Source of the DNA: a virus
Length of the DNA stretch: 8,054 nt
Reading direction: 5' to 3' (one strand)
UHGV virus genome: UHGV-0324772
In this document: positions 1-8,054 of the stretch, one piece after another
Layout of the letters: each line of letters starts with the position of its first letter
Numbering within the stretch: the first letter of the stretch is position 1
Program-made: the position numbers and the translations under genes
The notes under the pieces: model-generated
The model's database searches: none
The model's input: only the letters and a program-made list of their open reading frames with translations
What the model was told of the DNA's origin: nothing

Positions 1-156
1 CAGAGCATCAACATTTAAGACACCTGTCTTATAGACCTGAGCCTGTGTTTTTTTCGCGGTGTCGATTTGTACAGCGGAAACATAAACCGCTTTACCTACG
101 CTCGAACCATCCCATACCACCAGTGCACCTGTTGCATCTTCTGGCAATACGGCTCT
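1..156 (-). CDS. Head decoration protein gpD-like fragment (partial; runs off the window start, N-terminal side closed by an in-frame stop at 157-159)
   Basis: Minus-strand frame open from 156 to 1 translates to LPEDATGALVVWDGSSVGKAVYVSAVQIDTAKKTQAQVYKTGVLNVDAL, which aligns by eye with lambda gpD ([36 protein letters not shown]...). No ATG start; not in the ORF track because it is partial. Confidence 0.35.
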
Positions 157-286
157 TCAGGGGATTGTAGACTATGGCGGTATTCAGGATCCGGAGCTAA
201 TCCGAATGGGGCTGACTAAAGCCGAACTTGCACCGAAAAACTATATTGTGCCTGGTGATCCGGCTATTGAATATGTGCAGACACAT

Positions 287-1051
287 TCAGCACCACAGCC
301 AATACCGGCCCGCATCAATCGAATCACCAAGGTCTTTAAGAGCCGTTTCCAGTTCGGAATTAGAACCACGACGGGTATCCAGAGCCTCTTTTATCGCTCT
401 GAATGAACGGTATTTCTTCCATACATTACCGCCCATAATGATGATATTAGTGACGCCCTCACTAAATTCTGCGTAGCTCTCAATATCATCATTTGGATCA
501 AAAGTTTCTTTATCCTTACCTGACCACTCAGCACCGCCAGACTGAGTGATGATATTTTGTGGTTTAATATTCCAGTCCAGCTCATAACGTTCAATACCAT
601 CGCCCTCAATGATATTTTTCCCCGTTGTGATTGCCTGAACGGCAAGCCATTCAATACGTGCACGAATAGCTTTAGCCTGATTTACAATCGCCTGTTTAAC
701 TTTAATATTACGCGCTCCAAAAGCATTGTATTGCTCAGGTGATACACCAGCAGGGCGCACAGCTAACTTATTTGGATCAATGCTGCTTTTCGGCTTCATA
801 TAGCCTGGACGAATTGTTTTTGATTCGTACCCTTCGTCACGTGAAACTTTACTACCCACCATAGGAGAACAAAACGCTGCAATTGGGATATTTGGATCGT
901 CGATTGTATCAAGAATAATATCGCGCGATTCAAACATTACCGAGCGAGTAAAAAACAAACTGGTAAACAACGCATTTAGTTGTTTTTGTACATCTACAGC
1001 ATTAACCACCTGTACAAGCTGGGTAGGCGAATATAAATCAACCATACGCAT
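287..1051 (-). CDS. Lambda gpE-like major capsid protein, C-terminally truncated (about 255 aa versus about 341 aa in lambda)
   Basis: Track ORF 287..1219. Residues from MRMVDLYSPTQLV onward align along the length with lambda gpE as I recall it (LFFTRS/LFFRES, PGYMKPK/PGYVKPK, ITQSGGAEWS/ITQSGGTEWS, DTRRGSNSELETALKDLG near-identical). Start set at ATG 1045 or 1051, with AAGAGG 6 nt upstream of 1045; the 58 upstream codons look like a stop-less extension. ORF stops at 287-289 right after the KDLG motif, so about 90 C-terminal residues are absent. Confidence 0.8.
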   Translation of the reverse strand: MRMVDLYSPTQLVQVVNAVDVQKQLNALFTSLFFTRSVMFESRDIILDTIDDPNIPIAAFCSPMVGSKVSRDEGYESKTIRPGYMKPKSSIDPNKLAVRPAGVSPEQYNAFGARNIKVKQAIVNQAKAIRARIEWLAVQAITTGKNIIEGDGIERYELDWNIKPQNIITQSGGAEWSGKDKETFDPNDDIESYAEFSEGVTNIIIMGGNVWKKYRSFRAIKEALDTRRGSNSELETALKDLGDSIDAGRYWLWC

Positions 1052-1219
1052 CCTCTTTGCATTCATTAAAAATAATTGTGGATATATGCTATCACCGATA
1101 TTTGTCATGCGAATACATGCAACCGAGTGCAATATTGTATAAAGTTTTGGGATAACAACTTCAGCGCGGATAATTAGTGTTAATATCTTCACTCCCTTTG
1201 GTCGGGATTTATGTAGCAT

Positions 1220-1254
1220 GCCGGAAAATTTATTTTTTTCCGGCCTTTTTTATT
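1220..1254 (+). terminator. GC-rich hairpin followed by T-tract (intrinsic-terminator-like)
   Basis: gccggaaaa (1220-1228) pairs with ttttccggc (1236-1244), then tttttt (1246-1251). The U-tract follows the hairpin only in plus-strand orientation. Confidence 0.45.
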
Positions 1255-1262
1255 GGCAATAT

Positions 1263-1712
1263 TTAAAACGGAATATCATCTCCCCATTGTTCATTATCTC
1301 CCACTGGTGGATGGCTTCCTTGCTGATCTGCCTGTTGTTTTGCTCTGTTCAGTGCGTCAGTAGCCTGACCCTGTTGACCTTTTTTGCCGCCCGGTCGCAC
1401 CGTTCGCGCACTGATTACGCTGTCTGCGATAACCTGCCAGCCCTGCCGCGTTTCACCGTTCTGTCCAGTCCACTGGCTCACCTGCATATTACCCGCCACG
1501 CTCAGGAGTTCGCCTTTGTGATGCTTTGCCAGCGCGTCGGCTTGTCTGCCAAACGCCAGGACAGATAACCACATCGTCGCCTGACCGTCATCCGACTGAC
1601 TGCAGGGCAGTGATACCGCCATACGCGCCAGCGTCATGGGGGTGCCCTTGCTGGTCTGTTTTGTCTGCGGGTCGTCCACCAACCGCCCGTAAACTGATAT
1701 TTGCGCCGTCAT
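1263..1712 (-). CDS. ssb: Single-stranded DNA-binding protein (SSB)-like
   Basis: 149 aa. N-terminal region resembles the SSB OB fold (ISVYGRLVDDPQ versus E. coli VILVGNLGQDPE; WLSVLAFGRQADALAKHHKG versus [21 protein letters not shown]), Gly/Gln-rich linker, and the hallmark acidic C-terminal tail ending DDIPF. Start overlaps the upstream ORF stop by 4 nt. Confidence 0.7.
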   Translation of the reverse strand: MTAQISVYGRLVDDPQTKQTSKGTPMTLARMAVSLPCSQSDDGQATMWLSVLAFGRQADALAKHHKGELLSVAGNMQVSQWTGQNGETRQGWQVIADSVISARTVRPGGKKGQQGQATDALNRAKQQADQQGSHPPVGDNEQWGDDIPF

Positions 1713-1954
1713 GCTGCCTGCTCTCCGGACTTAATATTGATTGTTGTCACTTCCTCCGCTTCAGCAATCTCCCGTTCGGTCAGAGTGGCAAAGTTTGCAG
1801 CCGCCGTTGTCATGAATGCGCTAATCAGTTCGGGATGTGCTTTCGCGTATCCTTCCCCGGCGTTGCGGTCGATGATTTTTATCGACACCCTTAACCAGTG
1901 TTCCGTCAAATCAAGGGCGTGCGATTGTGATTTTTTTGTGTGCTTCGCTGTCAT
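1709..1954 (-). CDS. Hypothetical protein (81 aa), translationally coupled to the SSB-like gene
   Basis: Track ORF on the same strand as neighbours; its stop overlaps the ssb start (ATGA). No recognisable motif; weak RBS. Confidence 0.4.
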   Translation of the reverse strand: MTAKHTKKSQSHALDLTEHWLRVSIKIIDRNAGEGYAKAHPELISAFMTTAAANFATLTEREIAEAEEVTTINIKSGEQAA

Positions 1955-2000
1955 AGGCTTTATCTCACAGCAGTAAATTAAAATTTTTGCGTTTTAACCC

Positions 2001-2228
2001 TTCACCTGTTCACCTTTTGATATTTTCTCTTTTAATTCATAATGTTAATGGGTGAACAGTTTCACAAAAACTATTCACCAACTGTTCACCACTGTTCACC
2101 CTTGAAGCTCAATAAACAATCAAAAAGGTGAACAGTGAATAGTTTGGTGAACAGTTCATAAATAACTGTTCACCCTATAATATACTGATATAAAAGATAT
2201 TTATGACAGGGTGAACAGTGGTGAACAG
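2001..2228. repeat. P4-type type-I iteron cluster (TGTTCACC), putative cis replication region / origin bound by alpha protein
   Basis: Nine perfect octamers: TGTTCACC at 2007, 2083, 2093, 2167 and the complement GGTGAACA at 2051, 2127, 2146, 2210, 2220, plus degenerate copies (2001-2006, 2072-2079). An AT-rich stretch lies at 2176-2205. Sits immediately downstream of the alpha gene end, as crr does in P4. Confidence 0.8.
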
Positions 2229-2241
2229 TTATTCCATAAGT

Positions 2242-2686
2242 TTAATTTTTGCTATCGTCATTAGTGACCGATACACATGATGGCATCCAGTCTTCTGATT
2301 CCTCCGTCAGTGTCACGTTTGAACGCAAACCGTGCTTCGTTTTCCGTTTCATATACTCCCTGCCATATTCCGCCATTGCCCCCGGCATATCTTTACCGAA
2401 GCGCGTCAGTGTTACAGGTTTACCAAACCCATGTGCCCTCATATAAGCCAGATAGGCATGATAGAGATACCTGCGTGGGCTGAATGGCACAATTTCAGCA
2501 TTACCCACTAACAGGCCATCACACATTACCGATGCCATGAGATAGCCGCAGAAGTCCACCAGCGAATCCCCCTCTCGCTTTATCGCCAGTGCTTCTTCAG
2601 ATTTCTGCTGCTCATATAACAGGCGTCTGGCTTCGTCCTGATCAGCAAACCGTGTAAGCAGATGGCGAATCACTACCGCCAGCTCA
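2242..2686 (-). CDS. P4 alpha-type primase/helicase, C-terminal region (fragment; track ORF 2242..2673 with GTG start)
   Basis: Translation ELAVVIRHLLTRFADQDEARRLLYEQQ... continues the helicase-domain end seen on the other strand at 2976-3013. Frame is open upstream to a stop at 2707-2709. Ends at stop 2242-2244 next to the iterons. Confidence 0.65.
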
Positions 2687-2687
2687 A

Positions 2688-3015
2688 GTGGTTGGCTTTT
2701 CGCTGATTATCATGCCGGATATGACCCGCTACGCTGGTGATGGGGCAGGGATTAAGGCCATTACAGGCGGTGACAAGGTGGCAATTGACCCGAAACACAA
2801 AGCCCCCTATTCAACGCGTATTCCGGCAGTAGTGCTGGCGGTTAACAATAACGCCATGTCATTCAGTGACCGCAGCGGGGGGATCTCACGTCGTCGGGTG
2901 ATATTCAATTTTTCGGAAGTTGTACCGGAGAACGAACGCGATTCGATGCTGGCGGAAAAAATAGAAGGTGAGCTGGCGGTAGTGATTCGTCATCTGCTTA
3001 CACGGTTTGTTTTTT
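2688..3015 (+). CDS. P4 alpha-type helicase-domain fragment on the opposite strand to the rest of alpha (probable misassembly or inversion)
   Basis: Track ORF 2688..3017. ITGGDKVAIDPKHKAPYSTRIPAVVLAVNNNAMSFSDRSGGISRRRVIFNFSEVVPENERDSMLAEKIEGELAVVIRHLLTRF matches the region after Walker B in P4/D5-type helicases. Its 3' end (2976-3013) is the reverse complement of 2649-2686 with one mismatch. The stop codon is formed partly by adapter bases. Confidence 0.6.
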
Positions 3016-3073
3016 AATGATACGGCGACCACCGAGATCTACACTCTTTCCCTACACGACGCTCTTCCGATCT
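3016..3073 (+). other. Illumina TruSeq universal (P5) adapter, 58 nt, exact: sequencing/assembly artefact
   Basis: AATGATACGGCGACCACCGAGATCTACACTCTTTCCCTACACGACGCTCTTCCGATCT read directly at 3016-3073, preceded by TTTTT (3011-3015). Confidence 0.97.
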
Positions 3074-4064
3074 ACCAGCAGAGGGGGATTCGCTGGATGA
3101 ATAACTGCCAGTCGTACCGGTTCGCCAGCACCATGAATAATGCCGCCAGTACGCGATCTGCCTTGCGGTCATTCTCAGCCACCGAACGGCGCAACCACTT
3201 CCAGAAATTCGGCGCATGTGTTGCCAGCGTTTCCCCCTCTGCTGGTGGGCTGAAAGGTAATTCACTGGCAATTAACAACCAGTCGTTTTTGTTATGCTCC
3301 CGAAAATTACCAGTTCTGGTATCAAATACCCCGTTACTGAATCCAATCAGGTTACGGGCTGTATTCCCCATTACAGGCAAACTTAACTTCATGGTATCTA
3401 CCGCCGATTTAATAGCGTTCTGCGAATAGCTGATCTCCGCATCAATGAAAATCTGCGCCATAGCACGCTGTAACTCTTTATCCTGAACCGGCTCCCATAC
3501 AACGCCGTTGTAATGATGAACGGTGTCAGAGTCGGCATTGATTGCCAGTTCGCCGCCGTAATGTGCAAGGAGAACTTCACCGCGCTGGCTGGCCCCCATC
3601 TGATTCAACGCCAAAGATGAAGCACGCTCGTCATTTTTGCGCTCTGCCTTCTTCACTGGCAGTTCAATCACCAGACTTTCCCCATGCTCCGCTTCAGCTT
3701 TTAGGCCGACAAGGCGCGGAGTCCAGTCTTCAGGCTCTCGATCAACAAAGCTACGGTAACAACGTGCTTCCTTTACGCCTGCAATAGCAAGTAATGTCGC
3801 AACCTTCGTCAGACTTTTCTCTGCAATCTTTCCGGCACGATAAACACGCACATAATGACGGCCTTCATCGATAATTTGCATATCATCCAGGTTTTCCAGT
3901 TGTTCCGTACCCAGAATGACTGGTGGTGTATCATCTGCTGCAATATGCTTACCTGCCCATTCATTCCATTCTTTTGCATGGCTCCAGGCATCACTGCCAG
4001 CAAAAATGATGACTTCCGTCATTTTGTCGCGCGGTTGGTATTTTAAGTTCGGAGCACGTTTCAT
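3072..4064 (-). CDS. P4 alpha-type primase/helicase, N-terminal primase region (reading frame cut off at the adapter junction)
   Basis: Track ORF, 330 aa. Call rests on continuity with the alpha helicase and C-terminal fragments, position in the operon and the adjacent P4-type iterons; an early EVIIFAGSDAW segment is primase-like but not a confident motif match. The terminal stop (3072-3074) is created by adapter bases, so the real protein continues. GGAGG RBS 6 nt upstream; start overlaps the upstream stop (ATGA at 4061-4064). Confidence 0.75.
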   Translation of the reverse strand: MKRAPNLKYQPRDKMTEVIIFAGSDAWSHAKEWNEWAGKHIAADDTPPVILGTEQLENLDDMQIIDEGRHYVRVYRAGKIAEKSLTKVATLLAIAGVKEARCYRSFVDREPEDWTPRLVGLKAEAEHGESLVIELPVKKAERKNDERASSLALNQMGASQRGEVLLAHYGGELAINADSDTVHHYNGVVWEPVQDKELQRAMAQIFIDAEISYSQNAIKSAVDTMKLSLPVMGNTARNLIGFSNGVFDTRTGNFREHNKNDWLLIASELPFSPPAEGETLATHAPNFWKWLRRSVAENDRKADRVLAALFMVLANRYDWQLFIQRIPLCW

Positions 4065-4348
4065 TTGTTACCTCCGGCAACTAACATTGCCCGAATTTTA
4101 CGGATATAGCCTGCGGCACGCCTCTGATTATCTGTCTTGCAATTTTTTACCAGAATGAAATCTCTTTCGAACTGCTGACGCGGCATAACACATTCAAAAT
4201 CATAACCATCACGCAAATAAGAGACACGACGATCATCAACCGAAATAATCTTTACCCGATAGCCATAGCTGTCTTTGAAAATATCCCCAAGGCTGATTTT
4301 TGAATGAGTTTGACCGCTGGCAATAAAGCCAGAAAATTTATTTTTCAT
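4061..4348 (-). CDS. Hypothetical small protein (95 aa), alpha-operon member
   Basis: Track ORF; same strand; stop overlaps the alpha start codon (translational coupling). No motif recognised. Confidence 0.5.
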   Translation of the reverse strand: MKNKFSGFIASGQTHSKISLGDIFKDSYGYRVKIISVDDRRVSYLRDGYDFECVMPRQQFERDFILVKNCKTDNQRRAAGYIRKIRAMLVAGGNK

Positions 4349-4351
4349 TTT

Positions 4352-4576
4352 TTATTCTCCGGTATAGCTCTGGTCGTGTATTTTTATAGCTTCATCCAGC
4401 TCTTTGATGACAGGATCAAGTAACGTAATTAACGCTCCAGCTAAATTAGCATCCCGTTCATCGTGTTCCGCATTTGTTGTCCCATCAAGCCAGGTTGATA
4501 AGATTTCTCGCATATTTTTGCCACAAACGAGCGCGTTTTCAGCATGTGTCAGCACTTTAAAATAAAGATCATTCAT
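4352..4576 (-). CDS. Hypothetical small protein (74 aa), alpha-operon member
   Basis: Track ORF; start overlaps the upstream ORF end by 8 nt; acidic, helical-looking sequence. Confidence 0.45.
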   Translation of the reverse strand: MNDLYFKVLTHAENALVCGKNMREILSTWLDGTTNAEHDERDANLAGALITLLDPVIKELDEAIKIHDQSYTGE

Positions 4577-4934
4577 GGCACACCTCCTGACGAATACGGG
4601 CGGCGAATATCATCACGTAGCCAGTTGGGGATTGCAGCCGGGCTTCCTGTTCGCTGGCGGCCTCGATGTGTATTACGCGTGGTTGTGCGGTGCTCAGGGC
4701 GATAAAACGCCAGATGAAATTGTTTTCGCATTTCTGAATAAACAGCGTGTTTTCTTCACGCCCTTTCCAGAAAGCCGCAGTATAGCCCATCTCCTTAACC
4801 ATCTTGCGGGCATCAACCAGCGTGTCAGCGGCTACATGTACCGTAGTTGCTCCATCTGCCATGCGGTCGTGGTGTAGTGCCAGAAAGGTGTATATAAATT
4901 TAGGGTGAGTTTGGGTATGCTGTGTTCCAGCCAT
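4569..4934 (-). CDS. Hypothetical protein (121 aa), first gene of the alpha operon
   Basis: Track ORF; GAGG 8 nt upstream of ATG 4934; sits downstream of the predicted minus-strand promoter. Confidence 0.5.
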   Translation of the reverse strand: MAGTQHTQTHPKFIYTFLALHHDRMADGATTVHVAADTLVDARKMVKEMGYTAAFWKGREENTLFIQKCENNFIWRFIALSTAQPRVIHIEAASEQEARLQSPTGYVMIFAARIRQEVCHE

Positions 4935-4996
4935 AATCGTTACCTCATTTAACGGGTTGGTTAGACGCCTCGATGGTGTTCCCGCACGTCGAGGCG

Positions 4997-5076
4997 TTGC
5001 ATTTTCCTAAACACGTATGTAATGTGTCATCACACATTAACACATTACATCGGGTGTAATTGACGTGTCAACACAC
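4997..5076. promoter_or_regulatory. Divergent promoter region with repeated operator-like half-sites (ACACATTA / TGTAATGT)
   Basis: Plus strand: TTGCAT (4997-5002), 17 nt, TAATGT (5020-5025). Minus strand: TTGACA (complement of 5066-5071), 18 nt, TAATGT (complement of 5042-5047). Inverted repeat atgtaatgtgt (5017-5027) / acacattacat (5040-5050), plus acacatta (5032-5039) and gtgtaatt (5054-5061). Confidence 0.4.
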
Positions 5077-5244
5077 AAAAATCAAAGACGTGGTAATCCT
5101 CCGTTCCAGTTTCGGTTAGATCCTGAGTTGAGGGAGTTGATGGAGCAAGCACAGCAAGTAGATGGAGACGAATCTTTAGCAGCCTGGATTAAAAGGATTA
5201 TTCGCAAAGAACTACAGCAACGCGGATATGAAGTCAAAATTTAA
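5065..5244 (+). CDS. Small ribbon-helix-helix (Arc/CopG-like) putative transcriptional regulator; start uncertain (GTG 5065 or ATG 5140)
   Basis: Below the track's length cut-off. Frame open from 5041 to TAA at 5242-5244. Translation ...PPFQFRLDPELRELMEQAQQVDGDESLAAWIKRIIRKELQQRGYEVKI has a beta-strand then two helices, as in RHH proteins. Divergent from the alpha operon, convergent with the TIR-like gene. Confidence 0.4.
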   Translation: MSTHKNQRRGNPPFQFRLDPELRELMEQAQQVDGDESLAAWIKRIIRKELQQRGYEVKI

Positions 5245-5257
5245 CAGATAATATTTC

Positions 5258-5290
5258 ATATAGAGCCATTTATCTCGAATGGCTCTATAT
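5258..5290. terminator. Perfect 13-bp stem hairpin between convergent genes (putative bidirectional terminator)
   Basis: atatagagccatt (5258-5270), loop tatctcg, aatggctctatat (5278-5290); followed on plus by gattttta. Lies between the RHH stop (5244) and the TIR-like stop (5320). Confidence 0.55.
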
Positions 5291-5319
5291 CTATGCAGAT
5301 TTTTAGTTCAAAGAATTTA

Positions 5320-6195
5320 CTAAACTGCGTAACCAGTAGCTCGCAAGTCTTTAATAATGCTATATGCTACTTCTTCAATAGAAGAATTGAATTTTTTATA
5401 AATAAGACCATTCAAATCACTTGGAATCACTACATCACCTGTGTATAGACAACAAACCTTAGAACGACCTAATTTCCCTACGAAATAACCAAATTCAAAC
5501 ATTACATTTGGTCGTGCACGTAACTCCTTTTCTCTTTCATTATCAGGTAAAGAGTCTTGCGGCAATAAATAAGCGATCTCATCAGGTGTGAGAAGAATGA
5601 ATGCGAAACCAACATCACTATTTGCTTCAAATTTCTCAATCACTGTCTGGCCTACATCAGCTTGCCTATGGAGAACAATAGGTTCTAAGCCAATTTCTCT
5701 TAAAAACACCTCTAAGTTGGTTTTTGATATTTCATCTCTTCCATGAACAATGAATACTTTTTTGGTTTTTACCGCTGAACTCTGAGGTACTTCAATATTT
5801 TCTTCAACAACTTTGGAAGATATAGGAATTAACTCCAGTCGCTCCATAATCGACTCTAGTTTTCTTATCTTACTCTGGAGTTTACGCGTAGCCTCACTGA
5901 TTTTTTCTCCCAAGGAAGTCTCGTACAATGAAATAACACCAAATGCCCCACCTTCATATTCTTCTTTGAAATCATCATTTGTGAAACTACGCTTCAGTAG
6001 CTCAGCATTAAAATCACTCCATTTCCTGTAATCAGCATTAAACAGCTCCAAGTCACTATTGTTATTTATGCTTTTCTGTAGGAGTAATAATCCTTTTTGA
6101 ATTCTGTCTTGAATTTTATCTTTCATATCATCTCTTGATATGATTAGTTCACAAACAGTTTTCATTTCTACGCTATTTTTTTTTCGAGTAGCCAT
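5320..6195 (-). CDS. TIR-like (COG4271/PF10137-type) domain protein with an unassigned N-terminal domain; candidate anti-phage NADase effector
   Basis: Track ORF, 291 aa. Residues about 145-291 carry the pattern I associate with TIR-like nucleotide-binding proteins: KKVFIVHGRD, GLEPIVLHRQ, TVIEKFE, VGFAFILLTPDE, RARPNVMFEFGYFVGKLGR, IPSDLNGLIY. N-terminal about 140 aa is helical with no TM segment or known motif. Good RBS (AAGGGTG, 5 nt, ATG). Visibly AT-rich compared with flanks. Confidence 0.7.
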   Translation of the reverse strand: MATRKKNSVEMKTVCELIISRDDMKDKIQDRIQKGLLLLQKSINNNSDLELFNADYRKWSDFNAELLKRSFTNDDFKEEYEGGAFGVISLYETSLGEKISEATRKLQSKIRKLESIMERLELIPISSKVVEENIEVPQSSAVKTKKVFIVHGRDEISKTNLEVFLREIGLEPIVLHRQADVGQTVIEKFEANSDVGFAFILLTPDEIAYLLPQDSLPDNEREKELRARPNVMFEFGYFVGKLGRSKVCCLYTGDVVIPSDLNGLIYKKFNSSIEEVAYSIIKDLRATGYAV

Positions 6196-6231
6196 GCTTA
6201 CACCCTTTTATATAACAATTTACTACAACAT

Positions 6232-6459
6232 TTATGTCCGCCATTCCCCCCTAATCCATGCCTGAACTTCGGAGAGACGGTAAGCTACCGCAGTAGCGCC
6301 AATCTTGATCCGCTTAGGAAATTTTCCTTCCTTCTCCAGCTTCCAGCGTGTGCTGTTCGCAAGAGTGGTTAGCTCCCGACATTCTTTCTCACGGATCATA
6401 CGATCAATGTTAGGAATGTACTCCAGACCCTTTTTATCAACAATTGCCATTTTTTTCAT
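6232..6459 (-). CDS. alpA: AlpA/Vis-family small DNA-binding regulator or excisionase-like protein
   Basis: 75 aa; the central segment resembles AlpA-family (PF05930-type) prophage regulators; lies 1 nt downstream of the integrase stop on the same strand. Confidence 0.7.
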   Translation of the reverse strand: MKKMAIVDKKGLEYIPNIDRMIREKECRELTTLANSTRWKLEKEGKFPKRIKIGATAVAYRLSEVQAWIRGEWRT

Positions 6460-6460
6460 G

Positions 6461-7696
6461 TTAACCAGCCTTTTGTTTGAGGATTGTCACTTTTGAATCA
6501 GCACCTGCGATGCTATTGAGATATGTAGTCCAGAGTTCCAGAGCATCCAGTTTTTTAGCCATAAACTTACTCCGATTGTAAACACCTGCCACGCCAGGTA
6601 GCGCATGGCCTAACAGTTGTTCTACTACATAAAATTCAACACCGAGATCACTTAGATGAGTAGATAGCGTTCTTCTAAGGTCGTGTAGTGACCATTGTTT
6701 TTCATGGCCCAAACGTTTACCGATTTTCCCCCCAATCTTGCTTACGCTTTCTCTAATTCGCAGACTTCCCAGCACATAACCAGTATGTTTTGTCTCTTCG
6801 TGAACATCCGTTACCCACTGTCGTAGAATTTCAGGTACTGGTCTGACGATTTCAACACCAGTTTTTGAGTGATCTTTTGGTACAGTCCAAACCCAACTTT
6901 CGAGATCCCATTCGCTCCATTCTGATAATCGGGCTTCACTCATTCGACATCCAAATACTGTACAAAGCACAAACATTTTTCGCGTGTATTCAGACATTAG
7001 TTTTAAATCAGGCTCGACAAAAATTGCCTTCCAGAGCTGGCCGAGTTCGGCTTCATCCAGAACCCGATCCCGCTTACCTGCAATCTGCCCCACATCACTC
7101 ATGCGCAAATCCTTTAAAGCATCACACGTCGCGTACTGGCGTACCCGACAAAAACGAAGAGCTAATTTAGTGTCAGAAAAAACATACGCCGCCATAACTG
7201 GTGCATTACGTTTAATTCGGTCAAAACAGTCCAGCCATTCATATAGGTGAGTGTCATTTACGGGCAAATGACCGATATAGGGAAAGATATGCTTTCGAAA
7301 TCTGCCAAGCGTTACAGCATGAGTTTTACGACGCACCTTACAGTAATTTTCATACCAGTAATTTAGTGCATCCTCCACTGTGACCGGCTTTAAGCGTTCT
7401 TCAGCCTGAATCTTAATCTGGATACGCGGATCACGTTTGTCAGCCAACCAACCACGGCACTCGTCGCGCTTTTCCCTTGCCTGTTTGAGTGACATATCAG
7501 GATATTTACCCAACGTTAGCCAGACCGGAGCAGCCCGGCCACCTGCTAACCTGTAGAAGAAAACAAAGCTCACAGCCCCTTTAGTACTCACACGAATAGA
7601 AAGCCCCTTTCCATCAGCAATGGTGATCTGCTTTTCTCTGGGTTTCCCCAGATATCCTTTAAGCGCTTTGTCGCTCAGTTTGTTCTCGCCAGCCAT
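6461..7696 (-). CDS. int: Tyrosine site-specific integrase, P4-like family
   Basis: Track ORF 6461..7747; likely start at ATG 7696 (MAGENKLSDKALKGYLGKP...ADGKGLSIRV resembles the P4-type N-terminal arm-binding domain). C-terminal catalytic signatures HDLRRT and LLGH...GVYNRS (Tyr). Confidence 0.9.
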   Translation of the reverse strand: MAGENKLSDKALKGYLGKPREKQITIADGKGLSIRVSTKGAVSFVFFYRLAGGRAAPVWLTLGKYPDMSLKQAREKRDECRGWLADKRDPRIQIKIQAEERLKPVTVEDALNYWYENYCKVRRKTHAVTLGRFRKHIFPYIGHLPVNDTHLYEWLDCFDRIKRNAPVMAAYVFSDTKLALRFCRVRQYATCDALKDLRMSDVGQIAGKRDRVLDEAELGQLWKAIFVEPDLKLMSEYTRKMFVLCTVFGCRMSEARLSEWSEWDLESWVWTVPKDHSKTGVEIVRPVPEILRQWVTDVHEETKHTGYVLGSLRIRESVSKIGGKIGKRLGHEKQWSLHDLRRTLSTHLSDLGVEFYVVEQLLGHALPGVAGVYNRSKFMAKKLDALELWTTYLNSIAGADSKVTILKQKAG

Positions 7697-7828
7697 TTTT
7701 AGCCCCAAAAAGCAATACAAGCTGCAATACAGAGATGATTGCAACACACAGATAACGAGGAAAATTCAGTGAAAGCGCCAGATAAACTTATTCTTTATTA
7801 TCAAAAGATTAAGTGTAAAAACCAGCAA

Positions 7829-8054
7829 CTACACGAAAGCCTCAGAAAGCCATGCTAAGTGCTTCGGCTTGACATATCCCGGTGTAAATTCAGAGGTGGA
7901 GCCGCCACGGGAGCGGATAACCTCACCGGAAACAATCGGCGAAACGTACAGCGCCATGTTTACCAGTCCCGGAATTTGTGAGAGATAGACTTTCTCCGTG
8001 GTGAAGGGATAGCTCTCACGGAAAAAGAGACGCAGAAACAGCGGATCAAACTTA
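7829..8054 (-). pseudogene. Lambda gpE (major capsid) N-terminal fragment, truncated; start lies beyond the window end
   Basis: Minus-strand translation from the window edge, KFDPLFLRLFFRESYPFTTEKVYLSQIPGLVNMALYVSPIVSGEVIRSRGGSTSEFTPGYVKPKH, matches lambda gpE residues about 17-82 as I recall them, then runs into 9 unrelated codons and a stop at 7829-7831. Confidence 0.7.

What the first reader, a model, noticed from the sequence alone, without database searches (positions are those of the whole stretch)
1263..1954. SSB-like gene with DDIPF tail coupled to an 81-aa ORF next to the iterons
An SSB homologue retaining the C-terminal DDIPF protein-interaction tip lies just beyond the iteron cluster, translationally coupled (ATGA) to an unknown 81-aa ORF. 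Canonical P4 has no ssb to my knowledge, so this may be an added replication accessory or belong to the neighbouring prophage remnant.
Basis: partly seen in the sequence, partly recalled or inferred. Interest (0 to 1): 0.35.

Follow-up and report, generated by a model that had tools for sequence, protein, structure and literature searches.

The report
Satellite-encoded SSB beside its replication origin

Summary
ORF 1263-1712(-) is a 149-aa SSB: it passes the curated Pfam and NCBIfam cut-offs, its predicted OB fold matches solved SSBs, and it ends in DDIPF. It overlaps by ATGA an 81-aa ORF (1709-1954, -). Nine exact TGTTCACC iterons lie at 2007-2227.

The element is not P4. It is a Gram-negative PICI of the published "helper-embedded" type, inserted in capsid gene E of a lambdoid prophage. 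The neighbouring capsid gene belongs to the satellite, so the "prophage remnant" idea is refuted.

This SSB clade is confined to Enterobacterales. In most of 23 species-level loci it sits directly after the satellite's replication initiator and an iteron-bearing origin. Four different initiator architectures were seen. It is under purifying selection (dN/dS 0.05-0.24).

The pair matches 1589 of 5426 complete E. coli genomes, where it is already annotated "SSB". One paper lists SSB among PICI replication genes. No functional study was found.

ORF81 belongs to phrog_1231, has no Pfam family and is predicted to be two long helices. It holds this slot only in Escherichia and close relatives, so it is not an obligate SSB partner.

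The most likely role is an accessory SSB that coats satellite ssDNA and recruits host replisome proteins through a host-identical tip. That role is inferred, not shown.

The parts
1263..1712 (-). ssb: 149-aa single-stranded DNA-binding protein. OB fold at residues ~3-101, a 45-aa linker, and the acidic tip GDDIPF.
   Evidence: Pfam and NCBIfam above curated cut-offs. AF2 model plus Foldseek hits to solved SSBs. Equivalents of Ec W54/F60/W88 are conserved and the tip residues D145 and F149 are invariant. dN/dS 0.05-0.24.
1709..1954 (-). ORF81: small protein of unknown function (phrog_1231), predicted as two long helices. Its stop codon overlaps the ssb start.
   Evidence: phrog_1231 E 2.2e-48, no Pfam, NCBIfam or PADLOC hit. 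159 close homologues, almost all Escherichia/Shigella/Citrobacter. AF2 pLDDT 67 with helices 2-32 and 41-77. No PDB fold match. dN/dS 0.13-0.58.
1709..1712 (-). ATGA stop/start overlap between ORF81 and ssb (candidate translational coupling).
   Evidence: Read directly from the sequence. The same 4-nt overlap is annotated in L001-L004. It also occurs with an unrelated upstream ORF in L010.
2007..2227 (.). Replication origin: 9 exact TGTTCACC iterons in both orientations within the AT-rich primase-ORF81 intergenic gap (1955-2241, GC 0.33).
   Evidence: The octamer is identical to the annotated 'ori type 1 repeat' of P4 ori/crr. Its position directly 3' of the initiator gene matches P4 crr and published PICI origins (PMC6092414).
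2242..2673 (-). C-terminal (Pox_D5, origin-binding) part of the satellite replication initiator. The rest of the gene runs to 4064 but is broken in this window by an assembly artefact.
   Evidence: Pfam Pox_D5 and D5_N. The intact 606-aa gene in strain W284 has D5_N-DUF5906-Pox_D5. Its residues 149-596 are 50.6% identical to P4 alpha.
1220..1244 (.). GC-rich hairpin in the 217-bp spacer between ssb and the satellite's capsid gene. It may mark the end of the ORF81-ssb unit.
   Evidence: One search lists it as terminator-like on the + strand only. On the gene strand no T-run follows the stem, so its function is uncertain.

Best explanation
The gene encodes a satellite-borne SSB that is a conserved accessory of the replication module of Gram-negative phage-inducible chromosomal islands (here a helper-embedded PICI). 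The module order is: replication initiator (here an SF3 helicase related to P4 alpha), then the iteron origin (TGTTCACC x9), then ORF81, then ssb, all on one strand. No terminator-like site was detected on the gene strand between the initiator and ssb. Proposed mechanism, inferred and not shown: when the helper prophage is induced, the island excises, the initiator melts the origin, and the island replicates to high copy. The island's own SSB coats the exposed single strands. Its C-terminal tip, the same DDIPF as in host SSB, recruits host SSB-interacting proteins such as the Pol III chi subunit, DnaG and PriA. This would let satellite forks form without depending on a host SSB pool that the helper phage is also using. 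ORF81 is co-expressed through an ATGA overlap. It is lineage-restricted at this position and is probably an optional modulator rather than an obligate SSB subunit.
For: Shown here:
- SSB family membership and fold.
- Three of the four ssDNA-stacking aromatic residues of E. coli SSB are conserved (W48, F54, W81 = Ec W54, F60, W88). The tip residues D145 and F149 are invariant across genera, while part of the linker varies.
- Purifying selection, dN/dS 0.05-0.24.
- Synteny. In 20 of the 23 enterobacterial species-level loci, and in every E. coli locus inspected, ssb lies immediately downstream of the initiator on the same strand. The 180-1040 bp gap carries locus-specific iterons in nearly all of them.
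- Four different initiator architectures precede it: D5_N-DUF5906-Pox_D5, AAA_25 RepA, DUF927, and Zn-ribbon-Toprim-DUF927.
- int, alpA and DUF4222 lie upstream, as in PICIs.
- The clade is absent from deposited phages: best identity is 32% or less and ORF81 has no match. Only 3 of 1975 places are on plasmids.
Literature: PICI origins lie directly 3' of the initiator gene (PMC6092414). SSB genes colocalise with Primase and the mapped origin and were placed in a 'Replication' category (PMC10111431).
From my own knowledge: P4 alpha-driven replication in vitro needs host SSB and Pol III holoenzyme but not DnaB, DnaC or DnaG (Diaz-Orejas et al. 1994, not retrieved here). The SSB C-terminal tip is the docking site for SSB-interacting proteins.
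Against: - No experiment on any PICI SSB was found.
[quoted passage not shown] No PICI ssb is mentioned, though I did not check whether one lies in the cloned segment. The SSB is therefore probably accessory, not essential.
- In locus L012 the ssb is truncated by a deletion while the island otherwise looks intact.
- The equivalents of Ec W40 and the tetramer-interface His55 are not conserved, so oligomeric state and binding mode may differ.
- Foreign SSBs can trigger defence systems such as Retron-Eco8, AbpAB and DARNA. Carrying one has a cost that a simple 'extra supply' model does not explain.
Confidence: 0.65

Rival explanations
1. The SSB mainly acts in conflict rather than in replication. 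Its host-identical tip would titrate or redirect host SSB-interacting proteins, or helper functions that dock on the SSB tail (for example lambda-type recombinases). This would interfere with the helper, or shield satellite ssDNA from SSB-sensing or ssDNA-targeting defences.
For: The tip is strictly host-like while the OB core is only 23% identical to host SSB. Satellites commonly interfere with their helpers and carry defence hotspots; a PDC-S35 TIR gene lies in this island. Non-host SSBs are recognised by several defence systems.
Against: The invariant position right after initiator and ori, across four initiator types, points to replication. There is no PADLOC match. No interference phenotype has been mapped to this gene in the papers read.
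Confidence: 0.15
2. The SSB serves late-stage DNA processing rather than origin firing. Candidates are recombination-dependent or rolling-circle concatemer formation needed for packaging into helper or satellite capsids.
For: It sits at the boundary between the replication zone and the late/packaging zone, which holds capsid, TerS, PerC or ProQ genes depending on the island. An E. coli model PICI is reported to be packaged as phage-length concatemers (PMC10111431).
Against: The downstream neighbour varies widely while the upstream ori is constant. No recombinase is encoded next to it.
Confidence: 0.1
3. The gene belongs to the neighbouring prophage remnant, or is decaying cargo without function in the satellite.
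For: Phage structural genes flank the region in the window.
Against: The flanking capsid and decoration genes are the satellite's own, and the prophage's capsid gene is the one split by the island. The same ssb is found in islands at tqsA, tRNA-Pro, cspD and other sites with no prophage nearby. dN/dS is 0.05-0.24. No close homologue exists in 50,697 phage records.
Confidence: 0.03

Closest known systems
Gram-negative PICI replication module (pri/rep-ori of EcCICFT073-type islands; HE-PICI '11capE' of E. coli NRG857c)
   Same: The layout is unidirectional: int-alpA-...-DUF4222-initiator-iteron ori. The island lies inside capsid gene E of a lambdoid prophage and carries its own E homologue. An SSB gene colocalises with primase and ori, as catalogued in PMC10111431.
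   Different: Nothing essential differs. The window copy is mis-assembled in the primase and capsid genes. The SSB itself has never been functionally tested in these elements.
E. coli chromosomal SSB (and the near-identical F-plasmid SSB)
   Same: OB fold, three of the four stacking aromatic residues, a disordered linker, and the identical DDIPF tip.
   Different: Only 23% identity over the core. It is 149 aa against 178 aa. The Trp40 and His55 equivalents are absent. The linker is shorter, not Gly/Pro-rich, partly conserved and predicted helical at low confidence.
Satellite phage P4 replicon (alpha, ori, crr)
   Same: The iteron octamer TGTTCACC is identical. The iteron cluster lies directly downstream of the initiator gene, like crr. 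The helicase/ori-binding part of the initiator is 50.6% identical to alpha.
   Different: P4 has no ssb and no ORF81 homologue. No psu, delta, sid or epsilon homologue was found here. The first 148 aa of the initiator do not match the alpha primase domain.

Membership tests
Bacterial/phage SSB (PF00436, TIGR00621) | OB-fold domain scoring above the curated family cut-offs | tested here: met
   PF00436 60 bits (cut-off 26); TIGR00621 68.3 bits (cut-off 53.95)
Bacterial/phage SSB (PF00436, TIGR00621) | Three-dimensional OB barrel superposable on solved SSBs | tested here: met
   AF2 model with strands across residues 3-101. Foldseek probability 1.00 and target TM 0.7-0.84 to S. aureus, B. subtilis, Pseudomonas and Klebsiella SSBs. 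Whole-chain pLDDT is only 69 because the tail is disordered.
Bacterial/phage SSB (PF00436, TIGR00621) | ssDNA-stacking aromatic residues (E. coli W40, W54, F60, W88) | tested here: met
   W48, F54 and W81 align with W54, F60 and W88 and are invariant in the clade. The W40 equivalent is absent. Three of four are met.
Bacterial/phage SSB (PF00436, TIGR00621) | Acidic C-terminal tip ending in Pro-Phe that docks partner proteins | tested here: met
   The protein ends GDDIPF. D145 and F149 are invariant. Observed variants are DNIPF, DGIPF, DDVPF, DEIPF and DD-F.
Bacterial/phage SSB (PF00436, TIGR00621) | Homotetramer that binds ssDNA with high affinity | not testable with these tools
   The equivalent of the interface residue His55 is Leu49. 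Biochemistry is needed.
Gram-negative PICI / helper-embedded PICI | Unidirectional int, alpA and pri/rep with the ori immediately 3' of the initiator, in an island of about 10-20 kb | tested here: met
   Window gene order. The intact colinear island in strain W284 spans about 11 kb. The definition is taken from PMC6092414 and PMC10111431.
Gram-negative PICI / helper-embedded PICI | [quoted passage not shown] | tested here: met
   In W284 the island splits the major capsid gene of a DLP12-like lambdoid prophage, with pseudogene halves on each side, all on the same strand.
Gram-negative PICI / helper-embedded PICI | Helper-dependent induction, replication and packaging | not testable with these tools
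   This needs induction experiments.
P4-like satellite | Core genes psu, delta, sid and epsilon together with alpha, alpA and int | tested here: not met
   A tblastn of eight island proteins against P4 matched significantly only the alpha C-part, ORF88/alpA and int. No gene of the island in W284 is annotated as psu, delta, sid or epsilon; P4's own psu, delta, sid and epsilon proteins were not searched against the island.

The most novel reading that the evidence does not exclude
ORF81 and the satellite SSB form a co-translated functional pair. In this reading ORF81, a member of an undescribed family of small helical proteins of mobile elements with the motif GEGYAKxHPELIAAFMxTAA, gates the SSB. 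It might load the SSB at the melted origin, or mask it from SSB-sensing defence systems. The host-identical tip would let a satellite whose SF3 initiator has no recognisable primase domain borrow DnaG and Pol III. If so, the pair would be a satellite-specific adaptor between a foreign helicase and the host replisome.
Probability: 0.12. Interest if true: 0.5.

Novelty: already known. Interest (0 to 1): 0.2.

Why it matters
The finding matters little as a discovery. The protein is already annotated as SSB in RefSeq, and the pair matches about 29% of complete E. coli genomes. SSB has also been listed among PICI replication genes. The useful result is a clarification. The gene belongs to the satellite, not to the prophage or to a P4-type element. 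It is a constant partner of a highly variable initiator/origin cassette across Enterobacterales. Its role has never been tested. A deletion experiment in a tractable PICI would show whether satellites need their own SSB to out-replicate their helper.

Tried and rejected
- P4 membership: rejected. P4 has no ssb or ORF81, and no psu, sid, delta or epsilon homologue was found here.
- Prophage-remnant origin: rejected by synteny at several chromosomal sites.
- ORF81 as an obligate SSB partner: rejected. My ORF81 profile hit nothing in the 23 non-E. coli loci. L010 has an unrelated ORF in the same slot. Distant ORF81-family members sit in islands and phages without an SSB.
- ORF81 function by homology: nothing found. 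There is no Pfam, NCBIfam or PADLOC hit. The best PDB sequence hit has E 0.13, so no solved PICI packaging protein such as Rpp matched by sequence. No Foldseek match is better than E 4.5. Ten distant relatives also have no Pfam family.
- ORF81 as a P4 Cnr (ORF106) analogue: no similarity to any P4 frame.
- Known defence-system component: no PADLOC match for SSB or ORF81.
- Non-coding RNAs and tRNAs in the window: none.
- Promoter and terminator scan of 1150-2300: counts are no higher than in shuffles, and no terminator-like site was found on the gene strand between primase and ssb.
- Literature: no functional work on a PICI SSB was found. The P4 in-vitro replication paper was not retrievable.
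- Structure prediction of an ORF81-SSB complex was not possible, because the tool folds single chains only.

Full report
**Observation**

The window has a 149-aa ORF at 1263-1712 (-) ending WGDDIPF and an 81-aa ORF at 1709-1954 (-). Bases 1709-1712 read tcat on the + strand, which is ATGA on the gene strand. The stop codon of ORF81 therefore overlaps the start codon of the downstream gene.

The 149-aa protein is an SSB by every test available:
- Pfam PF00436 scores 60 bits against a gathering score of 26.
- TIGR00621 scores 68.3 bits against 53.95, with the match running to the last residue.
- PHROG 44 (SSB) matches at E 1.5e-37.
- Twenty-three solved SSBs match by sequence.
- An AlphaFold2 model has a beta barrel over residues 3-101. 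Its best Foldseek matches are all SSB crystal structures, with probability 1.00 and target TM 0.7-0.84.

Identity to E. coli SSB is only 23%. W48, F54 and W81 align with the DNA-stacking residues W54, F60 and W88. The equivalents of W40 and of the tetramer-interface His55 are not conserved.

Just upstream, between ORF81 and the initiator gene, there are nine exact TGTTCACC octamers in both orientations at 2007-2227. Chance expectation is 0.23.

**What the element is**

The window is 99.9% identical to complete E. coli chromosomes. In strain W284 the colinear region is an island of about 11 kb. Its gene order is: int, alpA, TIR protein, a small YlcI-like ORF on the opposite strand, Icd-like protein, hypothetical, DUF4222, a 606-aa "primase", the iterons, hypothetical (ORF81), SSB, major capsid protein (lambda E family), head decoration protein (lambda D family), a second AlpA, hypothetical, then HEPN and DUF262 genes on the opposite strand.

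The island is inserted inside the major capsid gene of a DLP12-like lambdoid prophage. The two halves of that gene are annotated as pseudogenes on either side.

This is the "helper-embedded PICI" described by the Williams laboratory, with prototype 11capE in E. coli NRG857c. That paper reports 201 elements at this same site in homologues of capsid gene E. [quoted passage not shown]

The capsid gene next to ssb is therefore the satellite's own.

**Relation to P4**

The P4 record (NC_001609) annotates crr directly downstream of alpha and labels TGTTCACC as the "ori type 1 repeat". The intact initiator from W284 has D5_N, DUF5906 and Pox_D5 domains. Its residues 149-596 are 50.6% identical to the helicase/origin-binding part of alpha. 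Its first 148 residues match nothing in P4 and no Pfam primase domain.

P4 has no ssb and no ORF81 homologue in any frame. Among the eight island proteins compared with P4, only the initiator, alpA and int gave significant matches. No gene of the island is annotated as psu, delta, sid or epsilon. The element shares a replicon lineage with P4 but is not a P4-like satellite.

**How general the arrangement is**

The ssb-ORF81-iteron segment matches 1589 of 5426 complete E. coli genomes, almost always on chromosomes. It is annotated "single-stranded DNA-binding protein | hypothetical protein".

Three divergent E. coli examples show the same module, DUF4222-initiator-gap-ORF81-ssb with a 4-nt overlap, in different islands:
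- a capsid-forming island at tqsA in O157:H7,
- an island at tRNA-Pro whose initiator is an AAA_25 RepA-type helicase,
- an island at cspD carrying PerC, ProQ and TerS.

A pattern scan of one genome per species returned 23 enterobacterial loci, from E. albertii, Klebsiella, Enterobacter, Leclercia, Pectobacterium, Citrobacter, Rosenbergiella, Shimwellia, Edwardsiella, Atlantibacter, Scandinavium, Serratia, Erwinia, Budvicia and Raoultella. In 20 of them ssb lies immediately downstream of a replication initiator on the same strand, with int, alpA or DUF4222 upstream.

The initiators have four architectures. The gap before ssb carries iterons whose sequence differs from locus to locus in nearly all cases. 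The SSB is thus a constant partner of a variable initiator/origin cassette.

The clade has no close relative in 50,697 phage records, where identity is 32% or less. It is under purifying selection, with dN/dS 0.05-0.24. The tip is conserved: D145 and F149 are invariant and most sequences end DDIPF.

Part of the linker, RPGGKxGQQGQATDALxRAKQQ, is unusually conserved for an SSB linker. It is weakly predicted to be helical.

**ORF81**

ORF81 matches phrog_1231 (unknown function) at E 2.2e-48. It has no Pfam, NCBIfam or PADLOC family.

Close homologues number 159 clusters, almost all from Escherichia, Shigella or Citrobacter. dN/dS is 0.13-0.58. The model is two long helices at modest confidence (pLDDT 67) with no significant structural neighbour.

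An exhaustive profile search found 750 representative clusters of small proteins sharing the core motif GEGYAKxHPELIAAFMxTAA. Where context could be read, these sit in other mobile elements without an adjacent SSB:
- next to alpA and a DUF927 primase in an integrase island,
- next to an integrase,
- in a tailed-phage fragment.

Conversely, my ORF81 profile hit nothing in any of the 23 non-E. coli SSB loci. One E. coli island type has an unrelated 102-aa ORF overlapping ssb by the same 4 nt, with an ORF81 paralogue elsewhere in the island.

ORF81 is therefore a real gene, but an optional and lineage-restricted occupant of the slot between ori and ssb.

**Mechanism**

The following are shown: the protein is an SSB with a host-type tip, it is selected, and it is tied to satellite origins.

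The following is inferred. After helper induction the island replicates from its own origin with its own helicase. Its SSB coats the displaced strands, and its DDIPF tip recruits host SSB-interacting proteins.

From my own knowledge, P4 alpha-dependent replication in vitro requires host SSB and Pol III holoenzyme. I could not retrieve that paper.

Against an essential role:
- The cloned EcCICFT073 replication region (rep gene plus ori) was enough for plasmid replication in E. coli, and that paper makes no mention of an SSB (PMC6092414).
- One island (L012) has a truncated ssb.

Rival readings are interference with the helper or with SSB-sensing defences, and a role in concatemer formation. Neither is excluded, but the constant link to the origin favours replication. 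Foreign SSBs are known triggers of Retron-Eco8, AbpAB and DARNA, so carrying one is not cost-free.

**Novelty and score**

The gene is already annotated as SSB in RefSeq (for example WP_000126719.1). The gene family has been noted as part of PICI replication modules. What remains unknown is its function in satellites and the function of ORF81. I rate the finding as already known, with interest 0.2.

**Quality note on the window**

An exact 58-nt Illumina TruSeq universal adapter lies at 3016-3073 inside the initiator gene. Relative to the complete genome, 2687-3009 and 142-321 are inverted and roughly 126, 145 and 110 bp are missing. The broken primase and the truncated capsid and decoration genes of this window are therefore assembly artefacts. 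The stretch 320-2686, which contains the finding, is colinear and 99.87% identical to the reference.

Noticed in passing
window 3016-3073 (+), with 2687-3009 and 142-321: An exact 58-nt Illumina TruSeq universal adapter is embedded in the initiator gene. Its translation gives the well-known spurious peptide NDTATTEIYTLSLHDALPI. Two adjacent or nearby segments are inverted relative to complete genomes, with about 126, 145 and 110 bp missing. The window is a mis-assembled contig, and the apparent primase disruption and capsid truncation are artefacts.
   Followed up: yes
whole window; L001 9139-20114: The island sits inside major capsid gene E of a DLP12-like lambdoid prophage and carries its own lambda E-like capsid gene and D-like decoration gene. 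This is the published helper-embedded PICI configuration (capE site). The window's right end, from about 7859, is the 5' fragment of the prophage capsid gene.
   Followed up: yes
window 5320-6195 (-): A 291-aa protein with a CAP12/Pycsar-type TIR domain lies between alpA and the Icd-like gene. It matches the PADLOC candidate single-gene defence system PDC-S35 (E 7e-67). It is probably the island's anti-phage cargo. In the intact island, a DUF262 gene (NsnA / PD-T4-2_A-like) and a HEPN gene lie at the other end, outside the window.
   Followed up: partly
window 3072-4064 (-); L001 14500-16320: The island's 'DNA primase family protein' has SF3 helicase and origin-binding domains (D5_N, DUF5906, Pox_D5). 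No recognisable primase domain was found. Its first 148 residues match neither P4 alpha nor any Pfam family, so how primers are made at this origin is unclear.
   Followed up: partly
window 1709-1954 (-); proteins P0253-P0389: ORF81 is the Escherichia branch of a much larger undescribed family of proteins, mostly about 60-130 aa. The family has 750 representative clusters at 50% identity and no Pfam family. Its members share the motif GEGYAKxHPELIAAFMxTAA and are found in integrase/alpA/primase islands and in phage fragments from other bacteria.
   Followed up: partly
window 1263-1400 (-), SSB residues about 103-125: The start of the SSB linker (RPGGKxGQQGQATDALxRAKQQ) is conserved across genera, with R106, P107, G108 and G109 invariant. 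It is weakly predicted to be helical. SSB linkers are normally poorly conserved, so this may be a lineage-specific protein-binding site.
   Followed up: no
window 5065-5244 (+): This is the only gene of the island in this window that is annotated on the + strand in W284. It encodes a 59-aa protein with weak YlcI/YnfO and Arc-like/VapB-like matches. An equivalent opposite-strand ORF is present in the other E. coli islands inspected. It may be a regulator.
   Followed up: no
L012 3037-3303; L013 7843-8004: There are natural variants of the module. One is an island in which ssb is truncated and fused to the ProQ-like gene by a deletion. Another is an E. albertii island in which the ORF81 slot holds a 53-aa ORF whose last residues (KTGEQTI) resemble the ORF81 C-terminus, as if it were a degraded copy.
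   Followed up: no

What the first reader, a model, noticed from the sequence alone, without database searches (positions are those of the whole stretch)
2001..2228. Dense cluster of P4 type-I iterons (TGTTCACC) downstream of alpha
Nine perfect copies of TGTTCACC in both orientations within about 230 bp, plus degenerate copies and an AT-rich stretch (2176-2205). TGTTCACC is the octamer bound by P4 alpha protein at ori and crr, so this supports a P4-type replication module and identifies its likely cis-acting replication region.
Basis: partly seen in the sequence, partly recalled or inferred. Interest (0 to 1): 0.55.

Follow-up and report, generated by a model that had tools for sequence, protein, structure and literature searches.

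The report
Replication origin of a phage satellite
The repeat cluster is real and is almost certainly the replication origin of a known type of phage-parasitic island (a PICI lodged inside a lambda-like prophage). It uses the same 8-base protein-binding word as satellite phage P4, so it is an ordinary, already described kind of feature.

Summary
Confirmed: nine perfect TGTTCACC copies, the only ones in the window, lie in 2007-2227 (0.23 expected). Three degenerate copies bring the total to 12 sites.

They fill the 287-bp gap between the stop codon (2242, minus strand) of a P4-alpha-like helicase gene and the next gene. That protein's C-terminal domain matches the solved P4 alpha origin-binding domain (1KA8, E=2e-24). 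It has no recognisable primase domain.

The sites form two six-site units in inverted orientation. Each unit has the layout and spacing of the P4 ori (<<< 13-14 bp > 35 bp AT-rich <<). There is no second cluster in the element.

The same two-unit layout sits directly 3' of the homologous gene in 74 of 80 related loci. These use at least eight lineage-specific words, which co-vary with one short segment of the binding domain.

The element is not P4-like: sid, psu and delta are absent. It is an EcCICFT073-type Gram-negative PICI, and specifically the published helper-embedded PICI "11capE" (ori 286/287 identical), inserted in a lambda-type capsid gene. The EcCICFT073 pri-rep-ori module has been tested experimentally.

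The break in the helicase gene in this window is an assembly artefact, marked by an Illumina adapter at 3016-3073.

The parts
1955..2241 (.). Whole 287-bp intergenic origin region, between the helicase stop codon (2242-2244, minus strand) and the start of the next gene (1954)
   Evidence: GC falls to 0.22-0.40 against about 0.5 in the flanks. 286/287 identical to the same gap in the NRG857c 11capE element. The equivalent gap in EcCICFT073 is 288 bp.
2127..2227 (.). Gene-proximal six-site unit: <<< 13 bp > 35 bp << on the + strand, the same layout as P4 ori 9310-9413
1999..2100 (.). Gene-distal six-site unit, an inverted copy of the same layout: >> 36 bp < 13 bp >>>
   Evidence: Inverted repeat I1, 2028-2081 / 2144-2197, 54 nt, 74% complementary.
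2175..2209 (.). Proximal AT-rich spacer (35 bp, 80% A+T), a candidate DNA-unwinding element
   Evidence: Its length is conserved while its sequence varies across genera.
2015..2050 (.). Distal AT-rich spacer (36 bp, 83% A+T). It resembles the P4 crr spacer in the same orientation relative to the gene.
   Evidence: local alignment, shuffle p about 0.001-0.0025
2101..2126 (.). 26-bp centre between the two inverted units. Its sequence is not conserved.
1999..2006 (+). Degenerate iteron CCTTCACC (2 mismatches)
   Evidence: A full iteron occupies this position in relatives.
2007..2014 (+). Perfect iteron TGTTCACC
2051..2058 (-). Perfect iteron
2072..2079 (+). Degenerate iteron TATTCACC (1 mismatch)
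2083..2090 (+). Perfect iteron
2093..2100 (+). Perfect iteron
2127..2134 (-). Perfect iteron
2134..2141 (-). Degenerate iteron TATTCACT (2 mismatches; overlaps its neighbour by 1 nt)
2146..2153 (-). Perfect iteron
2167..2174 (+). Perfect iteron
2210..2217 (-). Perfect iteron
2220..2227 (-). Perfect iteron, 14 nt after the stop codon of the helicase gene
2242..2673 (-). 3' part of the alpha-like helicase gene. It encodes the winged-helix origin-binding domain (residues 498-594 of the intact 606-aa protein).
   Evidence: 1KA8, E=1.9e-24; Pfam Pox_D5
3097..4064 (-). 5' part of the same gene: an N-terminal alpha/beta domain of unknown function, then D5_N and the start of the SF3 helicase
2687..3009 (+). 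Middle of the same gene (helicase core), present in inverted orientation. This is an assembly artefact.
   Evidence: inverted relative to L004 14904-15226
1263..1954 (-). Next genes of the replication module: an 81-aa hypothetical protein (1709-1954) and a single-stranded-DNA-binding protein (1263-1712)
   Evidence: EcCICFT073 has the same order.

Best explanation
Window 1955-2241 is the vegetative replication origin of a phage-inducible chromosomal island: a helper-embedded PICI of the '11capE' type, related to EcCICFT073.

Inferred mechanism, by homology with P4 alpha and other SF3 initiator-helicases:
- The island's own 606-aa protein, encoded immediately upstream on the minus strand, binds the 12 TGTTCACC-type sites through its C-terminal winged-helix domain.
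- Neighbouring sites are 10-11 bp apart, so bound domains lie on one face of the helix.
- Oppositely oriented sites bracket two 35-36-bp segments of 80-83% A+T, where the duplex is opened.
- The SF3 helicase part of the same protein is then loaded there. The mirror symmetry of the two units suits loading in both directions.
- Because the protein has no recognisable primase domain, priming is presumably left to the host.

Shown here: the anatomy, the homology of the binding domain, the conservation of the sites, the co-variation of protein and site, and the near-identity to a published element. Inferred: binding, melting, helicase loading and actual firing.
For: Statistics: 9 perfect copies against 0.23 expected, all in one 221-bp stretch.

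Cognate protein next door: residues 498-594 match the P4 alpha origin-binding domain 1KA8 (E=1.9e-24). Pfam finds D5_N, DUF5906 and Pox_D5. tblastn gives 50.6% identity to P4 alpha residues 323-771.

Layout: each half reproduces P4 ori, <<< 13/14 > 35 <<.

Single cluster: there is only one in the whole 11-kb element. In 74 of 80 related loci from many genera there is exactly one cluster, and it starts 14-45 bp after the stop codon.

Purifying selection: across 10 loci that are only 63-70% identical in this region, iteron columns are 0.95 conserved and other columns 0.69; 78% against 28% are invariant.

Co-variation: there are at least 8 iteron words among relatives. The short segment between the conserved EY and SN residues of the binding domain (the wing, by winged-helix topology) tracks the word. 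At >=75% backbone identity, that segment is 0.81 identical when the word is shared and 0.30 when it differs.

[quoted passage not shown] That region has the same two-unit layout with the words TGTCTACC/TATCTACC, and its Rep is 43.6% identical to this one.

Circulating forms: the same pri-ori module lies on a 10.8-kb circular record assembled as a separate replicon (L001). It also lies in a 16.5-kb 'induced prophage' record (L087).
Against: No experiment exists on this sequence.

In NRG857c, attP and attB levels of 11capE were nearly equal after excision in two of three repeats, so autonomous replication of the excised island was not evident (PMC10111431).

The protein lacks the Zn-ribbon and Toprim primase domains of P4 alpha, and its N-terminal domain has no recognisable fold match. 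How priming occurs is therefore unknown.

In P4 itself the cluster located downstream of alpha is crr, not ori.

In this particular window the helicase gene is interrupted, although the interruption is marked by a sequencing adapter and is absent from complete genomes.
Confidence: 0.85

Rival explanations
1. The cluster is only a crr-type auxiliary element, as in P4, that enhances initiation at a separate origin elsewhere in the island.
For: It occupies the position that crr has in P4, directly 3' of the alpha gene. Its distal AT-rich spacer resembles the crr spacer (p about 0.001).
Against: There is no second cluster in the 11-kb element, nor within the available flanks of any of the 80 related loci, at <=1 mismatch. 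Both halves have the site order of P4 ori, not that of crr (< 6 >>> 35 <<). The 120-bp direct repeats of crr are absent. In EcCICFT073 rep plus this region alone supports plasmid maintenance. Bipartite ori+crr was seen only in P4 and in P4-type elements carrying sid/delta/psu.
Confidence: 0.06
2. The sites are mainly a transcriptional operator. The helicase protein would bind them to regulate read-through from its own gene into the downstream SSB/capsid genes, or to autoregulate, with no origin function.
For: The cluster lies between co-directional genes. Initiator proteins often double as repressors (general knowledge).
Against: No sigma-70-like promoter and no intrinsic terminator was found in 1650-2700 beyond chance. 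The AT-rich spacers of fixed length flanked by inverted sites are an origin hallmark. The homologous region was tested as an origin in EcCICFT073. A regulatory role in addition to origin function is not excluded.
Confidence: 0.05
3. The cluster is a packaging (cos/pac) or partition site, or an inactive relic.
For: Repeat clusters occur at such sites (general knowledge). In this window the helicase gene is broken.
Against: No par genes are present and no lambda cosN-like sequence lies in the island. The repeats are the binding word of a replication-initiator domain. The sites are under strong conservation across genera. The gene break is an adapter-marked artefact. The region is intact in 668 of 5426 complete E. 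coli genomes.
Confidence: 0.03

Closest known systems
Bacteriophage P4 ori (six type I iterons, P4 9310-9413)
   Same: Identical octamer TGTTCACC. Identical site order and near-identical spacing in each half of the window cluster: <<< 13/14 bp > 35 bp AT-rich <<. The cognate protein has a homologous winged-helix origin-binding domain and SF3 helicase.
   Different: P4 has one such unit, 2.3 kb upstream of the alpha start codon and about 4.7 kb from crr. It also has type 2 repeats and (from the P4 literature, my knowledge) needs crr in cis. Here two units lie head to head directly 3' of the gene and there is no second cluster. P4 alpha carries Zn-ribbon and Toprim primase domains that are absent here.
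Bacteriophage P4 crr (cis replication region, P4 4291-4590)
   Same: Position immediately 3' of the alpha gene, the same octamer, and an AT-rich spacer similar to the distal spacer 2015-2050.
   Different: crr is two 120-bp direct repeats with the site order < 6 >>> 35 <<, separated from alpha by a terminator, and it is not the initiation site. The window has an inverted pair of ori-type units and no terminator.
EcCICFT073 pri-rep-ori module (Gram-negative PICI; Fillol-Salom et al. 2018, PMC6092414)
   Same: Origin immediately 3' of pri-rep in a 288-bp gap (287 bp here). The same two-unit iteron/AT-rich layout. The same neighbours: DUF4222 upstream; small ORF, SSB, major capsid and head decoration genes downstream. 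This module was tested experimentally.
   Different: The iteron words are TGTCTACC/TATCTACC instead of TGTTCACC. The Rep is only 43.6% identical, with a different EY-SN (inferred wing) segment. The island is integrated in the chromosome, not in a prophage.
Helper-embedded PICI Eco567.11capE of E. coli NRG857c (Mageeney et al. 2023, PMC10111431)
   Same: The same island: ori gap 286/287 identical, the same int, alpA, primase, SSB, capsid and decoration genes, and the same insertion point in the lambda-type E capsid gene, with the 10-bp identity block found in strain W284.
   Different: The accessory gene between alpA and the icd-like gene differs: a TIR-domain protein here and a hypothetical protein in NRG857c. 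The paper mentions the origin but does not describe its iterons ('iteron' occurs 0 times).

Membership tests
P4 alpha-type iteron replicon (alpha / type I iterons) | Clustered TGTTCACC (type I) iterons | tested here: met
   9 perfect and 3 degenerate copies in 1999-2227. It is the same word as the annotated P4 'ori type 1 repeat'.
P4 alpha-type iteron replicon (alpha / type I iterons) | Adjacent gene for an SF3 helicase with the alpha-type C-terminal winged-helix origin-binding domain | tested here: met
   1KA8 E=1.9e-24 over residues 498-594. Pfam D5_N, DUF5906, Pox_D5. 50.6% identity to alpha 323-771.
P4 alpha-type iteron replicon (alpha / type I iterons) | N-terminal DnaG-type primase (Zn ribbon + Toprim) in the same polypeptide | tested here: not met
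   No Zn_Ribbon_Prim or Toprim hit, whereas P4 alpha scores both in the same scan. The protein is about 170 aa shorter at the N-terminus. There is no Pfam hit for residues 1-171 at E<=1.
P4 alpha-type iteron replicon (alpha / type I iterons) | Bipartite cis elements: ori and a distant crr | tested here: not met
   There is a single cluster in the element and in 74/80 relatives. P4 and a diverged sid/psu-bearing relative have two.
P4 alpha-type iteron replicon (alpha / type I iterons) | Protein binds the iterons and drives replication from them | not testable with these tools
   Only indirect support: co-variation of the EY-SN (inferred wing) segment with the iteron word.
P4-like satellite (element level) | Capsid-size and helper-control genes sid, psu, delta (and epsilon) | tested here: not met
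   tblastn of all P4 proteins against the element finds only int (25%), alpha and vis/AlpA.
Gram-negative PICI replication module (EcCICFT073 type) | Origin immediately 3' of the pri-rep gene, made of iteron sets flanking AT-rich DNA | tested here: met
   Definition taken from PMC6092414.
Gram-negative PICI replication module (EcCICFT073 type) | Unidirectional gene order int - alpA - ... - pri-rep - ori - (SSB) - capsid/decoration homologues | tested here: met
   Window ORFs and Pfam, L004 annotation, compared with CFT073.
Gram-negative PICI replication module (EcCICFT073 type) | Rep homologous to the EcCICFT073 Pri-Rep | tested here: met
   43.6% identity over the full length, E=8e-172.
Gram-negative PICI replication module (EcCICFT073 type) | rep + ori sufficient for plasmid maintenance | not testable with these tools
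   Shown only for EcCICFT073.
Helper-embedded PICI (11capE) | [quoted passage not shown] | tested here: met
   Window 7860-8054 is 100% identical to lambda E and adjoins int at 6461-7747. Both halves of E flank the island in L004 and in NRG857c.
Helper-embedded PICI (11capE) | 10-bp attL/attR identity block | tested here: met
   TGCTTGGGTT lies at both ends in L004. The window has only one junction, at 7860-7869 (TGCTTCGGCT).

The most novel reading that the evidence does not exclude
The compact, mirror-symmetric double unit found here, and directly 3' of the homologous gene in most relatives sampled, may be the ancestral form of the origin of alpha-family replicons. On this reading, P4's long-puzzling split into ori and a distant, duplicated crr is a derived rearrangement: ori would correspond to the gene-proximal unit and crr to a variant of the gene-distal unit. 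In addition, the short EY-SN segment of the origin-binding domain (the wing, by winged-helix topology) would set the iteron word, giving at least eight mutually orthogonal replicon specificities among satellites. The shared word TGTTCACC would then let P4 alpha and this PICI's initiator fire or titrate each other's origins in the many E. coli strains that carry both kinds of element.
Probability: 0.35. Interest if true: 0.45.

Novelty: already known. Interest (0 to 1): 0.2.

Why it matters
This fixes the annotation of a common but unannotated intergenic region. It is present in 668 of 5426 complete E. coli genomes, with no feature annotated over the repeats themselves. It is the origin of a PICI replicon, and it shows that the island uses P4's DNA-binding word and origin layout without being a P4-type satellite.

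In practice it gives a ready-made minimal replicon to test (helicase gene plus 287 bp). It also gives a set of natural specificity variants for studying how winged-helix initiators read their sites, and a reason to look for cross-talk between P4-type satellites and PICIs in the same cell.

For a helper-embedded island, an active origin inside the prophage could also amplify the helper's late region. That idea was already raised by the island's discoverers.

Tried and rejected
- Rfam scan of the whole window: no family at gathering score.
- Promoter/terminator scan of 1650-2700: no promoter-like site, and one terminator-like site inside the artefact zone, which is no more than chance.
- Search for a second iteron cluster as a separate ori: none in the element or in any relative apart from P4-type elements.
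- Lambda cosN in the island: only the prophage's own cos was found.
- AlphaFold2 of the binding domain from a single sequence: pLDDT 45, unusable. Calling the variable segment 'the wing' therefore rests on winged-helix topology as described for 1KA8 in PMC2777425, not on a model.
- AlphaFold2 of the N-terminal 330 aa with a shallow alignment: only residues 20-125 are confident, forming a small alpha/beta domain. A Foldseek search against PDB gave nothing below E=0.2, so 'degenerate Toprim' could be neither shown nor excluded.
- Full-text search for the bare octamer returned only unrelated primer sequences.
- Two literature searches failed on term length.
- Reading the cluster as P4 crr was rejected because the site order differs and the 120-bp direct repeats are absent.
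- Reading the helicase gene as a genuine pseudogene was rejected because of the adapter sequence and the intact copies elsewhere.

Full report
**1. The observation**

A pattern search finds nine perfect TGTTCACC in the 8054-bp window. All lie between 2007 and 2227, four on the + strand and five on the - strand. Chance predicts 0.23, and the maximum in 200 dinucleotide-preserving shuffles was 2.

With one mismatch allowed, a tenth site appears in the cluster (TATTCACC, 2072-2079). Two further sites with two mismatches (CCTTCACC at 1999-2006; TATTCACT on the - strand at 2134-2141) sit exactly where related sequences have full sites. That makes 12 sites in all.

G+C falls from about 0.5 in the flanking genes to 0.22-0.40 across 1960-2260. 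A second one, at 2015-2050 (83% A+T), was not mentioned.

**2. State of the window**

Compared with a complete genome (E. coli W284, locus L004) the window is 99.9% identical but scrambled:
- 142-321 and 2687-3009 are inverted.
- Three short pieces are missing.
- 3010-3096 is foreign.

Positions 3016-3073 are a perfect 58-nt Illumina TruSeq universal adapter. The apparent break in the helicase gene is therefore an assembly artefact. The repeat cluster lies inside an undisturbed collinear block (320-2686).

**3. The neighbouring gene**

In intact copies, a 606-aa protein is encoded on the minus strand and ends at window 2242, 14 nt from the first iteron.
- Residues 498-594 match the crystal structure of the P4 alpha origin-binding domain (1KA8, E=1.9e-24).
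- Pfam finds D5_N, DUF5906 (SF3 helicase) and Pox_D5.
- tblastn gives 50.6% identity to P4 alpha residues 323-771.
- P4 alpha additionally scores Zn_Ribbon_Prim and Toprim in the same scan. This protein does not, and it is about 170 residues shorter at the N-terminus.
- A model of the N-terminal part shows only a small alpha/beta domain with no significant structural neighbour.

'Downstream of alpha' is therefore right in substance, but the protein is an alpha-type helicase and origin binder without a recognisable primase.

**4. Anatomy of the cluster**

Read from the stop codon, the sites run: > 2 > 35 < 13 > (degenerate >) > 26 < 2 < 3 < 13 > 36 < (degenerate <).

P4 ori, read on its reverse strand, is > 2 > 35 < 14 > 3 > 2 >. 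Each half of the window cluster is therefore a six-site unit with the site order and spacing of P4 ori, and the two units face each other.
- A 54-nt inverted repeat, 74% complementary, extends into the spacers.
- As single-stranded DNA the whole region folds into one long hairpin (z = -8.5).
- Neighbouring sites are 10-11 bp apart.
- Oppositely oriented sites bracket the two AT-rich spacers at 43-44 bp start to start.

The P4 crr unit is different: < 6 >>> 35 <<, repeated directly at 180-bp intervals. However, the gene-distal spacer (2015-2050) resembles the crr spacers in the same orientation relative to the gene (shuffle p about 0.001-0.0025). The proximal spacer resembles the ori spacer only weakly (p about 0.04-0.08).

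**5. One cluster, not two**

P4 has 11 perfect iterons in two clusters, crr and ori. The element here has one cluster. The only other perfect copy inside the island (L004 9139-20114) is a single site at 11000; a further single copy at 3438 lies in the flanking prophage. A scan allowing one mismatch finds no second cluster.

**6. Relatives**

A scan of one genome per species returned 80 loci encoding relatives of the protein.
- In 74 of them there is exactly one cluster, spanning about 100-330 bp (most about 200-230 bp) and starting 14-45 bp after the stop codon.
- None has two clusters. Five have none at the threshold used, and one has only a weak cluster elsewhere.
- The two-unit layout recurs in Klebsiella, Citrobacter, Raoultella, Pectobacterium, Serratia, Rahnella, Lelliottia, Xenorhabdus, Photorhabdus and others. 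This includes loci whose protein is full length, with an alpha-like N-terminus.
- None of these loci carries sid, psu or delta.

By contrast, the P4 crr-alpha-ori segment is present at 95-99% identity in about 960 E. coli genomes. A diverged relative that does carry sid-, delta- and psu-like genes keeps a crr-type cluster after alpha and an ori-type cluster between vis and sid. In this sample the bipartite arrangement is therefore a trait of the P4 clade, and the compact double unit is the general one.

**7. Evidence that the sites are functional and cognate**

Ten loci with the word TGTTCACC are only 63-70% identical to the window in this gap. Even so, iteron columns are 0.95 conserved against 0.69 for the rest, and 78% against 28% are invariant. 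Spacer lengths are fixed while spacer sequences drift.

Other lineages use other words in the same layout:
- TGTCTACC
- TCTCCACC
- TGTCCGCC
- TGTCCACC
- TATCTACC
- TATACACC
- TGTATACC

In an alignment of the binding domains, helix 2 (YLYHAYLAY) and the following helix are nearly constant. The segment between the conserved EY and SN residues differs by word, including 1- and 5-residue insertions. By winged-helix topology this segment is the beta-hairpin wing (PMC2777425).

Among pairs with at least 75% identity in the rest of the domain, this segment is 0.81 identical when the word is shared (n=62) and 0.30 when it differs (n=119). The pairs are not phylogenetically independent, so this is supporting evidence, not proof.

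**8. What the element is**

The gene order is int, alpA, accessory gene, icd-like, DUF4222, helicase, origin, small ORF, SSB, major capsid homologue, head-decoration homologue. This matches EcCICFT073.

[quoted passage not shown] It was shown, together with rep, to be needed for maintenance of a temperature-sensitive plasmid (PMC6092414). The EcCICFT073 gap is 288 bp, has the same layout with TGTCTACC/TATCTACC, and its Rep is 43.6% identical to this one.

The island here lies inside the major capsid gene of a lambdoid prophage.
- Window 7860-8054 is 100% lambda E.
- In L004 the two halves of E flank an 11-kb island bounded by the 10-bp repeat TGCTTGGGTT.
- This is the published helper-embedded PICI 11capE (PMC10111431).
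- In its type strain NRG857c the origin gap is 286/287 identical to the window.

The origin sequence occurs in 668 of 5426 complete E. coli genomes, with only the neighbouring primase gene listed among the annotated features under the match. It also lies on a 10.8-kb circular record assembled as a plasmid and, at 74% identity, in a 16.5-kb record from induced particles.

**9. Mechanism**

From the P4 literature (my knowledge: Flensburg and Calendar 1987; Ziegelin et al. 1993, 1995; Yeo et al. 2002, the last cited in PMC2777425), alpha binds type I iterons through its C-terminal winged-helix domain, opens ori and acts as helicase and primase.

By homology, the island's protein most likely does the following:
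- It binds the 12 sites.
- It melts one or both AT-rich spacers.
- It loads itself as an SF3 hexamer. The mirror symmetry would allow loading in both directions.
- Priming is probably left to the host.

Binding, melting and firing are inferred. The one published induction experiment on 11capE did not show clear replication of the excised island, which is the main caution.

**10. Rivals**

- *crr-only role.* Contradicted by the absence of any other cluster, by the ori-type site order and by the EcCICFT073 plasmid test.
- *Purely regulatory operator.* Not supported by promoter or terminator scans, but it could coexist with origin function.
- *Packaging or partition site, or relic.* Does not fit the initiator-type word, the conservation or the gene content.

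**11. Verdict**

The kind of feature, and this very island, are already in the literature, so novelty is low. Three things may go beyond what the papers read here describe:
- Each half has the same site order and near-identical spacing as P4 ori.
- P4's split ori/crr may be a derived form of this compact origin.
- The wing segment tracks the iteron word.

Noticed in passing
window 3016-3073 (also 142-321, 2687-3009, 3010-3096): A perfect 58-nt Illumina TruSeq universal adapter is embedded in the sequence. It is flanked by an inverted 323-bp piece of the helicase gene. A second inverted piece (142-321) and three small deletions scramble the island's own capsid gene, so ORF 287-1219 is chimeric. 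These are assembly artefacts and are absent from complete genomes.
   Followed up: yes
window 7748-8054; L004 9131-9140 and 20116-20125: The island is inserted after codon 82 of a lambda-type major capsid gene E, next to its integrase and co-oriented with E. A 10-bp identity block marks both ends in strain W284. This is the published 'helper-embedded PICI' configuration (11capE). At least 36 complete E. coli genomes share this junction.
   Followed up: yes
window 5320-6195 (- strand): A 291-aa protein with a CAP12/Pycsar-type TIR effector domain (Pfam E=1e-33) sits between alpA and the icd-like gene. In NRG857c the same slot holds an unrelated hypothetical gene on the opposite strand. The slot therefore looks like an exchangeable accessory (defence?) position.
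   Followed up: partly
window 3700-4064 (- strand; residues 1-125 of the helicase protein): The N-terminal domain that replaces P4 alpha's Zn-ribbon/Toprim primase is predicted as a small beta-alpha-beta domain (pLDDT 70-86). It has no Pfam hit and no significant structural neighbour, so how this replicon is primed is open.
   Followed up: partly
window 1963-1990; same position in L005-L019: A block just beyond the last iteron (ACGCAxAxTTTTxAATTT in the gene's orientation) is conserved across six genera, although it is not an iteron. No promoter-like match was found and its role is unknown.
   Followed up: no
L005-L084, L086 (regions directly 3' of the helicase genes): Relatives use at least eight different 8-bp iteron words in the same two-unit layout. 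One short segment of the binding domain, including 1- and 5-residue insertions, changes with the word while the rest of the domain stays nearly constant.
   Followed up: yes
window 1995-2235: Because of its mirror symmetry the whole origin folds, as single-stranded DNA, into one long imperfect hairpin (-47 kcal/mol, z = -8.5). Whether cruciform or hairpin forms matter, for example for priming, was not examined.
   Followed up: no
L001 (NZ_CP148328.1, 10,790-bp circular record): A record deposited as a small E. coli plasmid is really a PICI-like circle: int, alpA, the same helicase-origin module with 9 perfect TGTTCACC, a protease/capsid fusion gene, and a DUF1441 gene. This suggests an excised or autonomously maintained form.
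   Followed up: partly
L004 9295-11011 (outside the window, far end of the island): A DUF262/HEPN gene pair lies at the far end of the island, next to the 3' half of the interrupted capsid gene. It is a second candidate accessory or defence cargo and is also present in NRG857c.
   Followed up: no

What the first reader, a model, noticed from the sequence alone, without database searches (positions are those of the whole stretch)
2649..3015. Strand-switched alpha helicase fragment bounded by a 38-nt imperfect inverted repeat
Alpha fragments at 3074-4064 and 2242-2686 are on the minus strand, but the helicase segment at about 2700-3015 is on the plus strand. Positions 2976-3013 are the reverse complement of 2649-2686 with one mismatch (t versus c). 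The segment between Walker A and Walker B is missing. With the adjacent adapter this looks like a fold-back or repeat-induced chimeric join, possibly collapsing two near-identical alpha copies; a real inversion that inactivates alpha is the less likely alternative.
Basis: partly seen in the sequence, partly recalled or inferred. Interest (0 to 1): 0.55.

Follow-up and report, generated by a model that had tools for sequence, protein, structure and literature searches.

The report
Sequencing-adapter misassembly inside satellite primase gene
The "inverted helicase fragment" is a 410-base patch of wrongly oriented gene sequence, a complete Illumina adapter and scraps that an assembler stitched into an otherwise intact primase-helicase gene of an E. 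coli phage satellite, so it is a technical artefact and not biology.

Summary
The strand switch and the inverted repeat are real in the sequence, but the repeat is 41 nt (2646-2686 / 2969-3009), not at the right-arm coordinates given. Against an intact copy in a complete E. coli genome, the window is collinear and 100% identical at 2242-2686 and 3097-4064. In between, 408 native bases are replaced by 410 bases:
- a 323-nt block of the same gene on the wrong strand (2687-3009);
- TTTTTT (3010-3015);
- the full 58-nt Illumina TruSeq universal (P5) adapter (3016-3073);
- a 23-nt wrong-strand scrap (3074-3096).

The 41-nt repeat is not a pre-existing repeat. It arises because the flipped block overlaps the collinear part by 41 nt. 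The 42 missing codons include Walker A itself.

No complete E. coli genome spans the junction (0 of 678), and no public contig collection contains it. A T-run before P5 is a near-universal technical signature (122 of 123 adapter occurrences in IMG/VR contigs). A second wrong-strand patch sits at 142-321.

Verdict: a library or assembly artefact, about 0.93. The gene is a P4 alpha-like Pri of a helper-embedded PICI and is almost certainly intact in the real genome. Interest is low.

The parts
3097..4064 (-). Native N-terminal part of the pri (P4 alpha-like primase-helicase) gene, codons 1 to 323 (second base). Contains the D5_N domain.
   Evidence: 100% identical and collinear to L001 6337-7304. 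Pfam D5_N matches aa 163-292.
3074..3096 (+). 23-nt wrong-strand or hybrid scrap directly after the adapter. It supplies the false C-terminus 'QRIPLCW*' of the 330-aa ORF.
   Evidence: Does not match the native continuation. It equals L001 + strand 7155-7177 with AA->TT, or is 17 nt exact to the reverse complement of window 2559-2575. The junction 3096/3097 has 0 nt microhomology and is absent from genome and metagenome contig collections.
3016..3073 (+). Complete Illumina TruSeq universal (P5) adapter: AATGATACGGCGACCACCGAGATCTACACTCTTTCCCTACACGACGCTCTTCCGATCT.
   Evidence: Exact 58/58 match. The same stretch hits unrelated phage records from Enterococcus, Roseobacter, Acinetobacter and Listeria hosts and at least 120 IMG/VR contigs.
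3010..3015 (+). Untemplated T6 run. It is the remnant of the 10-T spacer of the flow-cell-bound P5 oligo, read as an A-run at the end of a read-2 adapter read-through.
   Evidence: The native sequence here would be CTGATC. A T-run precedes the P5 29-mer in 122 of 123 occurrences in IMG/VR contigs, most often 10 T or more. GenBank phage records show adapter reverse complement plus 4, 5 or 10 A. A 10-T spacer on surface primers is described in PMC11123353.
2687..3009 (+). 323-nt block of the same gene on the wrong strand (codons 365-473: Walker B region and the rest of the SF3 helicase core). Internally it keeps the native order, including the native 7712/7713 adjacency.
   Evidence: Equals L001 7431-7753 on the opposite strand to the flanks, with 1 mismatch. 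Pfam DUF5906 and PPV_E1_C match its translation, both below their curated cut-offs. The left junction 2686/2687 has 0 nt microhomology.
2969..3009 (.). Right arm of the 41-nt inverted repeat. This is the part of the flipped block that duplicates native positions 7713-7753. It carries T at 2990.
   Evidence: The T at 2990 (reference C) is a synonymous CGC->CGT change at Arg466. It is present in 12 complete genomes that are 100% identical over the block.
2646..2686 (.). Left arm of the 41-nt inverted repeat. This is ordinary native gene sequence at the end of the collinear C-terminal part.
   Evidence: The 41-mer is single copy in the intact reference.
2242..2686 (-). Native C-terminal part of pri, codon 459 (third base) to the stop. 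Contains the Pox_D5 domain.
   Evidence: 100% identical over these positions and collinear to L001 7713-8157. Pox_D5 matches. 445 + 408 + 968 = 1821 nt, the length of the intact gene.
142..321 (+). Second wrong-strand patch, in the satellite's major capsid gene. It is flanked by losses of 145 and 110 native nt and has no adapter. Same kind of artefact.
   Evidence: Equals L001 10190-10369 on the opposite strand to its flanks. The two C->A changes at 169 and 171 are found in none of 395 genomes, whose best identity is 98.9%. The junction 141/142 is spanned by 0 of 229 genomes.

Best explanation
The feature is a technical artefact of short-read sequencing and assembly, not a structure of the organism's DNA.

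In the real genome the 1821-nt pri gene is almost certainly intact. It encodes a P4 alpha-like primase-helicase of a helper-embedded PICI. In the contig, 408 native bases were replaced by a 410-base patch built from unusable reads:
- a read-2-type adapter read-through (insert end, reverse-complemented P5 adapter, then an A-run copied from the flow-cell T-spacer);
- locally derived reads placed on the wrong strand.

The 41-nt 'inverted repeat' is a by-product. The wrongly oriented 323-nt block (native 7431-7753) overlaps the collinear contig part, which stops at 7713, by 41 nt.

Shown: the adapter and T-spacer identity, the exact map to an intact gene, the absence of every novel junction elsewhere, and the absence of a natural inverted repeat.

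Inferred: the route. Either (a) strand-split chimeric library molecules (Watson and Crick segments a few hundred bp apart in one read) were threaded through a de Bruijn graph built from untrimmed reads. Or (b) a scaffolding or gap-filling step inserted locally recruited reads in the wrong orientation. I cannot separate (a) from (b) without the reads, and put them at roughly even odds.
For: 1. Exact 58/58 TruSeq universal adapter at 3016-3073, preceded by a T-run. That T-run accompanies the P5 sequence in 122 of 123 occurrences in IMG/VR contigs and in GenBank phage records. The 10-T surface-primer spacer is described in PMC11123353.
2. Window 2242-2686 and 3097-4064 are 100% identical to the intact gene of NZ_CM143912.1. 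Together with the 408 replaced bases they give exactly 1821 nt, so the flanks show no pseudogene decay.
3. The flipped block keeps the native 7712/7713 adjacency, so a simple in-place inversion is excluded.
4. The junction 2686/2687 is spanned by 0 of 678 complete E. coli genomes that carry the gene. It is absent from viral, genome and metagenome contig collections. The junction 3096/3097 is likewise absent.
5. The intact gene has no inverted repeat longer than 18 nt, and the 41-mer is single copy.
6. Two more wrong-strand pieces lie in the same 3 kb (3074-3096 and 142-321). They carry base changes never seen in natural alleles.
7. Library artefacts that join nearby Watson and Crick segments are documented (PMC6344851, PMC7531576).
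8. The window contains no repeated canonical k-mer longer than 23 nt, so it is a legal simple path in a de Bruijn graph with k of 24 or more.
Against: - No reads or assembly log are available, so the artefact is inferred from sequence alone.
- The junctions have 0-2 nt microhomology and no natural inverted repeat. This does not fit the repeat-primed fold-back model of PMC7531576.
- The T at 2990 is a natural synonymous allele rather than an obviously random error. That leaves room for a second real template in the sample.
- The near-equal length of the patch and the replaced segment (410 vs 408 nt) is unexplained under route (a).
- In IMG/VR contigs with an internal adapter, the sequence left of the T-run is not a local inverted copy. 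The local flip is therefore not a general property of adapter joins.
Confidence: 0.93

Rival explanations
1. There is a real in vivo rearrangement. The sample's genome, or one of two pri copies in it, carries a genuine inversion or inverted-duplication breakpoint (c7713|7431) that inactivates pri. The adapter is an unrelated contamination that happens to sit next to it.
For: The junction 2686/2687 contains no adapter sequence itself. The block carries a natural allele, T at 2990, which could mark a second genuine copy. About 12% more places than genomes match this segment, so second copies do occur.
Against: No reciprocal junction exists: the block runs on into native 7713-7753 and then straight into the T-spacer and adapter. 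The junction is spanned by 0 of 678 genomes. The flanks are 100% identical to an intact gene. Two other wrong-strand scraps with non-natural changes lie nearby. This reading needs two copies plus a coincidental adapter at the other end of the block.
Confidence: 0.04
2. This is a purely repeat-induced misjoin, or the collapse of two near-identical pri copies by the assembler, with no chimeric reads or mis-oriented fill involved.
For: There is a T/C difference between the two arms, and the T is a natural allele. Many E. coli genomes carry several related satellites, with a median of 2 and up to 12 places for the 2.4-kb query.
Against: Switching between two copies of a gene keeps the gene collinear, so it cannot flip an internal segment. 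No natural inverted repeat exists at the junctions. The junction sequences share no overlap (0 nt), so a k-mer graph could not join them without reads that contain the junction. The 6.9 kb of flanks are uniformly of one allele type (1 mismatch in total), whereas the T-allele genome L002 differs at about 1% of positions.
Confidence: 0.02
3. This is a programmed invertible DNA switch: site-specific inversion between inverted repeats that turns pri off.
For: A 41-nt inverted repeat brackets a 282-nt segment. A tyrosine recombinase is encoded 3.4 kb away.
Against: Intact alleles have only one copy of the 41-mer, so there is no substrate for inversion. Only one arrangement is seen across 678 genomes. 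The segment is not simply inverted: 126 nt are lost and an adapter is gained. The recombinase is the island's Arm-type integrase.
Confidence: 0.005

Closest known systems
Adapter-mediated chimeric contigs (untrimmed Illumina TruSeq universal/P5 adapter with flow-cell T-spacer inside assemblies)
   Same: Exact adapter, preceded by a T-run, with genomic sequence on both sides. The same architecture occurs in GenBank phage records (PQ462667.1, KU885989.1) and in 14 internal occurrences in IMG/VR contigs.
   Different: Here the sequence left of the T-run is a local, wrong-strand copy of the same gene, about 130-450 nt away. In the IMG/VR cases examined it is not a local copy.
Strand-split artefact reads (Haile et al. 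2019, PMC6344851) and fragmentation-enzyme dual-stranded artefacts (Gregory et al. 2020, PMC7531576)
   Same: One sequence combines nearby segments from the Watson and Crick strands. The distances are 282, 127 and about 110-325 nt.
   Different: Those artefacts are described with sequence homologies or short natural inverted repeats at the switch point. Here microhomology is 0-2 nt and no natural inverted repeat is present. Read-level support cannot be checked.
P4 gp-alpha primase-helicase / Pri of Gram-negative PICIs (the gene that is disrupted)
   Same: 51% identity to P4 alpha residues 323-771. The gene has D5_N, an SF3 helicase core with GPGGSGKS, and a Pox_D5 C-terminal domain. Nine TGTTCACC iterons lie just downstream, the same octamer as the P4 ori/crr type 1 repeats.
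   Different: 606 aa rather than 777. The N-terminal 148 aa show no similarity to the P4 alpha primase domain.
Helper-embedded PICI of the 11capE type (Mageeney et al. 2023, PMC10111431), the genomic context
   Same: int, alpA and pri are co-oriented. The island carries its own Phage_cap_E capsid gene. It is inserted in a lambda gene E homologue at codon 82, matching site E:Phage_cap_E:80.
   Different: Nothing relevant to the finding. The island carries a TIR-domain cargo gene (PADLOC candidate PDC-S35).
Invertible DNA switches (Hin/Gin/Cin, fimS type)
   Same: An inverted repeat brackets a segment found on the opposite strand.
   Different: The repeat does not exist in intact alleles, no alternative orientation is seen in other genomes, and the segment is truncated and fused to an adapter.

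Membership tests
Adapter-bearing misassembly (Illumina TruSeq universal adapter contamination) | Exact synthetic adapter sequence inside the contig | tested here: met
   58/58 match at 3016-3073. The same stretch is found in unrelated phage records and in at least 120 IMG/VR contigs.
Adapter-bearing misassembly (Illumina TruSeq universal adapter contamination) | Flow-cell spacer signature: a T-run 5' of P5 (an A-run after the adapter complement) | tested here: met
   T6 at 3010-3015 where the native sequence is CTGATC. A T-run is present in 122 of 123 adapter occurrences in IMG/VR and in GenBank examples. The spacer is described in PMC11123353.
Adapter-bearing misassembly (Illumina TruSeq universal adapter contamination) | Novel junctions absent from independent assemblies of the same locus | tested here: met
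   0 of 678 genomes span 2686/2687 and 0 of 229 span 141/142. There are 0 hits in viral, genome and metagenome contig collections.
Adapter-bearing misassembly (Illumina TruSeq universal adapter contamination) | Junctions supported only by a few adapter-containing or chimeric reads, with the native path covered normally | not testable with these tools
   No reads are available. The provenance of the window was not found.
Strand-split / dual-stranded library artefacts (PMC6344851, PMC7531576) | Segments from opposite strands within a short distance of each other | tested here: met
   Three wrong-strand pieces, each within about 450 nt of its native position.
Strand-split / dual-stranded library artefacts (PMC6344851, PMC7531576) | Short natural inverted repeat or homology at the switch point | tested here: not met
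   Microhomology is 0, 0, 0 and 2 nt at the four junctions. No natural inverted repeat links 7713 with 7431.
Invertible DNA switch | Both inverted-repeat arms present in the uninverted allele | tested here: not met
   The 41-mer is single copy in L001, and the longest inverted repeat in the intact gene is 18 nt at 78%.
Invertible DNA switch | Both orientations found among related genomes | tested here: not met
   0 of 678 genomes carry the flipped junction.
P4 alpha-type primase-helicase (the disrupted gene) | D5_N, an SF3 helicase core with Walker A/B, and a Pox_D5 C-terminal domain | tested here: met
   Met in the intact allele. In the window as assembled, Walker A is missing.
P4 alpha-type primase-helicase (the disrupted gene) | P4 alpha N-terminal primase domain | tested here: not met
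   There is no similarity to P4 alpha before query aa 149, and no Pfam primase domain in aa 1-160.
P4 alpha-type primase-helicase (the disrupted gene) | Clustered TGTTCACC iterons next to the gene | tested here: met
   9 copies at 2007-2227 against 0.23 expected. The same octamer occurs at P4 crr and ori.
Helper-embedded PICI (context) | Co-oriented int-alpA-pri island inserted in a lambdoid late gene (E, near codon 80) | tested here: met
   Window 7859-8054(-) encodes the lambda gpE N-terminus, ending ...GYVKPKH. L002 shows both halves of E around the island.

The most novel reading that the evidence does not exclude
The junction 2686/2687 reflects a real inverted-duplication or inversion breakpoint in a second pri copy, marked by the natural T allele at 2990, in the sampled strain. 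The adapter then merely truncates the view of it. That would make this a rearranged pri pseudogene in a helper-embedded PICI.
Probability: 0.04. Interest if true: 0.15.

Novelty: not a real feature. Interest (0 to 1): 0.05.

Why it matters
Its importance is practical. As assembled, the contig would be annotated with three bogus ORFs (330, 109 and 143 aa) and a "pseudogenised" primase-helicase lacking Walker A. Someone could then read it as an inactivated satellite replication gene or as an invertible switch. It also shows that this contig has at least two wrong-strand patches, so nothing in it should be trusted at junction level until it is re-assembled from trimmed reads. The same adapter-plus-T-run signature was seen inside GenBank phage records and many IMG/VR contigs, and it makes a cheap screen for this class of error.

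Tried and rejected
- Provenance. Exact-product look-ups of three chimeric ORFs found nothing. Exact searches for the junctions in viral, genome and metagenome contig collections found nothing. The source assembly and its reads could not be traced.
- Natural repeat as the cause. A search of the intact gene found only weak inverted repeats (18 nt or less, 78% complementary), none linking the breakpoints. Rejected.
- Fold-back priming or template switching. This would need microhomology at the junctions, and 0-2 nt was found. Not supported; blunt joining or an in-silico abutment fits better.
- Simple in-place inversion. Rejected because the block starts at 7431 rather than 7305 and continues through the native 7712/7713 adjacency.
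- Two-copy collapse as the sole cause. Rejected on logic, since copy switching keeps a gene collinear. It is kept only as a possible source of the T allele.
- Whether adapter joins generally carry local inverted copies. In 12 internal IMG/VR cases they do not, so this did not yield a general mechanism.
- Rfam and tRNA scans of the window gave nothing.
- A literature search for the TGTTCACC octamer returned only unrelated primer lists. The P4 record itself was used instead.

Full report
**Observation**

The window was read in full, and ORFs and repeats were listed. Gene fragments of one primase-helicase lie on the minus strand at 2242-2686 and 3097-4064. A fragment of the same gene lies on the plus strand at 2687-3009.

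The inverted repeat exists, but it is 41 nt: 2646-2686 against 2969-3009, with one mismatch (G at 2665 against T at 2990). A repeat of this quality is expected about 8e-16 times by chance in 8 kb.

Positions 3016-3073 are an exact 58/58 copy of the Illumina TruSeq universal (P5) adapter.

**Map to an intact gene**

A megablast search of complete E. coli genomes found 71 genomes at 99% identity or better whose match spans 2399 bases against 2401 in the query, but in two pieces. I fetched one of them, NZ_CM143912.1, as L001. There the gene is an uninterrupted 1821-nt, 606-aa 'DNA primase family protein'.

Pairwise BLAST and direct comparison gave this map:

| Window | L001 | Note |
|---|---|---|
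| 320-2686 | 10079-7713, complement | 1 mismatch |
| 2687-3009 | 7431-7753, opposite strand to the flanks | 1 mismatch, at 2990 |
| 3010-3015 | none | TTTTTT where the native sequence is CTGATC |
| 3016-3073 | none | adapter |
| 3074-3096 | none | 23-nt scrap that does not match the native continuation |
| 3097-7586 | 7304-2815, complement | 100% identical |

The 23-nt scrap equals L001 top strand 7155-7177 with AA->TT. Alternatively, its last 17 nt are an exact reverse complement of window 2559-2575.

So 408 native bases (7305-7712) are replaced by a 410-base patch. Of the native bases, 282 are present only on the wrong strand and 126 (7305-7430) are absent. The two collinear pieces plus the 408 bases add up to exactly 1821 nt, and both pieces are free of any difference from the intact allele.

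The 126 missing bases are codons 323-365 and include Walker A, GPGGSGKS at aa 327-334. No G....GK[ST] motif remains in any frame of the window.

**What the inverted repeat is**

In the intact gene the 41-mer is single copy. The longest inverted repeat in 7100-7900 is 18 nt at 78% complementarity, and it is unrelated to the breakpoints. The repeat is therefore not a recombination substrate.

It exists only because the wrong-strand block runs from native 7431 through 7753, while the collinear part stops at 7713. Native 7713-7753 is thus written twice, once on each strand.

The block keeps the native 7712/7713 adjacency and then runs into the T-run and adapter. This is not what an in-place inversion would produce.

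**Technical signatures**

On the minus strand the patch reads: insert end, AGATCGGAAGAGCGTCGTGTAGGGAAAGAGTGTAGATCTCGGTGGTCGCCGTATCATT, then AAAAAA. That is the form of a read-2 adapter read-through that continues into the complement of the T-spacer of the surface-bound P5 oligo.

- A 10-T spacer on such surface primers is described in PMC11123353.
- In 123 occurrences of the P5 29-mer in IMG/VR viral contigs, 122 are preceded by a T-run or run off the contig end within it. Ten or more T is the commonest length.
- GenBank phage records show the same adapter complement followed by 4, 5 or 10 A.
- The adapter stretch of the window also hit unrelated phage records from Enterococcus, Roseobacter, Acinetobacter and Listeria hosts.

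**Absence elsewhere**

- A 100-nt probe centred on 2686/2687 matched 678 complete E. coli genomes, but never over more than half its length.
- The junction is absent from the viral, genome-representative and metagenome contig collections.
- The 3096/3097 junction is absent from the genome and metagenome contig collections, and the 3009/3010 junction from the viral collection.

**The same fault elsewhere in the window**

Window 142-321 is a second wrong-strand block, L001 10190-10369, inside the satellite's major capsid gene. It is flanked by losses of 145 and 110 native bases. It carries two C->A changes (169, 171) found in none of 395 genomes, whose best identity is 98.9%. No genome spans its left junction.

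With 3074-3096, that makes three wrong-strand pieces within about 3 kb. Each lies within about 450 nt of its native place, and the junctions have 0, 0, 0 and 2 nt of microhomology.

**The T/C mismatch**

The collinear arm matches the E04-type allele. The flipped block has T where that allele has C. The change is synonymous, CGC->CGT at Arg466.

Twelve complete genomes are 100% identical to the whole 323-nt block including the T. One of them (L002) is only about 99% identical to the window's flanks: 25 mismatches in 2367 nt and 13 in 1620 nt. By contrast, the E04 type differs from the 6.9 kb of collinear flanks at a single position.

So the block may come from a second template in the sample, either a second copy or contamination. 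Alternatively, a C->T error happened to hit a polymorphic site. One site cannot decide. Either way, switching between two copies of a gene keeps it collinear and cannot create the flip.

**Mechanism**

What is shown is that the patch is made of an adapter read-through plus locally derived, wrongly oriented gene sequence, and that it is not present in any independent assembly of this locus. The route is inferred.

Route (a): strand-split chimeric library molecules were threaded through a graph built from untrimmed reads.
- Such molecules, joining nearby Watson and Crick segments, are documented (PMC6344851 and PMC7531576).
- The window has no repeated canonical k-mer longer than 23 nt, so it is a legal simple path for k of 24 or more. 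The central mismatch is what keeps the two arms distinct.

Route (b): a scaffolding or gap-filling step placed locally recruited reads on the wrong strand.
- It would explain the blunt junctions.
- It would explain why all pieces are local.
- It would explain the near-identical length of the patch and the replaced segment (410 vs 408 nt).

The lack of microhomology and of natural inverted repeats argues against the repeat-primed fold-back model. In 12 internal adapter joins in IMG/VR contigs, the sequence left of the T-run is not a local copy, so the local flip is specific to this case. I cannot separate (a) from (b) without reads.

**What the disrupted gene is**

- The intact protein has D5_N (163-292), DUF5906/SF3 helicase (326-434) and Pox_D5 (497-592) domains.
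- It is 51% identical to P4 alpha residues 323-771, and has no similarity to the P4 alpha N-terminal primase domain.
- Nine TGTTCACC octamers cluster at 2007-2227, just downstream of the gene, against 0.23 expected. The same octamer forms the annotated type 1 repeats of P4 crr and ori.

**Genomic context**

The island has int, alpA, a TIR-domain gene, pri, ssb and a Phage_cap_E capsid gene on one strand. Its int-proximal end abuts a lambda gpE N-terminal fragment ending ...GYVKPKH, at window 7859-8054 on the minus strand. In L002 both halves of gene E flank the island. This is the helper-embedded PICI configuration, site E:Phage_cap_E:80, described by Mageeney et al. 2023 (PMC10111431). It is known biology and unrelated to the artefact.

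**Verdict**

'Repeat-induced' is not supported, and 'two-copy collapse' can at most explain the single mismatch.

This is not a real feature of the genome. Confidence is about 0.93, and interest is low. The residual novel reading is a genuine breakpoint in a second pri copy, at about 0.04.

Noticed in passing
window 142-321 (with junctions 141/142 and 321/322): Second wrong-strand patch, inside the satellite's major capsid gene. The 180 nt equal L001 10190-10369 on the opposite strand. The patch is flanked by losses of 145 and 110 native nt. It has no adapter, and two C->A changes (169, 171) are seen in none of 395 E. coli genomes. It truncates the capsid ORF.
   Followed up: yes
window 3074-3096: 23-nt scrap between the adapter and the native gene. 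It is L001 top strand 7155-7177 with AA->TT, or a 17-nt exact reverse complement of window 2559-2575 preceded by ACCAGC. Its origin is not resolved.
   Followed up: partly
window 2687-3096 versus L001 7305-7712: The artefactual patch (410 nt) is almost exactly as long as the native segment it replaces (408 nt). This is either coincidence or a sign of a length-aware step such as gap filling.
   Followed up: no
window 7859-8054 (-), with int at 6461-7696 (-): The island is embedded in a lambda gene E (major capsid) homologue. The E fragment ends ...GYVKPKH at codon 82 and is followed by the island's integrase. This matches the published helper-embedded PICI site E:Phage_cap_E:80 (PMC10111431). 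In L002 (NZ_CP117020.1) both halves of E flank the island.
   Followed up: partly
window 5320-6195 (-): A 291-aa cargo protein with a CAP12/Pycsar-type TIR domain (Pfam PF10137, 1e-33). It matches the PADLOC candidate single-gene defence system PDC-S35 (7e-67). The gene sits between alpA and the regulatory region of the island.
   Followed up: partly
window 2007-2227: Nine TGTTCACC octamers on both strands directly downstream of pri (0.23 expected). The same octamer forms the annotated type 1 repeats of P4 ori and crr, so this is the likely origin of replication of the island.
   Followed up: yes
L004 (PQ462667.1 7532-7605), L005 (OR360270.1 3' end), L006 (KU885989.1 / NC_049372.1 3' end): Deposited 'complete' phage genomes contain the reverse-complemented P5 adapter followed by an A-run. 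In PQ462667.1 it lies between two 'endonuclease' CDS and is flanked by a direct duplication. In OR360270.1 it is followed by poly-G. These look like the same class of assembly contamination.
   Followed up: partly
Most occurrences are at contig ends, but 14 of 123 are internal. Nearly all are preceded by a T-run of about 10.
   Followed up: partly
L001 146-2761 versus window 7578-7693: The reference strain E04 has an IS66-family element (ISCro1) inserted in the island's integrase gene. The window lacks it and has an intact 411-aa int.
   Followed up: no
window 2990 (and 2665): The T allele in the flipped block is a natural synonymous polymorphism (Arg466 CGC/CGT). It occurs in 12 complete genomes whose islands are otherwise about 1% diverged from the window. 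This hints at a second template in the sequenced sample.
   Followed up: partly

What the first reader, a model, noticed from the sequence alone, without database searches (positions are those of the whole stretch)
3016..3073. Exact Illumina TruSeq universal adapter embedded inside the alpha gene
The 58-nt string at 3016-3073 is identical to the TruSeq universal adapter, preceded by TTTTT, and it interrupts the alpha primase/helicase reading frame just before the expected Walker A region. This is a library artefact incorporated by the assembler, so the window is at least partly chimeric and the true alpha gene is probably intact in the organism.
Basis: partly seen in the sequence, partly recalled or inferred. 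Interest (0 to 1): 0.7.

Follow-up and report, generated by a model that had tools for sequence, protein, structure and literature searches.

The report
Sequencing adapter left in misassembled gene
A 58-base synthetic Illumina adapter sits inside a locally scrambled stretch of an E. coli phage-satellite replication gene; it is an assembly artefact, not biology, and the gene is most likely intact in the real organism.

Summary
Window 3016-3073 (+) matches the TruSeq universal adapter 58/58, preceded by six T (not five).

It is an artefact. The adapter is absent from 5,426 complete E. coli genomes. In 86 of 87 public viral-contig occurrences with upstream bases it also follows a T run (mode T10). 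That fits a read running off a short insert into the flow-cell T spacer.

The window is not a chimera of unrelated genomes. Both flanks come from one E. coli locus, in the right order, 99.9-100% identical to strains E04 and W284. It is a helper-embedded PICI satellite lying in a lambda-like capsid gene.

The interrupted gene (pri, 606 aa, 51% identical to P4 alpha residues 323-771) lies on the minus strand. Codons 1-322 are at 3097-4064. The next 126 bp, with Walker A GPGGSGKS, are missing. Codons 366-472 are inverted at 2687-3009, which creates the apparent + strand "alpha" ORF. Codons 460-606 are at 2242-2686.

A second flipped piece (142-321) disrupts the capsid gene. No complete genome shares either flipped arrangement.

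Best reading: a fragmented, untrimmed short-read assembly whose small pieces were mis-oriented and abutted. Biological interest is low; it matters only for quality control.

The parts
3016..3073 (+). Illumina TruSeq universal adapter, full length (58 nt)
   Evidence: 58/58 exact and unique in the window, 0 of 200 shuffles. Absent from 5,426 complete E. coli genomes except a 28-nt remnant in one.
3010..3015 (+). T6 run that belongs to the artefact (complement of the poly-A read after adapter read-through; flow-cell P5 oligo T spacer)
   Evidence: The native sequence here is CTGATC. In 86 of 87 IMG/VR occurrences of the adapter that have upstream bases, a T run directly precedes it, with mode T10. 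A published bridge-amplification study designed its surface-bound primer as 5'-T10-AATGATACGGCGACCACCGAGA.
3074..3096 (+). 23-nt 'insert' next to the adapter: inverted near-copy (21/23) of window 3224-3246, inside the same gene
   Evidence: the repeat finder pair I4. The best match in L001, L002 and L003 is 21/23 on the opposite strand. It does not match the native sequence expected at this position.
2687..3009 (+). Flipped 323-bp piece of pri (native codons 366-472, helicase motifs after Walker A). It makes the spurious + strand ORF 2688-3017, whose stop TAA is built from the T run plus the first adapter bases.
   Evidence: Matches L001 4726-4404 on the opposite strand at 99.7%. Pfam DUF5906 and PPV_E1_C fragments. 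ORF ends ...HLLTRFVF*. One mismatch (2990) equals a natural allele seen in 12 genomes.
2646..2686 (.). 41-nt stretch present twice (forward here, inverted at 2969-3009): an overlap of two pieces that were not merged
   Evidence: the repeat finder pair I2, 98% complementary. The single difference is the 2665/2990 allele.
3097..4064 (-). pri codons 1-322 (N-terminal region plus D5_N domain), native and intact. The called ORF 3072-4064 gains 8 junk codons and a stop made at the adapter junction.
   Evidence: 100% identical to E04. Pfam D5_N 163-292. Tail ...YDWQLFIQRIPLCW*.
2242..2686 (-). pri codons 460-606 plus stop (C-terminal Pox_D5-like domain), native
   Evidence: Colinear with L002 3999-4443. 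Native-frame translation ELAVVIRHLLTRFADQDEAR....
142..321 (+). Second scrambled site: flipped 180-bp piece of the satellite's capsid gene, with 145 and 110 native bases missing on either side
   Evidence: Matches L001 1966-1787 on the opposite strand, with 2 mismatches at 169 and 171. No complete E. coli genome spans these junctions; best coverage is 69%.

Best explanation
The 58-mer, the six T before it and the 23 bases after it are not part of the organism's DNA.

The 87-nt block 3010-3096 has the form of the reverse complement of an Illumina read 2 from a very short (~23 bp) insert. Such a read covers the insert, then the complement of the universal adapter, then A's copied from the T spacer of the flow-cell oligo. 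Untrimmed reads of this kind were used in the assembly.

The surrounding sequence is a fragmented assembly of a real E. coli satellite locus. Its pieces were placed in the right order, but the small ones were put in the wrong orientation: 180 bp at 142-321, 323 bp at 2687-3009, and the 87-nt adapter block. All were butted together without gap characters.

As a result, 126 bp encoding the Walker A loop of the pri gene (a P4-alpha-like helicase) are missing, and the gene looks broken. In the organism it is most likely an intact 606-codon gene on the minus strand.

Shown: the adapter identity, the T-run signature, the flips, the deletions, the preserved order, and the intact gene in relatives. 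Inferred: the read-through origin of the block, the scaffolding or gap-closing step, and the intactness of the gene in the source.
For: - **Adapter.** Exact 58/58 match with no chance expectation.
- **T run.** Across 92 exact occurrences in IMG/VR contigs, the adapter is preceded by a T run in 86 of the 87 that have upstream bases. The modal length is 10, and T6 followed by other sequence occurs 4 times. Eighty of the 92 lie within 18 nt of a contig end with the adapter's 5' end facing outwards. A T10 spacer in front of this very sequence is documented for a surface-bound bridge-amplification primer designed from the adapter.
- **Absence from E. coli.** 5,426 complete genomes lack the adapter.
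- **Same locus.** The window is colinear with E. coli chromosomes. Segments 1-141, 320-2686 and 3097-8054 are 99.96-100% identical to strain E04. Segments 142-321 and 2687-3009 match the opposite strand of the same locus, in their proper order.
- **Junctions.** No complete genome spans the flipped-segment arrangements (junctions 141/142 with 321/322, and 2686/2687); best coverage is 69% and 63%. Three of four junctions have no microhomology. A 41-nt overlap between neighbouring pieces was left unmerged.
- **Errors.** Mismatches are concentrated in the small pieces: 2/180, 1/323 and 2/23, against 1/7,466 elsewhere.
- **Native gene.** Relatives carry an intact 605-606 aa gene with D5_N, DUF5906 and Pox_D5 domains. 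All retained pieces are in frame.
- **Length.** The replaced stretch (410 nt) is nearly the same length as the native one (408 nt), as expected if a gap of estimated size was filled.
Against: - No reads are available, so coverage, soft-clipping and the assembly software cannot be checked.
- The source record was not found in any searchable collection.
- A join between genomic sequence and the outer T-run end of an adapter block is not produced by ordinary overlap assembly, so a separate abutting step has to be assumed.
- T6 is shorter than the modal T10.
- The 23-nt insert differs at 2 positions from its genomic source.
- The base at 2990 in the flipped piece is a natural allele different from the forward copy. 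This needs either a second allele in the sample or a lucky error.
- The missing 126 bp are single-copy in E. coli genomes, so a repeat does not explain why the assembly broke there.
Confidence: 0.9

Rival explanations
1. The inversions come from chimeric DNA molecules made before sequencing, not from scaffolding. Candidates are phi29 multiple displacement amplification or fold-back artefacts of library preparation, assembled at low coverage. The adapter is still contamination.
For: All rearrangements are inverted pieces with intervening deletions, within 127-325 bp of their partner. Lasken and Stockwell report that more than 85% of MDA chimeras have this form and are mostly intramolecular. Satellite DNA from virus-particle preparations is often amplified this way (my own knowledge).
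Against: Junction microhomology is 0, 2, 0 and 0 nt, whereas over 70% of MDA junctions show 2-21 nt. The flipped 323-bp piece carries a different allele from the forward copy it overlaps, so it is not a simple copy of the same molecule. The join of genomic sequence to the outer end of the T run cannot be a physical library molecule. The order of pieces is fully preserved, as for flipped contigs.
Confidence: 0.2
2. The window was scrambled or spiked in silico (a simulated or test sequence). A real E. coli locus was edited by flips, deletions, a few substitutions and an inserted adapter.
For: None of the artefactual ORF products or junction strings exists in the searched public collections. Three of four junctions are blunt. 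Substitutions are clustered in the rearranged pieces.
Against: The T run before the adapter reproduces a signature of real untrimmed data that a simple spike-in would not include. The substitution at 2990 is a natural allele. The 41-nt unmerged overlap and the near-equal length of the replaced stretch look like assembler behaviour. Absence from the collections is weak evidence, because most draft assemblies and private data are not covered.
Confidence: 0.06
3. The flips and deletions are real rearrangements in the source strain that inactivated pri and the capsid gene. The adapter merely marks a contig join at one breakpoint.
For: The pieces are near-perfect copies of native sequence. Satellites do decay in genomes: pseudogenes occur in relatives (a terminase small subunit with an internal stop).
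Against: None of 5,426 complete genomes has either rearrangement. Two independent in-place flips with flanking deletions in 8 kb, one of them ending exactly at a synthetic oligonucleotide, is very unlikely. Mismatches are enriched in exactly these pieces.
Confidence: 0.03
4. The adapter marks a join between two unrelated contigs from different genomes or loci, so one side of the window does not belong with the other.
For: Adapters normally sit at contig ends, so an internal adapter suggests that two ends were joined.
Against: Both sides map to the same locus of the same E. coli chromosomes, in the same order and orientation, 126 bp apart, at 99.9-100% identity.
Confidence: 0.01

Closest known systems
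Illumina TruSeq universal adapter contamination in assembled contigs
   Same: Identical 58-mer. A T run lies directly upstream, as in 86 of 87 IMG/VR occurrences that have upstream bases. The block is oriented with the adapter's 3' end towards real insert sequence.
   Different: Here it lies 3 kb inside the sequence. Only 3 of 92 IMG/VR occurrences are more than 1 kb from an end. Here it is also flanked on both sides by the same locus.
Adapter remnant inside fliI of RefSeq complete genome NZ_CP123349.1
   Same: The 3' 28 nt of the same adapter are embedded in a coding gene, which the annotation then calls 'frameshifted'. This is a spurious pseudogene of the same kind.
   Different: Only a 28-nt remnant, with no T run. 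I did not examine whether the neighbourhood is rearranged.
MDA-type inverted chimeras (Lasken and Stockwell 2007, PMC1855051)
   Same: Inverted pieces with intervening deletions, local to one molecule.
   Different: Almost no junction microhomology. There is an allele difference between the duplicated arms. There is no evidence that amplification was used.
P4 alpha primase/helicase and the Pri protein of gram-negative PICIs (the gene that is interrupted)
   Same: Native residues 149-596 are 51% identical to P4 alpha 323-771, including an identical Walker A GPGGSGKS. Pfam D5_N, DUF5906 (superfamily 3 helicase) and Pox_D5.
   Different: The protein is 606 aa, not 777. Its first 148 residues show no similarity to the alpha primase domain. 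The element is not P4.
Helper-embedded PICI '11capE', site E:Phage_cap_E:80 (PMC10111431)
   Same: An element of about 11 kb with int, alpA, pri and its own E-like capsid gene. It is inserted near codon 80 of a lambda-like major capsid gene, with a 10-bp identity block.
   Different: Nothing notable. This is the native context of the window and is not part of the artefact.

Membership tests
Illumina adapter contamination / read-through artefact | Exact identity to a synthetic adapter oligonucleotide | tested here: met
   58/58 and unique, with 0 of 200 shuffles. That the string is the TruSeq universal adapter rests on my own knowledge. Its P5 part is confirmed by the primer sequence in PMC11123353.
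Illumina adapter contamination / read-through artefact | Poly-T immediately 5' of the adapter (complement of poly-A read from the flow-cell spacer) | tested here: met
   T6 at 3010-3015 where the native sequence is CTGATC. The same signature is seen in 86 of 87 public occurrences.
Illumina adapter contamination / read-through artefact | Absent from the same locus in related genomes | tested here: met
   No full adapter in 5,426 complete E. coli genomes. Relatives have 408 native bases in place of window 2687-3096.
Illumina adapter contamination / read-through artefact | Coverage break or soft-clipped reads at the junctions | not testable with these tools
   No reads are available and the source record was not found.
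MDA-type inverted chimera | Inverted segment with intervening deletion, intramolecular | tested here: met
   Skips of 325, 292, 282 and 127 bp to the opposite strand.
MDA-type inverted chimera | Microhomology of 2-21 nt at most junctions | tested here: not met
   0, 2, 0 and 0 nt, against more than 70% of junctions.
P4 alpha-type primase/helicase | Superfamily 3 helicase core with Walker A, plus D5_N and a C-terminal DNA-binding domain | tested here: met
   Met for the native gene in relatives: Pfam hits and 51% identity to P4 alpha 323-771. In the window itself the Walker A segment is missing.
P4 alpha-type primase/helicase | N-terminal alpha primase domain (P4 alpha residues 1-322) | tested here: not met
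   No significant alignment of native residues 1-148 to P4 alpha, and no Pfam domain there.
Helper-embedded PICI (11capE type) | int-alpA-pri satellite inserted in codon ~80 of a lambda E homologue, with a 10-bp identity block | tested here: met
   Window 7860-8054 is 100% identical to lambda-type E. In L003 the E gene is split around a 10.9-kb island with a 10-bp overlap. This matches the description in PMC10111431.

The most novel reading that the evidence does not exclude
The two in-place flips with flanking deletions (142-321 and 2687-3009) are genuine rearrangements of the satellite in the source strain. On this reading, a helper-embedded PICI has lost both its helicase P-loop and its capsid gene through local inversion-deletion events, and only the 87-nt adapter block is artefactual.
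Probability: 0.03. Interest if true: 0.15.

Novelty: not a real feature. Interest (0 to 1): 0.06.

Why it matters
It matters only for data quality.

Taken at face value, the window suggests that the satellite's replication gene is split, that it lacks its ATP-binding loop, and that a 109-aa helicase fragment is encoded on the opposite strand. It also shows a truncated capsid gene. All of these are products of untrimmed reads and mis-joined pieces.

Any gene call, pseudogene call or structural-variant call in 142-321 and 2646-3100 should be discarded, and the record screened for adapters. The T-run-plus-adapter signature is a simple, specific flag for this class of artefact. It was seen in 86 of 87 public occurrences that have upstream bases.

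A RefSeq 'complete' genome carries a remnant of the same adapter in a 'frameshifted' fliI. This shows the problem reaches curated resources.

Tried and rejected
- **Finding the source record.** Exact look-ups of three artefact-specific ORF products found nothing: the 330-aa truncated Pri, the 252-aa truncated capsid and the 109-aa flipped fragment. Junction strings were absent from IMG/VR and from JGI metagenome contigs. Provenance stays unknown.
- **A repeat as the cause of the break.** The missing 126 bp are single-copy in nearly all genomes: median 1 place per genome, 537 genomes. Rejected at this sensitivity.
- **A general fold-back rule for internal adapters.** In IMG/VR contigs with sequence upstream of the T run, that sequence is not an inverted copy of the downstream insert. 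No general mechanism emerged.
- **Mates joined in raw orientation (e.g. unsplit SRA spots).** This fits the geometry of the inversions. It does not fit the join at 3009/3010, where the partner of a read-through read would have to start with the same short insert. Rejected as the sole cause.
- **A k=21 bubble as the origin of the 41-nt overlap (2k-1).** The variant lies at position 20/22 of the arm, not 21. Suggestive only, and not claimed.
- **Other adapter or primer sequences in the window** (TruSeq index adapter, P7, Nextera ME, small-RNA 3' adapter). None found within 25% mismatches.

Full report
**1. The observation**

Window 3016-3073 on the + strand reads AATGATACGGCGACCACCGAGATCTACACTCTTTCCCTACACGACGCTCTTCCGATCT. 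This is an exact 58/58 match to the string I know as the Illumina TruSeq universal adapter. It is the only match at up to three mismatches on either strand, and none occurred in 200 shuffles.

Six T (3010-3015), not five, precede it. No other Illumina or Nextera adapter fragment is present in the window.

**2. What surrounds it**

The whole window matches E. coli chromosomes colinearly. Coverage is 93%, at 100% identity to strain E04 and 99.9% to W284, GPEC709 and CD09. A direct blastn against the W284 locus (L001) breaks the window into these pieces:

| Window | L001 | Strand | Note |
|---|---|---|---|
| 1-141 | 1501-1641 | + | |
| 142-321 | 1966-1787 | opposite | flipped |
| 320-2686 | 2077-4444 | + | |
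| 2687-3009 | 4726-4404 | opposite | flipped |
| 3010-3096 | none | | no match |
| 3097-8054 | 4853-9810 | + | |

- The pieces are in their native order.
- Two small pieces (180 and 323 bp) are flipped in place.
- Native bases 1642-1786, 1967-2076 and 4727-4852 are missing.
- Native 4404-4444 is present twice, as a 41-nt inverted repeat at 2646-2686 and 2969-3009.
- The unmatched 87 nt consist of T6, the adapter, and 23 nt (3074-3096). Those 23 nt are a 21/23 inverted copy of window 3224-3246.
- No complete E. coli genome out of 5,426 spans the flipped-segment arrangements (junctions 141/142 with 321/322, and 2686/2687). Best coverage is 69% and 63%, i.e. one piece only.
- None contains the adapter, apart from a 28-nt remnant in one genome.

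**3. The gene that is hit**

In the relatives the gene is a 606-codon 'DNA primase family protein' (WP_000817024.1) on the minus strand. Its Pfam domains are D5_N (163-292), DUF5906, which is the P-loop part of a superfamily 3 helicase (326-434), and Pox_D5 (497-592). Residues 149-596 are 51% identical to residues 323-771 of P4 alpha, with the same Walker A GPGGSGKS. The first 148 residues are unrelated to the alpha primase domain.

In the window the gene is laid out as follows:

- Codons 1-322 lie at 3097-4064. They are followed by eight junk codons and a stop created at the adapter junction (...YDWQLFIQRIPLCW*).
- Codons 323-365, which include Walker A, are missing.
- Codons 366-472 are flipped at 2687-3009. 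There they form a spurious + strand ORF of 109 aa, whose TAA stop is built from the T run and the first two adapter bases.
- Codons 460-606 lie at 2242-2686.

But the '+ strand alpha frame' left of the adapter is itself an artefact.

All retained pieces are in frame, and relatives at 99.9-100% identity have the intact gene. The gene is thus most likely intact in the source. This last step is an inference.

**4. Why the T run matters**

I scanned IMG/VR for the exact 58-mer and found 92 occurrences in 91 stretches.

- In 86 of the 87 that have any upstream base, a T run directly precedes the adapter. The mode is T10 (22 cases), and 73 of the 92 have at least six T. T6 followed by other sequence occurs four times.
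- Eighty of the 92 lie within 18 nt of a contig end with the adapter's 5' end facing outwards. Only three lie more than 1 kb inside.
- A published bridge-amplification study designed its surface-bound primer from the adapter as 5'-T10-AATGATACGGCGACCACCGAGA-3', with the T10 added as a spacer (PMC11123353).

From established knowledge of the chemistry: a read 2 from an insert shorter than the read continues through the complement of the universal adapter and then copies the spacer as A's. On the opposite strand this gives T(n)+adapter+insert.

The 87-nt block 3010-3096 has exactly this form, with a ~23-nt insert. The T6 is therefore part of the artefact and a specific mark of untrimmed read-through data.

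**5. How the scramble most likely arose**

These observations point to pieces of a fragmented assembly that were ordered correctly, with the small ones mis-oriented, and abutted without gap characters by a scaffolding, gap-closing or contig-ordering step:

- The order of pieces is preserved and only small pieces are flipped.
- Three of four inversion junctions are blunt; microhomology is 0, 2, 0 and 0 nt.
- Neighbouring pieces overlap by 41 nt without having been merged.
- An adapter block has its outer end butted against genomic sequence.
- Mismatches are concentrated in the small pieces: 2/180, 1/323 and 2/23, against 1/7,466 elsewhere relative to E04.
- The replaced stretch is almost the native length, 410 versus 408 nt.

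The one mismatch in the flipped 323-bp piece (2990) is a natural allele, identical in 12 complete genomes. The forward copy of the same site (2665) has the E04 allele, and W284 has a single copy of this segment. So two alleles were probably present in the data, from a second satellite or strain. That could explain why the assembly broke there. The missing 126 bp themselves are not a repeat.

A rival source for the flips is chimeric DNA of the MDA type, meaning inverted segments with intervening deletions. It fits the geometry. It does not fit the lack of microhomology, the allele difference, or the join at the outer end of the T run. I give it about 0.2, as a variant of the same verdict.

I cannot exclude an in-silico scramble, because the source was not found anywhere. 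A real rearrangement, or a join of unrelated genomes, is very unlikely or refuted.

**6. Comparison with what is known**

Adapter contamination of assemblies is a well-known class of error.

The native locus is also known. It is a gram-negative PICI satellite of the helper-embedded type '11capE', inserted near codon 80 of the lambda-like capsid gene E of a prophage, with a 10-bp identity block (PMC10111431). I reproduced these features:

- Window 7860-8054 is 100% identical to lambda-type E.
- In strain MLI106K3 the E gene is split around a 10.9-kb island with a 10-bp overlap.
- The satellite's own capsid protein is 41% identical to lambda E.
- Upstream lie lambda-like terminase, W, portal, S49 protease and D.

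**7. Verdict**

It is wrong or incomplete on the extent of the damage, the strand, the kind of chimerism and the gene name.
- This is not a real biological feature.
- Interest is low: it is a quality-control flag for this record. The T-run-plus-adapter pattern is a useful screen.

Noticed in passing
window 7860-8054 (and L001 9615-11310; L003 1-708 and 11653-12323): [quoted passage not shown] The window end is 100% identical to lambda-type E. In L003 the E gene is split around a 10.9-kb island with a 10-bp overlap near codon 80. The satellite carries its own E-like capsid gene (41% identical protein). This matches the published helper-embedded PICI '11capE' (PMC10111431), so it is already known.
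   Followed up: yes
L100 (NZ_CP123349.1 702311-702338, E. coli AREA_R485, RefSeq complete genome): The 3' 28 nt of the same adapter (CTTTCCCTACACGACGCTCTTCCGATCT) lie inside fliI, which the record annotates as a frameshifted pseudogene. This is probably another adapter remnant creating a false pseudogene.
   Followed up: partly
window 142-321: A second scrambled site, unrelated to the adapter. A 180-bp piece of the satellite capsid gene is flipped in place, with 145 and 110 native bases missing on its sides and two C-to-A differences (169, 171) seen in no complete genome. It truncates the capsid ORF and removes the end of the decoration gene.
   Followed up: yes
window 2028-2243: A dense set of direct and inverted copies of GGTGAACAGT-like motifs lies just downstream of the pri stop codon. 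It looks like the iteron-type replication origin that gram-negative PICIs have downstream of pri (location as stated in PMC10111431). Not tested further.
   Followed up: no
window 7578-7586 (L002 9341-12040): Strain E04, otherwise 100% identical, has an ISCro1 (IS66 family) insertion in the satellite integrase gene at this point, with a 9-bp overlap of the flanking matches. The window has the uninterrupted integrase.
   Followed up: partly
window 5320-6195 (-): The satellite carries a TIR-domain gene (Pfam CAP12-PCTIR_TIR) in its variable zone. The related satellite in MLI106K3 carries other genes at the corresponding position (an unnamed protein, a SWIM zinc-finger protein and a HicB antitoxin). 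The exact TIR protein is listed in 2,464 blocks of the contig collection. It is a likely anti-phage cargo. Not examined.
   Followed up: no
L031 (about 10373), L092 (about 7655), L041 (about 14308) in IMG/VR: Three public viral contigs have the same adapter deep inside. In two of them, poly-A directly abuts the poly-T before the adapter. In L031 and L041, part of the sequence after the adapter repeats sequence lying within 400 nt upstream of it. These are likely further mis-joins in public contigs.
   Followed up: partly

What the first reader, a model, noticed from the sequence alone, without database searches (positions are those of the whole stretch)
4061..4934. Three tightly coupled small ORFs of unknown function directly upstream of alpha
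ORFs of 121, 74 and 95 aa overlap by 8 nt, are separated by 3 nt, and overlap alpha by ATGA, indicating one translationally coupled operon driven by the switch promoter. In P4-type elements this position holds small regulators and host or helper-manipulating proteins, but none of these has a motif I can assign, so they are candidates for uncharacterised helper-interference or anti-defence functions.
Basis: inference. Interest (0 to 1): 0.35.

Follow-up and report, generated by a model that had tools for sequence, protein, structure and literature searches.

The report
Small early genes of a phage satellite
The three small genes are real and form the conserved front end of the replication operon of a known kind of E. 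coli phage satellite (a helper-embedded PICI); two belong to described families (a P1 Icd-type cell-division inhibitor and the RgdR/DUF4222 regulator) and only the middle one has no known function, so the finding is largely ordinary.

Summary
On the minus strand, ORFs of 121, 74 and 95 aa (4934-4569, 4576-4352, 4348-4061) overlap by 8 nt (ATGAATGA), are separated by 3 nt, and overlap the primase gene by ATGA. All have Shine-Dalgarno sites and dN/dS of 0.1-0.6.

The element is not P4. It is a gram-negative PICI of the published helper-embedded "11capE" type, inserted in a lambdoid capsid gene.

- **ORF1** is a tandem Icd-like protein. Its C-terminal domain is 45% identical to the FtsZ-binding core of P1 Icd and is homologous to the P4 Kil region.
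- **ORF3** is a DUF4222 protein, 45% identical to RgdR (ECs1581), at the same position upstream of the primase. DUF4222 genes overlap the start of the replication-initiator gene in 78 of 80 satellite loci, and do so in lambdoid prophages too.
- **ORF2** is an acidic protein from a narrow, satellite-restricted family. It lies directly upstream of DUF4222 in 68 of 80 loci. Its function is unknown.

The claim that none has an assignable motif is wrong for two of the three. I found no evidence for anti-defence or helper-interference roles.

Most likely this is the early operon of the satellite: it blocks host division (ORF1), acts on host DNA or transcription (ORF2 and ORF3), and then replicates the element. 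It is a new member of a known kind, of modest interest.

The parts
4569..4934 (-). ORF1, 121 aa: tandem Icd-like protein and first gene of the operon
   Evidence: NF033153 at E 9e-22, 76.9 bits against a cutoff of 25. 209 homologs are named Icd-like. The AF2 model (pLDDT 74) shows two beta-beta-alpha-beta repeats. dN/dS is 0.24-0.28.
4587..4718 (-). ORF1 C-terminal Icd-like domain (aa 73-116), a candidate FtsZ-binding module
   Evidence: 45% identical over 42 aa to P1 Icd residues 12-50, E 4e-6. That stretch is the experimentally defined FtsZ-inhibiting core 12-51 (PMC11897509). This is the most widely conserved DNA segment of the finding, matching about 1500 E. coli genomes.
4752..4898 (-). 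ORF1 N-terminal domain (aa 13-61), a diverged second copy of the Icd-like fold
   Evidence: AF2 gives the same beta-beta-alpha-beta topology with pLDDT 85-89. hhalign of the N half against the C half gives E 0.0019 over 31 columns. It is not detected by NF033153 on its own.
4352..4576 (-). ORF2, 74 aa, acidic (pI 4.6): a satellite-restricted protein of unknown function, always paired with ORF3
   Evidence: phrog_2196 at E 4e-35. No Pfam, NCBIfam, PADLOC or PDB match. Only 17 representative clusters among 1.8 billion proteins. It ends 2-6 nt before the DUF4222 gene in 68 of 80 loci. dN/dS is 0.18-0.36. pI.
4061..4348 (-). ORF3, 95 aa, basic (pI 9.9): DUF4222 / RgdR-family protein, translationally coupled to the primase
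   Evidence: PF13973 at E 3e-22. 45% identical to RgdR ECs1581, E 1e-26, with the same ATGA overlap onto the primase. ATGA coupling occurs in 78 of 80 loci. dN/dS is 0.10-0.27.
3072..4064 (-).
   Evidence: D5_N at E 4e-14 and phrog_864 DNA primase at E 1e-74. The gene is an intact 606 aa in E. coli E04. An adapter lies at 3016-3073.
4958..4998 (-). 5' leader: conserved hairpin (4965-4998) followed by an invariant UCUAACC motif
   Evidence: Inverted repeat. Fold energy -24.3 kcal/mol, z -2.1. Covariation across 24 distinct satellite leaders: 7 of 12 pairs change on both sides, score 0.23 against 0.068 for shuffles, 0 of 500 shuffles as high. No Rfam family matches.
5001..5050 (-). Putative operon promoter (ATGACA-18-GAAAAT) overlapped by the operator-like palindrome ATGTAATGTGT...ACACATTACAT
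   Evidence: Consensus scan with 9 of 12 matches. Perfect 11-nt inverted repeat at 5017-5027 and 5040-5050. Function is inferred only.
5065..5244 (+). Divergent 59-aa YlcI/YnfO-family (Arc/ribbon-helix-helix-like) gene, the candidate repressor of the operon
   Evidence: phrog_228 Arc-like repressor at E 2e-5 and NF041551 at E 1e-3, below cutoff. RefSeq names it YlcI/YnfO family. A divergent YlcI-like gene is present in 70 of 80 loci.

Best explanation
The three ORFs are the promoter-proximal genes of the early (replication) operon of a gram-negative phage-inducible chromosomal island. The island is of the helper-embedded '11capE' type and sits inside the major capsid gene of a lambdoid prophage. 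The operon order is ORF1-ORF2-ORF3-primase-orf81-ssb.

Transcription starts at a promoter in the 130-nt divergent region. That region is probably controlled by the divergent YlcI/YnfO-type ribbon-helix-helix protein. Ribosomes then pass from gene to gene through the overlaps.

- **ORF1** carries two Icd-type domains. By homology to P1 Icd and P4 Kil, it binds FtsZ and stops Z-ring formation, so the cell does not divide while the island replicates and is packaged. As in P1 and P4, its translation probably also sets expression of the genes behind it.
- **ORF3** is an RgdR-family DUF4222 protein made in step with the replication initiator. It most likely acts on a host DNA-associated or transcription factor rather than on the initiator itself. 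The reason is that the same small gene is coupled to two unrelated initiator families, and RgdR has global effects on host transcription.
- **ORF2** is an acidic protein found essentially only next to satellite-type DUF4222 genes. It is most likely a partner or modulator of the basic ORF3.

Shown here: gene structure, homologies, synteny and purifying selection. Inferred: FtsZ binding by ORF1, the target of ORF3, the ORF2-ORF3 partnership, and the repressor role of the YlcI-like protein.
For: **Element identity**
- The region is 100% identical in E. coli E04. There it lies between two halves of a lambda gpE-like capsid gene and carries int, alpA, pri, ssb and its own capsid and decoration genes.
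- This configuration is published as HE-PICI 11capE (PMC10111431).

**ORF1**
- NF033153 at E 9e-22.
- The P4 'cI/ash ORF137' (Kil part of Eta) hits the same model at E 8e-21.
- The P1 Icd core aligns at 45% identity, E 4e-6. P1 Icd 12-51 binds FtsZ and blocks division.
- The AF2 fold is beta-beta-alpha-beta twice. The best BFVD matches are an Icd-like protein (prob 0.97) and DpnD/PcfM (prob 1.0).
- The coupling geometry matches P1 icd/ant1 (ATGA) and P4 kil/eps (8 nt).

**ORF3**
- PF13973 and 45% identity to RgdR at the same position.
- RgdR activates LEE1, represses motility, and binds DNA weakly and non-specifically (PMC3378721). It is reported in all analysed E. coli PICIs (PMC6092414).
- It overlaps the primase by ATGA in 78 of 80 IMG/VR loci.
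- In 21 of 24 GTDB loci, a long ORF starts within -26 to +9 nt of the DUF4222 stop. In the set of 24 downstream ORFs scanned (21 GTDB, 3 phage), 14 are HTH_36/DnaD_N/Phg_2220_C initiators and 2 are D5_N or DUF927 primases.

**ORF2**
- It ends 2-6 nt upstream of DUF4222 in 68 of 80 loci and in all 6 loci inspected by hand.
- The charges are opposite: pI 4.6 for ORF2 and 9.9 for ORF3.

**All three**
- dN/dS is below 0.6.
Against: - No experiment exists on any of these three proteins or on their role in a PICI life cycle.
- Published EcCICFT073 mutants cover int, alpA, pri-rep, c1499 and c1500 only.
- ORF1 is only about 45% identical to P1 Icd over 42 residues. Its N-terminal domain lacks the conserved W/R and ARIR residues.
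- No C4 or isrK RNA precedes ORF1 here, unlike P1, P4 and some PICIs.
- ORF3 has LGD, not RGD, at residues 20-22. Changes at R20 alter RgdR activity.
- The ORF3 structure model is unreliable (pLDDT 57), so its fold gives no support.
- The ORF2-ORF3 partnership rests on adjacency and charge only. Phage-type 59-aa DUF4222 genes have no ORF2 partner.
Confidence: 0.55

Rival explanations
1. One reading: the three proteins are uncharacterised helper-interference or anti-defence factors of a P4-type satellite.
For: Satellites do place host- and helper-manipulating genes in this region. P4 eps, the helper derepressor, follows the Icd-like Kil region with the same 8-nt overlap as ORF1/ORF2. ORF2 has no assigned function and its family is restricted to satellites.
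Against: There are no PADLOC hits. ORF2 shows no similarity to P4 Eps, ORF151 or Cnr by profile comparison (E 0.5), and the Pfam 'Derepression' family that P4 Eps hits does not hit ORF2. ORF1 and ORF3 belong to families also carried by the helper-type phages themselves: P1, N15 and PY54 and lambdoid prophages. That argues against a satellite-versus-helper weapon. The defence cargo of this element is the TIR gene elsewhere.
Confidence: 0.12
2. ORF1 is mainly a regulatory leader ORF. Its translation is what matters, through coupling or anti-termination that controls how much ORF2, ORF3 and primase are made, as for P1 icd-ant and P4 eta. Cell-division inhibition would be incidental or lost.
For: P1 icd is 'apparently required for expression of ant' and overlaps ant1. 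Translation of P4 Eta prevents termination (PMC10111431). ORF1 is preceded by a conserved structured leader with covariation. The N-terminal half of Icd-like ORFs is highly variable between elements.
Against: The Icd-like domain is strongly conserved at the protein level: 17 invariant and 26 near-invariant columns among 41 homologs, with dN/dS 0.24. A pure leader would not need this. The conserved residues include those predicted to contact FtsZ in P1 Icd, namely R15, A48 and R49. The two roles are not mutually exclusive.
Confidence: 0.3
3. ORF3 is a 'moron': a host virulence and motility regulator carried for the benefit of the bacterium, as RgdR is described in EHEC. It would be unrelated to satellite replication.
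For: RgdR deletion lowers T3S, adherence and sheep colonisation, and expression represses motility (PMC3378721; PMC10877973). The gene is therefore expressed from the resident island.
Against: DUF4222 genes occur in strains and species without LEE. They are always fused by overlap to the replication-initiator gene, in PICIs and in lambdoid prophages alike. The eponymous RGD is present in only 19 of 45 distinct proteins, and ORF3 has LGD.
Confidence: 0.15
4. ORF2 and ORF3 form a toxin-antitoxin-like or addiction pair that stabilises the island.
For: They are two small adjacent genes with opposite charge, always together.
Against: No TA family matches in Pfam, NCBIfam or PADLOC. RgdR has been expressed alone from plasmids without reported toxicity. 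Phage DUF4222 genes lack the partner.
Confidence: 0.05

Closest known systems
Helper-embedded PICI '11capE' (Eco567.11capE, site E:Phage_cap_E) and gram-negative PICIs such as EcCICFT073 and EcCIEDL933 (Sp7 / OI-51)
   Same: The order int-alpA, variable zone, pri-ssb, capsid gene is the same. The element is inserted in a lambda gpE-like capsid gene and carries its own capsid gene. The sub-module ylcI-like <-> Icd-like - small ORFs - ORF2-like - DUF4222 - pri also occurs in Sakai Sp7 and in PICIs at tRNA-Pro, tqsA and cspD.
   Different: In this element the Icd-like gene is coupled directly to ORF2, with no extra small ORFs between them. Other PICIs have 1-4. The Icd-like protein here is a 121-aa two-domain form rather than the common 65-68-aa form.
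P1 Icd (immI operon c4-icd-ant) and the Kil/Eta C-terminal region of satellite P4 (old 'cI/ash ORF137'); also N15 gp32 and PY54 Icd
   Same: All share the NF033153 domain. ORF1 is 45% identical to the FtsZ-binding core of P1 Icd. In each case the gene is the first ORF of an operon and overlaps the next gene.
   Different: No C4, CI or isrK RNA lies upstream. A divergent ribbon-helix-helix-type gene and a different structured leader take its place. The downstream genes are not antirepressors (Ant, Eps) but ORF2, DUF4222 and the primase. ORF1 has a second, diverged domain.
RgdR (ECs1581 / C1493), the prophage-encoded activator of LEE type III secretion (Flockhart et al. 2012)
   Same: Both are DUF4222 proteins, 45% identical over 92 aa. 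Both have about 20 N-terminal residues and a basic C-terminal tail beyond the core, and both overlap the primase gene by ATGA.
   Different: ORF3 has LGD instead of RGD at residues 20-22. It belongs to a different sequence subgroup, with a C-terminal ...RKIRAMLVAGGNK tail rather than ...MLNVFRGKK. No phenotype data exist for this variant.
59-aa DUF4222 ORFs of lambdoid prophages (for example E. coli K-12 e14, overlapping ymfM, and SfIV, SfII, mEp390)
   Same: They share the conserved core D26, G29, V32, Y44, R46, G48, Y49, C53, P56, Q59, F60, R62 and F64. They are translationally coupled to the replication initiator by 4-14-nt overlaps.
   Different: The phage forms lack the N-terminal 20 aa and the basic C-terminal helix. 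They have no ORF2 partner. They precede O/DnaD-type initiators instead of a primase-helicase.

Membership tests
Icd-like host cell division inhibitor (NCBIfam NF033153; P1 Icd / P4 Kil) | Match to the family HMM above the curated cutoff | tested here: met
   76.9 bits against a cutoff of 25, E 9e-22, residues 73-116.
Icd-like host cell division inhibitor (NCBIfam NF033153; P1 Icd / P4 Kil) | Direct similarity to the experimentally defined FtsZ-inhibiting core of P1 Icd (aa 12-51) | tested here: met
   45% identity over 42 aa, E 4e-6, covering P1 residues 12-50. R15, A48 and R49 are conserved.
Icd-like host cell division inhibitor (NCBIfam NF033153; P1 Icd / P4 Kil) | Small three-strand, one-helix fold | tested here: met
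   The AF2 model shows beta-beta-alpha-beta twice, pLDDT 74. The top BFVD match by probability is an Icd-like protein. This is prediction only.
Icd-like host cell division inhibitor (NCBIfam NF033153; P1 Icd / P4 Kil) | Preceded by a C4/CI-type antisense RNA that represses its translation (P1, P4, N15 arrangement) | tested here: not met
   No C4 or isrK match appears in the window even at E up to 10. Both are found at E 1e-15 and 1e-12 upstream of the Icd-like gene of another PICI, L013.
Icd-like host cell division inhibitor (NCBIfam NF033153; P1 Icd / P4 Kil) | Binds FtsZ and causes filamentation | not testable with these tools
   Needs expression, microscopy and two-hybrid or pull-down assays.
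RgdR / DUF4222 (Pfam PF13973) | Match to PF13973 above the gathering score | tested here: met
   78.2 bits against a cutoff of 27, E 3e-22, residues 17-68.
RgdR / DUF4222 (Pfam PF13973) | Full-length homology and synteny with ECs1581 (immediately upstream of the island primase and overlapping it) | tested here: met
   45% identity over 92 aa, E 1e-26. ECs_1581/ECs_1582 and ORF3/pri both overlap by ATGA.
RgdR / DUF4222 (Pfam PF13973) | RGD tripeptide at residues 20-22, the basis of the name | tested here: not met
   ORF3 has LGD. Only 19 of 45 distinct satellite DUF4222 proteins have RGD, so this is not a family-wide feature.
RgdR / DUF4222 (Pfam PF13973) | Activates LEE1/T3S and represses motility | not testable with these tools
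   Needs reporter and motility assays.
Gram-negative PICI, helper-embedded type (HE-PICI, site E:Phage_cap_E) | int, alpA and pri co-oriented, about 11 kb, no tail or lysis genes | tested here: met
   In the window, int is 6461-7747, alpA is 6232-6459 and pri is at 4064 and below, all on the minus strand. The same element in E04 spans about 11 kb apart from IS insertions.
Gram-negative PICI, helper-embedded type (HE-PICI, site E:Phage_cap_E) | Integrated inside a lambdoid major capsid gene while carrying its own capsid homolog | tested here: met
   Window 7829-7957(-) encodes ...MALYVSPIVSGEVIRSRGGSTSEFTPGYVKPKH, which I recognise from memory as the gpE N-terminal region. E04 has two capsid pseudogene halves flanking the element plus an intact capsid gene inside it. 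This matches PMC10111431.
Gram-negative PICI, helper-embedded type (HE-PICI, site E:Phage_cap_E) | Helper-dependent induction, excision and transfer | not testable with these tools
   Experimental.
P4-like satellite | sid, delta, psu and eps genes | tested here: not met
   None are annotated in the full element. ORF2 does not hit the Derepression family, and the ORF2 family does not resemble Eps by hhalign. PMC6092414 also separates PICIs from P4.
PHROG phrog_2196 (unknown function) | Full-length match of ORF2 to the profile | tested here: met
   E 4e-35, residues 1-73 on profile positions 1-73 of 74.

The most novel reading that the evidence does not exclude
DUF4222, with its satellite-specific acidic partner ORF2, may be a general 'initiator-coupled' host-manipulation factor of temperate phages and satellites. 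It would counteract a nucleoid-associated silencer such as H-NS, or another global DNA or transcription factor, at the moment replication starts.

The three published RgdR phenotypes are LEE1 up, motility down and Congo-red binding up. On my own background knowledge these resemble loss of H-NS function, so the virulence effect would be a by-product.

A corollary follows from the unannotated DUF4222 ORF hidden out of frame inside e14 ymfM. That ORF, rather than YmfM, may be the selected gene there and could contribute to the reported SOS-inducible filamentation.
Probability: 0.12. Interest if true: 0.6.

Novelty: new member of a known kind. Interest (0 to 1): 0.3.

Why it matters
The finding mainly re-labels three 'unknown' genes. 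The element is a published type of satellite, ORF1 belongs to the family whose P1 member was recently shown to bind FtsZ, and ORF3 belongs to the family of the EHEC virulence regulator RgdR.

Two points could be useful to specialists.
- The Icd-like / ORF2 / DUF4222 / primase block is a fixed module of enterobacterial PICIs, yet none of its small genes has been tested in a PICI life cycle.
- DUF4222 genes are fused by overlap to replication-initiator genes of two unrelated families, in satellites and in lambdoid prophages. This suggests that the role of RgdR in virulence regulation is secondary to a replication-linked function. It also gives a concrete handle, ORF2 as a candidate partner, for finding the host target.

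Tried and rejected
- **Solved structures by sequence:** searches of ORF1, ORF2 and ORF3 against the PDB found nothing meaningful.
- **Fold search of the ORF1 model:** against the PDB there was no match with E below 0.27 and TM scores were about 0.3. Against BFVD only Icd-like and DpnD/PcfM small proteins appeared, and neither has a known mechanism.
- **ORF3 structure:** only near-identical sequences were allowed in the alignment, and pLDDT was 57, too poor to use. I did not run a fold search on this model.
- **Word-indexed homolog searches:** these returned only 4 relatives for ORF2 and 8 for ORF3. The exhaustive HMMER search for ORF2 gave 17 clusters, and the large proteins among the hits look like coiled-coil chance matches.
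- **C4/isrK immunity RNA upstream of ORF1:** absent. The weak SymR hit (24 bits against a gathering score of 61) was not pursued as a family match.
- **Leader hairpin as terminator of a cis-antisense RNA:** I considered this because the upstream tract is A-rich on the sense strand. The same tract fits a -10 hexamer placed 6-8 nt before the hairpin in all leaders, which is the simpler reading. The question is unresolved.
- **ORF2 as an Eps-like derepressor; ORF3 as related to P4 ORF151 or Cnr:** no significant profile similarity, and Pfam finds no DUF4222 in P4 ORF151.
- **PHROG label 'transcriptional repressor' for ORF1:** rejected as a legacy of the old P4 'cI' and N15 'cA' protein annotations. 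Those functions are now attributed to RNAs.
- **Annotated YmfM-like 112-aa phage ORFs as DUF4222 homologs:** they do not align. The homolog is an overlapping 59-aa ORF in another frame.
- **The search for related loci with the ORF2 alignment:** failed because there was no conserved stretch to search with.
Full report
**1. The observation**

The ORF list and the sequence of 3500-5100 confirm three minus-strand ORFs.
- ORF1 is 4934..4569 (121 aa), ORF2 is 4576..4352 (74 aa), and ORF3 is 4348..4061 (95 aa).
- ORF1 and ORF2 overlap by 8 nt (ATGAATGA).
- ORF2 and ORF3 are in the same frame, with one codon between stop and start.
- ORF3 overlaps the next ORF (3072..4064) by ATGA.

Each start codon has a Shine-Dalgarno sequence 6-9 nt upstream (read). 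The downstream ORF is the N-terminal part of a D5_N / phrog_864 primase.

The three ORFs are real genes.
- Each matches a protein family.
- Pairwise dN/dS against close and distant relatives is 0.10-0.57.
- The whole block is 100% identical in several complete E. coli chromosomes, where RefSeq annotates the same three CDSs.

**2. What the element is**

In E. coli E04 the identical region lies in an island of about 11 kb. The island carries an integrase, an AlpA-type regulator, a TIR gene, a YlcI/YnfO-family gene, the three ORFs, primase, a small ORF, SSB, a major capsid gene, a head-decoration gene and an HTH gene. It is flanked by the two halves of a lambdoid major capsid gene inside an otherwise normal lambdoid prophage.

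The right end of the window (7829-7957, minus strand) encodes the N-terminal part of a lambda gpE-like capsid protein (I recognise the sequence from memory).

This is the 'helper-embedded PICI' 11capE of Tommasini, Mageeney and Williams (PMC10111431). Those authors describe four zones in gram-negative PICIs: integration, Bro/dynamic, replication and late.

No sid, delta, psu or eps gene is present. Fillol-Salom et al. (PMC6092414) explicitly separate such PICIs from P4.

**3. ORF1**

ORF1 residues 73-116 match the NCBIfam 'host cell division inhibitor Icd-like' domain (E 9e-22). The protein search returned 209 relatives. They are stand-alone proteins of 65-68 aa, 121-aa forms like this one, and roughly 205-aa fusions with the Ash domain.

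The PHROG label 'transcriptional repressor' is a historical artefact. The old 'cI/ash ORF137' of P4 hits the same Icd-like model at E 8e-21. So do N15 'cA' and PY54 'icd'. In these phages the immunity function is now assigned to RNAs, and the ORF is the Kil/Eta or Icd protein.

P1 Icd (L012:4471-4692) aligns with the ORF1 C-terminal domain at 45% identity over 42 residues (E 4e-6). The aligned stretch is P1 residues 12-50. Zhao et al. (PMC11897509) showed that residues 12-51 are sufficient to bind FtsZ, abolish Z rings and filament cells. R15, A48 and R49, which they predicted to contact FtsZ, are conserved.

An AlphaFold2 model built on 41 homologs (pLDDT 74) shows the beta-beta-alpha-beta unit twice, at residues 13-61 and 73-115. 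A profile comparison of the two halves gives E 0.0019. ORF1 is therefore a tandem duplication with a diverged N-terminal copy.

No solved structure resembles it. Among predicted viral structures, the confident local matches are an Icd-like protein and a DpnD/PcfM-like protein, in line with a weak Pfam DpnD-PcfM hit.

**4. ORF3**

ORF3 matches Pfam DUF4222 (E 3e-22). The only functional literature on this family concerns RgdR (ECs1581) of EHEC O157:H7.

I fetched Sakai prophage-like element Sp7. ECs_1581 sits directly upstream of the primase ECs_1582, overlaps it by ATGA, and is 45% identical to ORF3 (E 1e-26).

RgdR activates LEE1 and type III secretion, represses motility, increases Congo-red binding, and binds DNA weakly and non-specifically. 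Fillol-Salom et al. state that all analysed E. coli PICIs encode it.

ORF3 has LGD where RgdR has RGD. Among 45 distinct satellite DUF4222 proteins the tripeptide is RGD in 19, PGD in 12, LGD in 4, CGD in 4, NGD in 3 and IGD in 2. The motif that gave the name is therefore not a family feature. The invariant core is D26, G29, V32, Y44, R46, G48, Y49, C53, P56, Q59, F60, R62 and F64.

**5. A comparative result about DUF4222**

In 80 IMG/VR loci with full-length satellite-type DUF4222 genes, the primase gene overlaps the DUF4222 stop by ATGA in 78.

tblastn against phage genomes placed weaker DUF4222 matches next to replication genes. Inspection showed a 59-aa ORF, usually unannotated, that overlaps the start of the replication protein by about 11 nt.

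Across 24 loci from different Enterobacterales species, 21 have a long ORF starting between -26 and +9 nt of the DUF4222 stop. I scanned a set of 24 downstream ORFs (21 GTDB, 3 phage). Of these, 14 carry HTH_36/DnaD_N/Phg_2220_C domains (lambdoid replication initiators) and 2 are D5_N or DUF927 primases.

The same small gene is thus coupled to two unrelated initiator families. This argues, by inference, that DUF4222 acts on something common to both situations, such as a host factor or DNA, rather than on the initiator itself.

On my own background knowledge, the RgdR phenotypes resemble loss of H-NS function. I offer this only as a low-probability hypothesis.

**6. ORF2**

ORF2 matches only phrog_2196. 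It has no Pfam, NCBIfam, PADLOC or PDB relative, 4 relatives in the word-indexed search, and 17 representative clusters in the exhaustive search.

It is acidic (pI 4.6) while ORF3 is basic (pI 9.9).

In six loci inspected by hand (the window, Sp7, and PICIs at tRNA-Pro, tqsA and cspD), an ORF2 homolog (25-55% identity) is always the gene immediately before DUF4222. In the 80 IMG/VR loci it ends 2-6 nt before DUF4222 in 68, and within 70 nt in 73.

Between the Icd-like gene and ORF2, other PICIs carry 1-4 additional unrelated small ORFs. The window type has none, and ORF1 is coupled directly to ORF2. Direct coupling occurs in 17 of 80 loci.

ORF2 shows no similarity to P4 Eps, ORF151 or Cnr. 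A role as partner or modulator of ORF3 is inferred from adjacency and charge only.

**7. Regulation**

The 130-nt region between ORF1 and the divergent 59-aa gene holds several features.
- The divergent gene (5065-5244, plus strand) is YlcI/YnfO family and Arc-like.
- A sigma-70-like site lies at 5030-5001.
- Nested perfect palindromes lie at 5017-5050.
- A leader hairpin at 4965-4998 is followed by an invariant UCUAACC motif.

Close relatives of the window lose similarity inside the leader. Beyond that point they carry a different YlcI-like gene and different repeats, as expected for a repressor-operator specificity module.

The hairpin is present in all leaders examined. In 24 distinct sequences, 7 of 12 pairs show changes on both sides. 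The covariation score is 0.23 against 0.068 in shuffles (0 of 500 as high), and slid controls are all far lower. No Rfam family matches.

Another PICI (L013, E. albertii) has isrK and C4 RNAs upstream of its Icd-like gene instead. PICIs therefore use at least two alternative control regions ahead of the same operon.

Whether the hairpin is a 5' stabiliser, a protein- or RNA-binding site, or the terminator of an antisense transcript is not resolved.

**8. Verdict**

The operon reading is right. The functional reading should be replaced as follows.
- ORF1 is an Icd/Kil-type candidate FtsZ inhibitor, and probably also a coupling leader.
- ORF3 is an RgdR-family DUF4222 protein tied to replication initiation.
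- ORF2 is its satellite-specific neighbour of unknown function.

There is no evidence for anti-defence or helper-interference roles. The defence cargo of the element is the PDC-S35 TIR gene.

The finding is a new member of a known kind and of modest interest. The open points are the role of these genes in the PICI life cycle, the host target of DUF4222, and the function of ORF2.

Noticed in passing
window 2688-3073: An exact 58-nt Illumina TruSeq universal adapter lies at 3016-3073(+). It translates to the familiar spurious peptide ...NDTATTEIYTLSLHDALPI. Next to it, 2688-3017(+) is an inverted copy of part of the primase gene. The window is therefore a chimeric or misassembled contig inside the primase gene. 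The gene is an intact 606 aa in E. coli E04.
   Followed up: yes
window 7829-7957 (-) and L001 849-1637 / 18567-18812: The island is inserted inside a lambda gpE-like major capsid gene of a lambdoid prophage and carries its own capsid and decoration genes. This is the published helper-embedded PICI configuration (11capE).
   Followed up: yes
window 4958-4998 (-): A hairpin followed by an invariant UCUAACC motif lies in the 5' leader of the Icd-like operon. It is conserved in 24 distinct satellite leaders with compensatory changes (7 of 12 pairs; covariation 0.23 against 0.068 shuffled). No Rfam family matches, and its function is unknown. It could be a 5' stabiliser, a regulator binding site or an antisense terminator. 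A second small stem (CGUUA...UAACG or CGAUA...UAUCG) flanks the Shine-Dalgarno site.
   Followed up: partly
window 5017-5244 (+): A divergent 59-aa YlcI/YnfO-family (Arc-like) gene and an operator-like perfect palindrome (ATGTAATGTGT...ACACATTACAT) overlap the -35 of the operon promoter. Gene and repeats are swapped together between otherwise near-identical islands. The gene is a candidate for the so-far unidentified repressor of gram-negative PICIs. The helper prophage carries its own YlcI/YnfO gene upstream of nohD (L001 25145-).
   Followed up: partly
L040 3002-3181 (E. coli K-12 NC_000913.3 1204001-1204180, prophage e14): An unannotated 59-aa DUF4222 ORF (Pfam E 9e-19) lies out of frame inside ymfM, which is annotated 'cell division inhibitor', and overlaps the ymfN start by 11 nt. 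Among 15-24 prophage copies, substitutions concentrate on third positions of the DUF4222 frame (735:482:2507). These are second positions of the YmfM frame, so the DUF4222 frame is the constrained one. The ymfM preprint reports no frame-specific controls.
   Followed up: partly
window 5320-6195 (-): A 291-aa TIR-domain protein (Pfam CAP12-PCTIR_TIR; PADLOC candidate system PDC-S35, E 7e-67) lies between alpA and the YlcI-like gene. It is the likely anti-phage cargo of this island. Close relatives carry different genes at this spot (L037-L039).
   Followed up: partly
L013 3353-3541: An E. albertii PICI has isrK (E 9e-13) and C4 antisense RNA (E 2e-15) directly upstream of its Icd-like gene, as in P1 and P4. 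The window type has the protein-plus-hairpin control region instead. These are two alternative control modules for the same operon.
   Followed up: partly
window 4568-4724: The DNA encoding the C-terminal Icd-like domain is the most widely shared segment of the finding, at 85-90% nucleotide identity in about 1500 of 5426 complete E. coli genomes. The flanking genes diverge much more. It may act as a recombination junction between mosaic modules.
   Followed up: no

What the first reader, a model, noticed from the sequence alone, without database searches (positions are those of the whole stretch)
4935..5244. Candidate genetic switch: divergent promoters, repeated operator half-sites and a small RHH-like regulator
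Between the alpha operon (leftward) and a small rightward ORF there are two near-consensus sigma70-like promoters facing apart (TTGCAT-17-TAATGT on plus; TTGACA-18-TAATGT on minus), interleaved with ACACATTA/TGTAATGT repeats including an 11-bp inverted repeat. The rightward ORF, 34-60 aa depending on start, has a ribbon-helix-helix-like pattern. This could be the immunity or induction control point of the satellite and may also gate the cargo region.
Basis: inference. Interest (0 to 1): 0.5.

Follow-up and report, generated by a model that had tools for sequence, protein, structure and literature searches.

The report
Satellite control region: Arc-like repressor plus antisense RNA
The flagged stretch looks like the control region of an E. 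coli phage satellite: a small Arc-like DNA-binding protein, two promoters that face each other, and a previously unnoticed SymR-like antisense RNA, which together probably keep the satellite's replication genes silent.

Summary
The window is a helper-embedded PICI satellite (integrase, AlpA, cargo, Icd-like gene, primase), not a P4-type element.

- **The ORF.** ORF 5065-5244 is a genuine 59-aa gene with a GTG start and strong third-codon-position variation. It is found across Enterobacterales and Pasteurellaceae. Profile, pattern and fold evidence point to an Arc-like ribbon-helix-helix (RHH) protein, though each line is weak.
- **The promoters.** They face each other, not apart. Each -10 hexamer lies in one arm of the 11-bp inverted repeat (2 of 2000 shuffles match it). 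The leftward -35 TTGACA overlaps the ORF's start codon in 66 of 68 related loci. The rightward promoter is weak by score but holds its position.
- **The operator.** Subfamilies with a different N-terminal strand carry a different palindrome at the same place, as expected for a cognate operator.
- **The missed part.** Positions 4929-~5003 (+) encode a ~77-nt structured RNA, antisense to the ribosome site and start codon of the Icd-like gene. It has its own -10 inside that gene, strong covariation, a wobble bias fitting only the + strand, and reciprocal sub-threshold matches to SymR.

The model PICI EcCICFT073 has the same layout. I found no evidence that the region gates the cargo gene. No binding or transcription has been measured.

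The parts
4916..4921 (+). Predicted -10 hexamer (TATGCT) of the antisense-RNA promoter. It lies inside codons 5-7 of the Icd-like gene. The matching -35 in this window is poor (TATAAA, about 4893-4898).
   Evidence: A TAnnnT hexamer sits 36-41 nt left of the conserved GGTTAGA anchor in 59 of 60 distinct loci, in 12 different versions, over at least nine different amino acids at the overlapped codon. Caveat: the hexamer was selected by pattern, so the informative result is its near-universal presence at a fixed distance. Inference only; no start site has been mapped.
4929..5003 (+). Predicted SymR-like cis-antisense RNA of about 77 nt. It has an outer stem 4929-4933/4958-4962, an inner stem 4937-4942/4950-4955 and a loop 4943-4949 carrying CCUC (complement of the SD). 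The terminator hairpin follows.
   Evidence: The + strand folds at -32.1 kcal/mol (z -5.0), against -22 kcal/mol (z -1.9) for the - strand. In 59 sequences, 95.8% of cells are paired, 13 of 18 pairs change on both sides, and 0 of 500 shuffles reach this. There are 114 G.T wobbles against 6 A.C. Rfam SymR matches the same place at 24.1 bits here and up to 41.2 bits (E 2.4e-4) in relatives. My model R1 finds K-12 symR at 24.8 bits, E 0.003. The ends are inferred from the SymR alignment.
4964..5008 (+). Intrinsic-terminator-like hairpin (stem 4964-4998) with a U-rich tail (TTGCATTTTCC) that ends the antisense RNA. The tail overlaps the -35 of the rightward promoter.
   Evidence: The T-run follows the stem on the + strand only.
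4997..5025 (+). Predicted rightward promoter of the small ORF: TTGCAT, 17 nt, TAATGT. The predicted start site is near 5032.
   Evidence: It is weak by score (7.6 bits). A TTGnnn(17-18)TAnnnT promoter is nevertheless the best plus-strand site at -64 to -69 from the ORF start in 59 of 68 loci, including subfamilies with a different operator. TTG at 4997-4999 is invariant in 44 distinct spacers.
5017..5050 (.). Predicted operator. The inverted-repeat arms are 5017-5027 and 5040-5050, and the inner palindrome is ATGTGT(5022-5027)-catc-ACACAT(5032-5037). The ACACATTA unit occurs three times (5020-5027 inverted, 5032-5039, 5040-5047).
   Evidence: GTAATGTGT and ACACAT are near-invariant while the neighbouring spacer 5006-5016 varies freely. 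Binding has not been tested.
5042..5071 (-). Predicted leftward promoter of the Icd-like/primase operon: TTGACA (5071-5066), 18 nt, TAATGT (5047-5042). The predicted start site is near 5035, giving a leader of about 100 nt.
   Evidence: TTGACA occupies the same position, overlapping the ORF's start codon, in 66 of 68 loci. This holds in all protein subfamilies although their N-terminal residues differ. The -10 appears as 13 different TAnnnT hexamers.
5052..5056 (+). Shine-Dalgarno-like GGGTG, 8 nt before GTG 5065.
   Evidence: Relatives have GAGGTG or GGGGTG at the same place.
5065..5244 (+). Small ORF of 59 aa with a GTG start: the predicted Arc-like ribbon-helix-helix DNA-binding protein.
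5258..5290 (.). 13-bp perfect hairpin between the converging small ORF and the TIR cargo gene, probably a two-way terminator.
   Evidence: One search gives -18.2 kcal/mol on + and -17.1 kcal/mol on -, with z about -4.5 and -4.1. The U-tracts are weak.
4569..4934 (-). First gene of the leftward operon, an Icd-like protein of 121 aa. Its SD (GAGG, 4946-4943) and start codon (4934-4932) are covered by the antisense RNA.
   Evidence: NCBIfam phage_ICD_like scores 8.8e-22. The same annotation appears in L001 and L002.

Best explanation
Window 4916-5290 is the early control region of a Gram-negative phage-inducible chromosomal island (PICI). It appears to contain three promoters and two repressors of different kinds.

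1. **Leftward promoter.** A strong promoter (TTGACA-18-TAATGT) drives the Icd-like gene, orf74, the DUF4222 gene, the primase and the downstream genes.
2. **Rightward promoter.** A weak promoter directly facing it (TTGCAT-17-TAATGT) drives a 59-aa Arc-like ribbon-helix-helix protein.
3. **Operator.** The two -10 hexamers sit in the two arms of an inverted repeat. The protein, as a dimer of dimers, is predicted to bind there. It would repress the leftward operon and limit its own synthesis, as P22 Arc does at Pant/Pmnt.
4. **Antisense RNA.** A third promoter, embedded in the first codons of the Icd-like gene, makes a SymR-like antisense RNA of about 77 nt. This RNA is complementary to the leader, Shine-Dalgarno sequence and start codon of the leftward mRNA, and it stops at the hairpin that abuts the rightward -35. 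It would block translation, or trigger decay, of any leftward transcript that escapes repression.

**Shown here:** the motifs, their conservation, that the ORF is coding, the RNA structure with its strand bias, and the resemblance to RHH folds and to SymR.

**Inferred:** the start sites, protein binding, the direction of regulation, and the effect of the RNA.
For: **The ORF is a real gene**
- 113 homologues were found, with 16 invariant residues in the alignment.
- There are 884 synonymous against 250 non-synonymous codon differences.

**RHH character**
- PHROG 228 'Arc-like repressor' scores 1.6e-5, and 32 of 33 family members match it.
- The AF2 model (pLDDT 80.6) has an extended N-terminal segment followed by helices 20-33 and 38-52.
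- The top Foldseek hits are Arc, NikR, ParB of pCXC100 and ParD/PrpA.
- hhalign places PPFQFRLDPEL on Arc's PQFNLRWPREV.

**Promoters**
- Their position is conserved in 66 of 68 loci (minus strand) and 59 of 68 (plus strand), with varied TAnnnT hexamers.

**Operator**
- The inverted repeat has a shuffle frequency of about 0.001, and the phylogenetic footprint marks it as conserved.
- The palindrome tracks the N-terminal strand:
  - PPFQFRLD goes with ATGTGT-N4-ACACAT.
  - KQIALRVE goes with AAGTGTcatACACTT.
  - DQYQIRLA goes with two copies of TTGTAATTACAA, one at each promoter.

**Antisense RNA**
- See, as listed under the parts.

**Generality**
- EcCICFT073 has the same layout, with the RNA module (63.5 bits with R1, not in the training set) and a different RHH with its own repeats.
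- 655 of 5426 complete E. coli genomes hold a match to 4935-5244.

**Precedent**
- Arc represses two overlapping promoters (PMC2724298). P22 immI combines two RHH repressors with the antisense sar RNA (PMC2629481).
- The SymR promoter lies inside the symE ORF (PMC1891008).
Against: - No experimental data exist for any step.
- The rightward promoter in this window scores no better than chance on its own, and the simple scanner found neither promoter.
- The -35 of the antisense promoter is poor here.
- All SymR matches are below Rfam's gathering score of 61, and the window's own match has E 0.39.
- Many loci are related, so counts across loci are not independent.
- In the KQIALRVE subfamily the main palindrome lies downstream of the leftward -10 rather than on it, so repression of the leftward promoter need not work the same way everywhere.
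- Published work assigns activation of PICI genes to AlpA (PMC6092414), and how that fits with this region is unknown.
Confidence: 0.6

Rival explanations
1. The small protein only regulates its own gene, or some distant target. The leftward operon would then be governed by AlpA-driven read-through and by the antisense RNA, not by this protein.
For: RHH proteins are typically autoregulators. The palindrome always overlaps the rightward -10, but in the KQIALRVE subfamily it is not on the leftward -10. AlpA is the known activator of PICI genes (PMC6092414).
Against: In this window and the other PPFQFRLD loci, the right arm covers the leftward -10. In the DQYQIRLA subfamily a second identical palindrome sits in the leftward promoter's spacer. 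With overlapping footprints, occupancy of either site should affect both promoters.
Confidence: 0.2
2. There is no separate antisense RNA. The hairpins would act within the leader of the leftward mRNA, or the GC hairpin would simply insulate the rightward promoter from stray + strand transcription.
For: No start site has been mapped, and the -35 of the proposed promoter is poor in this window. All SymR scores are below the family threshold.
Against: There are 114 G.T against 6 A.C pairs, so the helices are kept only on the + strand. The T-run follows the stem only on +. A TAnnnT hexamer lies at a fixed distance in 59 of 60 loci across unrelated coding contexts. The matches with SymR are reciprocal and full-length. 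The insulator variant remains compatible with the strand bias.
Confidence: 0.12
3. The ORF is an orphan RHH antitoxin of a type II toxin-antitoxin pair.
Against: No downstream gene exists here; a terminator hairpin follows the stop codon. The downstream ORFs in relatives are short, unrelated to each other and matched no toxin family in annotation. The conserved partner is the divergent Icd-like operon.
Confidence: 0.03
4. The promoter-like hexamers and repeats are chance features of an AT-rich spacer.
For: The plus promoter scores below the shuffle median, and the scanner reported nothing.
Against: The shuffle frequency of the inverted repeat is about 0.001. Position is conserved across diverged subfamilies. 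In the footprint, hexamers and repeats are fixed while the spacer varies.
Confidence: 0.03

Closest known systems
Phage P22 immunity I region (arc, mnt, ant, sar RNA)
   Same: Small RHH repressors bind an operator shared by two overlapping, opposed promoters (PMC2724298). An antisense RNA acts on the ribosome site of the regulated gene (PMC2629481). The N-terminal pattern PxFxFRxxxE[LV] resembles Arc and Mnt (Arc register; the Mnt sequence is from my own knowledge).
   Different: There is one RHH gene here, not two. The regulated operon is Icd-like plus replication genes, not an antirepressor. The antisense RNA resembles SymR, not sar. Sequence similarity to Arc is not significant.
SymE/SymR of E. 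coli K-12 (Rfam RF01809)
   Same: An RNA of about 77 nt runs antisense across the start codon and ribosome site, with its promoter inside the first codons of the target ORF (PMC1891008). Both have a two-domain fold ending in a terminator. The covariance-model matches are reciprocal and full-length.
   Different: The target is an Icd-like gene heading a satellite operon, not symE. The transcriptional partner is an RHH protein, not LexA. Scores of 24-41 bits lie below the family's gathering score of 61.
Phage P1/P7 immunity I (c4 RNA, icd, ant)
   Same: An RNA repressor acts on the translation start of an icd-type gene that heads an operon (own knowledge; C4 is Rfam RF01695).
   Different: C4 is made from the same strand and acts in trans on two sites. 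No C4 or isrK match exists in this window at E up to 1, although one relative, L064, carries both further left.
SaPI Stl and other Gram-positive PICI master repressors
   Same: A repressor gene is transcribed divergently from the excision and replication operon of a phage satellite (PMC6092414).
   Different: Stl proteins are larger helix-turn-helix repressors that are lifted by helper-phage proteins. Nothing here shows how, or whether, a helper counteracts the RHH protein.
YlcI/YnfO family (NCBIfam NF041551)
   Same: PGAP gives this name to the identical protein WP_024190704.1 in one genome. EcCICFT073's counterpart also carries it.
   Different: The window protein scores 18.8 bits against a cut-off of 30 and is labelled 'hypothetical' in another genome. 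I found no functional study of the family.

Membership tests
Ribbon-helix-helix (Arc/MetJ) superfamily | An N-terminal strand followed by two helices of about 45 residues in total. | tested here: inconclusive
Ribbon-helix-helix (Arc/MetJ) superfamily | A glycine-containing turn between the helices and a hydrophobic/basic alternation in the strand. | tested here: met
   G34 and D35 are invariant. F14, R17 and L18 are invariant in the strand PPFQFRLD. The register matches Arc in hhalign.
Ribbon-helix-helix (Arc/MetJ) superfamily | Dimerisation through a two-stranded sheet that reads the major groove of repeated sites. | not testable with these tools
   Only monomer prediction was available. Indirect support: the palindrome changes with the strand sequence.
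Ribbon-helix-helix (Arc/MetJ) superfamily | A significant sequence match to a curated RHH family. | tested here: inconclusive
   Pfam gives no RHH hit. PHROG 228 'Arc-like repressor' scores 1.6e-5. A PDB profile search finds nothing relevant.
SymR antisense RNA (RF01809) | A covariance-model score at or above the gathering score of 61 bits. | tested here: not met
   The window scores 24.1 bits (E 0.39). Relatives score 23.6-41.2 bits, with a best E of 2.4e-4.
SymR antisense RNA (RF01809) | Encoded opposite the 5' end of a gene, covering its ribosome site and start codon, with the promoter inside that ORF. | tested here: met
   This is shown by geometry and conservation, compared with PMC1891008. 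The start site is inferred, not mapped.
SymR antisense RNA (RF01809) | The target gene is symE. | tested here: not met
   The target is an Icd-like gene.
C4 / isrK / P4 CI immunity RNAs | An Rfam match in the control region. | tested here: not met
   There is no hit in the window at E up to 1.
Gram-negative PICI, helper-embedded type | Co-oriented int, alpA and primase genes, with the island inserted in a prophage late gene. | tested here: met
   The window has int, AlpA and D5-type primase. In identical or near-identical copies (L001, L002) the island splits a lambdoid major capsid gene, as described in PMC10111431.
Type II antitoxin (VapB-like RHH) | An adjacent co-transcribed toxin gene. 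| tested here: not met
   No ORF follows the gene; the hairpin at 5258-5290 does.
YlcI/YnfO (NF041551) | A score above the curated cut-off of 30 bits. | tested here: not met
   The score is 18.8 bits.

The most novel reading that the evidence does not exclude
The Arc-like protein and the SymR-like RNA together are the missing repression system of Gram-negative PICIs. The face-to-face promoters would form a bistable switch that a helper phage flips. It could do so with an anti-repressor, or with AlpA-driven transcription that runs antisense through the repressor gene into the replication operon. The cassette would also be portable: it is found in front of different Icd-like/replication operons and, on plasmids, in front of a BREX defence operon.
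Probability: 0.3. Interest if true: 0.75.

Novelty: new variant of a known kind. Interest (0 to 1): 0.6.

Why it matters
[quoted passage not shown] Searches of the held literature found no description of this small gene or of an antisense RNA in these satellites.

The same module is present in the model island EcCICFT073, so the proposal can be tested directly in an existing experimental system. If it holds, it would explain how these widespread satellites stay silent and what a helper phage must overcome. Sequence similar to 4935-5244 occurs in about 12% of complete E. coli genomes. It would also extend the SymR type of antisense control from one chromosomal locus to a large family of mobile elements.

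Tried and rejected
- **Consensus promoter/terminator scan.** It found neither proposed promoner nor the hairpins, because its rules exclude 3-of-6 hexamers and loops over 8 nt. I replaced it with a weight-matrix scan across loci.
- **Pfam and PADLOC on the small ORF.** These gave nothing useful.
- **PDB sequence profile search.** It returned only chance hits.
- **P4-type immunity.** No C4 or isrK RNA is in the window, so I rejected the P4 CI model for this element.
- **RNAalifold.** It recovered only the terminator helix, so I supplied the first hairpin by hand and tested it by pair counts.
- **Wobble-T statistic.** The apparent 'always T at the wobble position' is partly circular, because hexamers were chosen by the pattern TAnnnT. 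I therefore rely on how often such a hexamer is present at a fixed distance.
- **Toxin-antitoxin reading.** I rejected it for lack of a partner gene.
- **Gating of the cargo gene.** No shared promoter or repeat was found. ACACATTA-type motifs cluster only at 5018-5050.
- **Dimer or protein-DNA structure prediction.** This was not possible with the tools offered.

Full report
**1. What the window is**

The window carries, all on the minus strand:
- an integrase (6461-7747);
- an AlpA-family gene (6232-6459);
- a TIR-domain cargo gene (5320-6195);
- an operon made of an Icd-like gene (4569-4934), orf74, a DUF4222 gene, a D5-type primase, an SSB and a major capsid gene.

Identical or 98%-identical copies in two complete E. 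coli genomes sit inside a lambdoid prophage's major capsid gene. This is the 'helper-embedded PICI' configuration described by Tommasini, Mageeney and Williams (PMC10111431). The element is therefore a Gram-negative PICI, not a P4-type satellite.

**2. Checking the observation**

- TTGCAT at 4997-5002, 17 nt, TAATGT at 5020-5025 on the plus strand;
- TTGACA at 5071-5066, 18 nt, TAATGT at 5047-5042 on the minus strand;
- an 11-bp perfect inverted repeat at 5017-5027 and 5040-5050, with a third ACACATTA unit at 5032-5039.

An inverted repeat this long appears in 2 of 2000 dinucleotide-preserving shuffles of the spacer.

Two points needed correction. First, only the minus -35 is consensus. The other three hexamers match at 3 of 6 positions, the simple scanner reports neither promoter, and the plus promoter scores below the shuffle median. 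Second, the promoters face each other. Each sits beyond the other's start site, so the predicted starts fall at about 5032 (+) and 5035 (-). A polymerase on one promoter would exclude a polymerase on the other.

**3. The small ORF is a real gene**

The 59-aa form starting at GTG 5065 recurs in 113 database clusters from Enterobacterales and Pasteurellaceae. Its alignment has 16 invariant residues.

Across 39 distinct homologous ORFs, variable columns fall 25/15/50 by codon position. Synonymous differences outnumber non-synonymous ones 884 to 250. The bias also holds for codons 2-25 (11/7/23). The 34-aa reading from the internal ATG is therefore wrong.

A GGGTG, GAGGTG or GGGGTG ribosome site lies 8 nt upstream of the start in all relatives.

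**4. Is it a ribbon-helix-helix protein?**

- Curated libraries give only weak matches. PHROG 228 'Arc-like repressor' scores 1.6e-5, and 32 of 33 family members match it. YlcI/YnfO and a VapB model are both below their cut-offs. Pfam has no RHH hit.
- The AlphaFold model (pLDDT 80.6) has an N-terminal segment at 13-18 followed by helices 20-33 and 38-52.
- hhalign puts PPFQFRLDPEL on Arc's PQFNLRWPREV, but with low probability.

Taken together the fold assignment is likely but not proven.

**5. Comparative evidence for promoters and operator**

I collected 69 loci from other species and several E. coli variants.

- In 66 of 68 usable loci, the best minus-strand promoter has TTGACA at exactly the same place, overlapping the ORF's start codon. 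It is followed after 16-18 nt by one of 13 different TAnnnT hexamers.
- This holds in subfamilies whose N-terminal residues otherwise differ. It therefore suggests selection on the DNA motif rather than on the protein.
- A plus-strand TTGnnn(17-18)TAnnnT is the best plus-strand site at -64 to -69 in 59 of 68 loci.
- In 44 distinct spacers of the window's subfamily, the TTG of the plus -35, GTAATGTGT, ACACAT and TGTCAA are fixed or nearly so. The spacer 5006-5016 varies freely.

The palindrome changes with the protein's predicted DNA-reading strand:

| N-terminal strand | Palindrome at the equivalent position |
|---|---|
| PPFQFRLD | ATGTGT-N4-ACACAT, plus flanking TGTAATG units |
| KQIALRVE | AAGTGTcatACACTT |
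| KQIAFRVE | GTGTtgtACAC |
| DQYQIRLA | two copies of TTGTAATTACAA, one over each promoter |

EcCICFT073 carries a different RHH subfamily with GGTGTGGCCCAC direct repeats. This co-variation is what a cognate repressor-operator pair predicts. It is the best available substitute for a binding assay.

**6.

The GC-rich hairpin at 4965-4997 is followed by a T-run on the plus strand only.

- Among 42 distinct stems there are 37 G.T pairs against 4 A.C pairs.
- In a 59-sequence alignment of the whole element there are 114 G.T pairs against 6 A.C pairs. The helices are therefore maintained for a plus-strand RNA.
- Two helices show 95.8% pairing, 13 of 18 pairs with changes on both sides, and no shuffle or slid control that comes close.
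- The plus strand folds at -32.1 kcal/mol (z -5.0), against -22 kcal/mol (z -1.9) for the complement.

Left of the structure, a TAnnnT hexamer (TATGCT at 4916-4921 here) lies at a fixed distance in 59 of 60 distinct loci. It occurs in 12 versions and lies over codons for nine different amino acids in unrelated N-termini of the leftward gene.

The predicted RNA would start near 4929. It would run antisense across the start codon (4934-4932) and the Shine-Dalgarno sequence (4946-4943, whose complement CCUC lies in a loop). It would end near 5003.

Rfam's SymR model aligns full-length to exactly this place in the window and in five of eleven relatives. Scores run from 23.6 to 41.2 bits, with a best E of 2.4e-4, all below the gathering score of 61. 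A model built from my alignment finds the annotated K-12 symR gene as the only hit in its 12-kb locus (24.8 bits, E 0.003). It also finds EcCICFT073 and a second cassette in L003, neither of which was used for training (63.5 and 55.3 bits).

SymR is likewise made from a promoter inside the first codons of its target ORF (PMC1891008). I therefore call this a SymR-like antisense RNA gene. Family membership fails on score and on target identity. The mode of action is inferred by analogy.

**7. Proposed mechanism**

The strong leftward promoter would express the Icd-like/replication operon. The RHH protein, made from the weak opposing promoter, would bind the repeat that covers both -10 hexamers. 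That would repress the operon and itself, as P22 Arc does at the overlapping Pant and Pmnt promoters (PMC2724298). Any leftward mRNA that is made carries a leader of about 100 nt that is fully complementary to the antisense RNA. The RNA would block translation of the first gene or promote decay.

This is dual control, transcriptional and post-transcriptional. It parallels symE (LexA plus SymR), P22 immI (Mnt/Arc plus sar, PMC2629481) and P1 immI (c4 acting on icd, from my own knowledge). How the block is lifted is unknown. Possibilities include a helper-encoded anti-repressor, or AlpA-driven transcription entering from the right.

My confidence that the RNA exists and is structured on the plus strand is about 0.8. 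It is about 0.8 that the protein is an RHH DNA-binder, about 0.65 that it binds this repeat, and about 0.55 that it represses the leftward operon. For the composite model it is 0.6.

**8. What is not supported**

Nothing links the region to the cargo gene. That gene converges on the ORF, is separated from it by a strong hairpin at 5258-5290, and has no copies of the repeat nearby. The toxin-antitoxin reading fails for lack of a partner gene.

**9. Novelty and interest**

Each part belongs to a known kind: an RHH autoregulator with overlapping opposed promoters, and a SymR-type antisense RNA. The combination, its place at the head of the PICI replication operon, and its presence in the model island EcCICFT073 are not described in the papers I could search. 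The founding PICI paper says the existence of a repressor in Gram-negative PICIs is unclear.

I rate it a new variant of a known kind, with interest 0.6. It is not astonishing to a phage biologist, but it turns an open question into a set of simple experiments.

Noticed in passing
window 3016-3073 (+) and 2688-3010: An exact 58-nt Illumina TruSeq universal adapter sits inside the primase gene. Next to it, a piece of the primase gene reads on the opposite strand. This is an assembly artefact, and the primase is intact in the identical island of strain TUM9757.
   Followed up: yes
window 5320-6195 (-): The cargo gene between alpA and the control region encodes a TIR-domain protein. It matches the PADLOC candidate single-gene defence system PDC-S35 (6.9e-67) and Pfam CAP12/Pycsar TIR (1.2e-33).
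   Followed up: partly
L001 and L002 (whole loci): The island splits the major capsid gene of a lambdoid prophage and carries its own capsid and head-decoration genes. This is the already published helper-embedded PICI arrangement.
   Followed up: yes
L004 3586-4306 (plasmid pNDM_2_P21_SE1_04.20): The same RHH gene and spacer occur on NDM plasmids of about 100 kb. There they lie in front of a short ORF with the Icd-like N-terminus, a WYL-domain gene and BREX genes. This suggests the cassette can be recruited to control a defence operon.
   Followed up: partly
L003 3245-4311; also L034, L040, L054: Some islands have tandem cassettes. L003 has two RHH genes of different subfamilies, each with its own copy of the antisense-RNA module. 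Other loci have two RHH genes in a row.
   Followed up: partly
L079 8243-9053 (E. coli CFT073, island EcCICFT073): The model PICI has an unstudied divergent pair (a YlcI/YnfO-type RHH plus a 57-aa ORF) opposite its Icd-like gene. It also has the SymR-like module and GGTGTGGCCCAC direct repeats.
   Followed up: partly
L064 2518-2738 (-): One Pasteurellaceae relative also carries significant C4 and isrK immunity-RNA matches, just left of the module. Some islands therefore combine both kinds of RNA control.
   Followed up: no
window 4940-4956 and the equivalent in relatives: The small hairpin that presents the Shine-Dalgarno complement in its loop shows compensatory changes between lineages (CGTTA/TAACG, CATTA/TAATG, CGATA/TATCG). 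In some lineages the ribosome-site complement lies in the outer stem instead.
   Followed up: partly

What the first reader, a model, noticed from the sequence alone, without database searches (positions are those of the whole stretch)
4964..4998. Stable hairpin in the predicted 5' leader of the alpha operon
gacgcctcga (4964-4973) pairs with tcgaggcgt (4989-4997) around a 15-nt loop, about 30 nt upstream of the first operon ATG (4934) and downstream of the predicted minus-strand promoter. P4 controls alpha-operon expression by premature termination in the leader using a small immunity RNA, so a structured leader is a plausible attenuation or RNA-target element. On the plus strand it is followed by TTGCATTTTCC and could also act as a terminator.
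Basis: inference. Interest (0 to 1): 0.35.

Follow-up and report, generated by a model that had tools for sequence, protein, structure and literature searches.

The report
Terminator of a satellite antisense RNA
The hairpin is real, but its evolution points to the opposite strand: it most likely ends a conserved, uncatalogued small RNA of about 78 nt that reads antisense across the ribosome-binding site and start codon of the first gene of a phage satellite's replication operon.

Summary
The inverted repeat exists (4965-4973 / 4989-4997, 9/9 bp). The window is an E. coli int-alpA-primase satellite whose minus-strand operon (Icd-like, two small ORFs, P4-alpha-like primase) resembles the P4 alpha operon. 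Rfam finds neither P4 immunity RNA here (C4/CI, isrK/seqA), although it finds both in real P4.

Across about 120 unique homologues from Enterobacterales the stem covaries (96.7% paired). The pairing is kept on the plus strand: 165 G.U cells against 9 A.C cells, plus-strand fold more stable in 118 of 121, and a T-rich tail only on the plus strand. An invariant TAnnnT -10 box lies inside codons 5-7 of the Icd-like gene, 7 nt before a conserved A at 4929.

Best reading: the hairpin is the Rho-independent terminator of a cis-antisense sRNA (4929 to about 5006). Its anti-Shine-Dalgarno loop would block translation of the operon's first gene. It probably works together with a divergent Arc-like ribbon-helix-helix (RHH) repressor.

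No expression data were available. The mechanism is a familiar kind; the RNA family appears undescribed.

The parts
4964..4998 (+). Terminator stem-loop of the predicted antisense sRNA. The lower stem is 4964-4973 with 4989-4998. On the plus strand only, an upper GUG/CGC extension gives a 4-nt loop.
   Evidence: Covariation.
4999..5007 (+). Tail GCAUUUUCC after the stem. This U tract is weaker here than the family consensus (UUGYUUUUU).
   Evidence: Family mean is 5.8 T in the 10 nt after the stem, against 1.25 U on the minus strand.
4929..5006 (+). Predicted cis-antisense sRNA of about 78 nt. P1 pairs 4929-4933 with 4958-4962. P2 pairs 4937-4942 with 4950-4955. The P2 loop CCUCAUU (4943-4949) is an anti-Shine-Dalgarno sequence. 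The terminator follows.
   Evidence: Covariance model R1 scores 87.1 bits at 4929-5014. MFE fold. RNAalifold gives the same three helices. A weak symR-like hit starts at 4929. The ends are inferred, not mapped.
4916..4921 (+). Predicted -10 hexamer TATGCT of the sRNA promoter. It lies inside codons 5-7 of the Icd-like gene, 7 nt before A4929.
   Evidence: T, A and T of TAnnnT are present in 121/121, 120/121 and 121/121 sequences; the G two bases before the hexamer in 117/121. Subfamily 2 has TGgTATGAT. Synonymous sites are frozen in codons 2-16.
4932..4946 (-). Translation initiation region of the Icd-like gene: SD GAGG (4946-4943) and ATG (4934-4932). All of it lies inside the sRNA-complementary stretch.
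   Evidence: Read directly from the sequence.
4569..4934 (-). Icd-like gene (121 aa), first gene of the operon that continues through a 74-aa ORF, a DUF4222 ORF and the primase.
   Evidence: NCBIfam phage_ICD_like, E = 8.8e-22. RefSeq annotation in strain E04. Pfam hits for the downstream genes.
5044..5071 (-). Candidate operon promoter: -35 TTGACA (5071-5066), 16-nt spacer, -10 TGTAAT (5049-5044), predicted start near 5037.
   Evidence: Read from the sequence. In homologues, minus-strand promoter-like sites cluster so that the start falls 100-119 nt from the sRNA +1. A rival weak site, ATGACA 5030-5025 / GAAAAT 5006-5001, was flagged.
5017..5050 (.). Operator-like palindrome ATGTAATGTGT-N12-ACACATTACAT with a nested TAATGTGT/ACACATTA repeat. 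Each arm carries a TGTAAT -10-like hexamer facing inward.
   Evidence: Function is inferred.
5065..5244 (+). Arc-like ribbon-helix-helix (YlcI/YnfO family) gene, the likely transcriptional repressor partner.
   Evidence: RefSeq annotation. PHROG Arc-like repressor, E = 1.6e-5. NCBIfam YlcI_YnfO_N match is below its cut-off. A homologue follows the sRNA in 90 of 129 loci.

Best explanation
The stem-loop at 4964-4998 is the Rho-independent terminator of a small plus-strand RNA of about 78 nt. That RNA starts near A4929, five bases inside the Icd-like coding sequence, from a -10-driven promoter (TATGCT, 4916-4921).

The RNA is perfectly complementary to the 5' leader, Shine-Dalgarno sequence and start codon of the first gene of the satellite's P4-alpha-like replication operon. 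Its 5' domain (P1 plus P2) presents the anti-SD sequence CCUC in a 7-nt loop. The mRNA leader presents the SD in the complementary loop. Pairing should therefore start loop to loop, spread into a long duplex, block ribosome binding and probably trigger RNase III cleavage. That would keep the operon silent while the island is quiescent.

The divergent Arc-like RHH protein probably represses the operon promoter at the palindrome 5017-5050. This would give two-layer control: a repressor plus an antisense RNA.

Shown here: the structure, its strand, its conservation and covariation, the T-rich tail, the conserved -10 box, and the association with the first gene of the operon.

Inferred: that the RNA is made, its exact ends, translational repression, and the role of the RHH protein.
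For: Strand of the structure:
- The plus-strand fold is far stronger than the minus-strand fold in the window and in 118 of 121 homologues (mean -22.8 against -17.3 kcal/mol).
- On an 80-sequence alignment, 96.7% of cells pair, with 152 compensatory cells and a covariation score of 0.362 against 0.159 in shuffles (0 of 500 as high). Slid controls pair at 37-50%.
- G.U cells number 165 on the plus strand against 9 A.C cells, which is what G.U on the minus strand would look like.
- RNAalifold independently returns P1, P2 and the terminator.

Terminator:
- The T-rich tail is on the plus strand only.

Promoter:
- TAnnnT is invariant 7 nt upstream of a conserved A.
- A second subfamily carries an extended -10, TGgTATGAT.
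- Synonymous sites vary in 1 of 15 codons for codons 2-16, against 19 of 26 for codons 17-42.

Association with the target:
- 26 of 28 loci fetched by Icd-like protein similarity have a strong R1 hit antisense over the gene start.
- The same RNA plus a 13-codon tag heads Icd-like genes (71), primases (34) and other ORFs (21).

Position in the leader:
- Minus-strand promoter-like sites in homologues place the mRNA start beyond the terminator.

Not the P4 system:
-.
Against: - No transcript data of any kind were available, so the RNA, its 5' end and its 3' end are predictions.
- The -35 region is poor (TATAAA, 3 of 6).
- In this window the U tract is short and interrupted (GCAUUUU), and the generic terminator scan does not call the site.
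- The -10 box overlaps conserved codons (His/Ser-Thr). Part of its invariance could be protein constraint, or a recently spread recombination block.
- Most homologues were retrieved with a DNA pattern taken from the RNA's 5' domain, so invariance of those pattern positions is circular. The stem, tail and -10 box were not in the pattern.
- The sequences are related, so the shuffle and Fisher statistics overstate independence.
- A weak alternative minus-strand promoter would start the mRNA inside the hairpin.
Confidence: 0.7

Rival explanations
1. The hairpin acts in the minus-strand mRNA leader as an attenuator, or as the target of a P4-style immunity RNA that causes premature termination before the alpha-like operon.
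For: The hairpin probably lies within the leader (candidate promoter 5071-5044). The minus-strand RNA can still fold it (-17.8 kcal/mol; 86.4% of cells pair). The operon is organised like the P4 alpha operon.
Against: No U tract follows the hairpin on the minus strand. A.C mismatches are tolerated on the minus strand 165 times. No C4/CI or isrK/seqA element is found at E<=1, while both are found in P4. The minus-strand z-score is modest.
Confidence: 0.08
2. The plus-strand RNA is mainly the 5' leader of the RHH mRNA. The hairpin is then an attenuator whose read-through sets RHH levels, and the antisense effect is secondary.
For: The RHH gene follows on the same strand 59 nt downstream, and a homologue does so in 90 of 129 loci. 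The window's U tract is weak, so read-through is plausible.
Against: Most primase-type loci keep the RNA and terminator without an RHH homologue downstream (26 of 32). The palindrome between terminator and RHH carries its own -10-like hexamer (TGTAAT 5018-5023). Most homologues have strong T tracts.
Confidence: 0.12
3. The pair is a type I toxin-antitoxin module. The Icd-like protein is a cell-division toxin and the sRNA is its antitoxin, serving to stabilise the island rather than to regulate the operon.
For: The Icd-like domain is confirmed. The architecture resembles SymR/SymE: an antisense RNA starting a few bases inside the toxin ORF, and a weak symR hit.
Against: The same RNA and 13-codon tag sit directly on primase ORFs in Xenorhabdus and on unrelated ORFs. 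The conserved partner is therefore the operon's first cistron, not Icd as such. Toxicity of this Icd-like protein was not tested here.
Confidence: 0.1
4. The site is a chance or generic insulating terminator, or a DNA palindrome bound by a protein, with no dedicated RNA.
For: A 9-bp inverted repeat is unremarkable in 8 kb.
Against: Strand-specific wobble pairs and compensatory changes show RNA-level selection. A conserved 5' domain and a -10 box lie immediately upstream. No plus-strand gene lies upstream for the site to terminate.
Confidence: 0.03

Closest known systems
Phage P22 sar RNA (immI region; from my own knowledge)
   Same: A small cis-antisense RNA, transcribed from a promoter inside or next to the target gene. 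It covers the ribosome-binding site of an early or anti-immunity gene and sits in a region also controlled by Arc/Mnt ribbon-helix-helix repressors.
   Different: No sequence or Rfam-level similarity was detected. The target here is an Icd-like or primase operon of a satellite, not ant. The RHH gene is divergent rather than upstream in the same operon.
SymR/SymE (Rfam RF01809)
   Same: An antisense RNA of about 77 nt that starts a few bases inside the target ORF, covers the start codon and SD, and consists of a 5' hairpin domain plus a terminator. It is the only Rfam model that aligns at all: 4929-5001, plus strand.
   Different: The score is 24.1 bits against a gathering score of 61 (E = 0.39). 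The target protein is unrelated, and the genomic context is a satellite rather than an SOS-induced chromosomal locus.
P1 C4 RNA and P4 CI RNA with seqA/isrK (Rfam RF01695, RF01394)
   Same: RNA-based silencing of an operon whose first ORF is Icd-like. The position at the head of the P4 alpha-type operon is the same.
   Different: C4/CI is cut out of the same-strand leader and acts on repeated target sites. Here the RNA is encoded on the opposite strand. Neither model matches the window, and R1 does not match P4, whereas C4 and isrK do.
IS10 RNA-OUT / RNA-IN (from my own knowledge)
   Same: The promoter lies just inside the coding sequence and points outward. The stem-loop RNA pairs with the 5' end of the mRNA, including the RBS and AUG.
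   Different: This RNA has a different fold (P1 enclosing P2, then a terminator), no sequence similarity, and sits in a satellite regulatory region rather than a transposase gene.
Plasmid pMV158 CopG plus antisense RNAII (abstract of PMC4485353, listed)
   Same: Two-layer control of a replication gene by a ribbon-helix-helix transcriptional repressor and a small antisense RNA that blocks translation.
   Different: That system belongs to a Gram-positive rolling-circle plasmid, where copG and repB are co-transcribed. There is no homology. The RHH role here is inferred only.

Membership tests
P4-type immunity (CI/C4 RNA plus seqA/isrK in the alpha-operon leader) | A C4/CI-like RNA encoded on the same strand in the leader | tested here: not met
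   No RF01695 hit in the window at E<=1. The positive control P4 scores 74.9 bits.
P4-type immunity (CI/C4 RNA plus seqA/isrK in the alpha-operon leader) | An isrK/seqA-like target element upstream of the CI RNA | tested here: not met
   No RF01394 hit in the window. P4 scores 60.8 bits.
P4-type immunity (CI/C4 RNA plus seqA/isrK in the alpha-operon leader) | An operon with an Icd-like first ORF and an alpha-type primase | tested here: met
   Icd-like domain, E = 8.8e-22. Primase 41% identical to P4 alpha over 176 aa.
Rho-independent terminator (plus strand) | A stable GC-rich stem-loop in the transcribed strand | tested here: met
   -26.8 kcal/mol with z = -5.3. 96.7% of cells pair across 80 sequences.
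Rho-independent terminator (plus strand) | A U tract immediately 3' of the stem | tested here: inconclusive
   The window has GCAUUUU, with only 4 consecutive U, and is not called by the scan. The family mean is 5.8 T in 10 nt, and runs of at least 4 T occur in 85 of 121 sequences.
Rho-independent terminator (plus strand) | Transcripts that end at the site | not testable with these tools
   No RNA-seq or Term-seq data are accessible.
cis-encoded antisense sRNA that represses translation initiation | Its own promoter on the strand opposite the target | tested here: inconclusive
   The conserved TAnnnT box and the G two bases before the hexamer, 7 nt before a conserved A, an extended -10 in subfamily 2, and frozen synonymous sites all point to a promoter. 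The -35 is weak and no transcription start has been mapped.
cis-encoded antisense sRNA that represses translation initiation | Overlap with the SD and start codon of the target | tested here: met
   The predicted RNA 4929-5006 covers SD 4943-4946 and ATG 4932-4934.
cis-encoded antisense sRNA that represses translation initiation | A conserved secondary structure supported by covariation | tested here: met
cis-encoded antisense sRNA that represses translation initiation | A repressive effect on the target | not testable with these tools
   This needs reporter fusions or Northern blots.
SymR (RF01809) | A score at or above the Rfam gathering threshold | tested here: not met
   24.1 bits against 61.
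Type I toxin-antitoxin | A toxic protein specifically paired with the antisense RNA | tested here: inconclusive
   The Icd-like domain is present, but the same RNA heads primase and other ORFs. Toxicity was not tested.

The most novel reading that the evidence does not exclude
The RNA could be the immunity or quiescence determinant of a very large class of Enterobacterales satellites (PICI-like and P4-alpha-like). In that reading it functionally replaces the P4 CI RNA with an opposite-strand antisense RNA. It would travel as a portable cassette: sRNA, promoter, leader and a 13-codon tag, recombined onto unrelated first genes (icd, primase and others). Because its 5' domain is nearly identical between co-resident islands (up to 4 copies per genome), it could also act in trans. 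That would give cross-immunity or competition between satellites.
Probability: 0.3. Interest if true: 0.65.

Novelty: new member of a known kind. Interest (0 to 1): 0.5.

Why it matters
How Gram-negative satellites of the int-alpA-primase type keep their replication operon silent is poorly described. The known RNA-based model is P4's CI/seqA system, and that system is absent here.

A conserved, structured antisense RNA sits exactly over the translation start of the operon's first gene. Next to it lie an Arc-like repressor gene and an operator-like palindrome. Together they give a concrete model that can be tested with one synonymous point mutation.

The RNA occurs in about one in eight complete E. 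coli genomes and in many other Enterobacterales. Neither Rfam 15 nor RefSeq annotates it.

For the finding as stated, the practical message is more modest. The hairpin is an ordinary intrinsic terminator; only the strand and the transcript it belongs to were unexpected.

Tried and rejected
- P4-type immunity RNA in the leader. Rejected by Rfam scans of the window and of 13 related loci, with P4 as positive control.
- Membership of symR. Rejected on score.
- DNA palindrome or protein-binding site. Rejected because the wobble asymmetry is RNA-specific.
- Minus-strand intrinsic terminator. Rejected because there is no U tract.
- A small peptide encoded in the plus-strand RNA. The only candidate is a TTG-started 17-codon frame without an SD, crossing the variable loop. 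Not pursued.
- A pseudoknot between the P2 loop and the linker. Dropped because loop variants (ACUCC) do not keep it. The linker UGGU pairs instead with the 5' GCCA to form P1.
- Literature searches for a prior description, using Icd-like, PICI or satellite with antisense or small RNA, EcCICFT073, and the sequence strings themselves. Nothing relevant turned up. The one sequence-string match was an unrelated PCR primer.
- Megablast of the region against the phage collection found nothing. The sensitive search found only five records.
- The Fisher test on synonymous sites is indicative only, because the alleles are related.

Full report
**Observation**

Arms 4965-4973 and 4989-4997 are 9/9 complementary with a 15-nt spacer. 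G4964 and T4998 add a wobble pair on the plus strand only.

A repeat of this size is not unusual on its own. The window contains four perfect short-loop repeats of 9 nt or more, and the simple terminator scan does not flag this one.

Folding already separates the two strands. The plus-strand RNA folds at -26.8 kcal/mol (z = -5.3, no shuffle as good). The minus-strand RNA folds at -17.8 kcal/mol (z = -2.6).

**Context**

The window is 100% identical over 4400-5400 to several E. coli chromosomes. It has no close match in the phage collection.

Genes on the minus strand:
- integrase, 6461-7747
- an AlpA-type regulator, 6232-6459
- a TIR-domain protein, 5320-6195
- an operon made of an Icd-like gene (4569-4934), a 74-aa ORF, a DUF4222 ORF and a D5_N/Pox_D5 primase
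- an SSB gene and a major capsid gene

Between the TIR gene and the operon lies a plus-strand Arc-like ribbon-helix-helix (RHH) gene, 5065-5244.

The primase is 41% identical to P4 alpha over the D5_N region. The Icd-like ORF weakly resembles the C-terminal part of the old P4 'cI ORF'. Calling this an alpha-like operon is therefore reasonable.

The P4 immunity RNAs are absent, however. Rfam at E<=1 finds no C4/CI and no isrK/seqA in the window. The same scan of genuine P4 finds both, at 74.9 and 60.8 bits.

**Comparative evidence for the hairpin**

The 231-nt region matches 667 of 5426 complete E. coli genomes. An alignment of 13 diverged copies keeps the hairpin through compensatory changes and always follows it with a T-rich tail on the plus strand.

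A pattern taken from the conserved 5' part retrieved at least 120 more loci from Xenorhabdus, Photorhabdus, Proteus, Klebsiella, Citrobacter, Pantoea, Erwinia, Pectobacterium, Serratia, Yersinia and others. Together these gave 121 unique sequences.

Results on an 80-sequence alignment:
- 96.7% of cells in the proposed helices pair.
- 10 of 19 pairs show double changes, with 152 compensatory cells.
- The covariation score is 0.362 against 0.159 in shuffles (0 of 500 as high).
- Sliding the 3' partners drops pairing to 37-50%.

The strand test is clear:
- There are 165 G.U cells on the plus strand, which would be A.C mismatches on the minus strand. Only 9 cells go the other way. Pairing is 96.7% on the plus strand against 86.4% on the minus strand.
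- The plus-strand hairpin is the more stable one in 118 of 121 sequences.
- The 10 nt after the stem hold 5.8 T on average on the plus strand, against 1.25 U on the minus strand.

The selected structure is therefore a plus-strand RNA hairpin with the anatomy of an intrinsic terminator. In this particular window the U tract (GCAUUUU) is weaker than the family norm.

**What it terminates**

No plus-strand gene lies upstream.

Immediately upstream of the hairpin the plus strand is highly conserved back to an A at 4929 (118 of 121). Seven bases further upstream lies TATGCT (4916-4921). The T, A and T of its TAnnnT pattern are present in 121, 120 and 121 of 121 sequences. The G two bases before the hexamer is present in 117. 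None of these positions was part of the search pattern.

A second subfamily was found through Icd-like protein similarity and then by its own pattern. It has the extended -10 TGgTATGAT at the same distance from the start.

Within 26 alleles of the 121-aa Icd-like gene, synonymous variation occurs in 1 of 15 codons for codons 2-16, against 19 of 26 for codons 17-42. This is indicative only, because the alleles are related.

The predicted RNA (4929 to about 5006) folds into three parts:
- P1: 4929-4933 with 4958-4962.
- P2: 4937-4942 with 4950-4955, with the loop CCUCAUU.
- The terminator.

RNAalifold finds the same three helices independently. Subfamily 2 keeps the architecture with different P1 sequences, AGCUACC pairing with GGUGGUU.

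A covariance model of the family scores 87 bits at 4929-5014 on the plus strand, and that is its only hit in the window. It finds nothing in P4. It hits antisense over the gene start in 26 of 28 loci fetched by Icd-like protein similarity. Of the other two, one is cut at the contig end and one has only a weak hit.

No Rfam family reaches its threshold at this site in 13 diverse loci. The only Rfam alignment in the window is a sub-threshold symR match that starts exactly at 4929.

**Target and mechanism (inferred)**

The RNA is fully complementary to the SD (GAGG, 4946-4943) and ATG (4934-4932) of the operon's first gene. The anti-SD sits in the P2 loop.

The first gene is Icd-like in 71 loci. 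In 34 Xenorhabdus loci it is a zinc-finger primase carrying the same 13-residue N-terminal tag. In 21 loci it is something else. The conserved partner is thus the first cistron of the operon, which argues for operon gatekeeping rather than a dedicated Icd toxin-antitoxin pair.

The likely operon promoter is TTGACA (5071-5066), 16 nt, TGTAAT (5049-5044). In homologues, minus-strand promoter-like sites cluster so that the start falls 100-119 nt from the sRNA +1 (32 of 43 detected; detections number 43 against 19 in shuffled sequence). The leader would then contain the whole complement of the RNA. A weaker site flagged by the scan would start the mRNA inside the hairpin and cannot be excluded.

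The palindrome 5017-5050 overlaps this promoter and is the obvious operator for the Arc-like protein. That protein's gene follows the RNA in 90 of 129 loci, but is missing from most primase-type loci. This argues against the RNA being merely the RHH leader.

**Comparison and verdict**

The arrangement works like P22 sar, SymR/SymE and IS10 RNA-OUT. Combined with an RHH repressor, it also resembles pMV158 CopG/RNAII. It occupies the place that the C4/CI RNAs hold in P1 and P4. It is not a member of any of those families by the tests available.

I found no description of it in Rfam 15 or in the searchable literature. That does not prove none exists.

- Its main interpretation (minus-strand leader attenuator in the P4 manner) is not supported.
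- Its aside (plus-strand terminator) is supported.
- Confidence that the hairpin is a plus-strand RNA terminator-type structure is high, about 0.85.
- Confidence in the full antisense-repression model is about 0.6, because no expression data could be examined.

Noticed in passing
window 5017-5050: A perfect 11-nt inverted repeat (ATGTAATGTGT / ACACATTACAT) with a nested 8-nt repeat. Each arm carries an inward-facing TGTAAT -10-like hexamer, which suggests face-to-face promoters for the operon and the RHH gene sharing one operator.
   Followed up: partly
window 2003-2234: About eleven copies of GGTGAACAGT in both orientations, in the AT-rich gap between the primase gene and the next ORF. They look like iterons of the satellite's replication origin, and they explain the spurious miRNA hits from Rfam.
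   Followed up: partly
window 2646-3096 and 142-321: Compared with its closest complete relative (E. coli E04), the window carries local fold-back inversions. Positions 2687-3009 are the reverse complement of the adjacent primase segment, with a 41-nt inverted duplicate at 2646-2686 / 2969-3009. This breaks the primase ORF. None of 5426 complete E. coli genomes shares the arrangement. It is probably an assembly chimera or a rearrangement.
   Followed up: partly
window 5320-6195 (minus strand): The TIR-domain protein (Pfam CAP12/Pycsar TIR) matches the PADLOC candidate single-gene defence system PDC-S35 at E = 7e-67. It sits as cargo between alpA and the regulatory region.
   Followed up: partly
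window 5258-5290: A perfect 13-bp inverted repeat (ATATAGAGCCATT / AATGGCTCTATAT) between the convergent RHH and TIR genes. It is probably a bidirectional terminator.
   Followed up: no
L015-L132 (Xenorhabdus loci), first ORF antisense to the sRNA: The sRNA, its promoter and the 13-codon tag MADxQHxQTHPKF are fused directly to a long zinc-finger primase ORF instead of an Icd-like gene. The leader cassette appears to recombine onto different first genes.
   Followed up: partly
L012 1501-1590; L134 and L135 2530-2615: A diverged copy of the sRNA module (TGCCAT variant, truncated 14-codon ORF) lies upstream of a 450-aa plus-strand ORF of unknown function. It occurs in lambdoid phage mEp460_ev081, in Morganella phage IME1369_01 and in many E. 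coli chromosomes.
   Followed up: no
L147, L148, L156, L157, L191 at 1809-1899 (minus strand): A second, weak, AT-rich R1 hit (about 22 bits) lies about 20 nt beyond the sRNA terminator in some islands. Its meaning is unknown, and it is not seen in the window.
   Followed up: no
L001 9241-11856: In strain E04 the otherwise identical island has an IS66-family element inserted in the integrase gene. The window's integrase is intact.
   Followed up: no

What the first reader, a model, noticed from the sequence alone, without database searches (positions are those of the whole stretch)
5290..6231. Compositional island: the TIR-like gene is markedly AT-rich relative to flanking genes
By eye this segment is dominated by A/T-rich codons (many AAA, AAT, TTT, ATT), whereas integrase, alpha and the capsid genes look near 50% GC. 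That fits recently acquired cargo rather than satellite backbone.
Basis: seen in the sequence. Interest (0 to 1): 0.4.

Follow-up and report, generated by a model that had tools for sequence, protein, structure and literature searches.

The report
AT-rich TIR defence gene in satellite
The AT-rich stretch is real and is a swappable cargo gene: a stand-alone TIR-type, probably NAD-destroying, candidate anti-phage protein that sits in a variable slot of a known kind of E. coli phage satellite living inside its helper prophage's capsid gene. It is an ordinary example of a known pattern.

Summary
The TIR ORF (5320-6195, minus strand) has GC 0.350 and GC3 0.271. Its neighbours are alpA 0.465, int 0.450 and the Icd-like gene 0.516. 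Maximum-likelihood segmentation puts the island at 5226-6235.

The window is an E. coli helper-embedded PICI of the published 11capE type, inserted in the major capsid gene of a lambdoid prophage. The TIR gene occupies a variable slot just downstream of alpA. Elements whose flanks are at least 98% identical carry about 9-10 different inserts there, and homology always breaks at window position 6241. The five alternative cargo genes I measured are all AT-rich (GC 0.31-0.36).

The protein matches Pfam PF10137 and, over its full length, the PADLOC candidate PDC-S35. It keeps the Cap12 active-site residues (R228, N230, E234), is under purifying selection, and has no conserved partner gene.

The most likely mechanism is inferred, not shown: a helical N-terminal sensor activates the TIR NADase, which causes abortive infection.

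"Cargo, not backbone" is supported. "Recent" holds only as cassette turnover. The family is AT-rich in every host examined, and 79-89% relatives sit in the same slot of satellites whose integrases have diverged much further.

This is a new member of known kinds and of modest interest.

The parts
5226..6235 (.). Compositional island (GC 0.338). It covers the TIR gene and its two short spacers.
   Evidence: Maximum-likelihood two-breakpoint segmentation; sliding GC.
5320..6195 (-). Cargo gene, 291 aa: a stand-alone TIR-like protein that matches the PADLOC candidate PDC-S35.
   Evidence: Pfam PF10137 at 1.2e-33; PADLOC PDC-S35 at 6.9e-67 over the full length; phrog_16442 at 3.8e-133, function unknown; annotated 'TIR domain-containing protein' in RefSeq; dN/dS 0.12 against relatives.
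5776..6195 (-). N-terminal all-helical domain (aa 1-140). It is the proposed sensor or regulatory module and has no Pfam family.
   Evidence: AF2 model built with an alignment gives pLDDT 85-95 over most of aa 20-122 (dip at aa 84-87), helices 21-39, 46-70 and 95-122. An exhaustive search found 880 representative relatives, some fused to TIR_2, GGDEF, a hydrophobic probably transmembrane tail, or other TIR-like domains. It evolves faster than the TIR domain (dN 0.28 against 0.03).
5335..5760 (-). C-terminal TIR domain of the Cap12/PycTIR type (aa 146-287).
5494..5514 (-). Codons for R228-P-N230-V-M-F-E234, the predicted NADase active-site motif.
   Evidence: Aligns to RDNVVFE in solved Cap12 chains. 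In SfSTING, R78, N80 and the catalytic E84 are active-site residues (PMC9402430). R228, N230 and E234 are invariant in 45 homologues.
6196..6231 (-). 36-nt AT-rich spacer between the alpA stop and the TIR start. It contains an AAGGGTG Shine-Dalgarno-like sequence, and the gene is co-oriented with int-alpA.
   Evidence: Read directly from the sequence. No promoter-like site was found in it.
5258..5290 (.). Perfect 13-bp-arm hairpin with a 7-nt loop between the convergent genes orf59 and TIR. It is probably a bidirectional terminator.
   Evidence: the repeat finder inverted repeat I1; sequence read.
4988..6240 (.). Variable slot (hotspot) of the satellite. The right homology breakpoint is fixed at 6241. 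The left breakpoint falls between 4716 and 4987, depending on the relative.
   Evidence: blastn of the window against four relatives. About 9-10 insert classes occur among 60 elements whose flanks are at least 98% identical.
5065..5244 (+). orf59: a small Arc-like/YlcI-YnfO-like ribbon-helix-helix protein, convergent with the TIR gene. It is probably the satellite's regulator rather than a partner of the TIR protein.
   Evidence: phrog_228 Arc-like repressor at 1.6e-5; NCBIfam YlcI_YnfO_N at 1.3e-3, below cut-off. Diverged alleles occur next to other cargo genes. It is absent next to TIR homologues outside satellites.
6232..6459 (-). alpA (excisionase/regulator). This is backbone and forms the right edge of the slot.
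   Evidence: Pfam Phage_AlpA at 6e-15.
6461..7747 (-). Tyrosine integrase of the capsid-gene-targeting (E:Phage_cap_E) group. RefSeq annotates 411 aa, starting at about 7696.
   Evidence: Pfam hits. The int-alpA segment is 98.9% identical to that of E. coli NRG 857C, host of the published 11capE element.
4569..4934 (-). Icd-like gene. This is backbone to the left of the slot.
   Evidence: NCBIfam phage_ICD_like at 8.8e-22.
7859..8054 (-). 5' fragment of the helper prophage's lambda-E-like major capsid gene, interrupted by the satellite. The att core lies at about 7860-7869.
   Evidence: RefSeq annotation of the split capsid gene in L001. The 10-bp block TGCTTGGGTT occurs at both junctions in L001. 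The window reads TGCTTCGGCT at that position.

Best explanation
The AT-rich island is one cassette in a variable cargo slot of a helper-embedded PICI satellite of the 11capE type, which is integrated in the major capsid gene of a lambdoid helper prophage of E. coli. The slot lies directly after alpA and holds a different gene in each sublineage, almost always AT-rich.

This cassette encodes a 291-aa stand-alone protein of the PADLOC candidate family PDC-S35. It has a conserved helical N-terminal domain joined to a Cap12/PycTIR-type TIR domain with an intact active site.

Shown here:
- the composition of the island;
- its status as cargo in a hotspot;
- the domain identity and the TIR fold;
- conserved catalytic residues;
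- purifying selection;
- the absence of a conserved partner gene.

Inferred:
- The N-terminal domain senses an infection cue, or relieves autoinhibition.
- This drives TIR-TIR assembly.
- The assembled TIR hydrolyses NAD+, and the infected cell arrests or dies before a competing phage completes its cycle (abortive infection). That would protect the lysogen population and so the helper-satellite composite.
- The low GC is a trait of mobile defence genes of this family, not a sign of a recent arrival from a low-GC donor.
For: Composition.

Identity of the element: the window is 99.9% identical to E. coli W284, where the element splits a prophage major capsid gene. It has the same backbone as NRG 857C, the type host of 11capE. 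The element is described in PMC10111431.

Hotspot: the alternative inserts include a 178-aa hypothetical protein, an AbiC-like protein, a 305-aa hypothetical protein and DUF2971+SWIM. The five cargo genes measured have GC 0.31-0.36. The right breakpoint is fixed at 6241. There are about 9-10 insert classes among 60 elements with flanks at least 98% identical. TIR is in 37 genomes and int-alpA in 179.

Stand-alone status: full-length relatives at 57-62% identity in Aeromonas, Pseudomonas and Plesiomonas have unrelated neighbours.

Modular N-domain: it is fused elsewhere to TIR_2, a hydrophobic (probably transmembrane) tail, GGDEF and other TIR-like domains.

Defence context: the full element carries a second AT-rich locus (DUF262/GmrSD_N plus a RiboL-PSP HEPN protein) that resembles PD-T4-2/NsnA.
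Against: I found no experimental evidence for anti-phage activity or NADase activity of this family. PDC-S35 is only a candidate, and no paper in the searched library names it. The trigger is unknown.

The N-terminal domain is unusually conserved for a phage sensor, at about 60% whole-protein identity across genera.

Several of the alternative inserts have no detectable defence signature, so 'defence hotspot' is only partly demonstrated.

The AF2 model is moderate (pLDDT 77, pTM 0.47), and the relative orientation of the two domains is unreliable.
Confidence: 0.62

Rival explanations
1. The low GC marks a very recent import from a low-GC donor. This is the first reader's reading taken literally: composition as a time stamp of acquisition.
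For: GC3 is 0.27, against 0.39-0.54 in the flanking genes. All 37 E. coli copies are at least 99.6% identical. The flanks of TIR-less relatives differ by 2% or less.
Against: Family members are AT-rich in every host examined, including loci whose surroundings are 54-62% GC. Relatives at 79-89% identity sit in the same slot of satellites whose integrase is only 81% identical at nucleotide level (dS for int about 1.5), and they are still at GC 0.36-0.37. So low GC persists over long residence.
Confidence: 0.15
2. The TIR protein is part of an addiction or toxin-antitoxin pair with the convergent small ribbon-helix-helix gene orf59, and the pair stabilises the satellite rather than defending against phages.
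For: orf59 has weak VapB-antitoxin-like and Arc-like matches. The TIR-orf59 pair is kept together in K. oxytoca and E. coli satellites that carry TIR relatives at 79-89% identity.
Against: orf59-like YlcI/Arc-like genes are also present next to unrelated cargo. TIR homologues in Aeromonas, Pseudomonas and Plesiomonas have no such neighbour. orf59 is divergently placed from the Icd-like gene and replication genes, with operator-like inverted repeats upstream, which fits a satellite regulator.
Confidence: 0.07
3. The TIR protein serves the satellite-helper relationship itself: interference with, or timing of, the helper's lytic cycle. It would be expressed by helper late transcription reading into the embedded satellite.
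For: The gene is co-oriented with int-alpA and with the helper late operon, and lies only 36 nt downstream of alpA with no promoter-like site in the spacer. PMC10111431 argues that helper late transcription passes into the embedded satellite.
Against: The gene is dispensable for the satellite type: about four fifths of close relatives lack it. The same family occurs as a lone chromosomal gene outside any phage context.
Confidence: 0.1
4. The TIR domain makes a signalling nucleotide, as Thoeris ThsB does, for an effector encoded elsewhere. Alternatively it is an orphan effector awaiting a CBASS or Pycsar signal.
For: PF10137 TIR domains are effectors of CBASS and Pycsar.
Against: There is no cyclase, CD-NTase or ThsA-like gene in the window or in the full element. 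There is no STING, SAVED or cNMP-binding domain, and the Cap12 equivalog models score 35-42 bits against a cut-off of 450. No neighbour is conserved across genera.
Confidence: 0.05

Closest known systems
Helper-embedded PICI Eco567.11capE of E. coli NRG 857C (Tommasini, Mageeney and Williams 2023, PMC10111431)
   Same: It has the same integration target, the lambda-E-like capsid gene of a lambdoid prophage. Its int-alpA segment is 98.9% identical. It has the same replication genes (Icd-like, DUF4222, primase, SSB), its own capsid and decoration genes, and the same distal DUF262+HEPN locus.
   Different: In the slot after alpA, the prototype carries a 178-aa hypothetical gene and a 100-aa YlcI allele in place of the TIR gene and orf59. 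The paper calls this region a 'Bro zone' and does not mention TIR, cargo or defence genes.
PADLOC phage-defence candidate PDC-S35 (single-gene candidate)
   Same: Full-length HMM match at 6.9e-67. It is a single gene with no conserved partner.
   Different: I found no published validation, so the name adds no mechanism.
Cap12 (TIR-STING, TIR-SAVED) of CBASS and PycTIR of Pycsar
   Different: There is no cyclic-nucleotide-binding domain and no cyclase partner. The N-terminal domain is an unrelated helical module, and the Cap12 equivalog models are far below cut-off. It may work like these proteins, but it is not a member of those systems.
Defence hotspots of P4-like satellites and P2 phages (Rousset et al. 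2022, PMC9122126)
   Same: Conserved flanks enclose fast-changing cargo that includes TIR-containing single-gene systems, carried by a satellite.
   Different: It is a different satellite family with a different slot position (after alpA rather than the P4 hotspot). The TIR protein validated there is a TIR-NLR with STAND and TPR domains, not this architecture.

Membership tests
Pfam PF10137 CAP12/Pycsar-effector TIR domain | Score above the Pfam gathering threshold | tested here: met
   116.1 bits against a cut-off of 24.7, covering aa 146-270 and profile positions 1-118 of 119.
Pfam PF10137 CAP12/Pycsar-effector TIR domain | TIR (flavodoxin-like) fold | tested here: met
Pfam PF10137 CAP12/Pycsar-effector TIR domain | Catalytic glutamate and the Arg/Asn that bind the substrate | tested here: met
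   R228, N230 and E234 align to SfSTING R78, N80 and E84 and are invariant in 45 homologues.
Pfam PF10137 CAP12/Pycsar-effector TIR domain | NAD+ hydrolase activity | not testable with these tools
   Needs a biochemical assay.
PADLOC PDC-S35 | Full-length match to the family HMMs | tested here: met
   PDLC05005 at 6.9e-67, aa 39-291 against profile positions 10-257 of 264. Four further PDC-S35 models score 1e-41 to 1e-60.
PADLOC PDC-S35 | Single-gene system with no obligatory partner | tested here: met
   Neighbours are unrelated in Aeromonas, Pseudomonas, Plesiomonas and the satellites.
PADLOC PDC-S35 | Protection against phage | not testable with these tools
   No paper in the searched library names the family.
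CBASS (Cap12 effector) / Pycsar (PycTIR effector) | Adjacent CD-NTase or pyrimidine cyclase | tested here: not met
   None among the ORFs of the window or the annotated full element.
CBASS (Cap12 effector) / Pycsar (PycTIR effector) | Cyclic-nucleotide sensor domain (STING, SAVED or cNMP-binding) fused to the TIR domain | tested here: not met
   The N-terminal 140 aa are helical and match no Pfam family. The NCBIfam Cap12 equivalog models score 42 and 35 bits against a cut-off of 450.
Thoeris (ThsB TIR) | Linked ThsA-type effector | tested here: not met
   There is no such gene in the element, and the window protein had no ThsB match in PADLOC.
Helper-embedded PICI, E:Phage_cap_E group | [quoted passage not shown] | tested here: met
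   The capsid gene is split in W284, NRG 857C and four other genomes, and all late genes and the element lie on the same strand. Window 7859-8054 is the 5' fragment of the helper capsid gene.
Helper-embedded PICI, E:Phage_cap_E group | Integrase of the site-specific subclade, followed by alpA | tested here: met
   98.9% nucleotide identity over int-alpA to the type strain NRG 857C.
Helper-embedded PICI, E:Phage_cap_E group | Zone order: integration, dynamic zone, replication, late | tested here: met
   int-alpA, then the slot, then the Icd-like gene, DUF4222, primase, ori and SSB, then capsid and decoration genes.
Helper-embedded PICI, E:Phage_cap_E group | Excision and mobilisation after helper induction | not testable with these tools
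   Shown experimentally only for the prototype (PMC10111431).
Mobile-element defence hotspot | Conserved flanks with many unrelated inserts | tested here: met
   About 9-10 insert classes among 60 elements with flanks at least 98% identical, with a fixed breakpoint at 6241.
Mobile-element defence hotspot | Inserts are recognisable defence genes | tested here: inconclusive
   PDC-S35 and an AbiC-like protein (putAbiC, 2.8e-16) are clear. The DUF2971 and SWIM matches to PDC models are weak (1e-4 to 5e-5). The 178-aa and 305-aa inserts have no match.

The most novel reading that the evidence does not exclude
The conserved helical N-terminal domain of this protein may be a previously undescribed, portable infection-sensing or activation module. 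I found it fused to two different TIR families, to a hydrophobic (probably transmembrane) tail, to a SieB-like tail and to a GGDEF cyclase. On this reading the slot after alpA in helper-embedded satellites is a defence hotspot whose cargo guards the very prophage the satellite sits in. Expression might be coupled to helper late transcription reading into the satellite.
Probability: 0.3. Interest if true: 0.55.

Novelty: new member of a known kind. Interest (0 to 1): 0.3.

Why it matters
It shows that helper-embedded satellites, described in 2023 without any mention of defence cargo, have a sharply bounded, fast-turning-over slot for AT-rich accessory genes next to alpA. In the complete element there is a second such locus at the far end. 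That makes these small elements a convenient place to look for single-gene defence candidates. It also gives a natural setting in which to test whether satellite cargo spares or targets the helper.

The TIR protein is a compact, untested candidate NADase whose N-terminal module is reused with other effectors. That reuse offers a handle on how such effectors are switched on.

The general pattern is already well established: AT-rich mobile defence genes sitting in satellite hotspots.

Tried and rejected
- A single-sequence AF2 prediction was useless (pLDDT 41). It was replaced by an alignment-based model.
- The word-indexed homology search with the N-terminal 140 aa returned only three fragments. 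The exhaustive search was needed.
- The afdb50 fold library was unavailable.
- The promoter and terminator consensus scans of 4800-6600 found nothing above shuffled expectation. The hairpin at 5258-5290 was found by the repeat search instead.
- Rfam found no family in the window, including the C4/isrK immunity RNAs reported in some PICIs.
- Literature searches for PDC-S35, COG4271, the RefSeq accession and HE-PICI defence cargo found no characterisation. Three TIR-related papers were checked and do not cover this architecture.
- I rejected the idea that the island is an artefact of the chimeric assembly, because the identical segment is in 37 complete genomes.
- I rejected the idea that it is a non-coding AT-rich regulatory region or origin, because it is an intact ORF under purifying selection. 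The real origin is at about 1996-2234.
- I rejected a P4-type identity for the element, because it sits in a prophage capsid gene and matches 11capE.

Full report
**Observation.** Segment 5290-6231 has GC 0.344, against 0.461 for the rest of the window. The ORF 5320-6195 on the minus strand has GC 0.350, with GC1 0.469, GC2 0.312 and GC3 0.271. Its neighbours are alpA 0.465, int 0.450, orf59 0.422, the Icd-like gene 0.516, the primase pieces 0.49-0.50 and SSB 0.564. Only 0.6% of 942-bp windows are as low or lower, and the minimum starts at 5226. GC3 differs from the pooled other genes with Fisher p = 2e-8. A two-breakpoint maximum-likelihood segmentation places the island at 5226-6235, with GC 0.338 inside and 0.470 and 0.454 outside. 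That is the gene plus its two short spacers.

The shift is largest at third codon positions, so it is a nucleotide-level bias and not an effect of amino-acid content. Two qualifications apply. The capsid gene (0.413) and int (0.450) are not near 50%. The window also has other AT-rich patches.

**What the window is.** The window is 99.9-100% identical to E. coli chromosomes. In strain W284 the element is about 11 kb and interrupts the major capsid gene of a lambdoid prophage. The annotation shows a capsid gene missing its N-terminus on one side and one missing its C-terminus on the other, and TGCTTGGGTT occurs at both junctions.

In the direction of transcription the element carries:
- int, alpA, the TIR gene and a small convergent gene (orf59);
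- the Icd-like gene, two small ORFs, primase, a small ORF and SSB;
- its own capsid and decoration genes, and a second AlpA-like gene;
- a DUF262 plus HEPN pair, beyond the window.

This is the helper-embedded PICI (HE-PICI) of the E:Phage_cap_E group described by Tommasini, Mageeney and Williams (PMC10111431). The int-alpA segment is 98.9% identical to that of the type strain NRG 857C, which has the same backbone. That paper calls the region after alpA a dynamic 'Bro zone'. It does not mention TIR, cargo or defence.

**Cargo or backbone.** The 987-bp TIR segment occurs in 37 of 5426 complete E. coli genomes, always at 99.6% identity or better, and no diverged copies were found down to blastn sensitivity. 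The adjoining int-alpA segment occurs in 179 genomes.

In four relatives, homology to the window runs at 98-99% up to position 6241, which is 7 nt inside the 3' end of alpA, and then stops. It resumes at 4716-4987. Between these points the relatives carry one of the following:
- a 178-aa hypothetical gene (GC 0.313);
- an AbiC-like gene (GC 0.323);
- a 305-aa hypothetical gene (GC 0.343);
- a DUF2971 gene (GC 0.307) together with a SWIM gene (GC 0.361).

A query made of the two flanks alone found 65 genomes in which one place covers at least 80% of the query. Among the 60 listed, all at least 98.1% identical, the span lengths and annotations fall into about 9-10 classes: TIR in 3, the 178-aa type in about 22, AbiC-like in 11, DUF2971+SWIM in 8, the 305-aa type in 6, two 'hypothetical+SWIM' sizes in 4 each, and two singletons. 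So 4988-6240 is a genuine variable slot, and the cargo genes I measured there are all AT-rich. The compositional right boundary (6235), the alpA stop codon (6232-6234) and the homology breakpoint (6241) coincide.

**Is it recent?** Only in a limited sense. Turnover is fast relative to backbone divergence: flanks differ by 2% or less, and the TIR copies are nearly identical. But relatives of the TIR protein at 89% identity (Klebsiella oxytoca) and 79% identity (E. coli) occupy the same slot, next to the same small gene, in capE-type satellites whose integrase is only 81% identical at nucleotide level (dS about 1.5). Those copies are still at GC 0.36-0.37.

Full-length relatives at 57-62% identity are AT-rich wherever they sit. 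In Aeromonas hydrophila the gene is 0.388 in a locus that is otherwise 0.622, where it is a lone gene between core metabolic genes. In Pseudomonas paralactis it is 0.401 in a locus that is otherwise 0.542. Low GC is therefore a persistent trait of this mobile gene family and not a clock.

**The protein.** Residues 146-270 match Pfam PF10137, the Cap12/Pycsar-effector TIR domain, at 1.2e-33. The whole protein matches the PADLOC single-gene candidate PDC-S35 at 6.9e-67 and phrog_16442 of unknown function. The family is large: 4658 hits, mostly 290-296 aa.

The gene is under purifying selection: dN/dS is 0.12 overall, 0.04-0.07 in the TIR domain and 0.10-0.15 in the N-terminal domain. The N-terminal domain accumulates about ten times more amino-acid change in the E. 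coli comparison.

There is no cyclase, CD-NTase, ThsA or other conserved partner, and the Cap12 equivalog models are far below cut-off. The protein is therefore not a CBASS, Pycsar or Thoeris component.

**The N-terminal domain is modular.** An exhaustive search with residues 1-140 found 880 representative proteins. Most have the same architecture. Others join the domain to:
- a TIR_2 domain (P0169);
- a GGDEF domain (P0185);
- a duplicated N-domain followed by a long hydrophobic, probably transmembrane, tail (P0189);
- other TIR-like domains (P0164, P0181);
- a TIR domain followed by a SieB-like tail (P0221).

This pattern fits a sensor, regulatory or assembly module that is reused with different outputs.

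**Expression signals.** The TIR start codon is 36 nt downstream of the alpA stop and is preceded by AAGGGTG. No promoter-like site was found in the spacer. A perfect hairpin with 13-bp arms at 5258-5290 separates the TIR gene from the convergent orf59.

orf59 is an Arc-like/YlcI-like ribbon-helix-helix protein with operator-like inverted repeats upstream. Diverged alleles accompany other cargo genes, and TIR homologues outside satellites lack it. I therefore read it as a satellite regulator and not as a partner of the TIR protein.

**Most likely mechanism (inferred).** An infection cue acts on the N-terminal domain. The TIR domains then assemble, NAD+ is hydrolysed, and the infected cell arrests. 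This would protect the lysogen and the helper-satellite composite from competing phages. Rival readings are a toxin-antitoxin or addiction role, helper interference or timing through late-transcript read-through, and a signalling TIR. Each has some support but is less consistent with the gene being stand-alone and dispensable.

**Comparison and novelty.** The backbone is a known element type. Defence hotspots in satellites are known from P4 and P2 (PMC9122126). The protein family is already listed as a candidate, and RefSeq annotates the gene as a TIR domain protein. Three points were not found in the literature I could search:
- the sharply bounded cargo slot after alpA in these helper-embedded satellites;
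- its AT-rich content;
- the modularity of the N-terminal domain.

Overall this is a new member of known kinds. The compositional island itself is an ordinary signature of mobile accessory genes.

Noticed in passing
window 2687-3096: The primase gene is disrupted by an assembly chimera. Bases 2687-3009 are an inverted copy of a primase segment (L001 11904-12226). They are followed by TTTTTTAATGATACGGCGACCACCGAGATCTACACTCTTTCCCTACACGACGCTCTTCCGATCT at about 3010-3073, which I recognise from memory as the Illumina universal adapter. Normal sequence resumes at 3097. Complete genomes have an intact 606-aa primase, so the split 'alpha' ORFs in the window are artefacts.
   Followed up: partly
window 142-321: A second rearrangement relative to every matching complete genome. 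Bases 142-321 are an inverted copy of L001 9287-9466, and about 255 bp (L001 9142-9286 and 9467-9576) are missing. This truncates the satellite's capsid gene (346 aa in the reference, 310 aa here) and removes the capsid/decoration gene junction. It is probably another chimeric-assembly artefact.
   Followed up: partly
window 1996-2234: The other strongly AT-rich patch (GC 0.328), downstream of the primase gene, contains at least ten copies of the iteron GGTGAACAGT/ACTGTTCACC in both orientations. It is very probably the satellite's replication origin. It is AT-rich for a different reason than the TIR gene.
   Followed up: partly
window 7859-8054; L001 5350-6138 and 17115-17360: The element sits inside the lambda-E-like major capsid gene of its helper prophage and carries its own diverged capsid and decoration genes. 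The window's right end encodes MALYVSPIVSGEVIRSRGGSTSEFTPGYVKPKH, the helper capsid fragment up to the junction. The att core in the window (TGCTTCGGCT) differs at two positions from the one in W284 (TGCTTGGGTT).
   Followed up: yes
L001 6295-8270 (outside the window, far end of the same element): This is a second AT-rich cargo locus (GC 0.31). It holds a DUF262/GmrSD_N protein (PADLOC NsnA 2e-59, PD-T4-2_A 7e-39), a RiboL-PSP HEPN protein and a 64-aa ORF. It is present in both W284 and the prototype NRG 857C.
   Followed up: partly
window 4965-5077: The divergent control region between the Icd-like gene and orf59 has nested inverted repeats: ATGTAATGTGT/ACACATTACAT, TAATGTGT/ACACATTA and ACGCCTCGA/TCGAGGCGT. 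They look like operators for the Arc-like orf59 product.
   Followed up: no
P0185, P0189, P0221 (relatives of aa 1-140): The N-terminal helical domain also occurs fused to a GGDEF diguanylate-cyclase domain. It occurs duplicated in front of a multi-helix hydrophobic tail. It also occurs in a TIR protein that carries a SieB-like (superinfection exclusion) C-terminal tail.
   Followed up: partly
L007 15488-16393; L005 2546-3367: DUF2971 genes appear at both cargo positions of related satellites: in the slot after alpA in some, and at the distal end in others. This suggests that cassettes move between the two loci.
   Followed up: no

What the first reader, a model, noticed from the sequence alone, without database searches (positions are those of the whole stretch)
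5320..6195. Candidate undescribed defence gene: TIR-like domain fused to an unassigned N-terminal domain in the satellite cargo position
The 291-aa ORF between alpA and the alpha-operon switch has a C-terminal domain (about 145-291) with the COG4271/PF10137-type TIR-like pattern, including NVMFEFGYF with a putative catalytic Glu at residue 234. The N-terminal 140 residues are helical with no motif I can place. Bacterial TIR-like domains are NAD+-degrading abortive-infection effectors in Thoeris, CBASS and Pycsar, and P4-like satellites and PICIs are known to carry anti-phage cargo in variable hotspots. I do not recognise this architecture as a named system.
Basis: partly seen in the sequence, partly recalled or inferred. 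Interest (0 to 1): 0.8.

Follow-up and report, generated by a model that had tools for sequence, protein, structure and literature searches.

The report
Untested TIR defence gene on satellite
A phage satellite embedded in an E. coli prophage carries, in a slot where related satellites carry other anti-phage genes, a 291-residue protein that joins an unclassified helical domain to a TIR enzyme domain of the NAD-destroying kind; it is very likely a one-gene anti-phage suicide switch, already listed as an untested candidate (PADLOC PDC-S35) but never studied.

Summary
ORF 5320..6195 (-) encodes 291 aa, and residues 146-270 match PF10137 (CAP12/Pycsar TIR; E 1.2e-33). E234 lies in an invariant R-x-N-V-x-F-E-F-G motif that aligns with the FEFG/LEFG motif of solved TIR-STING and PycTIR chains. 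The predicted fold is closest to TIR-STING (Foldseek E 4.5e-7). Residues 16-124 form a confident helical bundle with no Pfam, PDB-sequence or significant fold match.

The interpretation needs two corrections:
- The architecture is already catalogued. It matches PADLOC candidate PDC-S35 almost full length (E 6.9e-67), one of 145 untested candidates, and PHROG 16442 (function unknown).
- The element is not P4-like. It is a helper-embedded PICI ("11capE" type) inserted in the capsid gene of a lambdoid prophage.

The alpA/Arc-like-repressor slot is a real cargo hotspot: near-identical flanks hold an Abi protein, DUF2971+SWIM or other genes instead.

New here: the N-domain is a swappable N-terminal module fused elsewhere to TIR_2, GGDEF, a DpnII-type REase, a HEPN-like Ymh domain and EAD adaptors. 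The plan (helical bundle, flexible linker, TIR) mirrors B. subtilis SpbK without sequence similarity.

Best reading: a single-protein abortive-infection NADase, activated when the N-domain senses a phage component and clusters the TIRs. No function has been tested.

The parts
5320..6195 (-). Complete gene for the 291-aa N-domain/TIR protein (identical to RefSeq WP_000235578.1); stop codon at 5320-5322
   Evidence: ORF list; PF10137; PADLOC PDC-S35 E 6.9e-67; PHROG 16442 E 3.8e-133; at least 99% identical in 37 of 5,426 complete E. coli genomes
5824..6150 (-). N-terminal helical-bundle domain (residues 16-124), unassigned; proposed sensor/clustering module
   Evidence: AlphaFold models pLDDT 86-96. 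No Pfam, PDB or fold match. Conserved positions include R31, K34, G35, W59, F62, N63, E65-L67, F71, E79, Y80 and the helix-4 run S115 I116 .. R119 .. E121 L122. 883 representative clusters, always N-terminal, with swapped C-terminal effectors.
5761..5823 (-). Variable, disordered linker (residues 125-145)
   Evidence: pLDDT below 50 for residues 131-142; 15% identity to distant homologs against 47% for the N-domain and 75% for the TIR; length varies in the alignment
5323..5760 (-). C-terminal TIR domain of the CAP12/Pycsar type (residues 146-291)
   Evidence: PF10137 E 1.2e-33; Foldseek best matches TIR-STING 9lmq E 4.5e-7 and SfSTING 7un8 E 4.9e-5; profile matches to Cap12 and PycTIR chains
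5494..5496 (-). Codon of E234, the putative catalytic glutamate within R228-x-N-V-x-F-E-F-G236
   Evidence: Invariant in 27 homologs; aligned with the Glu of FEFG in 9lmq and 7un8 and of LEFG in 8jsj; lies in the helix at residues 229-242 of the model
6203..6207 (-). Ribosome-binding site AAGGG, 7 nt upstream of the ATG
   Evidence: Read directly from the sequence
5258..5290 (.). 13-bp perfect hairpin between the convergent TIR gene and the Arc-like gene; no U-tract, possibly a bidirectional terminator or RNA-stabilising element
   Evidence: RNA fold -19.8 kcal/mol, z -3.2; not called by the consensus terminator scan
6232..6459 (-). alpA (75 aa), immediately upstream and co-oriented; left border of the cargo slot
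   Evidence: PF05930 E 6e-15; conserved border in satellites with other cargo
6461..7696 (-). Tyrosine integrase of the HE-PICI (411 aa as annotated in complete genomes; the mechanical ORF extends to 7747)
   Evidence: PF13356 and PF00589; annotation in L002; integrase clade described in PMC10111431
5065..5244 (+). 59-aa Arc-like / YlcI-YnfO family gene, convergent with the TIR gene; right border of the cargo slot
   Evidence: PHROG 228 Arc-like repressor E 1.6e-5; RefSeq annotation; present at the same place in K. oxytoca and in variant E. coli satellites
4569..4934 (-). Icd-like / repressor-like gene that opens the satellite's replication-zone operon
   Evidence: RefSeq annotation; PHROG 1743 and 6196

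Best explanation
The gene encodes a self-contained, single-protein abortive-infection system carried as exchangeable cargo by a helper-embedded PICI satellite.

Proposed mechanism:
1. In uninfected cells the protein is inactive, because TIR NADase active sites form only between neighbouring TIR domains.
2. During infection by a competing phage, the N-terminal helical bundle binds a phage-made, probably multimeric, component or otherwise self-associates.
3. The flexible linker then allows the CAP12/Pycsar-type TIR domains to stack into an ordered oligomer or filament.
4. E234 becomes catalytically competent, NAD+ is hydrolysed, and the infected cell stops supporting phage growth. This protects the clonal population, and with it the satellite and its helper prophage.

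Shown here: the domain identities, the conserved Glu motif, the TIR-STING-like fold, the single-gene nature, the location in a cargo hotspot, and the modularity of the N-domain.

Inferred: the anti-phage role, NAD+ as substrate, activation by clustering, the N-domain as sensor, and the identity of the trigger.
For: Effector identity:
- PF10137 at E 1.2e-33.
- The best fold matches are TIR-STING filament structures.
- The RxNVxFEFG motif aligns with Cap12 and PycTIR.
- TIRs of this Pfam family act as NADases on oligomerisation (SfTIR-STING, TirC).

Defence context:
- Near full-length match to PADLOC candidate PDC-S35, derived by guilt-by-embedding in defence systems.
- The alpA/ylcI slot holds an annotated Abi protein, DUF2971+SWIM, or HicB-linked genes in satellites whose flanks are 96-98% identical.
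- The gene's GC is 0.35 against 0.45-0.47 in the flanks.
- The same slot is occupied by 76-90% identical homologs in K. oxytoca, Citrobacter and variant E. coli HE-PICIs, including one with a different replication module.

Single gene: there is no conserved neighbour across satellite, Pseudomonas, Plesiomonas, Aeromonas and metagenomic contexts.

N-domain as input module:
- It is always N-terminal.
- It is fused in other proteins to TIR_2, GGDEF/Cas10-palm, DpnII-MboI REase, Hypoth_Ymh, EAD1/EAD7 and SieB.
- Those partner domains match PADLOC effector models Aga_Helical-REase, Aga_HEPN, PD-Lambda-3_B and a CBASS TIR effector.
- It diverges faster than the effector: 47% against 75% identity, with a 15%-identity linker.

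Precedent: SpbK has the same plan and is activated when its N-domain docks on a phage portal dodecamer and clusters the TIRs.
Against: - No experiment exists for this family. PDC systems are explicitly untested, and no paper mentions PDC-S35 or WP_000235578.
- The TIR part of the model is only moderately confident (pLDDT about 57-88 per block).
- Some homologs sit alone among housekeeping genes rather than in defence islands.
- The N-domain has no detectable similarity to SpbK's N-domain or to any known sensor, so the sensor role is argued from architecture and fusion patterns only.
- No promoter of its own was predicted, so expression may depend on alpA or helper late transcription. That would make it a late-expressed satellite gene rather than a constitutive sentinel.
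- TIR domains can make signalling molecules or act on other substrates.
Confidence: 0.6

Rival explanations
1. The TIR domain is a signal generator rather than the killer. On activation it makes a cADPR-type or other NAD-derived messenger that switches on an effector encoded elsewhere, a Thoeris-like logic with an unlinked partner.
For: Bacterial TIRs often produce signalling molecules. SpbK also produces N1-cADPR besides ADPR. The N-domain is also fused to GGDEF/Cas10-palm cyclase domains, which are signal generators.
Against: No conserved neighbouring effector appears in any of nine contexts. The domain belongs to PF10137, whose characterised members (TIR-STING, TirC) deplete NAD+ directly. 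The ThsB_TIR family PF08937 is not matched. A horizontally mobile single gene that depends on an unlinked partner is unlikely to spread across Enterobacteria, Aeromonas, Pseudomonas and Burkholderiales.
Confidence: 0.1
2. The C-domain acts on a substrate other than NAD+. The TIR fold is shared with nucleoside 2-deoxyribosyltransferase and DNPH1-type N-glycosidases, so it could degrade nucleotides or nucleic acids.
For: The Foldseek list includes DNPH1 (8os9) and a nucleoside deoxyribosyltransferase (4mcj) at weak E-values. One N-domain fusion protein has a weak Nuc_deoxyrib_tr hit.
Against: The much stronger sequence and fold matches are to NAD-cleaving TIR-STING and PycTIR. The motif around the Glu is the CAP12/Pycsar one.
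Confidence: 0.1
3. The gene serves the satellite's own life cycle rather than immunity against other phages. It might be an addiction or stabilisation toxin, or a modulator of host metabolism during helper induction, expressed by read-through from helper late transcription via int-alpA.
For: The gene is co-oriented with and 36 nt downstream of alpA, with no predicted promoter of its own. HE-PICI genes are proposed to be transcribed by helper late read-through.
Against: Close full-length homologs occur outside satellites, in chromosomal variable regions and as lone insertions. The slot is filled by unrelated genes, including an annotated Abi protein, in sister satellites, so no cargo is needed for the satellite cycle. 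No antitoxin-like partner is present.
Confidence: 0.1
4. The protein is an inactive or decayed TIR relic with no current function.
For: No functional data exist. Only 37 of 5,426 E. coli genomes carry it.
Against: The reading frame is intact with an RBS. The catalytic motif is invariant and the TIR is 75-81% identical across distant genera. Thousands of full-length homologs exist.
Confidence: 0.03

Closest known systems
PADLOC phage defence candidate PDC-S35 (Payne et al., bioRxiv 10.1101/2024.01.29.577857)
   Same: Near full-length HMM match (E 6.9e-67; residues 39-291 against profile positions 10-257 of 264), and it is a single-gene candidate. This is the family the window protein belongs to.
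   Different: Nothing in architecture. PDC-S35 is only a computational candidate, one of 145 untested, with no name, mechanism or publication text that I could find.
SpbK (YddK) of Bacillus subtilis ICEBs1
   Same: The plan and the carrier type are the same: an N-terminal helical bundle, a flexible linker of about 20 residues and a C-terminal TIR, as a single gene on a mobile element. SpbK is a clustering-activated NADase triggered by the phage portal binding its N-domain.
   Different: No detectable sequence similarity in either domain. SpbK does not appear among the top 50 fold matches. The TIR here belongs to the CAP12/Pycsar family. The N-domain here is longer (about 110 against 94 residues). 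The trigger is unknown. The host is Gram-negative and the carrier is a phage satellite rather than an ICE.
Cap12 / TIR-STING (CBASS effector; 7un8, 9lmq)
   Same: The closest solved TIR domain by sequence and by fold, with a shared RDNVxFEFG-type motif. It is an NADase activated by filament formation.
   Different: The window protein has no STING domain, no CD-NTase operon, and the opposite domain order (TIR is N-terminal in Cap12, C-terminal here). NCBIfam Cap12 models score 42 and 35 bits against a cut-off of 450.
PycTIR (Pycsar effector; 8jsj)
   Same: The same Pfam TIR family and the same domain order, with a C-terminal TIR.
   Different: The PADLOC PycTIR model matches only the TIR part (E 9.8e-8). 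There is no pyrimidine cyclase gene nearby, and the N-domain is unrelated.
Helper-embedded PICI, '11capE' type (Mageeney et al. 2023, PMC10111431)
   Same: [quoted passage not shown] The TIR gene lies in what that paper calls the 'dynamic zone'.
   Different: That paper does not mention TIR, cargo or abortive infection, and uses 'defense' once. The defence-hotspot reading of the alpA/ylcI slot is made here.

Membership tests
Pfam PF10137 CAP12/Pycsar-type TIR domain | Domain HMM match above the gathering threshold | tested here: met
   116.1 bits against a cut-off of 24.7, E 1.2e-33, residues 146-270 covering profile positions 1-118 of 119
Pfam PF10137 CAP12/Pycsar-type TIR domain | Conserved glutamate in the (R)xNVxFEFG motif | tested here: met
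   E234 is invariant in 27 homologs, aligns with the FEFG/LEFG Glu of 9lmq, 7un8 and 8jsj, and lies in the helix at residues 229-242 of the model. That this motif Glu is the catalytic residue (E84 in SfSTING numbering) is from my own recollection; I could not confirm it in the library.
Pfam PF10137 CAP12/Pycsar-type TIR domain | TIR (flavodoxin-like) fold closest to solved members | tested here: met
   Foldseek top hits are 9lmq (E 4.5e-7) and 7un8 (E 4.9e-5), probability 1.0
Pfam PF10137 CAP12/Pycsar-type TIR domain | NAD+ hydrolase activity on oligomerisation | not testable with these tools
   Requires biochemistry
PADLOC PDC-S35 candidate system | Match to the PDC-S35 protein HMMs over most of the length | tested here: met
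   PDLC05005 E 6.9e-67 (residues 39-291 against 10-257 of 264); four further PDC-S35 models at E 1e-60 to 1e-40
PADLOC PDC-S35 candidate system | Single-gene system with no obligatory partner | tested here: met
   Nine genomic contexts show no shared neighbour
PADLOC PDC-S35 candidate system | Demonstrated anti-phage activity | not testable with these tools
   The PDC set is described as untested. No paper text on PDC-S35 was found.
CBASS effector Cap12 (TIR-STING) | Full-length equivalog match including the STING domain | tested here: not met
   NCBIfam NF050171 and NF050172 score 42 and 35 bits against a cut-off of 450, and only residues 221-277 match
CBASS effector Cap12 (TIR-STING) | Adjacent CD-NTase gene | tested here: not met
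   The neighbours are alpA, int and an Arc-like gene
Pycsar effector PycTIR | Full-length PycTIR model match and an adjacent pyrimidine cyclase | tested here: not met
   The PADLOC PycTIR model matches only the TIR part (residues 144-273 against profile positions 151-263 of 288, E 9.8e-8). No cyclase is present in the window or in related loci.
Thoeris ThsB | ThsB-type TIR (PF08937) with a linked ThsA-type effector | tested here: not met
   No PF08937 hit and no linked effector gene
SpbK-like single-protein TIR defence | N-terminal helical bundle, flexible linker, C-terminal TIR, encoded as a single gene on a mobile element | tested here: met
   Models, linker divergence and HE-PICI location, compared with the SpbK description
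SpbK-like single-protein TIR defence | Sequence homology to SpbK | tested here: not met
   No SpbK chain among PDB sequence hits even at E up to 10, for the full protein and for the N-domain profile. This assumes the SpbK entries are in the 2026 copy.
SpbK-like single-protein TIR defence | Activation by a phage structural oligomer binding the N-domain | not testable with these tools
   Needs escape mutants, co-expression toxicity or pull-downs
Helper-embedded PICI (carrier element) | int + alpA + primase, co-oriented and inserted within a late gene of a lambdoid prophage | tested here: met
   Split major capsid gene fragments flank the element in L001, L002 and L011-L014. The prophage terminase, portal, protease and decoration genes lie upstream.
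   None of these appear among the Pfam hits or annotations. The element instead carries lambda-type capsid E and decoration genes and sits in a lambdoid prophage. Only the D5-type primase and the Icd-like gene resemble P4/P1 modules.

The most novel reading that the evidence does not exclude
The unassigned N-terminal helical bundle is a widespread, so far unnamed phage-sensing or clustering module. It defines a superfamily of single-protein abortive-infection systems in which one input domain is combined with at least six output types: CAP12-type TIR, TIR_2, a DpnII-type nuclease, a HEPN-like Ymh domain, GGDEF/Cas10-palm cyclase, and EAD adaptors. Several of these outputs need induced proximity to work. 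In the helper-embedded PICI the TIR version would guard both the satellite and its helper prophage by sensing a conserved multimeric component of competing phages, and identifying that trigger would reveal a new sensing principle.
Probability: 0.3. Interest if true: 0.65.

Novelty: new variant of a known kind. Interest (0 to 1): 0.45.

Why it matters
If confirmed, this would turn an anonymous database candidate (PDC-S35) into a working defence system that is only 291 residues long, easy to study in E. coli, and naturally carried by a satellite living inside its helper prophage. It would show that the SpbK logic of clustering a TIR through an N-terminal sensor has arisen independently with the CAP12/Pycsar type of TIR in Gram-negative bacteria.

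It would also establish the alpA/ylcI 'dynamic zone' of helper-embedded PICIs as a defence hotspot, analogous to the hotspots of P4 and classical PICIs. The fusion census of the N-domain gives a set of natural effector swaps that could be used to find the trigger once and then transfer the finding to several other effector classes.

The practical consequence is modest: about 0.7% of complete E. coli genomes carry this exact gene.

Tried and rejected
- Literature searches for 'PDC-S35', 'WP_000235578', 'PF10137', 'COG4271/TIR-like domain' and 'PICI + TIR + NADase' found no study of this family. The supplements held for the PADLOC preprint do not contain the string PDC-S35.
- SDIC1 of Serratia was considered and rejected: its TIR is N-terminal, it is a two-gene system, and it acts by membrane depolarisation.
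- DUF4062 TIR-like systems (Swarozyc, Evangelion) were considered and rejected because they are a different Pfam family; there is no DUF4062 hit.
- The consensus scan found no promoter between alpA and the gene and no canonical terminator. The hairpin after the gene lacks a U-tract.
- I could not confirm the residue number of the SfSTING catalytic Glu in the library.
- The P4-like framing was rejected in favour of HE-PICI.
Full report
**1. The observation**

The window contains the ORF exactly as described: 5320..6195 on the minus strand, 291 codons, ATG start. An AAGGG ribosome-binding site lies 7 nt upstream of the ATG, and the alpA stop codon lies 36 nt upstream. Downstream, between this gene and a convergent 59-aa gene, there is a 13-bp perfect hairpin at 5258-5290 (-19.8 kcal/mol, z -3.2).

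The stretch 3097-7586 of the window is 100% identical to a complete E. coli chromosome, so the finding is not affected by the assembly artefacts seen further left in the window (section 9). The gene's GC content is 0.35 against 0.45-0.47 for the neighbouring satellite genes, which marks it as acquired cargo.

**2. The two domains**

Residues 146-270 match Pfam PF10137 (CAP12/Pycsar effector TIR domain) at E 1.2e-33 and 116 bits against a threshold of 24.7, covering the whole profile. An alignment of 27 full-length homologs reaching down to 56% identity shows an almost invariant TIR domain. It includes R228-x-N230-V-x-F233-E234-F-G236. A profile of that alignment matches the PDB chains of two TIR-STING proteins (Cap12; 9lmq, 7un8) and PycTIR (8jsj) across this motif, with E234 on the Glu of FEFG/LEFG.

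An AlphaFold model (mean pLDDT 74) gives an alpha/beta domain with E234 in the helix at residues 229-242. Its best structural matches in the PDB are the TIR-STING cryo-EM structures (E 4.5e-7 and 4.9e-5, probability 1.0), followed by SARM1 and other TIRs.

The N-terminal part (residues about 16-124) is predicted with high confidence as a bundle of three long helices and one short helix (pLDDT 86-96). It has:
- no Pfam hit;
- no PDB sequence hit, best E 0.1;
- nothing significant by Foldseek, best E 0.49.

Residues 125-145 form a disordered linker that varies in length.

**3. What family it is**

The protein is not uncatalogued. PADLOC-DB has five models for a single-gene 'phage defence candidate' called PDC-S35. 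The best covers residues 39-291 at E 6.9e-67. The source paper derived 145 such candidates by 'guilt-by-embedding' in BREX, DISARM, type I RM and Hma loci and states that they are untested. I found no text on PDC-S35 itself.

PHROGs has a full-length family of unknown function, phrog_16442 (E 3.8e-133). RefSeq calls the identical protein WP_000235578.1 'TIR domain-containing protein' or 'nucleotide-binding protein'.

The family is large. More than 4,600 database proteins match, and all of the best 120 are near full length, with 57-100% identity, from Klebsiella, Citrobacter, Plesiomonas, Aeromonas, Pseudomonas and Burkholderiales.

It is not a CBASS Cap12: NCBIfam scores are 42 and 35 bits against a cut-off of 450, and there is no STING domain and no CD-NTase. 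It is not a PycTIR: only the TIR part matches and there is no cyclase. It is not a ThsB.

**4. The carrier and the slot**

In complete genomes the gene lies in an element of about 11 kb. The gene order is int, alpA, TIR, an Arc-like/YlcI gene on the other strand, then icd-like, DUF4222, a D5-type primase, SSB, a lambda-E-type major capsid gene, a head decoration gene, an AlpA-like gene, a small terminase and a terminal cargo region.

The whole element is inserted inside the major capsid gene of a lambdoid prophage. The two fragments of that gene flank the element, and the prophage's terminase, portal, protease and decoration genes lie just upstream. This is the published 'helper-embedded PICI' of the 11capE type (PMC10111431), not a P4-like satellite. 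The TIR gene sits in what that paper calls the dynamic zone, between the integration and replication zones. The paper does not mention TIR or cargo.

The gene is present at 99% identity or more in 37 of 5,426 complete E. coli genomes.

A search with int-alpA-TIR-ylcI-icd as query shows that sister satellites with 96-98% identical flanks, inserted at the same capsid-gene site, carry different genes between alpA and the Arc-like or icd genes:
- an annotated phage abortive-infection protein (L011);
- DUF2971 plus a SWIM protein (L012);
- a 179-aa hypothetical protein (L013);
- a HicB-like gene plus two hypothetical genes (L014).

Conversely, homologs of the TIR gene at 76-90% identity occupy the same slot in K. 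oxytoca, in a variant E. coli HE-PICI, and in a Citrobacter HE-PICI with a different replication module. The slot is therefore a true exchange hotspot, and the TIR gene moves as a unit.

**5. Single gene or system?**

More distant homologs (57-61% identity) are found in several settings:
- in chromosomal variable regions next to an nSTAND-like protein, an HNH protein and DUF1963 (Pseudomonas);
- near a large deaminase and DUF6602 (Plesiomonas);
- as a lone insertion among TCA-cycle genes (Aeromonas);
- next to a two-component system (metagenome).

No neighbour is shared, so the protein most likely works alone. The mixed contexts also mean that the defence-island signal is suggestive but not uniform.

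**6. The N-domain is a swappable module**

A search of 1.84 billion representative proteins with residues 1-145 alone found 883 clusters at E up to 1e-3. In the best 150, the domain is always N-terminal and sometimes duplicated in tandem.

79 of the 150 carry the PF10137 TIR. Others carry TIR_2 (PF13676), GGDEF/Cas10-palm, effector-associated domains EAD7 and EAD1, a DpnII-MboI-type restriction endonuclease domain, Hypoth_Ymh, SieB or DUF3467. Several have C-terminal regions with no assignment.

The C-terminal parts match PADLOC effector models: Aga_Helical-REase (REase part only), Aga_HEPN, PD-Lambda-3_B, and a CBASS TIR effector. This pattern of one constant N-terminal domain combined with many known defence effectors is what is seen for input domains of single-protein defence systems.

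Within the family, the N-domain diverges faster than the TIR. Identity to distant members is 47% for the N-domain, 75% for the TIR and 15% for the linker. That fits a sensor under diversifying pressure tethered to a conserved enzyme.

Two of the commonest partners depend on induced proximity. TIR NADase active sites form between two TIR domains, as described for SpbK. GGDEF cyclases work as dimers, which is established knowledge and was not tested here. In the GGDEF fusions the last conserved helix of the N-domain (KIRKLESIMERLELIP in the window protein) ends within about 15 residues of the cyclase domain. That suits a domain controlling oligomeric state. This last point is inference.

**7. 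Mechanism proposed**

By analogy with characterised relatives, I propose that the protein is an abortive-infection NADase. TIR-STING and the amoeba TirC, both PF10137-type, become NADases when they oligomerise into filaments.

SpbK of B. subtilis ICEBs1 has the same plan: a 4-helix bundle at residues 1-94, an 18-residue linker and a TIR at residues 113-266. It is activated when its N-domain docks onto the clip domains of the phage portal dodecamer, and the resulting clustering lets the TIR domains form the BE interface that builds the active site.

For the window protein the steps would be: (i) it is latent in uninfected cells; (ii) the N-domain binds a phage-derived, probably multimeric, component or is otherwise driven to self-associate; (iii) the TIR domains stack; (iv) NAD+ is hydrolysed through E234; (v) growth arrests or the cell dies before the phage completes its cycle.

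Shown: the domains, the motif, the fold, single-gene status, hotspot location and modularity. Inferred: every functional step. The trigger cannot be named from sequence.

Because the satellite depends on its lambdoid helper's portal, terminase and tails, the trigger is more likely to come from competing phages than from the helper. That too is inference.

Expression is an open point. There is no predicted promoter between alpA and the gene. Transcription may come from the alpA promoter or, as proposed for HE-PICI genes generally, from helper late read-through.

**8. Comparison and novelty**

As a kind of system, a mobile-element-borne single protein with a helical sensor domain tethered to a clustering-activated TIR NADase is known from SpbK. 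As a family, this one differs from SpbK in both domains at the sequence level: there is no similarity even at E up to 10. It uses the CAP12/Pycsar TIR type, lives in Gram-negative bacteria, and has an N-domain shared with many other effectors.

It has already been flagged computationally as PDC-S35 but has never been tested or described. I therefore rate it a new variant of a known kind. 'Unvalidated and unnamed' is accurate.

**9. Other observations**

The left part of the window is a chimeric assembly. Segments 142-321 and 2687-3009 are inverted relative to complete genomes. An exact Illumina TruSeq universal adapter sits at 3016-3073, and short reference segments are missing. As a result the primase, capsid and decoration genes look broken in the window although they are intact in complete genomes.

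The satellite has a second variable cargo region at its far end. It holds DUF262+HEPN, an Abi-family protein, FRG+DUF3892 or DUF2971 in different genomes.

**10. Verdict**

- Confidence about 0.6 that the gene is a single-protein, clustering-activated NADase defence.
- About 0.75 for an anti-phage role of some kind. This second figure is my own estimate.
- Interest 0.45. A specialist would find it expected rather than surprising, but it is a compact, tractable and untested system. The N-domain fusion network is a useful lead.

Noticed in passing
window 2687-3096 (adapter at 3016-3073): An exact Illumina TruSeq universal adapter (AATGATACGGCGACCACCGAGATCTACACTCTTTCCCTACACGACGCTCTTCCGATCT) is embedded in the sequence, next to a 323-bp segment of the primase gene that is inverted relative to complete genomes. 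The D5-type primase therefore looks split into three ORFs (3072..4064 -, 2688..3017 +, 2242..2673 -), although it is one intact 606-aa gene in the complete genome. This is a chimeric-assembly artefact, not biology.
   Followed up: yes
window 1-321: There is a second fold-back artefact. Window 142-321 is inverted relative to the reference (L001 6892-6713), and short reference segments are missing, so the 3' end of the satellite capsid gene and the decoration gene are scrambled in the window.
   Followed up: yes
window 7748-8054; L001/L002 flanks: The whole satellite is inserted inside the major capsid gene (lambda E homolog) of a lambdoid prophage and is co-oriented with the late operon. The window's right end is the att junction plus the N-terminal capsid fragment. 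This matches the published helper-embedded PICI '11capE' type (PMC10111431). The satellite carries its own capsid E and decoration homologs.
   Followed up: yes
L001 474-2190; L002 3665-4426; L003 18305-19662; L008 15488-16393 (beyond the left end of the window): There is a second variable cargo region at the far end of the satellite, after the small terminase gene. It holds DUF262+HEPN, an 'abortive infection family protein', FRG+DUF3892 or DUF2971 in different genomes, so it is probably a second defence hotspot of HE-PICIs.
   Followed up: partly
proteins P0184, P0168 (N-domain + GGDEF), P0270 (N-domain + DpnII-MboI REase), P0178 (N-domain + Hypoth_Ymh), P0137 (N-domain + EAD7), P0180/P0191/P0209 (tandem N-domains), P0236/P0237 (N-domain + about 320 unassigned residues): The unassigned N-terminal domain of the TIR protein recurs as an N-terminal module on many other effector or adaptor domains. 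Some of those proteins have large C-terminal regions with no Pfam or PADLOC match, and these could be further unrecognised effectors.
   Followed up: partly
L001 14321-16936: In strain E04, the genome most identical to the window, the satellite integrase is interrupted by an IS66-family element (ISCro1). IS200, IS5 and IS3 copies sit in the satellite's late region. In the window and in L002 the integrase is intact.
   Followed up: no
L012 1063-1419; L018 8965-9318: A small SWIM zinc-finger protein (117-119 aa) takes the place of the Arc-like/YlcI gene next to the cargo slot in some HE-PICIs, once beside DUF2971 and once beside the TIR gene. It may be an alternative regulator or part of the cargo.
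   Followed up: no
plasmid collection: Proteins with a related TIR domain (below 60% identity, partial coverage) occur on 1,157 plasmid records, mostly from Klebsiella and Escherichia. I did not examine what architecture they have.
   Followed up: no

What the first reader, a model, noticed from the sequence alone, without database searches (positions are those of the whole stretch)
7697..8054. Lambda gpE N-terminal fragment ends about 130 bp from the integrase start, and no tRNA or att site is visible
The right flank encodes gpE residues about 17-82 (apparently lambda-identical) and then diverges abruptly at about 7859. P4-type integrases usually sit next to a tRNA-derived att site, but I see no tRNA-like sequence in 7697-7860. 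So the satellite module is either embedded in a disrupted lambdoid capsid gene, which would be an unusual integration context, or the contig is chimeric here too. A second E homologue of different divergence on the left flank adds to the mosaic picture.
Basis: partly seen in the sequence, partly recalled or inferred. Interest (0 to 1): 0.45.

Follow-up and report, generated by a model that had tools for sequence, protein, structure and literature searches.

The report
Known satellite splitting a prophage capsid gene
The integrase lies next to a piece of a lambda-type capsid gene because this is a phage satellite described in 2023 (a helper-embedded PICI) that inserts itself into codon ~80 of its helper prophage's capsid gene; the junction is real but not new.

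Summary
Window 8054..7860 (minus strand) encodes lambda gpE residues 18-82 (193/195 nt identical to lambda E nt 51-245). Similarity stops sharply at 7859/7860, and there is no tRNA. An att site is present, however. The 10-bp identity block AGCCGAAGCA (7860-7869, lambda E codons 79-82) is the crossover site of a published satellite family. These are the helper-embedded PICIs (HE-PICIs) of site group E:Phage_cap_E:80 (Tommasini, Mageeney & Williams 2023, PMC10111431). The window's integrase is 410/411 aa identical to that of the founding element Eco567.11capE, and the 163-bp arm 7697-7859 is 100% identical. The family-specific doubled motif TGTATTGCnnnnTGTATTGC sits at 7712-7731, at the published distance from the att centre. 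The same int|E' junction occurs in 173 of 5426 complete E. coli genomes, so this end of the contig is not chimeric. In those genomes the other half of E lies about 10.6-11 kb away, beyond the window's left end, behind the same 10-bp repeat. Removing the island in silico restores a 341-aa E ORF. The "second E homologue" is the satellite's own capsid gene (41% identical to E), not a flank. The contig is scrambled elsewhere, including an Illumina adapter at 3016-3073. Verdict: real, and already known.

The parts
7860..8054 (-). 5' fragment (E') of the helper prophage's lambda-type major capsid gene E. It corresponds to lambda E nt 51-245 (residues 18-82) and runs off the window end.
   Evidence: 193/195 nt identical to lambda NC_001416; 100% identical to lambda-like phages; annotated as a partial major capsid protein lacking its C-terminus in RefSeq genomes.
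7860..7869 (-). att identity block (crossover region of attL): AGCCGAAGCA on the coding strand, TGCTTCGGCT on the + strand. It corresponds to lambda E nt 236-245, codons 79-82.
   Evidence: Present once in intact E and twice, 10,571 bp apart, in L001 at both island ends. The same 10-mer is listed as the identity block of E_Phage_cap_E_80 HE-PICIs in the supplement of PMC10111431.
7829..7859 (-). Satellite-derived tail of the interrupted E reading frame. His82 is kept (CAC), followed by LAWLSEAFV and a stop codon at 7831-7829.
   Evidence: Translation.
7697..7859 (-). Integrase-proximal arm of the satellite attachment site (the P' arm of attP, here part of attL), plus the int upstream region.
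   Evidence: 100% identical to the founding HE-PICI Eco567.11capE (L004) over the stretch compared, and matches the published attL alignment. No terminator-like site on the minus strand between E' and int.
7712..7731 (-). HE-PICI-specific doubled motif TGTATTGCAGCTTGTATTGC, a putative arm-type binding site.
   Evidence: Exact match with 0 expected by chance. Its edge (with the published 'tg' prefix, 7733) is 131.5 bp from the att centre at 7864.5; the paper gives 132 +/- 2 bp. In L001 the second copy lies 81.5 bp beyond the other junction; the paper gives 81 +/- 2 bp.
6461..7696 (-). Tyrosine integrase of the satellite (411 aa, P4-like with an arm-binding domain).
   Evidence: Pfam Arm-DNA-bind_3, Phage_int_SAM_3 and Phage_integrase above curated cut-offs; Phage_int_M at 25.5 bits, just under its 27-bit cut-off. 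410/411 aa identical to the Eco567.11capE integrase.
6232..6459 (-). AlpA-family regulator and putative excisionase.
   Evidence: Pfam Phage_AlpA, E=6e-15; 72/75 aa identical to the founder's protein.
5320..6195 (-). Variable-zone cargo: a TIR-domain protein and candidate anti-phage defence gene.
   Evidence: Pfam CAP12-PCTIR_TIR, E=1e-33; PADLOC PDC-S35, E=7e-67. This segment differs between L001, L003 and L004.
2242..4064 (-). Satellite primase gene (D5_N type). In this contig it is broken by an inverted segment and an adapter sequence.
   Evidence: Pfam D5_N. It is an intact 1821-bp gene in L001, L003 and L004. Rearrangement shown.
1263..1712 (-). Satellite single-stranded DNA-binding protein.
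   Evidence: Pfam SSB.
322..1219 (-). Its 3' end is scrambled in this contig.
   Evidence: Pfam Phage_cap_E. The intact 346-aa version in L003 is 41% identical to lambda-type E. It lies inside the island in all complete genomes examined.

Best explanation
Window 7697-8054 is the attL junction of a helper-embedded phage-inducible chromosomal island (HE-PICI) of the published site group E:Phage_cap_E:80. This roughly 11-kb satellite carries int, alpA, a variable zone, primase, SSB, an origin, and its own capsid and decoration genes.

[quoted passage not shown] That split E into an 82-codon 5' fragment, seen here at 7860-8054, and a 3' fragment about 10.6-11 kb away, beyond the window's left end.

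Shown here: the junction, the core, the arm motif, near-identity to the founding element, recurrence in complete genomes, and that in silico excision restores E.

Shown in the literature for the founding element: after mitomycin C induction the prophage-satellite composite excises and replicates, and then the satellite excises precisely, re-forming attB (intact E) and attP.

Inferred: helper late transcription reads through E' into the co-oriented int-alpA genes and so times excision; the helper cannot make its capsid protein until the satellite leaves; and the doubled motif binds the integrase arm domain or AlpA.
For: - E fragment and sharp breakpoint.
- The 10-bp direct repeat lies at both island ends in L001 (9690 and 20261). 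The allelic variant TGCTTGGGTT lies at both ends in L003 and L004. A single copy is present in intact E.
- Joining the two E fragments of L001 across one copy of the repeat gives a 1026-nt ORF of 341 aa. It matches the lambda-type E of phage 1H12 at 339 of 342 aligned positions, stop included.
- The integrase is 410/411 aa identical to that of Eco567.11capE, and the compared attL arm is 100% identical.
- The doubled motif is exact, with 0 expected by chance, and lies at the published spacing.
- The satellite arm occurs in 175 of 5426 complete E. coli genomes, and in 173 of them it is contiguous with the E fragment. All 40 listed rows of a spread sample have 'major capsid protein' under the match.
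- int, alpA, primase, SSB and the capsid gene are all on the same strand as E'.
- No terminator-like site lies on that strand between E' and int.
- The published description, the induction experiment and the supplement listing this exact identity block are in PMC10111431.
Against: - The window holds only one of the two junctions, so for this particular contig the second E fragment is inferred from genomes that are 99-99.9% identical.
- Other parts of the same contig are demonstrably misassembled (adapter at 3016-3073, inverted segments), so physical linkage in the sequenced sample rests on comparison with complete genomes, not on reads.
- Helper dependence, packaging and the read-through model are untested. 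The authors of PMC10111431 could not detect virions of either partner.
Confidence: 0.95

Rival explanations
1. The int|E' junction at 7859/7860 is an assembly chimera, like the artefacts elsewhere in this contig.
For: The contig contains an Illumina TruSeq universal adapter at 3016-3073 and segments that are inverted or displaced relative to complete genomes (1-141, 142-321, 2687-3009).
Against: Window 3097-8054 is collinear with the complete chromosome of strain W284 at 99.86% in a single alignment. The junction itself occurs at 99.6-100% identity in the listed top hits among the 173 complete genomes that carry it. It is also the published attL of a characterised element.
Confidence: 0.02
2. 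The E fragment is debris of a decayed prophage (deletion or illegitimate recombination) that merely happens to adjoin an island integrated elsewhere, for example at a tRNA.
For: The paper notes a sister group with a nearly identical integrase sitting in tRNA-Phe.
Against: No tRNA was found. The complementary E fragment is present at the other island end with the same 10-bp direct repeat, and the two fragments reconstitute a full-length E ORF. The surrounding head and tail genes of the prophage are intact and collinear. The breakpoint is identical in 173 genomes.
Confidence: 0.02
3. The arrangement is a fixed, immobile remnant. The satellite once integrated site-specifically into E but no longer excises, so E is permanently inactivated in this strain.
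For: The paper notes that many helpers of HE-PICIs look truncated, and no virions were recovered. In one relative (strain E04) the integrase gene appears interrupted by about 2.7 kb.
Against: In the window, int and alpA are full-length ORFs, and the integrase differs by one residue from that of an element shown to excise. The att core and arm motif are intact.
Confidence: 0.15

Closest known systems
Eco567.11capE and the HE-PICI site group E:Phage_cap_E:80 (Tommasini, Mageeney & Williams, NAR Genom Bioinform 2023, PMC10111431)
   Same: The integrase is 410/411 aa identical and the attL arm is identical. The target codon in lambda-type E is the same. The identity block is a published allele (agccgaagca). 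The doubled TGTATTGC motif is at the same spacing. The gene order (int, alpA, variable zone, primase, SSB, capsid, decoration) and the co-orientation with E are the same.
   Different: The variable zone between alpA and the Icd-like gene carries a TIR-domain gene in place of the founder's genes. The founder has the aacccaagca allele of the identity block. In the relatives examined the helper prophage carries DLP12-type genes (nohD, essD, rrrD), whereas the founder's helper is at icd.
Gram-negative PICIs of the EcCICFT073 type
   Same: Size (~11 kb), the int-alpA-primase organisation and the lambdoid helper type, as stated in PMC10111431.
   Different: Those integrate in chromosomal genes apart from the helper and interact only in trans. 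This element sits inside a helper late gene.
Satellite P4 and P4-like elements
   Same: The integrase has a P4-type architecture (Arm-DNA-bind_3 plus the Phage_integrase catalytic domain). The island also has a D5-type primase, an AlpA-family regulator and an Icd-like gene.
   Different: There is no tRNA att site. No P4 capsid-size or immunity RNA family matched in Rfam. The helper is lambdoid, not P2-like.
Capsid-forming PICIs (cf-PICIs, e.g. EcCIEDL933; bioRxiv 10.1101/2022.09.08.507074)
   Same: It carries its own HK97-fold major capsid gene and a head decoration gene. Some relatives also carry a small terminase gene.
   Different: No portal, protease or head-tail connector genes are annotated in the island in L001, L003 or L004, so the full capsid-forming module is absent.
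Regulated gene integrity / 'active lysogeny' elements (e.g. the B. subtilis skin element in sigK, Listeria phi10403S in comK; from general knowledge, and cited as a concept in PMC10111431)
   Same: The target gene is disrupted without a replacement sequence and is restored only by precise excision.
   Different: The interrupted gene belongs to another mobile element (the helper phage), and the switch presumably serves the satellite, not the cell.

Membership tests
HE-PICI, site group E:Phage_cap_E:80 | Primary tyrosine integrase belonging to the 11capE clade | tested here: met
   410/411 aa identical to the integrase of the founding element in NRG857c. Pfam Arm-DNA-bind_3 plus Phage_integrase.
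HE-PICI, site group E:Phage_cap_E:80 | Integrated within a cognate of lambda late gene E at about codon 80, with a short identity block shared by attL and attR | tested here: met
   attL is in the window, with the block at 7860-7869 (lambda E codons 79-82). attR is outside the window but is seen with the same block in L001, and with the allelic block in L003 and L004. The block is listed in the paper's supplement.
HE-PICI, site group E:Phage_cap_E:80 | Key satellite genes (int, alpA, primase) co-oriented with the interrupted late gene | tested here: met
   All are on the minus strand, as is E'.
HE-PICI, site group E:Phage_cap_E:80 | Doubled motif tgTGTATTGCantgTGTATTGCa at 132 +/- 2 bp downstream and 81 +/- 2 bp upstream of the attP centre | tested here: met
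   The downstream copy is at 7712-7731, 131.5 bp from the centre, with 0 expected by chance. The upstream copy is outside the window and lies at 81.5 bp in L001.
HE-PICI, site group E:Phage_cap_E:80 | Embedded in a (lambdoid) helper prophage | tested here: met
   In L001, L003 and L004 the island is flanked by collinear lambda-type head and tail genes (terminase, portal, protease, D, E', then 'E, FI, FII, tail). The window itself shows only E'.
HE-PICI, site group E:Phage_cap_E:80 | Precise excision on induction that restores the late gene | not testable with these tools
   In silico excision restores a 341-aa E ORF. Experimental proof exists only for the founding element (PMC10111431).
HE-PICI, site group E:Phage_cap_E:80 | Helper-dependent packaging and transfer (satellite status proper) | not testable with these tools
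   Not shown even in the literature; no virions were detected.
P4-like satellite at a tRNA att site | tRNA gene or tRNA 3' fragment at the integrase-proximal junction | tested here: not met
   ARAGORN found none and Rfam gave no hit at E<=0.1. The junction sequence is capsid-coding.
Capsid-forming PICI (cf-PICI) | Complete capsid morphogenesis and packaging module (capsid, portal, protease, connectors, TerS) | tested here: not met
   Only capsid and decoration genes are annotated in the islands of L001, L003 and L004, plus TerS in L001.

The most novel reading that the evidence does not exclude
The most novel reading not excluded concerns the product of the interrupted gene, gpE residues 1-82 fused to the satellite-encoded tail LAWLSEAFV. 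This product would be made from helper late transcripts before excision. It could act as a dominant-negative capsid fragment, or as a signal that biases assembly towards the satellite's own 41%-identical capsid protein. That would add a protein-level interference layer to the published cis-regulatory model. A second, smaller possibility arises because the same TIR-carrying satellite variant is found with two alleles of the 10-bp block, each matched at attL and attR. This could reflect allele-specific matching between satellite attP and helper E.
Probability: 0.05. Interest if true: 0.4.

Novelty: already known. Interest (0 to 1): 0.12.

Why it matters
It resolves an apparent anomaly, a P4-type integrase with no tRNA butted against a capsid-gene fragment, as a textbook instance of a recently described satellite lifestyle: integration inside the helper prophage's own capsid gene. 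For annotation, 'partial major capsid protein' pseudogenes next to an integrase in E. coli prophages should be read as HE-PICI junctions and not as prophage decay. About 3% of complete E. coli genomes carry this arm (175 of 5426). It adds nothing conceptually new beyond PMC10111431. The real open questions are untouched by sequence analysis: whether HE-PICIs are packaged, by what, and whether late read-through times their excision.

Tried and rejected
- tRNA/tmRNA search of the whole window found none. An Rfam scan at E<=0.1 found nothing, so there is no tRNA-like att and no C4/isrK-type immunity RNA in this variant.
The partner att lies outside the window, so this test could not have worked.
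- I tested whether the satellite's own capsid gene could serve as an att partner or self-target. The homologous 10-mer (window 786-795) is AGCCGAAAAG, 7/10 matching, and the surrounding 63 nt are 28/63 identical. It is not an att copy, which agrees with the paper's remark.
- The promoter and terminator scan of 7500-8054 gave one weak promoter-like site on the minus strand (7819..7790, 9/12), which is no more than chance (0.7 expected). It gave no minus-strand terminator, so no claim is made about an int promoter.
- The chimera hypothesis for this junction was rejected.
- The cf-PICI classification was rejected because the island lacks portal, protease and connector genes.

Full report

The six-frame ORF list and a direct translation show that the minus strand of the window's right end reads KFDPLFLRLFFRESYPFTTEKVYLSQIPGLVNMALYVSPIVSGEVIRSRGGSTSEFTPGYVKPKH, then LAWLSEAFV and a stop. 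Against phage lambda itself (NC_001416, gene E 6135-7160), window 8054..7860 corresponds to E nt 51-245. Identity is 193/195 nt, both differences are synonymous, and the fragment covers residues 18-82. Several lambda-like phages match at 100% over exactly these 195 bases, and no phage record matches anything to the left of 7860. The next 40 nt are 12/40 identical to lambda, which is random.

ARAGORN finds no tRNA or tmRNA in the window, and Rfam gives no hit at E<=0.1.

The stated 130-bp distance is approximate. The gap is 163 bp to the ATG at 7696. That start gives the 411-aa product annotated in RefSeq relatives, with the arm-binding domain beginning at residue 7. The gap is 112 bp to an upstream in-frame GTG at 7747.

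**2. Is the junction an assembly artefact?**

No. A megablast of 7600-8054 against 5426 complete E. coli genomes finds 173 genomes in which one alignment covers at least 80% of the query. That coverage requires both the integrase side and the E side; the listed top hits are 99.6-100% identical. The satellite-only arm, 7400-7859, occurs in 175 genomes. Every one of the 40 listed rows of a spread sample has a partial 'major capsid protein' under the match. Window 3097-8054 aligns in a single block at 99.86% to the chromosome of strain W284 (L003).

The contig is nevertheless faulty elsewhere (see section 6).

**3. What is it?**

I examined three complete genomes: ECA64 (L001), W284 (L003) and NRG857c (L004). 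In each, the integrase is the first gene of a 10.6-11.1 kb island with this gene order:

- int, then an AlpA-family gene
- a variable segment
- an Icd-like gene and DUF4222
- a D5-type primase
- SSB
- a major capsid gene and a head-decoration gene
- an HTH gene
- variable cargo

The island lies between two pieces of a lambda-type E gene. The surrounding prophage is otherwise collinear with lambda: Nu1/A, W, B, C, D, E', then the island, then 'E, FI, FII, Z, U, V and onward.

Aligning both junctions with an intact E gene shows a 10-bp direct repeat. It reads TGCTTCGGCT on the + strand, or AGCCGAAGCA in coding sense. It sits at both ends of the island and occurs once in intact E. In the window it occupies 7860-7869, which is lambda E nt 236-245, codons 79-82. 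Deleting the island and one repeat copy from L001 restores a 1026-nt ORF of 341 aa. That ORF matches a lambda-type E at 339 of 342 aligned positions, stop included.

The att site therefore exists. For the same reason an in-window repeat search finds nothing relevant.

The 'second E homologue' at 287-1219 is the satellite's own capsid gene (Pfam Phage_cap_E). Its intact form is 41% identical to lambda-type E. At the position homologous to the att block it reads AGCCGAAAAG, and the flanking 63 nt are only 28/63 identical.

**4. Comparison with what is known**

[quoted passage not shown] The paper describes the following:

- An 11-kb PICI, Eco567.11capE, in E. coli NRG857c. It is integrated in and disrupts the lambda-type capsid gene of an icd-integrated prophage, yet it bears its own capsid gene.
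- A 10-bp identity block between attL and attR.
- 201 elements in total at the same site, named E:Phage_cap_E:80.
- A doubled motif, tgTGTATTGCantgTGTATTGCa, unique to HE-PICIs. One copy lies 81 +/- 2 bp upstream and one 132 +/- 2 bp downstream of the attP centre.

I tested each feature:

- **Integrase.** I fetched the founding element (CP001855.1/1199333-1210409 = NC_017634.1). Its integrase is 410/411 aa identical to the window's.
- **AlpA and arm.** AlpA is 72/75 aa identical, and the compared attL arm down to the int start is base-for-base identical.
- **Doubled motif.** It is present exactly once in the window, at 7712-7731 on the minus strand, with no match in 200 shuffles. Its edge is 131.5 bp from the block centre. 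In L001 the second copy lies 81.5 bp beyond the other junction.
- **Identity block.** The paper's supplement lists 'agccgaagca' as an identity block of this group (86 occurrences in the stored table). It also lists the alleles 'aacccaagca', carried by the founder and W284, and 'agcccaagca'.

Every sequence-level defining feature is met, so the window is a member of a described family.

It is not a tRNA-targeting P4-like element, because no tRNA is present. It is not a capsid-forming PICI either, because no portal, protease or connector genes are annotated in the island. Later literature only cites the 2023 paper and adds no further experimental work in the library searched.

**5. How it most likely works**

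Shown by sequence here: site-specific insertion by a P4-like tyrosine integrase at a 10-bp block in E, and co-orientation of all core satellite genes with E. No terminator-like structure lies on the coding strand between E' and int. The interrupted frame ends nine codons into the satellite.

Shown experimentally for the near-identical founding element: after mitomycin C treatment the prophage-satellite composite excises from icd and replicates. About an hour later the satellite excises precisely, producing the predicted attB and attP.

Inferred, following the authors' model:

- Helper late transcription runs through E' into int-alpA and the rest of the island.
- The helper cannot make capsid protein until the satellite leaves, a case of 'regulated gene integrity' that serves the satellite.
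- The four half-sites of the doubled motif bind the integrase arm domain or AlpA.

Packaging and transfer have not been demonstrated for any HE-PICI. The authors found no virions.

**6. Things seen in passing**

- **Adapter and rearrangements.** The contig contains the 58-nt Illumina TruSeq universal adapter at 3016-3073, inside the primase gene. Next to it, 2687-3009 is inverted relative to all three reference genomes. At the left end, 142-321 is inverted and 1-141 is displaced. These are assembly artefacts and should not be interpreted biologically.
- **Iterons.** A cluster of GGTGAACAGT iterons and inverted repeats at 2028-2243, in the gap between the primase 3' end and the small ORF at 1709-1954, looks like the satellite origin.
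- **TIR-domain gene.** The variable zone carries a TIR-domain gene at 5320-6195. It matches Pfam CAP12-PCTIR_TIR and the PADLOC candidate system PDC-S35. Other genes occupy this position in L001 and in the founder.
- **Block alleles.** The window is 99.86% identical to W284 across 3097-8054, yet it has the other allele of the 10-bp block. In each genome examined, attL and attR carry the same allele.

**7. Verdict**

The feature is a genuine but already published phenomenon. Novelty: already known. Interest: low (0.12). Its only value is as a correct re-identification and as a caution about the quality of the rest of the contig.

Noticed in passing
window 3016-3073 (with 3010-3096 unmatched to reference genomes): The exact 58-nt Illumina TruSeq universal adapter (AATGATACGGCGACCACCGAGATCTACACTCTTTCCCTACACGACGCTCTTCCGATCT) is embedded in the primase gene. 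It yields the spurious ORF peptide '...TEIYTLSLHDALPI...'. It is an assembly or trimming artefact.
   Followed up: yes
window 1-141, 142-321 and 2687-3009: These segments are displaced or inverted relative to three complete genomes. 1-141 matches the head-decoration gene, 142-321 is an inverted piece of the capsid 3' end, and 2687-3009 is an inverted piece of the primase gene bounded by 41-nt inverted repeats. They are fold-back-type misassemblies, so the left third of the contig is unreliable.
   Followed up: partly
window 2028-2243: A dense cluster of GGTGAACAGT iterons and nested inverted repeats lies between the primase 3' end and the small ORF at 1709-1954. It is probably the satellite's replication origin.
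   Followed up: no
window 5320-6195 (-): A 291-aa TIR-domain protein (Pfam CAP12-PCTIR_TIR, E=1e-33; PADLOC candidate system PDC-S35, E=7e-67) lies in the variable zone after alpA. The zone differs in ECA64 and in the founding element, which suggests a swappable defence-cargo slot.
   Followed up: partly
window 7860-7869; L001 9690 and 20261; L003 1876 and 12861; L004 2331 and 13408: The 10-bp att identity block is polymorphic: AGCCGAAGCA in the window and ECA64, AACCCAAGCA in W284 and NRG857c. In each genome both junctions carry the same allele. The window is otherwise 99.86% identical to W284 yet has the other allele.
   Followed up: partly
NZ_CM143912.1 (strain E04), about 3261139-3263838: In this relative the matches to window 4000-7586 and 7578-7859 are separated by about 2.7 kb and share a 9-bp overlap. 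The N-terminal piece is annotated only as an 'Arm DNA-binding domain-containing protein'. This looks like an insertion (possibly an IS with a 9-bp target duplication) inside the integrase gene.
   Followed up: no
L001 9981-11397; L003 2040-3756; L004 11537-13253: The far (attR-proximal) end of the island carries different cargo in different genomes. ECA64 has a DUF2971 gene plus a small terminase gene. W284 and NRG857c have a DUF262 plus HEPN gene pair.
   Followed up: no
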